DNA of 47,183 nt from a virus. The notes under the pieces are model-generated. The model had not been told where the DNA came from. It saw only the letters and a list, made by a program, of their open reading frames with translations, and ran no database searches. Each line of letters begins with the position of its first letter. Position 1 is the first letter of the stretch. Below are positions 1 through 47,183 of this stretch, in pieces. The translations under genes were made by a program, and so were the position numbers. Where the stretch lies: IMG/VR virus record IMGVR_UViG_3300046786_001104. One strand, given 5' to 3'.

Positions 1-105
1 AATCATTCATATTTTGAATTTTGTATAAATCAGATTATTAGATATAATCCACTTGTAAAAATTTTTTTTATAGGAGATAGTTCCAAATTCATTCCTAATT
101 CAGTT

Positions 106-840
106 GTGTTTTGTAACATCAATGATTTAAAATCCGATAATATAATCAGGTTTGATATATCCAATTTTCATAAAAACAATCCCAATACTTTGTTTAGAAC
201 ATCAACTGAAAGAATATTTTATATAGAAGCTTTAATGGATAAGTATAATTTGTGCAATGTATTTCATTTTGATAACGATGTATTAATTTATGATTCTTTT
301 GAGTTAATATTGAAATGTATATCATCTGAGAGAAATTTAATTACTCCAGCAAATGAACTAAACTTAGTGTGTGGATTGTTTTATACAAAAAATTTGAATT
401 CTATACGCCCAATTACCGATGAGTTGATTAAATTAATAGAGTTGGGTGAACATAAATTGTGTGAATTGTATAACGATAGGAAAATAATATACGGCGAGCA
501 AATAGTTGAATCGTTTAGTATTACAGAAATGAGTCTTTTAAAGATAATACAAGAAAATACATCAATTATTGAAAATTTTCCTATTCATCCAAAATCATCT
601 AATTTTTCAAAATTTCAAATGTGTTTTGATCCGTCATCGTGGGGACAGTATTTAGGAGGAACTCATCAAGGACACTCGGCAGGATATTTTGAAGTGCATC
701 ATTTAATCGGAAGATATATTAAAGATAAAATCTATAATATTATTTTTGACAATGGTAAACCTTATATTCTATCATCCAATACTCAATACAATCTATTTAA
801 TCTACATATTCATTCAAAACAATTACACTTATTTGTGTAA
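106..840 (+). CDS. hypothetical protein (244 aa)
   Basis: Long ORF in AT-rich context. No motif I recognise. Confidence 0.4.
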   Translation: MFCNINDLKSDNIIRFDISNFHKNNPNTLFRTSTERIFYIEALMDKYNLCNVFHFDNDVLIYDSFELILKCISSERNLITPANELNLVCGLFYTKNLNSIRPITDELIKLIELGEHKLCELYNDRKIIYGEQIVESFSITEMSLLKIIQENTSIIENFPIHPKSSNFSKFQMCFDPSSWGQYLGGTHQGHSAGYFEVHHLIGRYIKDKIYNIIFDNGKPYILSSNTQYNLFNLHIHSKQLHLFV

Positions 841-841
841 T

Positions 842-1498
842 TTATTTTTGAAGTACTGTGATTATAGTATCATTTGTAATAGGTCCGTAATTTCTTGAAT
901 CTATACTGTTTTCTCGATTATCTCCCATGACATAATATTGATCGGATGACAATGTAAATTTTTCAACGTTGTGGTTTCTTTTTTTATTTTTTATCATTTT
1001 TGTTAATTGCGTTTCGGCGTTTTTTCTGTTATTATCATCAACAACTTTTCCATTAACTTTAACAAGCCATCCGTCTAGTTCTATAGTATCTCCCGGCATT
1101 GCTACTATTCTTTTAATTGCAGTTTCTCCGCCCGGCGATTTAAACTTAACAATAACATTTTTTTCTATCATCATTTGTTTAACTTTATTAGTAACTTTAC
1201 TTTTTACTATAATTTGATAATTTTTATATGTCGGAGACATGGATACTCCATCAACAATAGTAATATCGGTCGTAAAATATATTATTCCTAGTGATATGAG
1301 GAGAAATAATTCAACTTTTTCTCTAAAAGACGACTCATCAATAGAGTGTTCTCTTAACTTTCCCTTAACAAATCCTTCTGTTGTTCCGTCTTTGTAAGAC
1401 AATGCTACCCCTTTATCAGATTTAAACAAAGTATAATCTTTTTCTGATTTAACAGGCACGAATCCAAATTGTTTGAGTTTTCCAGCGAGCGAATCCAT
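842..1498 (-). CDS. signal peptidase I (S26 family)-like protein
   Basis: TM segment LFLLISLGIIYF, followed by VDGVSMSPT (Ser box), KRIVAMPGDTIE (box D) and YVMGDNRENSIDSRNYGPI (box E), the hallmark LepB motifs. Confidence 0.75.
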   Translation of the reverse strand: MDSLAGKLKQFGFVPVKSEKDYTLFKSDKGVALSYKDGTTEGFVKGKLREHSIDESSFREKVELFLLISLGIIYFTTDITIVDGVSMSPTYKNYQIIVKSKVTNKVKQMMIEKNVIVKFKSPGGETAIKRIVAMPGDTIELDGWLVKVNGKVVDDNNRKNAETQLTKMIKNKKRNHNVEKFTLSSDQYYVMGDNRENSIDSRNYGPITNDTIITVLQK

Positions 1499-1565
1499 TT
1501 GGATATAAATATAGGAATAAATATTAAGATGGATTTAAAATAAAACTCCACATATTTATATCTGT

Positions 1566-2405
1566 ATGAATTATCGTGATTTCTTTAAAGAAGATATGTT
1601 GCCAGGAGGTAAAGGAGATGTACCACCATCTAATATTGATCCTGCCGAGTTGGCTATGGGAATAAAAATAGAAAAAGAACACACCAAAGATGAAGCTATG
1701 GCTAAGGAAATAGCCCGAGACCATTTATCTGAGGATCCCCGTTATTATACTAAACTTAAACAAGCTGGCCTAGCTGATGAGTTAAAAGAGCAGGGATTGC
1801 CAAGTGGGTGTGACGATGGTCATAACATGAAACAGGGTGATAAAATGGCACAATCTGTCGGTCTTGCTGATCTAAACTCAGAAGAACCTAAAGATGATAA
1901 AGGAGTTGTAGAACCAAACACTAATGCTGTAGACAAACAAACTACTCCCGTAACAGTCTTTCCAGAGGTTCCTAATGACCCAACTAAAGGTCCCGACATG
2001 GGTGGTGGTATAGGTTCTACTAAAGGAATGGAGACTAAAGATAAGACGGACGTTGAATCTCCAGCGAAAGACCCACAACCTACAGATCATATTACTGGTG
2101 GAATGGGGTCTACGCCATCCAACCCAAACATTCTTTCGAAACAGAATGGTCAATGTGGAGGAGGAGCACCGATTATGCAAACTATGATGAAAACGTTAAT
2201 GCCAAAAGATATTTCTATTGATATTGCTGAAGGTAAGAAGATTCTTCAAAAGTTAAAAGAAGATTCTAAACTTTCGCCAACCACTAAAGGTGCTGCCACA
2301 GCATTTGGTCCAAAATCAGAGGGTTTTGTTCCTGCTGCTGGTGACCCAGATAAAGATTCGTGTTTTGTAAAAGGTAAAAGATGGACTGTTAAATGGGGGA
2401 AATAA
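1566..2405 (+). CDS. hypothetical protein with a conserved N-terminal region and a K/D/P/G/T-rich low-complexity tail
   Basis: ORF of 279 aa with a long, disordered-looking C-terminus. The N-terminus contains IDPAELAMGIKIEKEHT. Confidence 0.4.
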   Translation: MNYRDFFKEDMLPGGKGDVPPSNIDPAELAMGIKIEKEHTKDEAMAKEIARDHLSEDPRYYTKLKQAGLADELKEQGLPSGCDDGHNMKQGDKMAQSVGLADLNSEEPKDDKGVVEPNTNAVDKQTTPVTVFPEVPNDPTKGPDMGGGIGSTKGMETKDKTDVESPAKDPQPTDHITGGMGSTPSNPNILSKQNGQCGGGAPIMQTMMKTLMPKDISIDIAEGKKILQKLKEDSKLSPTTKGAATAFGPKSEGFVPAAGDPDKDSCFVKGKRWTVKWGK

Positions 2406-2842
2406 TGAATATTCCGAAGGAACAGTTAGTTGAACAGATTAAAAAGCTGTTGAAGTATATGGTGGAGAGTTTGAAGATTAAATCTCCTCCATCCAAACTT
2501 ATTTTAAAGAACTGTAAGGAGAATGCTGAAAAGGAATGGGGTTATACAGGCAATTATAATCCAAATGATAAATCAATAACTCTTTTCATCACAGATAGAC
2601 ACCACGTTGATATTCTTAGAACATTTGCTCACGAAGTTATTCATCACTGGCAAAACGAGAATGGAAACTTAATTGTTGGTGGTAAGAAAGATGTTGGTCC
2701 TGATACAGAAAATCCTCAATATGCTCAAAAGGACCCCCACCTAAGAAAAATGGAAAAACAAGCATATCTCTTGGGAAATATGATTTTCAGAGATTTTGAA
2801 GATATGGAAAGATATGGAAAAACTGATATAGCTCAGTCTTAA
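2393..2842 (+). CDS. hypothetical protein with an HExxH-like motif (HEVIHH)
   Basis: ORF overlapping the upstream stop (ATGA-type coupling). It contains FAHEVIHHWQ, a possible small metallopeptidase motif. Confidence 0.35.
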   Translation: MGEIMNIPKEQLVEQIKKLLKYMVESLKIKSPPSKLILKNCKENAEKEWGYTGNYNPNDKSITLFITDRHHVDILRTFAHEVIHHWQNENGNLIVGGKKDVGPDTENPQYAQKDPHLRKMEKQAYLLGNMIFRDFEDMERYGKTDIAQS

Positions 2843-2846
2843 TTTT

Positions 2847-3080
2847 ATGGAACTCACAGAAAAATATTACAAACAGATGATGGATAAAACGAAACTCGTA
2901 AATTATCTATTAGAAATATCATATGAAGGTAACATCGGTCTTCATGAAATGGTAAAGTTTTTCCAAGTAGCTACTCCTGAGGAAGTTAGTAGATTTGAAG
3001 ATTTGATGTCTGTGAATGATTTGCCAAACGCCTGGGAATTACTTCAGCAGGTTGTTGGTGTAAGATTGAAAGGTTTATAA
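2847..3080 (+). CDS. hypothetical small protein
   Basis: 77-aa ORF packed tightly in the operon. Confidence 0.35.
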   Translation: MELTEKYYKQMMDKTKLVNYLLEISYEGNIGLHEMVKFFQVATPEEVSRFEDLMSVNDLPNAWELLQQVVGVRLKGL

Positions 3081-3081
3081 T

Positions 3082-4032
3082 ATGAAACAAAAACTGTTAT
3101 TAGTAATAGTGGTTATATCAACGTTGGTAACAACTACATCGTGTTCTTCTGTTAAAGGTATTTTCGGGAAGAGTTCTTCTGATGAAGCCAAACAATCTGG
3201 AAAAATTGAAAAGGTTGAGAAAGAACAGAATAGAAATTTAGCTGGTAAAATGGATCAAGTAGCGATTCTTGCGTCCGGAACAGGGTATGCTTTGCAAAAA
3301 GTTACTAATAAAGAACCTGCGGTAACAGTAGCCTATGATATTAATACAAGAGTAGAATCGCTTGCTGGTAAACCAGATTTAGATGCTGAAAAAGAAATGT
3401 GGAAAACGGTTGACCAATTAATGAGTCAAATCAAAACCGAAAGAGAAAAAGGAGAAAAAGCTCTTTTAAAGAAAGATAAAGAAATATCAGAACTTCAAGA
3501 TGAAACTAAACTTCTTTTAGCCAGTAAAGACGAAGCCGTTTCTAAATACATGAAAATGTCTCAAGACGCTGCTTTGTTAGCGGATACAAGAAAAGCAGAA
3601 TTAGACGATTATAAAGGGTGGTTCGGTTTAAAAGCTGTTGGTAAAGGTTTATGGCAGTTTGTAAGAACAGTTACGTGGTGGTTGATTGGAGGATCAATAT
3701 TGTTCATTATTTTAAGATTTGCAAGCATGAGCAATCCAATAGCAGCATCAATTTTTAGTATAGTTGAGAGAATTGCTTCGTGGGGAATCCATATTATTAC
3801 TACGTTAGCTCCAAAAGCTTTAGAAAAAGCCGGAGCTATATCTAAACTTGCATATGATAATATATCATTAGTGTTAAGAAAAATTGTAGACAACATTCAA
3901 AACATTAAACAACTTGAGGCCAAAACTGGACAACCAATTACACTTAAAGAGTTGTTAAACGAGTTGGATAAGTCGATGGATATGAAAGATAAAGAAATAG
4001 TCACTAAAATTAAAAAAGATTTAGGATACTAA
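3082..4032 (+). CDS. putative lipoprotein with coiled coil and C-terminal TM segment
   Basis: N-terminus MKQKLLLVIVVISTLVTTTSCSS (signal peptide plus lipobox Cys), a central K/E-rich coiled coil, and a hydrophobic stretch WWLIGGSILFIILRF. Confidence 0.5.
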   Translation: MKQKLLLVIVVISTLVTTTSCSSVKGIFGKSSSDEAKQSGKIEKVEKEQNRNLAGKMDQVAILASGTGYALQKVTNKEPAVTVAYDINTRVESLAGKPDLDAEKEMWKTVDQLMSQIKTEREKGEKALLKKDKEISELQDETKLLLASKDEAVSKYMKMSQDAALLADTRKAELDDYKGWFGLKAVGKGLWQFVRTVTWWLIGGSILFIILRFASMSNPIAASIFSIVERIASWGIHIITTLAPKALEKAGAISKLAYDNISLVLRKIVDNIQNIKQLEAKTGQPITLKELLNELDKSMDMKDKEIVTKIKKDLGY

Positions 4033-4055
4033 AATAAATCGACAATTTTGGTTTA

Positions 4056-4097
4056 AAACGACATAATGACTTCACGAAGAAGGGATTATGTCGTTTT
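4056..4097 (+). terminator. rho-independent terminator-like hairpin
   Basis: Inverted repeat aaaacgacataat / attatgtcgtttt followed by a T-rich run, after the 3082-4032 gene. Confidence 0.4.
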
Positions 4098-4119
4098 CAA
4101 TTAAAATTATCCTAATACT

Positions 4120-4434
4120 GTGACAGTTAATTACTTATATCATATGAATAAATTCTATGTTAAAGATGGTAAAAACGTATATGGTTTTGTTACTATAAAC
4201 GAAGTAGTTTCTTTTCTTGAAAAGTTGCTCGTACATAAAACTAAAATGACAAGAAAGCAATGGATGGAAAACCTTGCTGATTTGGGGTATGGTCCTGATG
4301 AACCTACCGGAAATAGATTTGTGACTTCTCTTCAAGAACGTCATTTTGAAATTGGTGTGTTTAGAAATCAAAAAACTGTTCGTTGTAATATCTACGAAGC
4401 TACAGCATTTAAAAACCCAGAATACGGAAACTGA
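4120..4434 (+). CDS. hypothetical protein
   Basis: ORF of 104 aa. Confidence 0.35.
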   Translation: MTVNYLYHMNKFYVKDGKNVYGFVTINEVVSFLEKLLVHKTKMTRKQWMENLADLGYGPDEPTGNRFVTSLQERHFEIGVFRNQKTVRCNIYEATAFKNPEYGN

Positions 4435-4439
4435 ATATC

Positions 4440-6092
4440 ATGGAATTAAAAGTCCAATGGAATTCTCCTTTTAAAGTAAAAGACGGCGGTATGTGGAAAT
4501 ACCGCCGGGAATGGTGTATTCCGTTGGAATTGAGAGGCGGTTTTTTTAGTTGGTGGAAGGGCAATAGATTCACGATGTTGAATAAGGGTTTTACTATTAT
4601 AAAAAGAAATGAAAATTGGTATTTAGTAGAAACCAAAGAAAATATTCAGAGATTTGAACAGTTAGGTTCCGTATCCAAAAAGAAAGAAGTTCCATCTGAT
4701 GATAATTTTGTTTTAGTACCCCACCCCATATCTTTAACAGAGGGGTTGAGACCTTGGCAGGTTGATGCTGTTGGTCACATTGTATCGGCTTTAAACCACT
4801 GGGGATGTGCGATAGATGGTTCGGATCTGGGTGTTGGCAAGACATATACTGCTTGTGGTGTAGCGAGGGAAATGGGATATAATATCGTTGTTGTTTGTCC
4901 AAAAGCAGTTAAAGAGTCTTGGAGGAGAGTTATATGTAATCACTTTAAAATGAAAGATAAGTTGATTGGAATTATCAATTACGAACTTCTCATACGTGGT
5001 AAAAAAGACTCTAACATAGCTTCATTTGTAAAAAACAGAAAAACAGGAAGAGAAGAGTTTACCTGGAAACTTCCAAAAAAAACTCTTATAGTTTGGGATG
5101 AATCTCAAAAAGTAAAAAACTGGAAGACCAAAAACAGCAAAACATGTATTGCCGCGTGGAAACAAGGATATCCAATGTTGTTTTGTTCGGCCACAATGGC
5201 AACAAATCCATTGGAGTTAAGAACAGTTGGGTCGTGCCTAAAGTTGTTCAAAGGGGCTAAGGAATACTATGATTGGGCTTATGCTCATGGAGTAGTAAAA
5301 GGTGCTTTTGGGTTAACTTTTGATAAAGATGATCCTGATAACGAAAAGTTCCTTCAAAAACTGAATAAAGACATTTTTGGAAAAAGAGGAGCTAGGCTCT
5401 GTAGAGATACTATTCCAAACTTCCCAGAATCCGAGATTATAGCAGATTGTTATAATATGGATGAACAAGAAGTATCTACTATTAATCAAATTCACGATGA
5501 AATGGCTAGAGAATTAAAAGCTCTTGATAAGAGAGCTAAAAAAGATGGTGATTCACAACTCACCATTATGTTAAGAGCAAGACAAAAGACAGAATTAGTA
5601 AAAGTCCCACTATTTATAGACATGATAGAGGAAGGTCTGGAACAAGGCATGTCCGTCGTCTTGTTTGTAAACTTTACCGAGACCATTAATGCTATATCAA
5701 GTCGGTTTAATACAAAATGTATCTTTGATGGTAAAGTTCCTGATAAAGTCAGACAACAGGGTGTTGATGACTTTCAACTGGATAAAGAAAGAGTAATATT
5801 GGTTAATATTCAAAGTGGTGGGGCTGGCCTTTCACTACATGATATTAACGGAAAGTATCCAAGACTCGCATTGATTTCACCGACCTGGTCTGCGGTGTAT
5901 ATGAGACAAGCTACTGGGAGAGTTTGGAGAGAAAACGCAAAGAGTAAAAGCATCCAAAAAATTGTGTTTGTAGCTGGCACAGTTGAAGAGGATGTATGTA
6001 GAAGTGTTCAATCAAAACTAAATAATTTGGACATTTTAAACGACGGAGATTTAGATTATGTTAGACAAGAAAATGAAATCGTCAAAGATTAA
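4440..6092 (+). CDS. superfamily-II (SNF2/DEAD-like) helicase
   Basis: Walker A GSDLGVGKTYTA, DExx box WDESQKVKN, and a C-terminal helicase motif VNIQSGGAGLSLHD ... QATGRVWR. Confidence 0.6.
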   Translation: MELKVQWNSPFKVKDGGMWKYRREWCIPLELRGGFFSWWKGNRFTMLNKGFTIIKRNENWYLVETKENIQRFEQLGSVSKKKEVPSDDNFVLVPHPISLTEGLRPWQVDAVGHIVSALNHWGCAIDGSDLGVGKTYTACGVAREMGYNIVVVCPKAVKESWRRVICNHFKMKDKLIGIINYELLIRGKKDSNIASFVKNRKTGREEFTWKLPKKTLIVWDESQKVKNWKTKNSKTCIAAWKQGYPMLFCSATMATNPLELRTVGSCLKLFKGAKEYYDWAYAHGVVKGAFGLTFDKDDPDNEKFLQKLNKDIFGKRGARLCRDTIPNFPESEIIADCYNMDEQEVSTINQIHDEMARELKALDKRAKKDGDSQLTIMLRARQKTELVKVPLFIDMIEEGLEQGMSVVLFVNFTETINAISSRFNTKCIFDGKVPDKVRQQGVDDFQLDKERVILVNIQSGGAGLSLHDINGKYPRLALISPTWSAVYMRQATGRVWRENAKSKSIQKIVFVAGTVEEDVCRSVQSKLNNLDILNDGDLDYVRQENEIVKD

Positions 6093-6444
6093 AACAGTTA
6101 TAGTAGAATGTAAATTACGAGATGATGTTTATACAAAACAGTTTGATATCGACTCTGAAATTTTTGATGACATTCTGTTGGAAGCTTCCACACGTTTTGC
6201 TGAACAACATGTGAGAAAACAAAACGTTAAAATAGCACCTATTCTCACCGCTTGGGAAAAGAAGGATACGAAGAATTATGATAAGTATTTTTGTTACAAT
6301 TCTTACTATATTATTATCAACGCCGGTTTTCATAGAAAAGCAGAGATAATGAGGAAAAACTTTATGACTGCCACCGGAATTGATTTAAAGTCGGAAAAAC
6401 TGAAAACGGAACAGAAAAATGGAAAATCAGGAAAAAATAACTGA
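6058..6444 (+). CDS. hypothetical protein
   Basis: ORF of 128 aa. Confidence 0.3.
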   Translation: MLDKKMKSSKIKTVIVECKLRDDVYTKQFDIDSEIFDDILLEASTRFAEQHVRKQNVKIAPILTAWEKKDTKNYDKYFCYNSYYIIINAGFHRKAEIMRKNFMTATGIDLKSEKLKTEQKNGKSGKNN

Positions 6445-7120
6445 ACAGAACATTGCGGCTTTAAAATCGGAACTTACTAATTTAAAAGAAGAAATTCAGA
6501 AGATAAAGTTACAGCAGCTTTCCAAAGAGTTACAACTTCCAGAAGAAGTTATACTTAATAGCGGAGAAGTTAAGCCGGTTAGTAGAACAAAAAAAGGACA
6601 TGGTGCTATTCCGCTTTTGGAATCAGAAATCAAAGAAGCTCAGAGCAAAACAATAACCGCAGCTGATGCGGCTCGATATCTCAGAGTTAGTTATAAAACT
6701 TTAAGAAAATACGCTGTTCTCTACGGTATTTGGAAAACGAATATTCATTACAGACGGGAGGGAGCAATTGCTAGTGCTGAGAAAGGAAAATATCCAGTTT
6801 CACGACTTATACAAGGAGAATTTCCAGACTATCCTGTTTATAGATTGAAAGATAAGTTAATACAAGGTGGCATAAAAAAGCCGGAATGTGAACAGTGTGG
6901 TTTTAGAGAAAGAAGAATTACAGATGGTAAGATGCCTTTAATTTTGAACTTTGAAGACGGCAACGAAAAAAATCACAAATTAGAAAATATAAAACTTTTG
7001 TGTTATAACTGTTCATTTATTTTAGGAAAGGGTTATATTAGGAGAGGAAAAAAATATCACGTTTTAGATGATCCTGATAGAGTTCAAGGAGCAGACTATT
7101 ACATTCCGAAACGGTTCTGA
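6419..7120 (+). CDS. HNH homing-endonuclease-like protein
   Basis: N-terminal coiled coil. C-terminal CEQCGF ... NFEDGNEKNHKLENIKLLCYNCSF (CxxC ... N ... CxxC HNH core). Confidence 0.65.
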   Translation: MENQEKITEQNIAALKSELTNLKEEIQKIKLQQLSKELQLPEEVILNSGEVKPVSRTKKGHGAIPLLESEIKEAQSKTITAADAARYLRVSYKTLRKYAVLYGIWKTNIHYRREGAIASAEKGKYPVSRLIQGEFPDYPVYRLKDKLIQGGIKKPECEQCGFRERRITDGKMPLILNFEDGNEKNHKLENIKLLCYNCSFILGKGYIRRGKKYHVLDDPDRVQGADYYIPKRF

Positions 7121-7134
7121 TATTTATTAGTATT

Positions 7135-7590
7135 ATGATACAAGATTCACCAACTCACTTGATAAGCAGTTTAGGAATTCTAACAAGTTTCTCAATTGCT
7201 AAGAAAATAAATAAGGAAGAAGTTTCTAAAGAATCAAGAAGGCTCAAAAGAATATTCAAAGAATCTGATCCAGAAAAATTTAAAAAACTTCTTATGAATG
7301 CTTTAATTGAAAAAGCTAAGAAGTCTGTTGAAGAGGAAACTCCTCCCGGCCTCATTTTTCCAAAAAAACATCCTAAGAAGGATGAGTTGGACAAGTTTTA
7401 TTTAGAACTTTCTGCTATCTCACAAGCATTAACCAACAAGTTCACTGAACAAAACTTATCTAAACACCAAGTCTGTTTCATACTCAATGCGGTGATAAAT
7501 TTATTAGGATTAACAGAAGAGGATTTTCTAAAATTCCACAAAAAGTTTCAAAAATATAAAGATGACGATTTTAGTGAAGATGAAGAATAA
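7135..7590 (+). CDS. hypothetical protein (acidic C-terminus)
   Basis: ORF of 151 aa. Confidence 0.35.
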   Translation: MIQDSPTHLISSLGILTSFSIAKKINKEEVSKESRRLKRIFKESDPEKFKKLLMNALIEKAKKSVEEETPPGLIFPKKHPKKDELDKFYLELSAISQALTNKFTEQNLSKHQVCFILNAVINLLGLTEEDFLKFHKKFQKYKDDDFSEDEE

Positions 7591-7628
7591 TGCTTGATTT
7601 GTATTCAATTTGAGTTATAATACTAGTT

Positions 7629-8864
7629 ATGAATTCGGAAAATTTGCAGGAGACTCTTTACAATAAAAAAATTGATACGATGAATATTTTAAATATCAAC
7701 GATGCGAAACAATATAAAGGGAAGACAAATATAGTAATCACAGGAGTTACGGGTCAAGATGGTTCTCACATGATCGATTACCTTCTTAAAAATACTGATG
7801 CTGTTGTATTTGGTGGAGTTAGAAGATTGAGTGTTTATAATCATAGTAACATCAAACACATTGACAGTGAACGGTTTCATTTAATAAACTTTGACTTATC
7901 AGATTCCCACGCAATTTCTAGAACCGTTGAAGTATTGCAACCGGATTATTTTATCAATTTCGCTGCTCAGTCATTTGTTGCTTCTTCATGGGATTTTGCT
8001 AGACAAACGTGGCAAACCAATTCTACCGCTGTATTGGATTGTTTGGAAGCTATAAGACAATATGCTCCTAATTGTAGGTTTTACAATGCCGGTTCTTCGG
8101 AAGAATTTGGAAATGTGGAGTACTCCCCCCAAGATGAAAAACATCCGTTAAAACCTCGTTCGCCTTACGGTTCTTCTAAAGCCGCTGCCCGTCAGTTAGT
8201 TAAAGTTTACAGAGAATCATACAACCTATATGCTGTTCAAGGATGGTTGTTTAACCATGAAGGAGAACGACGTGGCGAAGAGTTTGTTACTAGAAAAATA
8301 ACAACGAATGTTGCTAGAATTAGTAAAGAACTTAAAGAAGGAAAAACTACTGTTCCGTTGGAATTGGGAAATGTAAATGCTAAACGAGATTGGAGTTATG
8401 CTCCGGATTTTGTTGACGGTGTGTGGAAGATGTTAAATCAAGAACTTTATAGACCGGAAGTGAAAGAAGTAATGTATAAGAAAGGTTCTATTCTTCTTCC
8501 ATTTGCCGTTGATCGAAAGAACATTGAGTGTATGTCACCGTTGTTAAAGGATTATGTTCTTGCTAGCGGTGAAAATCATACCATTAGAGAGTTTGTTGAA
8601 GAATCGTTTAAGGTAGCCGGAATTACCGATGGTAAATGGATCGGTAAGGATTTAGACGAGAAGTTCGTGATTGGAGCTACTTACACTAATAATTTGAAAG
8701 TTTTGGTTCATATTAATCCTAAGTTTTATAGACCTGCTGAAGTAGACACTTTGCTTGGTGATCCAACGTTAGCTAAACGAGAATTGGGATGGTCTCCTAA
8801 AGTCGGTTTTAAAGAATTGGTTAAAATAATGACCGAATCTGAACTCAACAAATTAAAGAATTGA
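7629..8864 (+). CDS. gmd: GDP-mannose 4,6-dehydratase
   Basis: N-terminal Rossmann motif ITGVTGQDGSHMIDYLL plus SDR-type catalytic region (SSEEFG, YGSSK), typical of GMD. Confidence 0.8.
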   Translation: MNSENLQETLYNKKIDTMNILNINDAKQYKGKTNIVITGVTGQDGSHMIDYLLKNTDAVVFGGVRRLSVYNHSNIKHIDSERFHLINFDLSDSHAISRTVEVLQPDYFINFAAQSFVASSWDFARQTWQTNSTAVLDCLEAIRQYAPNCRFYNAGSSEEFGNVEYSPQDEKHPLKPRSPYGSSKAAARQLVKVYRESYNLYAVQGWLFNHEGERRGEEFVTRKITTNVARISKELKEGKTTVPLELGNVNAKRDWSYAPDFVDGVWKMLNQELYRPEVKEVMYKKGSILLPFAVDRKNIECMSPLLKDYVLASGENHTIREFVEESFKVAGITDGKWIGKDLDEKFVIGATYTNNLKVLVHINPKFYRPAEVDTLLGDPTLAKRELGWSPKVGFKELVKIMTESELNKLKN

Positions 8865-8879
8865 AGTTGGAAAGGAAAA

Positions 8880-9572
8880 TTGGTAAGATACAGTCATATG
8901 AAAAAAGGTCTAACAAAAATTGTATTCGTAGTTGATAGGTCAGGTTCAATGGAAAGCGTTGCTTCTGACATGATTGGTGGTTTTAATAGGTTTATTAAAA
9001 CCCAAAAAGATAACAAAGTTGGTGAATGTACAGTTACGTTCAACCAATTTGATGACATCTTTGAAAACGTTTATAAAAACGTATTAGTAGAAGATGTAAA
9101 AGATTTGGATGATAAAACATATGTTCCGAGAAACATGACGGCTCTTTATGACGCTGTAGGTCGTACTATTGATGAAGTTGGTGCAGAATTGGCGGATTTG
9201 CCAGAAGATCAACGTCCAGAAAAAGTGTTGGTAGTCATTTTAACAGACGGTCTCGAAAATGATTCAAAGACTTTCAAGAGAAAAGACGTTTCAGAGAAGA
9301 TTAAACTTCAGACTGAAACATATAAGTGGGAGTTTGTTTATATTGGAGCAAATCAAGATTCTTGGGCGGTTGGTGAAGGCCTTGGAATTTCGGGAGCAAA
9401 CACTATAAACTATGTTTCTAAAGGAAAGAATACAAAAGCCTCAAGCGATGAGTTGTGGAATACTTTAGGATCTAAAGCAGTATCTTATAGATCTTGTTTA
9501 TCCGCAAAGATGTCTTTCACAGATGAAGAACGAGAGATACAGGATTCTTTAGTCAAGGATAATACTCCGTAA
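8880..9572 (+). CDS. von Willebrand factor A (vWA) domain protein
   Basis: MIDAS motif IVFVVDRSGSM near the N-terminus, consistent with a vWA fold. Confidence 0.6.
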   Translation: MVRYSHMKKGLTKIVFVVDRSGSMESVASDMIGGFNRFIKTQKDNKVGECTVTFNQFDDIFENVYKNVLVEDVKDLDDKTYVPRNMTALYDAVGRTIDEVGAELADLPEDQRPEKVLVVILTDGLENDSKTFKRKDVSEKIKLQTETYKWEFVYIGANQDSWAVGEGLGISGANTINYVSKGKNTKASSDELWNTLGSKAVSYRSCLSAKMSFTDEEREIQDSLVKDNTP

Positions 9573-9610
9573 ACTTTCTTCGGTAAGAATTAATTAAACT
9601 TTGTAAAAAC

Positions 9611-9657
9611 CTGGTCACTCCTCGTTTAGTTATACGAGAGTGACCAGTTTCTTTTTT
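9611..9657 (+). terminator. rho-independent terminator
   Basis: ctggtcactc ... gagtgaccag perfect 10-bp stem followed by tttcttttttg, immediately after the vWA gene. Confidence 0.55.
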
Positions 9658-9758
9658 GTAGAAATTCAAAAAATCCGTATTTAATTCAACATCAATAACT
9701 TCGCCTTCATCTATTATTTGTGTGGAAATTTTAGTGGTCATGTTAATAAATAGATACG

Positions 9759-9803
9759 CAAAAAACAACGCTTGAATTGAAAAATTCAAGCGTTGTTTTT
9801 GTA
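9759..9803. terminator. bidirectional terminator hairpin
   Basis: aacaacgcttgaatt-gaaaa-aattcaagcgttgtt stem with an A-run on one side and a T-run on the other, between convergent genes. Confidence 0.5.
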
Positions 9804-9811
9804 TACTCTAC

Positions 9812-10441
9812 TTAGTTTTGTTTGATGAACAACTCCCAATCGGGGTGTCTAACTTCTCGGATTAACTGAGAAACAGGAATGGGTTTAGGAGTCATTGGTT
9901 GTCTGAGCAACTTCAATCCAATTTCACTGTTCAAAGCGTTACCTTTTTTGCTGTTCACTTCCTTGCTAGTTAAAGCGAGGTTTGTCCATTCGTCTCCACC
10001 ACCACGACTTTTTGGCAAAATGTGGTCAATTGTAGCATTCTTACGGTCCAATGACTTTCCAGTGTATTGACATTTACCACTGTCACGAATGTAGATTGCT
10101 TCCTTGGAAGGCTTGCCTTTCCAAGTCTTCATTGGCATCTTGTGGAAGTTATTAGCAATCACAACCGTTGGAACACGGATGGTCAACTTAGTGCTATGAA
10201 TCACATCATCCCACTGTCTAATTGGCAATTTAATCCAAGTCTCCCAATCAACCGGAACCATTTTTGGAGATACAGTTCTGTCTGGATTTCCGTCTTCATC
10301 TATAGGATATTGAATATCAAGAGCTTTGATCGATTCTCCAGCTACTAAATCAACAATAGCATCAGCTACGATACCGTAACCAACGGTTTGCCAGTTGCTG
10401 TTCAACTTTAATACGATTGCTTTGTTTGCGATACTACTCAT
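9812..10441 (-). CDS. HNH endonuclease
   Basis: C-terminal CQYTGKSLDRKNATIDHILPKSRGGGDEWTNLALTSKEVNSKKG (C..Y ... DH ... N ... N HNH pattern). Confidence 0.65.
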   Translation of the reverse strand: MSSIANKAIVLKLNSNWQTVGYGIVADAIVDLVAGESIKALDIQYPIDEDGNPDRTVSPKMVPVDWETWIKLPIRQWDDVIHSTKLTIRVPTVVIANNFHKMPMKTWKGKPSKEAIYIRDSGKCQYTGKSLDRKNATIDHILPKSRGGGDEWTNLALTSKEVNSKKGNALNSEIGLKLLRQPMTPKPIPVSQLIREVRHPDWELFIKQN

Positions 10442-10490
10442 AACATTGGAAACACTATATCAGTTGACTCTGGAGATGTCAACCTTCATT

Positions 10491-10787
10491 TTATAAATAC
10501 TCTCCGTTTTTGAAAGCATCAAATTGTTCATCCAACCGACTTTTAGCAAAGTTTAAATCAACTTTAAACCATTCGTTTCTAATTTCCGAAGCAAAGTGTT
10601 TCATCACTTCTTTAATCTTTTTCTCAGCTTCTAAATAACGAGGGTGGTGTAAAGAATATTCTAATATATAATCTCTATGGGGAGACGCGGTTTGATATTG
10701 TTGAAGTCTCTTGTTAAGATTTTCGGTTACTCCAATCTTTACCCAACCTGGAAATGCTTTATTTGTAATTACGTAGAGGTAACCCAT
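10491..10787 (-). CDS. T5orf172/GIY-YIG-like domain protein
   Basis: MGYLYVITNKAFPGWVKIGVTENLNKRLQQY resembles the GIY-YIG-related T5orf172 motif. Confidence 0.45.
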   Translation of the reverse strand: MGYLYVITNKAFPGWVKIGVTENLNKRLQQYQTASPHRDYILEYSLHHPRYLEAEKKIKEVMKHFASEIRNEWFKVDLNFAKSRLDEQFDAFKNGEYL

Positions 10788-10825
10788 TACCTCAATATAT
10801 ACTAATAACAGAAATGTACAATATT

Positions 10826-11470
10826 TTATACAATTTCATCTACAAGTTTCCATCTTAAACAATCTTGCGGTTCAAGACACAAATCGTGTTTTAATATTTC
10901 TTCTAAATCAGCTTCTTTGAAATCGGTATGTTTGTAATAGATGTTTTTAATAATTTTCATTATTAAATCTAAGTTTTGCATTTCATCTTTAAACTCTTGA
11001 TAATTTCCCCACAACCCTCCACTAACCTGATGAATTAACATACAGGCGTTTTTAGACATCGTTCTCTTTTTGCCAACCACGCTTATAAATGTAGCTGCTG
11101 ATGCTACTATACCTTCGCAGTGTGTGTGAATAGGAATGGGGTTGTTGATTATTTTATCAACTGTGGATAAAGCAGAAAAAACTTCACCGCCTTCGCTTGA
11201 AATCATCAATTCAATGGGCGGTGGTTCTGTTAAATTATAACAAAATTGAACAAACTTTAAATGTTTGGTTAATTCATCAATTTGACGGTTTAAAGAGTAA
11301 ATGCTGTCTCGGGTAACATCGGAGTAAAAATAAATACGATTTCCTGATATTGGGGATATAAACTGTTCTTTGGTTTCTTGTTTTTCAGAATCAAGTTCAC
11401 CTGATACCTGAATTGTGACGGGTTGGGGAGAATCATTATTAAAACGTTTTACTGCTTTCCAATTTGACAT
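10826..11470 (-). CDS. ClpP-family serine protease (S14)
   Basis: GGEVFSALSTVDKI ... CEGIVASAATFISVVGKKRTMSKNACMLIHQVSGG matches the ClpP Ser/His-containing core. Confidence 0.7.
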   Translation of the reverse strand: MSNWKAVKRFNNDSPQPVTIQVSGELDSEKQETKEQFISPISGNRIYFYSDVTRDSIYSLNRQIDELTKHLKFVQFCYNLTEPPPIELMISSEGGEVFSALSTVDKIINNPIPIHTHCEGIVASAATFISVVGKKRTMSKNACMLIHQVSGGLWGNYQEFKDEMQNLDLIMKIIKNIYYKHTDFKEADLEEILKHDLCLEPQDCLRWKLVDEIV

Positions 11471-11718
11471 AATTAGTCCCTTCTGTTTCTAATAAGTATA
11501 AAATATCAGATACAAAAGGGACTTTAATATCACCTTCTTGAAATAAAGGAACAATCCTCACATCTTCGTCACACATACAACGCATATATGCTAACGTTTT
11601 TGTGGTTCTCGCTGGGGTATGACAAGTTTTACAAAGCAATTGACAATTCATAGTCTATGTAAATATCATAGAGACTACTTCAAATCAACCACCAAGTAAG
11701 GTTGTTACTGAAACGTAA

Positions 11719-12750
11719 CTAAGTCACAATATACTTAGAAACATCAGCATTGAATGTGGATAGAGACCTAATTGAACTAGAACTAACATGTTCAAACTCT
11801 TTATCACAAAGCAAGAATACCACACGAACACCAGGCATATAATCTCTAACAAACGAGATTAAGTTCTGTTCGTAATTCAAATCATATTCGTTTCTAAGAC
11901 CACGAATGAGAGTTACTTCGCAACCAGTCGCTTCATACTCTTTAAGAACGGTCGGCAAAAGTCCTTTGTAAACAATAACTTCTCTATCTTCGATAGTCTT
12001 TGGAATTGTGACTTTCTGATATTCTTTATCTGGATTGATTCCATAAGCAATAACAACCTTGTCAAAAATACCCTCGGCCTGCTTAAGAATATTTAAGTGT
12101 CCCTTGTGAAAAGGATTGAATGAACCAGCATAAATTCCAATTCTTGGTTTTTTGTTATTAACGTAATCGGCAAGTCTATTCAAAGTTTCGCTGTTCTTCG
12201 GAAAAATTTTAGCAGCATTTCTCAAAAAGTCAACACGTCCTTTTTTGTATTTTTCCCAAGGAAACCGTCTGAATTCTCGGAAGATTTTCTCTTCATAAGG
12301 AAGAACGTCTTCAAAATTCCAGTTAATCAACCCCCAACAATCTGCGGTCTGAAAGATTTTGAATAACTTCGTTTTGTTCTCTGAAAGTTCGGCGGTGTCT
12401 AAAATGATTTCTTTTGCTAAAAGAACAGCTCTCTCGTTATGAAGTTCCTTGCCAATACAATCGAACATGATTTTGACAGATTTAACCTCATTAGCTTTGT
12501 CTCCAGGAACATAAAAACTATCATGAAAGAATGCTGCCAAAACAAGAGCTTCCCATTCCAGTTCTGACTCTACATCATCTTTCTGTAGAGTCAAACCCTC
12601 TAAAACATAGTTAAGATGTTCTAAAGTATGAAAAAATCTATGAGGTTCATTCCAGTGTTCAATAACCCTTTCAATTGGAACATTGACGTATTTGTTTACA
12701 ATGTCAACAAACGTCATGTAATACAACTGAGGATAATTGATGGTGTTCAT
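11719..12750 (-). CDS. bifunctional HD phosphohydrolase / nucleotidyltransferase (NMN/NaMN adenylyltransferase-like)
   Basis: N-terminal HD motifs (HRFFHTLEH ... AAFFHDSFY). C-terminal cytidylyltransferase signature IGIYAGSFNPFHKGHLNIL (H-x-G-H). Confidence 0.6.
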   Translation of the reverse strand: MNTINYPQLYYMTFVDIVNKYVNVPIERVIEHWNEPHRFFHTLEHLNYVLEGLTLQKDDVESELEWEALVLAAFFHDSFYVPGDKANEVKSVKIMFDCIGKELHNERAVLLAKEIILDTAELSENKTKLFKIFQTADCWGLINWNFEDVLPYEEKIFREFRRFPWEKYKKGRVDFLRNAAKIFPKNSETLNRLADYVNNKKPRIGIYAGSFNPFHKGHLNILKQAEGIFDKVVIAYGINPDKEYQKVTIPKTIEDREVIVYKGLLPTVLKEYEATGCEVTLIRGLRNEYDLNYEQNLISFVRDYMPGVRVVFLLCDKEFEHVSSSSIRSLSTFNADVSKYIVT

Positions 12751-13298
12751 AGTTTGCTTAGTTTAGCAATTTCATCTGCCACAGCTTTGGTTGCTTTCCT
12801 GTATAACGTGTTGTTTCCATCACTAAGATACACTAACAACTGCGATTTTTCAAATACAAACACTTTGCCAAAACCAACGTCGTCGTCAATAACTCCTTCT
12901 ACATTATCCTTAATGTCAGCAAGCTTAACCGACTTCCCCTCTTTGGAAATATTTTTAAGCCTATCATGTTCAAGGTGTTTTCTTTTAGAACGGTTTAAAT
13001 TCGGATAATTCTCTTTGGTGTAGACATTCGTAACTTCCAACACCAAGTTGGTAATAACATCACCAAACTCCTTTCGCATGGCATCTTCATTATAACCCGA
13101 ATTCTTATCCGCAACGTCTTCAAGGACATCGTGAAGGTGACCTGCTGCCTGAACTTCTTCTGATTCGCCTGCTTCTTTTAAATCATCCGCAACTCGGTCG
13201 GTGTGAACCCAATAGTTCTCTCCACCGTATTTACGCTTCTGTCCAATAGAATCGTGAGCAGCATGAGCCCACTCCTTTGCTTTTTCAACTATATTCAT
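12747..13298 (-). CDS. SpoT/MESH1-like HD-domain hydrolase (small alarmone hydrolase-like)
   Basis: HAAHDSIGQKRKYGGENYWVHTDRVA ... AAGHLHDVLEDV is the RelA/SpoT-type HD hydrolase motif. Confidence 0.65.
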   Translation of the reverse strand: MNIVEKAKEWAHAAHDSIGQKRKYGGENYWVHTDRVADDLKEAGESEEVQAAGHLHDVLEDVADKNSGYNEDAMRKEFGDVITNLVLEVTNVYTKENYPNLNRSKRKHLEHDRLKNISKEGKSVKLADIKDNVEGVIDDDVGFGKVFVFEKSQLLVYLSDGNNTLYRKATKAVADEIAKLSKL

Positions 13299-13299
13299 G

Positions 13300-13680
13300 T
13301 TAATCCCACCAAATTCTCAGCCATCTATTATTGTTCCACCAATCCAATTCATCAGCTTCTAATTGTTTAGATAATTTTCGTTCGTCAATATTGGATTTTG
13401 TTTCCACATAAACGCAAACACTGCCTTCTCTAGCAATCCATATTCTACTATCATCAGGAAGATTATTCAAGAGAGAAGGACAGAAACTATTATACCCAGC
13501 ATCTTCTGGAGTTTTTGCTCCGAGAGCAGCAGTTAGAATTTCAATTGCTGTTTCTTTATCAACGTCTTGATATGCTCTGTAATGTAGGTTCCGAATGTTT
13601 TTTCCTTTTTCCCACCCCCGGTTACAATCAGCATACGCCAACATCACATCTTTTTTAAAAGCAAGTAGTTTTTTATTCAT
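13300..13680 (-). CDS. hypothetical protein (probable true start at MNKKLL)
   Basis: ORF 13300-13836 trimmed to the internal Met that abuts the upstream gene. Confidence 0.35.
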   Translation of the reverse strand: MNKKLLAFKKDVMLAYADCNRGWEKGKNIRNLHYRAYQDVDKETAIEILTAALGAKTPEDAGYNSFCPSLLNNLPDDSRIWIAREGSVCVYVETKSNIDERKLSKQLEADELDWWNNNRWLRIWWD

Positions 13681-13891
13681 CTTCAAACTCCTCTTCTTCA
13701 TCAACTTGACCCAAAAGAATGCCTTTTTCATCCCCAGTATCGGTTTCATACCAACAATCAAAAAAATTAAAATCTTTAATTTGTCCATATTGATGATTAC
13801 AAGAAATGTATCTATCAGCAATAAACACTTCAACATTTCCCTTTTTCTCGGAAAATTTCTGTAGTCGTTTGATTAAAGTTTTAATCTTCAT
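13673..13891 (-). CDS. hypothetical small protein with a poly-acidic C-terminus
   Basis: 72-aa ORF ending EEEEFEDE. Confidence 0.35.
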   Translation of the reverse strand: MKIKTLIKRLQKFSEKKGNVEVFIADRYISCNHQYGQIKDFNFFDCWYETDTGDEKGILLGQVDEEEEFEDE

Positions 13892-14445
13892 TGTTCTGTA
13901 ATTTGTTCAAATGGTTTTTCACATAAAAGATTTACAAATTTAATGATTCTGTTGTAAACTTCGTCTGTTTTTTGAAAATTGAATTTTTTAGTAGCAGTTT
14001 CATCTATCCATTCAATTAAAGAAGTACCAAATTCTTCGCTACGAGATTTAATGTCACACACCATTTCTGCTAAAAACAAATCCGGCATTTCTCCTATGCC
14101 TTTTGGCCAAGATTCAGGATGATGAAGATTAGTAGAATTATGATGGCGAATTGCTAGTTTTAGTTTAGATTTTTCTTTATCTTCGTTAATAGATTGAATA
14201 GGAATCATGTTATCCCATTCTGCTCCAAAGAATTTAGAGTTATCGTGAGTTAAACCACGAGCAATAAGCATCCTTCCAAGGTCAATTTGTCCAGATTCAA
14301 TTAACCGTTTACCCATCAATAAACAGTTGTCTTGTACATTTTTTATATGCCTGATAATAACCTCGATCTTAACAAGGGAAAGATCAATTTCTTTCCTTAA
14401 CTTGTTGCCAATACGAGACTTAGTTGTTTTATTGACTTCACTCAT
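13888..14445 (-). CDS. hypothetical protein, possibly an HD-type hydrolase
   Basis: ARGLTHDNSKF and HHNSTNLHH patterns. Weak. Confidence 0.3.
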   Translation of the reverse strand: MSEVNKTTKSRIGNKLRKEIDLSLVKIEVIIRHIKNVQDNCLLMGKRLIESGQIDLGRMLIARGLTHDNSKFFGAEWDNMIPIQSINEDKEKSKLKLAIRHHNSTNLHHPESWPKGIGEMPDLFLAEMVCDIKSRSEEFGTSLIEWIDETATKKFNFQKTDEVYNRIIKFVNLLCEKPFEQITEQ

Positions 14446-14677
14446 ACTCTTTTATCTTTCAATTCCATATTACAGTAAATATGGAATGAAGTCAAGAAAA
14501 GACAGTGTTGTTATTTTAACGTCTCCTTTAACTCATGCAACGTTTTCACAATTAAGGGATGATCTTTGTATTTCCATTGAATGAGGCAAATTTCTCGTTG
14601 AACTTGTGATCTTGTAATCCATTTATAATCTGCAAATGCCCAATCACGAAGCTTTGCTTTGAGTATAGAAATTATCT

Positions 14678-15163
14678 TCATTTTCTATTTTTTGATCTAA
14701 AAGTTTCTGTTTGACTATGACAATTTGGACAAATCATTCTGAGATTTTTTAATTTGTGATTAGAGTCATTGCCGTCGATATGGTCTAATTCACAGTTTAA
14801 CGGTTTATTTTGCCATATTCCATCTTGTTTACAAACTTCACACTCGTTCTTTTTAACACCTTCTTTCAAAAGGCGGGTTTTTAACTTGAATGTTTGATAA
14901 CTCGGATGTTTTCCTTCTAAGATTTCTTGAAGGGGTATTTTCCCACATCCTTCTTTTTTTAATTTATTCACCCCAAACCCAGCAGGATTTGGGGAATAAC
15001 ACCCCAATTCTTTTGCTCTTTTTCTGAATGAGTTAAAATGAGTTTTCAATGTTCTACATGCTTCTGCCATTGACTTACTCGATTTACAAACATTAATGAA
15101 TTGTTCGTCCGATATTCTGTTTTTAAGTCTAAATGTATTCATGTTTATACATATCAGACACAT
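14678..15163 (-). CDS. HNH endonuclease
   Basis: CEVCKQDG ... ELDHIDGNDSNHKLKNLRMICPNCHS. Confidence 0.7.
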   Translation of the reverse strand: MCLICINMNTFRLKNRISDEQFINVCKSSKSMAEACRTLKTHFNSFRKRAKELGCYSPNPAGFGVNKLKKEGCGKIPLQEILEGKHPSYQTFKLKTRLLKEGVKKNECEVCKQDGIWQNKPLNCELDHIDGNDSNHKLKNLRMICPNCHSQTETFRSKNRK

Positions 15164-15193
15164 CGGAAAAACATTCCGAAATGTTTAACAAAA

Positions 15194-15269
15194 TGGTAGC
15201 ACCAGTCGGATTCGAACCGACACTACAGGCATTTTAAGTGCCTTGACTCTGCCGTTGGTCTATGGTGCC
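15194..15269 (-). tRNA. tRNA, anticodon UAA (Leu-type anticodon), but class I (short variable loop)
   Basis: Reverse complement folds as a cloverleaf. Acceptor stem ggcacca/tggtgct, anticodon stem aggca/tgcct with loop cuUAAaa, T-arm gtcgg-TTCGAAT-ccgac, and an encoded CCA. Confidence 0.6.
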
Positions 15270-15616
15270 AATGTTGGTTTCCTAATTATAAGTTCAGGAG
15301 CAGAATGACTATCATCGACAAGTTTAAATGGAACTCTGTAATAGATAATTTTAGATGGCTTTCCATTGGATCCTGATTTAAGGATTGGAGTAATCTGAAA
15401 CCAGTATGACTTACCTTCGGTCAAAGTGTCAATCTTAAAAGTGTTTCTTCTGGTTTTTTGAACCTTGGTGGTTACAATTAAACCAGATTCAGTACCAAAG
15501 TTTAAACTATATTCTTTGATGTTGGTTTCATCTTTACAATTCCATTCCAATTCAACCGAAGCAGATTGAATAGACAAAGAAGCAAACAAAACGAGTAAAA
15601 AGATAAACGATTTCAT
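15260..15616 (-). CDS. secreted fibronectin-type-III-like protein
   Basis: Signal peptide MKSFIFLLVLFASLSIQSA. LEW ... YSLNFG ... L.EGKSYWFQI pattern typical of an Fn3 fold. The 3' end overlaps the tRNA by about 10 nt. Confidence 0.45.
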   Translation of the reverse strand: MKSFIFLLVLFASLSIQSASVELEWNCKDETNIKEYSLNFGTESGLIVTTKVQKTRRNTFKIDTLTEGKSYWFQITPILKSGSNGKPSKIIYYRVPFKLVDDSHSAPELIIRKPTLAP

Positions 15617-15847
15617 AAACTTATTCTCGATTGATATCTCTGTAGTGTTTTTCTTTTTCTATTTCTTCCGTATCTATTTGAGTCATTATACTTCCTTCTA
15701 AATAAACTTGCCAAGAAAACTCTTTAAGTTTATCCCGTAATGAAGCGGATATAGAATCTAAAGGAGGTAACATGGAAAAATGACTTTTCCATAAATGGTC
15801 AAATTCATATCTTCTGTTAATTCTAAAAAGTCTCAACTGTGCATTAT

Positions 15848-16087
15848 TCATAGCAATTTTAATAGCCATTTAGGGAGTTTAGAAAGTTTCTTTTCTGCAA
15901 TTTCTGTTCTGCGCCTCCAACTGTTTTCGAGTAAAAGTTCTCCATCAGCTTTTTCAATACTGTTTTCGTATTCTTGTCTTTTTTTAGTATCTGAATCGGT
16001 CCAACAATCATCACAAACAGATGATGGAGAAGAAGAATCAAACCATCTACCACATTTAGTACATCTATTTTCCCAAGACATGCTCAT
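15848..16087 (-). CDS. small zinc-ribbon-like protein
   Basis: CTKCGRWF ... CDDCW (two CxxC pairs). Confidence 0.3.
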   Translation of the reverse strand: MSMSWENRCTKCGRWFDSSSPSSVCDDCWTDSDTKKRQEYENSIEKADGELLLENSWRRRTEIAEKKLSKLPKWLLKLL

Positions 16088-16554
16088 AACACATTAACAT
16101 ATTCTGATTCCCAGGGATAAACAATCCAAGTATCTCCTTTTTTCTCGCCAGCCCAATAGTCAGGAATTAAACCAGAATTGTTGTTTTTGTTCCAATGTAA
16201 TGTAGCAATTTGAAAGTTGCTACCATGAATTAAACCTGTTTTTTCCATAAAGAAATTTAAAGTTGCTCCTGTATCAAGAATATCATCAACAACTAAAATT
16301 TGTCTTATATCTGTTGGTATTGGTGGTATATCATAGAAATATGGTTTACCTCCAACCTTTTCTCCGTCATAGAAATGAATTGAAACTCCTATATGTTCAC
16401 ATTGAAACCAATTTGCTAACGGTTTGCTGACATTTAATCCACCATTAGCAATTCCAACTATCAGAGAGGGTACCCCACACTTATCTATTTCGTAATAGAG
16501 TTGTCTTAACAGTTTTTCAAATTTGGAATAACCAATATAGATTTTTTTAGACAT
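16084..16554 (-). CDS. type I phosphoribosyltransferase (purine PRTase-like)
   Basis: PRPP-binding motif ILVVDDILDTGATL. Confidence 0.6.
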   Translation of the reverse strand: MSKKIYIGYSKFEKLLRQLYYEIDKCGVPSLIVGIANGGLNVSKPLANWFQCEHIGVSIHFYDGEKVGGKPYFYDIPPIPTDIRQILVVDDILDTGATLNFFMEKTGLIHGSNFQIATLHWNKNNNSGLIPDYWAGEKKGDTWIVYPWESEYVNVL

Positions 16555-16558
16555 AATT

Positions 16559-17015
16559 TTATGGACATGGGAGAGGCATTTCTTTATATCCTCTTAAATG
16601 TTGACAACCTTTATTTCCTGAACTACAACTACCCCCAAACCGACCACAAGAGATTTCTTTAAACCCTTTACAGTTTGCTTCAATCATCTTTTTTCTCTTG
16701 GTTGGACACAAAGGCATCAATTCAGGATGGTGAATAAAAGAAATAAACTTGCCCGGTTTACAGAAACCGTTTTTCTTACATTCTATGAACTGTTCACGAA
16801 AAGGTTTCATACCTAAAGAGTTTATCTTTTAAATCATCTTCTATAACACAACCACTTCTCACCAAAGCATCAGACGTGAGTTTATTAACTTTGTGAATTA
16901 AAGATTTGTGTTCATTTGACCAATCATCTGATTCTGATATGCCGCCGCCATGAAATCCTAGAAACGGACATTCACGAAGGATGTTTTTCAGTGCTTTGAT
17001 TTCGTCTGTATCCAT
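16559..17015 (-). CDS. two adjacent small hypothetical ORFs (Cys-rich 83 aa and 73 aa; possibly one gene with a frame change)
   Basis: ORFs 16559-16810 and 16794-17015 overlap by 17 nt in different frames. Confidence 0.25.
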
Positions 17016-17019
17016 AAAA

Positions 17020-17097
17020 TGGTAGCACCGATGGGATTCGAACCCACACTACAGGCATTTTAAGTGCCTTGACTGCTTCCAGTTGGTCTACGGTGCC
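17020..17097 (-). tRNA. tRNA, anticodon UAA, class I; paralog of the 15194-15269 tRNA
   Basis: Same anticodon arm (aggca-cuUAAaa-tgcct) and G1-U72 acceptor stem. T-arm tgggTTCGAATccca. CCA encoded. Confidence 0.55.
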
Positions 17098-17115
17098 ATT
17101 AAAAAATATAATAAT

Positions 17116-17508
17116 TCAAAACCAATTCCAATCCGCATCTTGTTTAAAACTAGGAATGATATAACCGTCCACATTATCAACGTCTTGACTCATTCTGTCA
17201 AGGACTCTTTTAACCAATCTCCGTTCACGACGCTTATAAGGAAGTTTATACCACTTAGGGGCGTGGAACCCCCCTCTATTTTTTCCGCTAAGGAATCCAC
17301 GTACCCACCATTCTTCGATCCATTTAACGTGGTCTTTTTGTTGTTCTTCCACAGAAGCATATTTCATTCCGTGGAACCAATAAGGGTTGGACCATTTTTG
17401 GGAAAACTCTCCACCCTCGATTTTTTTAGCCTTGTTCCATGCCTTAATGCGGGCATGACGGTTTCTCAGATACTTGTTTTTGATTCTCATGTTCTTATTG
17501 TAGAACAT
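17116..17508 (-). CDS. hypothetical basic Trp/Lys-rich protein
   Basis: Minus-strand ORF has protein-like composition. The overlapping plus-strand ORF 17083-17547 is F/L/S-rich antisense-looking. Confidence 0.4.
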   Translation of the reverse strand: MFYNKNMRIKNKYLRNRHARIKAWNKAKKIEGGEFSQKWSNPYWFHGMKYASVEEQQKDHVKWIEEWWVRGFLSGKNRGGFHAPKWYKLPYKRRERRLVKRVLDRMSQDVDNVDGYIIPSFKQDADWNWF

Positions 17509-17770
17509 AAGCTTTATTGCTTATGTTACCTACATAAGAATCTCTGATAAACGTATTCGTGGGTTTTCATAATTAACATACTATGACAAATCTTCTTTTA
17601 AGATGAACTCGACTCGTTCTTCTTCTTTTCTGCTCTGATAAGTTCTATTTCTTTCGCAATAAGAACAACTACCGTGGTTTCTACAAGTTCTATCAAAGCT
17701 CTTGGATTTCCTATACGGTTTCCTCTTTTCTTTTCCGTATCTTATTGCTTTATCAAGCATAAATAAAAAT

Positions 17771-17855
17771 TGGTGCCGATAGAGGGACTTGAACCCCCAA
17801 GCCGTTAAGCGGTTGATTTTGAGTCAACTGCGTCTGCCATTCCGCCATATCGGCA
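17771..17855 (-). tRNA. tRNA-Leu (anticodon CAA), class II with long variable arm
   Basis: Acceptor gccgata/tatcggc, anticodon loop cuCAAaa, long variable arm cgcttaacggcttgg, T-arm gggTTCAAGTccc, CCA. Confidence 0.7.
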
Positions 17856-17885
17856 TTTAAGCGATTACGATTTTTGCCATAAAAG

Positions 17886-17978
17886 TGGTAGTACTGCTCG
17901 GACTTGAACCGAGACTCGGCACCAATCTAGTGCTCCTAGTTTATAAAACTAGCGATGCTAACATTACATCACAGTACC
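17886..17978 (-). tRNA. class-II-shaped tRNA-like gene with anticodon UAU (atypical)
   Basis: 93 nt. Acceptor ggtactg/cagtact (G1-U72), anticodon stem ctagt/actag with loop uuUAUaa, 22-nt variable arm, T-arm ctcgg-TTCAAGT-ccgag, CCA. Confidence 0.45.
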
Positions 17979-17990
17979 AATAAAAAAATC

Positions 17991-18064
17991 TGGAGCACCA
18001 TGTCGGGATCGAACCGACATATCTTGCTTGGAAGGCAAGGGCATTACCACTATGCTAATGGTGC
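17991..18064 (-). tRNA. tRNA-Gly (anticodon UCC)
   Basis: Acceptor gcaccat/atggtgc, D-stem gcat/atgc, anticodon loop cuUCCaa, T-arm tcggTTCGATCccga, U73, CCA. Confidence 0.7.
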
Positions 18065-18174
18065 GTAGATAGACTCGGATCCTCACAATATTTCGGAGGT
18101 TTTATCCGAATGGCTCTTTTGAGAGTTCACATCCATCAAACTCTACACACATAAATATACAGGACTTTAAAAAG

Positions 18175-18798
18175 ATGTCAACAGAATTTTCGGTTTTTAA
18201 AAATGTTGTTATATATGTATGTAGTGGCAAAACACAACAATTTACCGTTAAGTATATGAATCCAGTTAAATTTAGAATTTGTGAAAAATGTAATTGTGAA
18301 TTCCCTCAAGTTCAAATTATACATGGGAAAAGAAGAACGTTTTATAAACGAAAATTTTGTTTAGATTGTTCTCCGTTCGGGGCACATAACACCAGAACTA
18401 TTTTTGAAATGGAGTTATCAACTGTAGTTATAAATGGAGAAAAAAACAAAAAATGTATCTCTTGTAATAATATAAAACCTCTTAAAGAATTCTACAATAA
18501 ATCTGAATCCGGAAGACATTTTTCTGTTTGTAGTGAATGCTGTAAAAAAGACAGCAAACGAAAAAGGATGGAATTTAAAAAGTGGTGTGTAGATTATAAA
18601 GGGGGGAAATGTGTTATATGTGGTTATGATAAATGTTTGAACGTGTTGGAGTTTCATCATCGTGACCCAACTCAAAAAGATTACATCATTTCATCTGCTT
18701 GGAAAAAAAACAGAAACATAGTAAAATTGGAATTGGATAAGTGTGATTTAGTGTGTGCTAATTGCCACGGAGAAATTCACGACAAGATTGGATTTTAA
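18175..18798 (+). CDS. Cys-rich HNH endonuclease
   Basis: CVICGYDKCLNVLEFHHRDPTQKDY ... CANCHGEIH plus several upstream CxxC pairs. Confidence 0.6.
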   Translation: MSTEFSVFKNVVIYVCSGKTQQFTVKYMNPVKFRICEKCNCEFPQVQIIHGKRRTFYKRKFCLDCSPFGAHNTRTIFEMELSTVVINGEKNKKCISCNNIKPLKEFYNKSESGRHFSVCSECCKKDSKRKRMEFKKWCVDYKGGKCVICGYDKCLNVLEFHHRDPTQKDYIISSAWKKNRNIVKLELDKCDLVCANCHGEIHDKIGF

Positions 18799-18805
18799 AA
18801 TGAAA

Positions 18806-18879
18806 TGGAGCGGGCAGAGGGAATTGAACCCTCACGTTCGCCTTGGCAAGGCGACAGGCGGCCTCTACATCATGCCCGC
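18806..18879 (-). tRNA. tRNA-Gly (anticodon GCC)-like with a degenerate D-arm
   Basis: Acceptor gcgggca/tgcccgc, anticodon stem tcgcc/ggcga with loop uuGCCaa, T-arm agggTTCAATTccct, U73-CCA. The D-arm does not pair canonically. Confidence 0.5.
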
Positions 18880-34309: not shown

Positions 34310-35231
34310 AAAAACATATATAGCAGGACACAGAGGTATGGTCGGTTCTGCTATAGCAAGAAACTTTGATAAAAACTCTAAGAAATGGGTTGGTCAAACT
34401 CACAATCAGTTGGATTTGACCAGCCAATTTGCTGTACAAAATTATTTCTATAATGAACGACCTGATAATGTTATAATTGCTGCTGCTAGGGTAGGTGGCA
34501 TCAAAGATAACAACGATTATCCTGTCGATTATTTAATGACTAATATTTCTATAGCAAAACACATTATAGAATCGGCTCATAAATTTTCTTGTAAGAAACT
34601 CTTATTCCTTGGAAGTTCGTGTATTTATCCCCGAGAATGTCCGCAACCTATTAAAGAAGAATATCTCTTAACAGGCCCACTTGAATCGACTAATCAGTGG
34701 TATGCTATGGCTAAGATAGCAGCCGTTAAGATGTGTCAAGCATATCGTAAACAATATGGTTGTAATTACACATCAGCCATGCCTTGTAATCTTTATGGTT
34801 ACAATGACACGTATGATGTCAATCGTTCCCATGTAATACCTGGACTAATTACAAAGTTTCACAAAGCAAAAGTAAACAAGGAACCGTTCGTGGAATGTTG
34901 GGGAACAGGAAAAGCGTTGAGAGAGTTTCTATACGTTGATGATTTGGCGTCAGCGGTTTCTTTAATTATGGAATCTTACAATGAACCGGAACCAATCAAT
35001 ATAGGTTCTGGAGAAGAGATTGCTATTAAAGATTTGGTACCTCTTATTGCTAAAACAGTTGGTTACTGTGGTGATATAAAATGGAATAGTTATATTGGTG
35101 ATGGTACGCCACGTAAAATAATGGATAATTCTAAAATCCTCAAACTTGGTTGGAAACCAACGATTTATCTTGAAGAAGGTCTTCGGTTATCGTATATTGA
35201 CTTCCAATTAAGATATGGAGAATCCTTATAA
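34278..35231 (+). CDS. fcl: GDP-L-fucose synthase (GDP-4-keto-6-deoxymannose 3,5-epimerase/4-reductase)
   Basis: KTYIAGHRGMVGSAIARN Rossmann motif and overall Fcl/WcaG-like length (317 aa). Confidence 0.8.
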   Translation: MKQEMIMVNTEKTYIAGHRGMVGSAIARNFDKNSKKWVGQTHNQLDLTSQFAVQNYFYNERPDNVIIAAARVGGIKDNNDYPVDYLMTNISIAKHIIESAHKFSCKKLLFLGSSCIYPRECPQPIKEEYLLTGPLESTNQWYAMAKIAAVKMCQAYRKQYGCNYTSAMPCNLYGYNDTYDVNRSHVIPGLITKFHKAKVNKEPFVECWGTGKALREFLYVDDLASAVSLIMESYNEPEPINIGSGEEIAIKDLVPLIAKTVGYCGDIKWNSYIGDGTPRKIMDNSKILKLGWKPTIYLEEGLRLSYIDFQLRYGESL

Positions 35232-35904
35232 TTTAACTAAATGTAAAAAAACTTCTCTTCGACGAAGAACTCTCAATGGAAGGACGGTTTTTTATCATAC
35301 TTACTTTGAACCGAAAGGTTTGAACAAACATCAAAGACGGGATGCTATAGATAGATTTAAGCATCCAAAATCAGAACTTGATAGAGTTTTATCGAGCAAC
35401 ATGATTATTGAATCTTTATTGATTTTCTTACAAGAACATGATATAAATGAGTTTGATATCATTTTAGGTACACCTTCTTCTTCCGATGTAGTAAAACGTG
35501 TCATAGATAAAATTCTAATAGATTGTGATTTCAAAGGAGCCGCTATCTACAAAGGTTTTAGAAAAACCAGAGTTAGAAACGTAAAACTAAAACAAGAAGT
35601 CATTGATAATGAACGTTCTCTAAAAACCAAAGAATTAGTACCCATTTCTTATAATAAATCGAGACGACTTCATTATGATAAAGTTTCGAAAGTTTCTTTA
35701 TTTCCTACTAGGTTTAGGCGGTATTTTGAAAACTTTCTTAAATTGAATATAGATAACGTAAACTTACTTAAAGACAAAAGAGTTTTAGTTATCGACGACA
35801 CCATTGGAGAAGGGTTGACAATGTGTGAGATTTCAAGAATACTGGAACCCTACACTAAAGATGTTATTGGATTCACTGTAATGAAGGATGTTGCGAGACA
35901 ATGA
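35215..35904 (+). CDS. phosphoribosyltransferase-domain protein
   Basis: PRPP-binding loop KRVLVIDDTIGEGLTM near the C-terminus. Confidence 0.5.
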   Translation: MENPYNLTKCKKTSLRRRTLNGRTVFYHTYFEPKGLNKHQRRDAIDRFKHPKSELDRVLSSNMIIESLLIFLQEHDINEFDIILGTPSSSDVVKRVIDKILIDCDFKGAAIYKGFRKTRVRNVKLKQEVIDNERSLKTKELVPISYNKSRRLHYDKVSKVSLFPTRFRRYFENFLKLNIDNVNLLKDKRVLVIDDTIGEGLTMCEISRILEPYTKDVIGFTVMKDVARQ

Positions 35905-36593
35905 AACCCCGAAGAATTATATTAGTCAGGCATGGGCAATCCGAAGGCAATGTAAACGTAAACATTTACCTCGAAAAGCCAGACTATTCTGTACATCTCA
36001 CTGAACTTGGTAGACGACAAGCTCACGATGCTGGAAAGGCTTTAAAAACCTTGATCGGCGATGTAGAACGTGTAAAATTCTACACTTCTCCGTTTTGGAG
36101 AGCAAGAGAGACCACTGCTGAACTCAAAAAGTGGTTTAACCCGCCTCAACTTCAATCGGTTTATGAAGACCCCAGATTGCGTGAACAAGAATGGGGACAC
36201 AAATCTGGACGAGCATTTCAGATGGAGCATGAACGGCAAAGAGATGAATATGGACATTTTTATTGGAGATTCCCGGAAGGTGAATCTTGTGCTGACGTTT
36301 TTGATCGAGTTAGCGATTTTCTAAATACACTCTTTCGTGATTTTCAAAAAGAAGATTTTCCCGAGAATGCTATTCTTGTAAACCATGGAATGACAATGAG
36401 ATTGTTTCTTATGCGGTGGTTTCATTATAGCGTAGAACAATTTGAAAAAATCAGAAATCCTAGAAACTGTGAGTATTTTATACTTGAAAGAAATGAAGTT
36501 GGTAAATATGATCTAGCTACTCCATTTCGGTTATACGAATCATATAAACACCCCTTTCAGTTTCCAAAATATACACCGTTGCCCTTGGATTGA
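35901..36593 (+). CDS. histidine phosphatase superfamily (phosphoglycerate-mutase-like) protein
   Basis: IILVRHGQSEGN (RHG catalytic motif) at the N-terminus. Confidence 0.65.
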   Translation: MKPRRIILVRHGQSEGNVNVNIYLEKPDYSVHLTELGRRQAHDAGKALKTLIGDVERVKFYTSPFWRARETTAELKKWFNPPQLQSVYEDPRLREQEWGHKSGRAFQMEHERQRDEYGHFYWRFPEGESCADVFDRVSDFLNTLFRDFQKEDFPENAILVNHGMTMRLFLMRWFHYSVEQFEKIRNPRNCEYFILERNEVGKYDLATPFRLYESYKHPFQFPKYTPLPLD

Positions 36594-36602
36594 GCATATT
36601 TA

Positions 36603-36797
36603 TTGGGCATGACGATAAAAGAACTGAAAGAAAAAATAAAGAACCTTCCAGACGATGCTAATGTAGAATTGGGAATTGATGTCAAAGTCAATTCTCAAAC
36701 ATCTCCTATGACTCGATCTGTAGATAGCGTAGAACACTTCGATAAAAACAACATCGTTGTCCTCAAAAGTTGGTGGGGTATTCAGTTTTTCTATTGA
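36603..36797 (+). CDS. hypothetical small protein
   Basis: 64-aa ORF. Confidence 0.3.
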   Translation: MGMTIKELKEKIKNLPDDANVELGIDVKVNSQTSPMTRSVDSVEHFDKNNIVVLKSWWGIQFFY

Positions 36798-36831
36798 CAG
36801 ATTCCCCTTCATAGTGGACAATGACCCCACT

Positions 36832-37338
36832 ATGAATCAAAAACAAGAATTTTGGACGTGCGTTGTTGGTCCTGCCAGACGAGAAGATCTCCCTAAAGGA
36901 GCAGATTTTCCAATGAGGGTGGCTGTTCAGAATAAGTTTGAATCATTGTCTGGCTATCCACCAGAAATTTGTACGAGCGGATGGGGATGTGATTCTGAAG
37001 CCGCTGCTAAAGCCTCTATTAAACGGGATTTTGTCTGGGCTGTAGACAAAACTAATACTCCTGAACCGGAACTCCGAAAACTCACATCTGGAGAACTTCT
37101 TCAACTTCTCACAAATTTAGCTAAGGATTATGCTAAAGAAGGTGTAGAATCCATTAAGCGAAACAACCACATGAATGATGTTCCTAAAATGGAAACTGTT
37201 CCTCAAAAGGTGGTTGATGCTGTTTTGGTAGATTTTATCAATTACATCGGAATAAAGTATTGTGTTGACTACGGACTCTATACAGTGGACCTTAACGACC
37301 CAAAGAAACCGGTTGAATTTGAAGTAGAAAAAAAGTAA
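36832..37338 (+). CDS. hypothetical protein
   Basis: ORF 36757-37338 trimmed to MNQKQEFW. Higher GC than background. Confidence 0.4.
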   Translation: MNQKQEFWTCVVGPARREDLPKGADFPMRVAVQNKFESLSGYPPEICTSGWGCDSEAAAKASIKRDFVWAVDKTNTPEPELRKLTSGELLQLLTNLAKDYAKEGVESIKRNNHMNDVPKMETVPQKVVDAVLVDFINYIGIKYCVDYGLYTVDLNDPKKPVEFEVEKK

Positions 37339-37363
37339 ACAAACAAAAGAGAAAAAATAGGTT

Positions 37364-37954
37364 ATGAGCAAGCAACTAACTCCCGAACAGAGAAAGCAAC
37401 GTATTGAAACCACGTTGAAAATCGCAGGTGTTACCCTCGTTGCCTTGACGATGACCATTGTTAGTCTCAATGCTCAGACTACTAACACGTTTGATACTAC
37501 AGTGGCTCTGTCTACCAATGCTGTTGTTGAGTCAGGTAGGGCAAGCAATAGTATTGAACTTACATTGGGCGGCGGCGGCTCAGTGATTGATGGAGAATCT
37601 GTGTTTGGAGCGGACTTTACGATGTCAATCAATCCAATCAAGGTTCGTCCTGAGATTTGGGTGGGTATTGCTCAGGGGTTGTATTGGGAACCAAACTTTG
37701 CTGGTTCCACCGACCTCTATGTTGACTGGTCTCAGGACGTTTGGAATGACACCATCTATCTGAATGCCGGTTGGTCTGGCGGTGTTCTGTATGACATGGA
37801 GGATACTGAAATCTGGCGCACTGGCCCCGAGGTTTCCCTTCAATACTACACTCACGACAACTGTTTCATCTTTGTCGGAGCAAACTACGACATTTGGGTG
37901 AGTGAAGGCGAGAAGGAATTTCGCTACAGTTTTGGTATTGGAATTCTATTCTAA
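37364..37954 (+). CDS. outer-membrane beta-barrel-like protein
   Basis: N-terminal hydrophobic signal/anchor. Alternating amphipathic beta-strand pattern. C-terminal FGIGILF ending in Phe, the classic OMP signature. GC-rich. Confidence 0.45.
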   Translation: MSKQLTPEQRKQRIETTLKIAGVTLVALTMTIVSLNAQTTNTFDTTVALSTNAVVESGRASNSIELTLGGGGSVIDGESVFGADFTMSINPIKVRPEIWVGIAQGLYWEPNFAGSTDLYVDWSQDVWNDTIYLNAGWSGGVLYDMEDTEIWRTGPEVSLQYYTHDNCFIFVGANYDIWVSEGEKEFRYSFGIGILF

Positions 37955-37970
37955 CCCAACCGAATTACAG

Positions 37971-38004
37971 AAAACCGTTCCCTTGACTGGGAACGGTTTT
38001 TTTG
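37971..38004 (+). terminator. rho-independent terminator
   Basis: aaaaccgttccc-ttgact-gggaacggtttt followed by tttg. Confidence 0.55.
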
Positions 38005-38017
38005 TTATAGTTATACT

Positions 38018-38224
38018 ATGAATGACAATGAAGATATTTGTGGGTTGTGTGGATTACCAGGAGCAGATAAAATTCCACATCCTATAAGATGGCCTGGGGA
38101 ACGTTGTCCTGATACCGATTTTGTTCACGCCGAGTGTGAAGAGGAGGAATGTTCAAGAGCCTATCAAGAGTTTTGGAATAAGGTTGGGGACAAAGGAATC
38201 AGAGAATTTTTAAGGAAGTTTTGA
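38018..38224 (+). CDS. small Cys-rich protein
   Basis: CGLCGLPG ... CPDTDFVHAECEEEEC. Confidence 0.3.
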   Translation: MNDNEDICGLCGLPGADKIPHPIRWPGERCPDTDFVHAECEEEECSRAYQEFWNKVGDKGIREFLRKF

Positions 38225-38235
38225 AGTTTTAAAAG

Positions 38236-39396
38236 ATGAAAAAAATACTAAGTTTTGTAGTTTCGTTGGTTTTGTTTACAATAAATTCGGTTCAATCTGC
38301 AAATGTGGCGTTAGTCTTTATTGATTCAACGTTGGAACCTAAGATTGCAAACGAGTTTGCTGCGTGGACAAATCAAGTCAATAAAGAAGGATTCTATCAA
38401 ATAGATTTGGTGTCATTTCCTAGAACGGAATATTTTAGTACAAATAGATTGGAGAGAATAACTCAGATAAGAACTATCATAGATGCTAGGCAGCCAACAA
38501 CAGTAGTTTTGGTTGGTAAACTTCCTTGGGGATATTCTGGTTGGTATAACCCCGATGGTCATGGTCCAAGAGTAATGGCGTCTGATTCTCATTTCATGAT
38601 AAATAACTATTTGCCAACAGATAGTATTTTTTGTGGAACAAACACGTCTGTAGCCGATCCTCTTTATAAAAATATCCCAAATGATGGTTATTGGGATGCG
38701 AACGATTTACCTCTTTATGGTGTTGTTCGATCCGTATCAAGAATAGATTTAAGCTCATTATATGGATCAATGGAATCAACACCGGCATATCAATATGGAA
38801 GTGGGTGTTTAAAGGGAAAACCGTATTGTCCTACCGTAGAAGAAGTTGAATCGACAAAGAGTTATTTTCGAAGAAATCTGGAATATCGGACTGGAAGGTG
38901 GGTTCCTCCTAATGTGGCTTATATGGTAGGAGGATTGTGGGATTTAACTTCGGGCCAAAGTGCATATACACGAACAAATACAACGGGATATACTTGGATA
39001 AAAAGTTTGGATCAAACCATTGCTGCAGGGAAAGATACATTTTTGTTATGGAATTGTGCCGCAGCGACGGAGTTGGGATTAATGTATCGAACCAATGATT
39101 GTAGGAATGTGAAGGCGGTTTGGGTGAATACATATAGAAGTTATGCTTCTGAACCGGCAAACGCGTGTGGCACTCTTCGGCGATGGCAATTAGAAGCATT
39201 AGTTTCAACGTGGGGACCGAGATGGTGGATTGTTCCTACAAATGCTTTAACAGTTGGTGACGCCATTATGGCAACTGCTAATTCGGTTCAACGTTGGATT
39301 TTTCTATATCAACTTATGGGCGATTCGACATTGCCACTCAAAGTAATTCCGTTGCCGGCTCCTATAAAAAATATCAGGATTGTTGAAATTAATTGA
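38236..39396 (+). CDS. secreted protein of unknown function
   Basis: Signal peptide MKKILSFVVSLVLFTINSVQSA. 386 aa. Confidence 0.45.
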   Translation: MKKILSFVVSLVLFTINSVQSANVALVFIDSTLEPKIANEFAAWTNQVNKEGFYQIDLVSFPRTEYFSTNRLERITQIRTIIDARQPTTVVLVGKLPWGYSGWYNPDGHGPRVMASDSHFMINNYLPTDSIFCGTNTSVADPLYKNIPNDGYWDANDLPLYGVVRSVSRIDLSSLYGSMESTPAYQYGSGCLKGKPYCPTVEEVESTKSYFRRNLEYRTGRWVPPNVAYMVGGLWDLTSGQSAYTRTNTTGYTWIKSLDQTIAAGKDTFLLWNCAAATELGLMYRTNDCRNVKAVWVNTYRSYASEPANACGTLRRWQLEALVSTWGPRWWIVPTNALTVGDAIMATANSVQRWIFLYQLMGDSTLPLKVIPLPAPIKNIRIVEIN

Positions 39397-39437
39397 CTGT
39401 GTTGATTATTCGGTATTATCATACAGTTGTTCCAATT

Positions 39438-40400
39438 ATGAAATATTTATACTACAAAGACGTTGCTCTAGTTCCTAGGCATTCTTCTCTTCGAAGCCGT
39501 TCTGACGCAGAAACTGATATCACTTTCTTAGGTCATTTTTTCTCTCTTCCTGTTGTTCCAGCAAATATGAAAGATGTTATTAACTTTGAAAACGCTAAAT
39601 TGTTATGTGAAAATAATGTTTTCTATATTATGCATCGTTGGTTTAGTAGCGAGGCTGTTATTAACGTTCAGAAAGTCACTACTTTCATTATGAAAATGAA
39701 TGAAATTGGTTATTTGACCAGCATTAGTATTGGAATAGGACCAGAGTGGGAAGAGTTAATTAATAATATAGTAAATCACGATTATATAGTAGATTTTATA
39801 ACAATTGACATAGCCCACGCAGATCATGATAATGTCCAAAACATTATAAAAAAGATAAAGCTAAATCTTCCAAAAACCAAATTGATCGTTGGAAATGTTG
39901 CTACAGCAGAGGGGTGTGAATATCTAATCAAATTGGGTGTAGATGCTGTGAAAGTGGGAATAGGTGGGGGTAGAATTTGTACTACAAAGAATAAGACTGG
40001 ATTTACCGTTCCAATGTTCAGTTGTATTCTTCAATGTCAACCTGTTTGTGAAAAATATGATATACCCATGATAGCAGATGGGGGTGTAGAAGAGTTTGGT
40101 GATATTGCTAAGGCTCTTACGGCTGGCGCCACTATGGTCATGGCAGGCGGAGTGTTTGCCGAGTGTATAGACTCGCCTGCGGAGATTATTGAGGGGCGTA
40201 AACAATACCGTGGGTCAACTTCGTATGAGATGAAGGGATATAACAAACATATTGAGGGGAGAAAATTGGAGATAACACATTCGGTAAAGTATTCTGAAAG
40301 ATTGGAAGAAATAAAACAGGCATTACAATCAAGCATTTCTTATGCCGGTGGAAAAGATATATCTGCTTTTAATTTAGTGGATTTTATAGTTGTGTCTTGA
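39438..40400 (+). CDS. guaC: GMP reductase / IMP-dehydrogenase-family oxidoreductase
   Basis: MKYLYYKDVALVPRHSSLRSRSDAETD ... PVVPANM matches the GuaC N-terminus. Catalytic-loop-like GIGGGRICTTK. Confidence 0.7.
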   Translation: MKYLYYKDVALVPRHSSLRSRSDAETDITFLGHFFSLPVVPANMKDVINFENAKLLCENNVFYIMHRWFSSEAVINVQKVTTFIMKMNEIGYLTSISIGIGPEWEELINNIVNHDYIVDFITIDIAHADHDNVQNIIKKIKLNLPKTKLIVGNVATAEGCEYLIKLGVDAVKVGIGGGRICTTKNKTGFTVPMFSCILQCQPVCEKYDIPMIADGGVEEFGDIAKALTAGATMVMAGGVFAECIDSPAEIIEGRKQYRGSTSYEMKGYNKHIEGRKLEITHSVKYSERLEEIKQALQSSISYAGGKDISAFNLVDFIVVS

Positions 40401-40412
40401 TATTTATAGCAA

Positions 40413-40640
40413 GTGAAAAATATCATTAATGACATGTTGACCAACAAATATGGAAAGTATAGTCTTTCCAAAGTAATACCGTTTGTTTGGTTTATATATC
40501 TCTTGTATTCATTAACTTGGCAATTTAACGGGATGGAAATTCCAAAGACGTATTATGACCTAACTATGATATTTAGTACGGTTTATGTAGGCAGAACCGC
40601 TTTGGATAAAGTTTCAGACCCCAACAAAAAAACAGAATAA
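40413..40640 (+). CDS. small membrane protein
   Basis: Hydrophobic segment VIPFVWFIYLLYSLTW. Confidence 0.3.
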   Translation: MKNIINDMLTNKYGKYSLSKVIPFVWFIYLLYSLTWQFNGMEIPKTYYDLTMIFSTVYVGRTALDKVSDPNKKTE

Positions 40641-40649
40641 CACAAAAGT

Positions 40650-40985
40650 ATGAAGAAAACAATTGGATTAATTATTGGGATGTTAACAGCCGTTGCAGTT
40701 TATGCTGTTGATGTTAAACTAGGTTGGGAAGCAAATCCTCCACAAGAAATGGTGGAGAAATATGTTATCTATCAAGCTAAAGGAACAAATGTCTCCTTTG
40801 TACCTGTTGTTACTGTATTAGGAACCACAAATGTAGGCGTTGTTAAAAACCTTGCTCCTGGAACTTATAGATTCGTTGTTGTTGCTCAAAATGGTATTGG
40901 TAACGCTCCTCCTTCAAATGAAGTTTCTGTACCAACAAATGCTCCTGGAGCCACCAAAAATGTTATTTTGCTTGAAGTAAAGTAA
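40650..40985 (+). CDS. secreted fibronectin-type-III-like protein
   Basis: Signal peptide. LGWEANPP ... YVIYQ ... LAPGTYRFVVVAQNGIGNAPPS pattern. Confidence 0.45.
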   Translation: MKKTIGLIIGMLTAVAVYAVDVKLGWEANPPQEMVEKYVIYQAKGTNVSFVPVVTVLGTTNVGVVKNLAPGTYRFVVVAQNGIGNAPPSNEVSVPTNAPGATKNVILLEVK

Positions 40986-40991
40986 AATAAA

Positions 40992-41333
40992 ATGAAAAAA
41001 TTGGTTATATTCGCATTACTATTCGTGGTAATGCTATCCTCCGCTGTTACATTTAAGTGGGATAATAACACCGAAAGTGATTTAGCAGGATATAGACTTC
41101 GTTGGGGAACTAATTCACGTAATTATACTGTAGTTAATGACTGTGGATTAATAAACGAAATTTTTATAAATGACACTAATTTTCCTACAGGTATAACGTT
41201 TTATGTTTCTGTCACCGCTTACAATTTATCAGGTCTTGAAAGCGACTATTCCAACGAAATAAGTTTTTATATTACCAACAATAGTGTTATAAAGACTCCT
41301 TCTTCAATTAAGAAGTTTCGTATCTCTCCATAA
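40992..41333 (+). CDS. secreted fibronectin-type-III-like protein
   Basis: Signal peptide. FKWDNNTESDLAGYRLRWG ... FYVSVTAYNLSGLESDYS pattern. Confidence 0.45.
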   Translation: MKKLVIFALLFVVMLSSAVTFKWDNNTESDLAGYRLRWGTNSRNYTVVNDCGLINEIFINDTNFPTGITFYVSVTAYNLSGLESDYSNEISFYITNNSVIKTPSSIKKFRISP

Positions 41334-41375
41334 AAACTTGTAAATTGTTTTTGCTTCTTCTACAATCTTTCTATT

Positions 41376-41633
41376 GTGACAAAAGTTGTCCATTGTAGAA
41401 AAGAGAAATATGATATCCTCATTGATAGGACAACTAAATGGGGGAATCCTTTTCCAATTCCTCCTTGGACCAGAGAAGAGTCGTTGGCAAAATACGAAGA
41501 GTGGATTCAGACTCAAGATTGGTTATTGAAAGATATTGTCAAAGAACTAAAAGGAAAAACCCTTGGTTGTTGGTGTAAACCCAATAAATCATGTCACGGA
41601 GACATTCTTGCTTATTTAGCAGATAATCTATGA
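41376..41633 (+). CDS. DUF4326-like small protein
   Basis: RKEKYDILIDRTTKWGNPF ... LKGKTLGCWCKPNKSCHGDIL matches the DUF4326 signature as I recall it. Confidence 0.45.
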   Translation: MTKVVHCRKEKYDILIDRTTKWGNPFPIPPWTREESLAKYEEWIQTQDWLLKDIVKELKGKTLGCWCKPNKSCHGDILAYLADNL

Positions 41634-41756
41634 TATTTGAATGTTACATCAAAAAATTGACGGATGGAGAAAAAGCCAAACTTGCAAAGAAAATTGTTGA
41701 TATGATAGGCGACGACGAATTGGCTTTACAAGTGCTTTCTAATCGATGTTTTTATT

Positions 41757-41975
41757 GTGGAAAAAAAATTAATACACACGAAACATGTTACTGTACAAGG
41801 GATGATTGAAGGAGAAGATTTTTATCTTGAACGGGGACGAATGGTTTTGACTAAAGAGTTTTTACTAAAACGAGGGAAATGCTGCCACCATAGATGTAGG
41901 CACTGTCCTTGGAAAAAACGCAAAAGGGTTGACAAAGAACAAAGTTCAACCTATACTGATGGAAATAAAGTATGA
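41757..41975 (+). CDS. small Cys-rich protein (GKCCHHRCRHCPW)
   Basis: 72-aa ORF with a compact Cys cluster. Confidence 0.3.
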   Translation: MEKKLIHTKHVTVQGMIEGEDFYLERGRMVLTKEFLLKRGKCCHHRCRHCPWKKRKRVDKEQSSTYTDGNKV

Positions 41976-43483
41976 TTACTGATGCTAAATTAAAGTTCTG
42001 GATAGACAATAATCTTAATGTATTATTTGTTGGTGAACACGGTGTTGGTAAAACGGCCCGTGTTAAAGAGGCGTTTGACCAAGCAGGTTTAAAGTGGTTA
42101 TACTTCTCCGCGGCAACTCTAGACCCTTGGGTTGACTTCATTGGCATTCCCAAGGAAGCTCAAGATGATAAAGGCAATAAATACATCGAACTAATTCGTC
42201 CAAAGCCATTTGCTGAAGATCAAGTCGAAGCTATTTTTCTTGATGAATTCAATCGTTCTCCGAAGAAAGTTCGTAATGCAGTGATGGAACTTTTGCAATT
42301 CAAGTCGATCAATGGTAAGAGGTTTCCCAGCCTTCGAATTGTGTGGGCTGCTATTAACCCTGATGATGTTAAGATTGAAGGCAGCGATGAATTTGAATAC
42401 GATGTTGAAAGGCTTGACCCTGCTCAGAAAGACCGTTTCGAGATTCACGTTGACGTTCCGTTTAAACCCGACAAAGGGTATTTCCTCAAGAAATTCGGTG
42501 AAGATCTTGCCGAAAATGGAATTGATTGGTGGAATGATCTAGATCAGAAGACTAAACGTTCTGTAAGCCCTCGCCGATTGGATTACGCTCTTGGTGTTTA
42601 TGTTAAAGGCGGTGACATCCGAGACGTATTACCACCAAACGTCAATGTGAGCAAACTAATTACTGAACTGAAAAACGGTTCTTATGTTAAGTTAATGAAA
42701 GCCGTTTTTGCTCAAGGAAACGTCGATGAAGGCAAAAAATTCCTTGCTGTTCGTAACAACTACGACAACACTATTGCTCGTATTCTCAAGAGCGATGATA
42801 TGGTGAAATTCTTCGTACCATGTATCAAAGAAGAGGATCTGGTCAATCTCATGGCAAATGAGAAAAAGATTTACGATCATGTCGTAGAAAATTTGACTTT
42901 GTACGATGCTACTGTTAAGAACATACTTGATGTAAATAGCAACTCAAAACTTGCTAAAAAATTGAAGAAGGAACCAGCATTGGTAAAAATGTCCGTGGAC
43001 TTGAAGGCTAGAGCGATGAGCAACCAATTTACTCAATATACTTTTTCTAATATAAATCTTAAAACCAAACCAGTTATCAAGAACAAGTTTAGTACAATGT
43101 TTGGATCGGTTGATGGACAATCTTTTAGCAATTTTGTAAATGACACAACTACTATTTCTAATCTCCTAAAAAAAGGTACTCAATATAGGACCGGCATTTT
43201 CCACAAAGTTGCAGCTAAAATTGGTGAAAACGAAAACCACAGAGATTATTTGGTAGCTCTGAATATCATCGCGGATATCATAGGATCGTCTCACAAAGAC
43301 AATTTAAAAGCACCGATTTTCAACGGATTGCCCGAGTTGTTTGGATATTTGGTGAGAAAAGTTGTTGATACCTCAGGTGGAACTGAAACTCCACAAAGCG
43401 TGTTTAGCAAAGTAAAAGTTCGTAACGGTAGGGCGGATAAAGTCGAAGAATTTGTCTTCACCAACGCCAAACTCTATGTCTGA
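41972..43483 (+). CDS. MoxR-like AAA+ ATPase
   Basis: Walker A GEHGVGKT and Walker B IFLDEFNRSPKKVRNAVMELL, as in MoxR/RavA-type chaperone ATPases. Confidence 0.65.
   Translation: MITDAKLKFWIDNNLNVLFVGEHGVGKTARVKEAFDQAGLKWLYFSAATLDPWVDFIGIPKEAQDDKGNKYIELIRPKPFAEDQVEAIFLDEFNRSPKKVRNAVMELLQFKSINGKRFPSLRIVWAAINPDDVKIEGSDEFEYDVERLDPAQKDRFEIHVDVPFKPDKGYFLKKFGEDLAENGIDWWNDLDQKTKRSVSPRRLDYALGVYVKGGDIRDVLPPNVNVSKLITELKNGSYVKLMKAVFAQGNVDEGKKFLAVRNNYDNTIARILKSDDMVKFFVPCIKEEDLVNLMANEKKIYDHVVENLTLYDATVKNILDVNSNSKLAKKLKKEPALVKMSVDLKARAMSNQFTQYTFSNINLKTKPVIKNKFSTMFGSVDGQSFSNFVNDTTTISNLLKKGTQYRTGIFHKVAAKIGENENHRDYLVALNIIADIIGSSHKDNLKAPIFNGLPELFGYLVRKVVDTSGGTETPQSVFSKVKVRNGRADKVEEFVFTNAKLYV

Positions 43484-47183: not shown

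Follow-up and report, generated by a model that had tools for sequence, protein, structure and literature searches.

We consider it probable that three oddly built tRNA genes in the 47,183-nucleotide viral DNA analyzed here (the window) are working decoders of AUA and UUR codons with their standard meaning, that they belong to two families widespread in phages and mobile tRNA arrays, and that the long extra arm of the AUA decoder, which carries GAU in its loop, acts as a handle for IleRS. The two families are large yet little described, and for each of them viral contigs supply over 100 different sequences, with abundant compensatory changes. The odd tRNAs would supply decoders for codons that are heavily used in an AT-rich genome. 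Among the window ORFs, UUA and UUG together account for 54% of Leu codons, AUA for 27% of Ile codons and GGA for 42% of Gly codons, preferences that correspond to the tRNA set of the window and that agree with an original prediction of extra decoders for abundant UUA and AUA codons.

Six tRNA genes, all on the minus strand, were called by ARAGORN (Table 1), a check that had been suggested earlier and that returned the coordinates and anticodons already reported. All six also match RF00005 at 45-68 bits, where membership means scoring as a cloverleaf above the curated gathering score of 29 bits. The two programs agree on two class-I genes with a UAA anticodon and one class-II gene of 93 nt with a UAU anticodon, and ARAGORN likewise returns the neighboring tRNA-Leu(CAA) as class II. 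The A73 previously assigned to the UAA and UAU genes can be read directly from the sequence. Gly(UCC) is the first gene of a Gly-Ile-Leu(CAA) cluster.

Table 1. Positions of the tRNA genes and associated features in the window.
Feature	Position	Strand	Details
Class-I tRNA(UAA), putative tRNA-Leu, copy 1	15194-15269	-	76 nt, encoded CCA; anticodon 15234-15236; ARAGORN, Rfam 55.2 bits
Class-I tRNA(UAA), putative tRNA-Leu, copy 2	17020-17097	-	78 nt; anticodon 17060-17062; ARAGORN, Rfam 51.3 bits
Promoter-like site TTGACA-16-TATATT	18154-18181	-	about 90 nt upstream of the Gly(UCC)-tRNA(UAU)-Leu(CAA) cluster; 11/12 consensus matches
Promoter-like site TTGACA-17-GATAAT	17173-17201	-	about 75 nt upstream of tRNA(UAA) copy 2; 11/12 consensus matches
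Class-II tRNA-Leu(CAA), ordinary	17771-17854	-	84 nt; ARAGORN, Rfam 57.1 bits
tRNA(UAU), putative AUA decoder	17886-17978	-	93 nt; anticodon 17943-17945; ARAGORN, Rfam 45 bits
Extra arm of tRNA(UAU)	17919-17933	-	4-bp stem GCAC/GUGC, 7-nt loop UAGAUUG
tRNA-Gly(UCC), ordinary	17991-18064	-	ARAGORN, Rfam 68.4 bits
tRNA-Gly(GCC)	18806-18879	-	ARAGORN; beyond the span covered by the original prediction
Second site with 12-mer TTGACATCTTTT	19032-19060	-	upstream of Gly(GCC)

The two UAA genes share a 5-nt variable loop (GUAGU), the anticodon loop CUUAAAA and an encoded CCA. Copy 1 has G1.U72 and the D arm GACC-AACGGCAG-AGUC, and the D loop of copy 2 is longer. In a pairwise alignment, A7-U66 and C51-G63 of copy 1 are replaced by G7-C66 and G51-C63 in copy 2, and these compensated differences imply that both copies are under structural selection. 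We propose that these RNAs are leucine tRNAs without the long variable arm, reading UUA and UUG, and that they keep the elements used by bacterial LeuRS: A73, A14, A15-U48 and a Leu-type D arm. The identity set of E. coli-type LeuRS includes A73, A14 and A15-U48 (PMC6614811, PMC9976931). Besides A73, both copies have A14, A15 and the U48 of GUAGU, which provide the A15-U48 tertiary pair, and their D arms combine a 3-bp stem and an unpaired 13:22 with G18G19 in an AAYGGYAG-A loop. The ordinary Leu(CAA) serves as an internal reference, since its D arm, GCGG-AAUGGCAG-ACGC, has a loop (AAUGGCAG-A) in agreement with AACGGCAG-A in the class-I copies. Moreover, the nearest neighbors of class-I UAA tRNAs in the D arm are other Leu tRNAs, with about 39.4 of 40 votes.

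The same features recur throughout the family, which, like all family samples used here, was collected by sequence patterns and is not a random sample. A73 is present in 144 of 144 unique members, A14A15 in 137/144 and a C.A at 13:22 in 134/144, and U48, the last position of the variable loop, occurs in almost all of them. This pattern is common to class-II Leu tRNAs, unlike Phe, Lys and Ile tRNAs. The class-I Leu(UAA) pattern matches at least 120 loci in IMG/VR, with 104 unique sequences among the matches listed, and in a family alignment (A3) RNAalifold recovers the cloverleaf, with compensation at 17 of its 21 pairs. The body is also found with CAA, UAG and GAG anticodons, and the GenBank phages S-CREM1 and RHph_I1_18 carry the same type of tRNA annotated as tRNA-Leu.

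A variable arm of more than 10 nt, as expected of a class-II tRNA-Leu, is absent from both UAA copies, and their 5-nt loop places them as a short-arm variant of tRNA-Leu rather than as canonical class II. Compared with canonical class-II tRNA-Leu(UAA), the phage form shares the 3-bp D stem, the unpaired 13:22, the AAYGGCAG-A loop, A73, A15/U48 and a CUUAAAA-type anticodon loop, but replaces the 13-16-nt variable arm with a 5-nt loop (consensus NNAGU). The short-arm form is about as common as the long-arm form in mobile tRNA sets. In loci chosen without regard to any Leu feature, class-I and class-II Leu tRNAs number 68 versus 65 and 24 versus 28 (viral loci) and 43 versus 9 (bacterial arrays), and Ser and Tyr tRNAs remain class II in those same loci. 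The earlier statement that bacterial tRNA-Leu is always class II therefore holds for ordinary chromosomal tRNAs, but not for phage and tRNA-array genes or for Streptomyces coelicolor (PMC6614811).

The class-I (type-I) tRNA-Leu(CAA) of S. coelicolor (Fan et al. 2019, PMC6614811) is the closest known likeness, being a Leu tRNA of the bacterial world that lacks the long arm and exists alongside class-II tRNA-Leu. It is charged by a bacterial-type LeuRS. The Streptomyces tRNA is chromosomal, comes from one actinomycete and has a CAA anticodon, whereas the phage family carries UAA, CAA, UAG and GAG; its recognition is reportedly independent of A73, whereas in the phage family A73 never varies, A15-U48 is present and the Leu D arm resembles that of E. 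coli. It cannot be charged by E. coli LeuRS (PMC6614811), so one cannot take for granted that the LeuRS of any given host will charge class-I Leu tRNAs.

The 93-nt tRNA(UAU), which would read AUA as isoleucine, has a 7/5 acceptor/T structure with G1.U72, A73 and CCA, and a variable region of 22 nt. Its D arm consists of a 4-bp stem (AUGU/GCAU, with U13.G22) and an unusual 7-nt loop, AAUGUUA, that lacks G19, and one additional nucleotide lies between the D and anticodon stems. The decoding hairpin has a 5-bp stem and a canonical loop (UUUAUAA) with U33, UAU and A37. The body is not that of a Leu, Ser or Tyr class-II tRNA, in which a 3-bp D stem and an unpaired 13:22 (and G73 for Ser) would be expected, and in D-arm comparisons the class-II tRNA(UAU) family has class-I isotypes as its neighbors rather than Leu, Ser or Tyr tRNAs. 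Hence the arm is long, as was originally proposed, but it is not Leu/Tyr-like: it is an anticodon-arm-like hairpin with GAU, set on a body with a 4-bp D stem. The acceptor, D and T stems of a homologue in an unrelated contig (L154) differ by compensated changes; the atypical D loop, the anticodon arm and the extra arm are kept, with compensated stems, in the unrelated contigs L154, L173 and L188; and 18 of 21 pairs are compensated in the family alignment (A2).

Bacterial Ile identity elements include C29-G41, G34, A35, U36, A37 and A38 (PMC9976931). The decoding arm and acceptor of tRNA(UAU) present A73, A35, U36, A37 and A38 of the IleRS set, but the decoding arm has U34 in place of G34 or lysidine-34, and G34-A35-U36 appears only in the extra arm, at 17925-17927. 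The decoding stem, CUAGU/ACUAG, has A29-U41 instead of C29-G41, and A4-U69 and G12-C23 stand in place of C4-G69 and U12-A23. In the class-II UAU family, only 35% of members keep C29-G41 in the decoding stem, versus 67% in tRNA-Ile(GAU) and 69% in class-I tRNA(UAU), and A38 is lowered to about 48%; C4-G69 and U12-A23 are present in 44% and 54%, against a background of 34% each. This loosening of C29-G41 and A38 in the decoding arm is confined to tRNAs that have the extra arm.

The helix of the extra arm is 99.3% paired, with 76 double-sided changes, and its covariation score of 0.83, versus 0.16 in shuffles, is reached by none of 500 shuffles. The third pair from the loop is C-G, equivalent to 29:41, and is C-G in 175 of 178 arms. 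The general form is a 4-bp stem with the loop YAGAUUR located 5-6 nt before the T stem: the 3' linker measures 5-6 nt in 199 of 201 sequences and the 5' linker ranges from 2 to 6 nt. In the window, the loop UAGAUUG might be reduced to 5 nt by a U.G closure. A scan blind to the loop found GAU at loop positions 3-5 in about 43 of 47 unique class-II UAU tRNAs, with variable flanking loop positions, and no GAU loop in about 4 of the 47. The exact 15-mer of the arm occurs in 27 tRNAs called by ARAGORN, every one with a UAU anticodon, and the CAGAUUA pattern is found at more than 120 loci in IMG/VR and likewise at more than 120 in bacterial genomes. We found no published description of the GAU arm in the literature.

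Our leading inference is that IleRS uses the extra arm as a handle to recognize a tRNA with U34. The tRNA would consist of two tandem anticodon-type hairpins, the first of which decodes, while the second displays GAU and a C-G at the 29:41 equivalent, the IleRS determinants of the major tRNA-Ile. The UAU anticodon is poorly charged by E. coli IleRS (PMC3575796), and a host IleRS that is poor at charging U34 tRNAs may take the second hairpin as its anticodon handle, which may let the host charging enzyme recognize an AUA-reading tRNA-Ile. The second hairpin cannot decode because it lacks U33 and a purine at position 37. With U at that position, t6A37, a strong determinant for bacterial IleRS, cannot form in the arm.

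A precedent may be offered by archaeal LeuRS, a class-Ia synthetase homologous to IleRS. In 2005, Fukunaga and Yokoyama reportedly found that its C-terminal domain reads the tip of the tRNA-Leu variable arm, with recognition of specific tip bases. Enzyme and tRNA differ in that case, and the arm is not an anticodon mimic.

The arm could instead be a handle for a partner other than IleRS, for instance a U34-modifying or U34-protecting enzyme, or a site on the ribosome or EF-Tu whose contact with the arm keeps AUG from being misread, in which case isoleucylation would rest on A35, U36, A37 and A73 alone. We think this unlikely. The loop is conserved in the manner of a protein-binding site, and fidelity is a genuine concern for such tRNAs, since E. 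coli ribosomes let an unmodified UAU anticodon misread AUG (PMC3575796). Moreover, phages also have armless class-I tRNA(UAU), which make up 21 of 29 tRNA(UAU) in loci fetched for other reasons, from which it follows that the extra arm is not indispensable for an AUA decoder. However, such a partner leaves unexplained why the invariant triplet should coincide exactly with the anticodon of tRNA-Ile, why the arm carries a near-invariant C29-G41 mimic, and why C29-G41 and A38 are relaxed as described above. We also know of no U34-modifying enzyme that reads a variable arm.

The tRNA-Ile2 of Mycoplasma mobile (Taniguchi et al. 2013, PMC3575796), whose UAU anticodon is unmodified, is also a bacterial-type AUA decoder with U34 in place of lysidine. 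It confronts the same pair of difficulties: IleRS has to recognize U34, and AUG must not be misread. In M. mobile, recognition is solved by Arg865 of IleRS and fidelity by the ribosome, and the tRNA is an ordinary class-I molecule; in the phage case, it is the tRNA itself that bears an added GAU hairpin.

It is improbable that the three RNAs serve outside translation, as decoys or replacements against host defenses that target tRNAs or as regulatory RNAs tied to mobile elements. Members of both families occur mainly in phages and mobile tRNA arrays, and a PTH2 peptidyl-tRNA hydrolase in the window, together with a Thg1-like enzyme in a relative, suggests investment in tRNA maintenance. A role of this kind has been put forward for allo-tRNA(UAU) from Acidobacteria, which also combines a long extra arm with a UAU anticodon (Mukai et al. 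2017, PMC5389517; review PMC7609411); according to PMC5389517, this RNA is associated with toxin-antitoxin loci and transposons and is inactive in E. coli translation, six examples having been assayed with the anticodon changed to CUA. Nevertheless, the window genes keep a full tRNA architecture (canonical decoding loop, A73, encoded CCA and EF-Tu-compatible 7/5 stems), their anticodons fit the codons preferred by the phage, and resistance to nucleases would be compatible with a decoding role rather than replace it.

The window tRNA(UAU) is also not an allo-tRNA as Mukai et al. define the group. Allo-tRNAs have an 8/4 or 9/3 acceptor/T arrangement (a 12-bp branch), a tetraloop on a long D stem and, in most cases, G73 or U73 (Ser identity), whereas the window RNA has A73, a 7-bp acceptor, a T stem of 5 bp and a D loop of 7 nt. 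A genome scan found many acidobacterial UAU tRNAs with odd bodies and the same CAGAUUA loop. These may overlap with the allo-tRNA(UAU) group, and some odd-bodied members of the family from Acidobacteria and phages may qualify as allo-tRNAs. The main text of PMC5389517 does not mention a conserved GAU loop.

Mis-acylation or recoding, also raised in the original prediction, is very improbable. LeuRS might charge tRNA(UAU), making AUA partly Leu, or the UAA tRNAs might derive from Phe or Lys tRNAs and insert another residue at UUR. The anticodon is not read by bacterial LeuRS, A73, A14, A15 and U48 are all present in tRNA(UAU), and the UAA anticodon loop differs from that of Phe at position 34 only. 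There is also the nematode nev-tRNA-Ile(UAU) (Hamashima et al. 2012, PMC3333845), which resembles the phage RNA in its class-II shape and UAU anticodon; this eukaryotic RNA, whose body and V-arm are of the Leu type, is leucylated in vitro. The phage tRNA(UAU), unlike nev-tRNA, has a class-I-like, Ile-like body with a sequence-specific GAU loop and comes from a genome that uses AUA at Ile positions. Nematode restriction and a Leu-type class-II body leucylated despite a non-Leu anticodon, which characterize nev-tRNAs, do not describe an RNA from a bacterial/phage context with a 4-bp D stem and a non-Leu architecture. Similarly, the Leu-specific D arm of the UAA tRNAs is missing from Phe and Lys tRNAs.

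Codon meaning points the same way. In alignments of two conserved enzymes, columns with ATA in the window (n=25; I 0.52, L 0.17, V 0.16) have an Ile-type composition that cannot be told apart from that of ATT/ATC columns (n=35; I 0.49, V 0.19, L 0.16), a comparison that averages over host and phage decoding and is compatible with a minority of Leu at AUA. ATA also encodes some positions that are invariantly Ile among homologues. At TTA and TTG columns the composition is Leu-type rather than Phe-type (L 0.54 and 0.75, respectively), and coding density with the standard code is 84%. With ATA at Ile positions and TTA/TTG at Leu positions, nothing points to recoding.

The suggestion that the genes are decayed copies of tRNA-Leu, for which one might cite the low score of tRNA(UAU) (the lowest of the six in Rfam), its atypical D loop without G19 and its extra nucleotide, is refuted by intact helices throughout, by the compensated differences between the UAA copies, by retention of the tRNA(UAU) oddities in unrelated contigs and by pervasive covariation, with compensatory changes in every helix of both large families.

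The sites at 18154-18181 and 17173-17201 are putative promoters picked by a consensus scan, in which the total of such sites in the window is no higher than in shuffles. The 12-mer TTGACATCTTTT, shared by the sites at 18154-18181 and 19032-19060, has exactly two occurrences in the window, each of them upstream of minus-strand tRNA genes.

ARAGORN called six tRNA genes in the window, every one on the minus strand (see the table), and all six score 45-68 bits with the Rfam tRNA model, whose gathering score is 29; beyond them, the Rfam search reached no threshold anywhere in the 47 kb. The original prediction had placed here two class-I tRNAs (short variable loop) with a UAA anticodon and one class-II tRNA (long variable arm) with UAU, and its coordinates for these odd tRNAs are all right according to ARAGORN, Rfam and direct reading. 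As read from the sequence, both UAA genes fold as a class-I cloverleaf with anticodon loop CUUAAAA, the 5-nt variable loop GUAGU, G1.U72, A73 and an encoded CCA, and the UAU gene combines anticodon loop UUUAUAA and a 22-nt variable region with G1.U72, A73 and CCA. The window genes are ordinary members of their families, and it is very probable, judging from sequence comparison, that the odd tRNAs work as tRNAs, belong to conserved families and keep the standard meaning.

Coordinates of the tRNA genes and other features in the window
Feature	Position	Strand	Length	Basis or remark
HNH-type endonuclease gene	6419-7120
Gene with few ATA codons	11719-12750
HNH-type endonuclease gene	14678-15163
tRNA(taa), Leu(UAA) copy 1	15194-15269	-	76 nt	ARAGORN
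Phosphoribosyltransferase gene	16084-16554
tRNA(taa), Leu(UAA) copy 2	17020-17097	-	78 nt	ARAGORN
Leu(caa)	17771-17854	-	84 nt	ARAGORN
tRNA(tat)	17886-17978	-	93 nt	ARAGORN
Extra arm of tRNA(tat)	17919-17933	-		hairpin, loop UAGAUUG
Gly(tcc)	17991-18064	-	74 nt	ARAGORN
Promoter-like element	18154-18181	-		consensus match; shared TTGACATCTTTT...GTATATT
Gly(gcc)	18806-18879	-	74 nt	ARAGORN
Promoter-like element	19032-19060	-		consensus match; shared TTGACATCTTTT...GTATATT
DUF2828/DUF7788 protein	20359-21870	+	503 aa	PHROG 850 'RNA-binding protein', 8e-147
Vault-shell-like protein	26097-28604	+	835 aa	major vault protein Shoulder PF11978, 8.6e-22; Vault_3 repeat PF17795, 2.6e-12
HNH-type endonuclease gene	31760-32797
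Gene with few ATA codons	32794-33810
GDP-L-fucose synthase	34278-35231
ORF	38236-39396		386 aa
GMP reductase	39393-40400
PTH2-type peptidyl-tRNA hydrolase	46344-46817	+		PF01981, 4.4e-8

Codon usage mirrors the tRNA set of two Leu(UAA), Leu(CAA), tRNA(UAU), Gly(UCC) and Gly(GCC): in the window ORFs, TTA and TTG account for 26% and 28% of Leu codons, ATA for 27% of Ile codons, and GGA and GGT for 42% and 35% of Gly codons. We compared codon columns in two conserved enzymes, GMP reductase (up to 78 homologues) and GDP-L-fucose synthase (up to 102), with length-filtered homologues of at most about 60% identity. At ATA columns (n=25) the homologue residues are I 0.52, L 0.17 and V 0.16, and at ATT/ATC columns (n=35) I 0.49, V 0.19 and L 0.16; L reaches 0.54 at TTA (n=12), 0.75 at TTG (n=11) and 0.70 at CTN (n=20), and F 0.53 at TTT/TTC (n=23). 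At several positions where the homologues invariably have Ile, the window codon is ATA. In this genome, then, AUA calls for Ile and UUR for Leu. ORFs in the standard code (table 11) cover 84% of the window, and on this coverage and the standard columns we reject stop- or sense-codon recoding of the genome. The use of ATA differs strongly from gene to gene, with 0-1 among 17-46 Ile codons in the vault-shell-like and DUF2828/DUF7788 genes and the two genes so labelled in the table, and 10-15 among 23-38 in the genes for GMP reductase, GDP-L-fucose synthase and the 386-aa ORF. This contrast may reflect expression timing relative to the phage tRNA supply, or different gene origins.

Judged by their sequences, both class-I tRNA(UAA) genes encode tRNA-Leu in which the long arm is missing. 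Their D arm, GACC-AACGGCAG-AGUC, with a 3-bp stem, unpaired 13:22 and A14 A15, has the same architecture as that of class-II tRNA-Leu (GCGG-AAUGGCAG-ACGC in the window Leu(CAA)), and the two copies differ by compensated changes (A7-U66 versus G7-C66, C51-G63 versus G51-C63). A pattern of anticodon loop, 5-nt variable loop and T arm matched at least 120 IMG/VR loci with at least 104 unique sequences. A73 is present in every one of 144 unique members, A14A15 in 137, C.A at 13:22 in 134, and U at position 48 in nearly all. The signature of class-II Leu tRNAs from the same loci is identical; Phe, Lys and Ile tRNAs have Watson-Crick 13:22 and mostly G15/C48. RNAalifold recovered the cloverleaf from the alignment, with double-sided changes at 17 of the 21 pairs, and in a D-arm nearest-neighbour test run with subsampling, other Leu tRNAs received about 39.4 of 40 votes. 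Moreover, the anticodons CAA, UAG and GAG, all Leu, are also found on the same short-arm body. An origin from tRNA-Phe or tRNA-Lys is rejected on the D arm, on 15:48 and on the TTA columns.

Genes of this type, 73-78 nt long and found by blastn, are already annotated as tRNA-Leu(taa) in GenBank phages, for example Synechococcus phage S-CREM1 and Rhizobium phage RHph_I1_18. When loci had been fetched without reference to any Leu feature and Leu tRNAs were split by a length cut-off, class-I versus class-II counts were 68 versus 65 in viral loci with the CAGAUUA arm loop described below, 24 versus 28 in viral loci from a loop-blind UAU scan, and 43 versus 9 in bacterial tRNA arrays; Ser and Tyr tRNAs in these loci are still class II. 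The elements used by E. coli LeuRS are A73, A14, A15-U48 and the G18G19 geometry (PMC6614811, PMC9976931), and we infer that the class-I tRNA(UAA) is charged by LeuRS. Among the nearest described cases is the Streptomyces type-I tRNA-Leu(CAA), and E. coli LeuRS is unable to charge it (PMC6614811), which calls for caution here. If short-arm tRNA-Leu is charged by ordinary LeuRS, then the textbook class-II rule for bacterial-type tRNA-Leu fails for a sizeable fraction of mobile-element tRNAs, and annotation tools and identity models should allow for a short-arm type.

G1.U72 was considered as a special identity mark of the two odd families and rejected, since many phage isotypes, Glu, Val, Leu(CAA) and Lys among them, often have this pair. 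Next to A73 in fetched viral loci, it occurs in Glu(UUC) (34/55), Leu(CAA) (23/43) and Val(UAC) (20/43), as well as in class-I Leu(UAA) (67/124) and class-II tRNA(UAU) (73/119).

The body of the window tRNA(UAU) has a 4-bp D stem, and many family members carry D stems GCUC/GAGC or GUUU/GAAC, as tRNA-Ile and other class-I tRNAs typically do. Its D arm lies closest to those of class-I isotypes, which contradicts the earlier 'Leu/Tyr-like' description; a Leu, Ser or Tyr origin is rejected on the D-arm architecture. A homologue in an unrelated contig (L154; 56% GC), otherwise without DNA similarity to the window, has compensated changes at 4:69, 6:67, 10:25 and three T-stem pairs, with D loop, anticodon arm loop and extra-arm hairpin (GCACUAGAUUGGUGC) identical to those of the window. 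A pattern of the window D loop plus UAU gave 47 matches, of which 46 were by chance and L154 alone was real. The 15-mer GCACUAGAUUGGUGC by itself found 57 IMG/VR loci: the 27 ARAGORN tRNAs among them all have anticodon UAU on very different bodies, two further loci (L180, L181) have a CUUAUAA loop just 5' of the 15-mer and no ARAGORN call, and the remainder are coding or repeat matches. Some chance matches to the 15-mer are imperfect palindromes, GCAC(C/T)ANNNTTGGTGC, present in several copies within about 150 bp in unrelated viral contigs (L197, L201, L204, L210); these clusters look like an operator or repeat-binding-site array.

Class-II UAU tRNAs in loci fetched for other reasons have the arm loop CAGAUUA in 8 of 8 cases, and this loop pattern matched more than 120 loci in IMG/VR (at least 119 unique tRNAs) and more than 120 in bacterial genomes. 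The family is spread over phages of Lactobacillus and of marine and soil bacteria, tRNA arrays of Acidobacteriota, and Rhodobacteraceae. The Acidobacteriota copies (Acidobacteriaceae, Pyrinomonadaceae, Terriglobia) often lie within arrays where 8 kb contains 10-31 tRNA genes, and the gene is solitary in Rhodobacteraceae (Ruegeria, Sulfitobacter). Among cultured phages, Levilactobacillus phage ENFP1 has a 91-nt member annotated as tRNA-Ile and Lactobacillus phage LpeD an unannotated one; Lactobacillus phages Lpa804 and 3-521 match only part of the query (62% and 46%). The sub-lineage of the window tRNA has the D loop AAUGU(U/A)A, in which there is one G but no G19, and two nucleotides between D and anticodon stems, and this loop and spacing are kept in four otherwise unrelated contigs (the window, L154, L173, L188). 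Large subfamilies have non-canonical bodies, in viruses (L226, L233, L244 and others) and in Acidobacteriota (L341, L342, L351 and others), with 1 nt between the acceptor stem and a D stem that closes a 4-nt loop (GCCAGCG-A-GACUUGGAAGUC...; AGUGGAGGGGCCUCCGGGAGG...); these may be 8/4 allo-tRNA-like structures.

The extra arm consists of a 4-bp helix capped by a 7-nt loop. Across 70 unique arms the helix is 99.3% paired with 76 double-sided changes, and its covariation score is 0.83, compared with 0.16 in shuffles (observed value reached in 0 of 500); in slid registers the score never exceeds 0.10, and there is no pairing between the positions on either side of the helix. A scan blind to the loop, using only CTTATA, class-II spacing and the GGTTCGAATCC T loop, yielded 47 new unique class-II UAU tRNAs. 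By regular expression 31 have NAGAUUN, with one further CAGAUUA; the loops are CAGAUUA (21), UAGAUUU (8), UAGAUUG (3), CAGAUAA (3), UAGAUCG (2), CCGAUUA (2), and UAGAUAG, UAGAUGU, UAGAUGA and CUGAUUA (1 each), with unrelated arms in 4. The conserved part is therefore GAU at loop positions 3-5; positions 1, 2, 6 and 7 vary. The same triplet serves as anticodon in the major tRNA-Ile, the loop of which is CUGAUAA. The third arm pair from the loop, equivalent to 29:41, is C-G in 175 of 178 arms, and the other three pairs covary freely.

Bacterial Ile identity involves A73, C4-G69, U12-A23, C29-G41, G/L34, A35, U36, A37 and A38 (PMC9976931). In the real anticodon arm of class-II UAU tRNAs the constraint on C29-G41 and A38 has relaxed: C29-G41 stands at 35% and A38 at about 48%, compared with 67% and 94% in phage tRNA-Ile(GAU), 69% and 92% in class-I tRNA(UAU), and a non-Ile background of 12% for C29-G41. 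All family frequencies given here are indicative only, as the samples were drawn by sequence pattern, with up to 120 loci per pattern. In 199 of 201 sequences the extra arm is separated from the T stem by 5-6 nt, which is as long as a class-I variable loop, and the linker to the anticodon hairpin varies from 2 to 6 nt. With respect to the D arm it is the first arm that is correctly placed, and its decoding loop is canonical (U33, purine 37); with respect to the T arm it is the second, but this one has A33 and U37. The molecule may accordingly be viewed as a tRNA carrying two tandem anticodon-type arms. By inspection, the arm loop AGAUU has no conserved complement in its own anticodon, D or T loops. 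Extra arms are not a general phenomenon, with 1-3 unique examples in each other isotype versus about 200 for UAU. A single tRNA called Asn(GUU), with G73 (L120, 4464-4550), has the reverse arrangement, its 7-nt extra-arm loop CUUAUAA being a UAU anticodon loop.

Charging of tRNA-Ile(UAU) by E. coli IleRS is poor; in bacteria that have tilS, the wobble base is stacked on by a conserved Trp of IleRS, and for Mycoplasma mobile the use of UAU required an altered IleRS (PMC3575796). In most hosts, then, recognition is a problem for a mobile AUA decoder that has U34. We tentatively suggest that IleRS may read the GAU second arm while the ribosome reads the canonical UAU arm, so that identity and decoding would be separated onto two anticodon-type arms of one tRNA throughout a large natural family. 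The synthetase would recognize GAU and the C29-G41 mimic in a loop without U33 and without a purine at 37, and such a decoder would be chargeable in hosts whose IleRS rejects U34, with TilS not required. The arm pattern is what would be expected of such reading, because the invariant triplet is the cognate anticodon, the C29-G41 mimic is present, the extra arm now bears constraint that the real arm has lost, the geometry is fixed relative to the T arm, and the extra-arm loop is not decoding-competent. Alternatively, the GAU arm could be a handle for another factor, either a fidelity factor against AUG misreading or one for U34 modification, or the odd tRNAs could serve evasion of host defence. 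Charging of tRNA(UAU) by LeuRS, a further alternative, would parallel the leucylated nematode nev-tRNA-Ile(UAU) (PMC3333845), but the window tRNA differs in its non-Leu body and its bacterial or phage context.

Together with the Streptomyces tRNA, this nematode tRNA, the M. mobile tRNA-Ile(UAU) (PMC3575796) and the acidobacterial allo-tRNAs are the nearest described cases. The 7/5 branch and A73 of the window tRNA(UAU) set it apart from the allo-tRNAs. Full-text literature searches returned nothing that describes short-arm tRNA-Leu of phages as a class, or an extra arm bearing GAU, absence there being no proof, and both families, the tandem-anticodon-arm design above all, appear undescribed so far. 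If IleRS does use the GAU arm as a handle, nature would provide an example in which a synthetase reads an anticodon mimic outside the decoding arm, and with it a simple, portable uncoupling of the amino acid loaded from the codon read. This would make clear how AUA decoding can be brought into different hosts by phages and tRNA arrays with no need of lysidine chemistry, offer a design principle for codon reassignment with anticodon-dependent synthetases, and possibly account for UAU being the commonest anticodon among the puzzling acidobacterial allo-tRNAs. The idea is directly testable, as the gene is present in the cultured phages LpeD and ENFP1.

The neighbourhood looks like that of a large phage, with helicase, DNA methyltransferase, and nucleotide and sugar metabolism genes. 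A blastn comparison of 14500-19500 with GenBank phages gave tRNA-sized matches only and no close relatives, and the phosphoribosyltransferase gene as query found no relatives among viral contigs. Adjacency of tRNA(UAU) and Leu(CAA) is seen again in L154, L173 and L188. Promoter-like sites, which are consensus matches only (11/12), lie 75-155 nt upstream of tRNA genes on the right strand, and the 12-mer TTGACATCTTTT occurs at just two places in the window, in both cases upstream of a tRNA-Gly gene. The window has at least four scattered HNH-type endonuclease genes, one of them directly downstream of Leu(UAA) copy 1, which would fit homing-endonuclease traffic in this tRNA region. A relative on a 125-kb contig (SRR32414319, locus L553) has a GMP reductase 77% identical to that of the window; directly upstream of it (9084-9953) lie a Thg1-like tRNA 5'-end enzyme and a LAGLIDADG endonuclease, in the place held in the window by the 386-aa ORF. 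Finally, the vault-shell-like protein and the DUF2828/DUF7788 protein, a possible RNA-binding partner, form an unusual combination for a phage-like genome.
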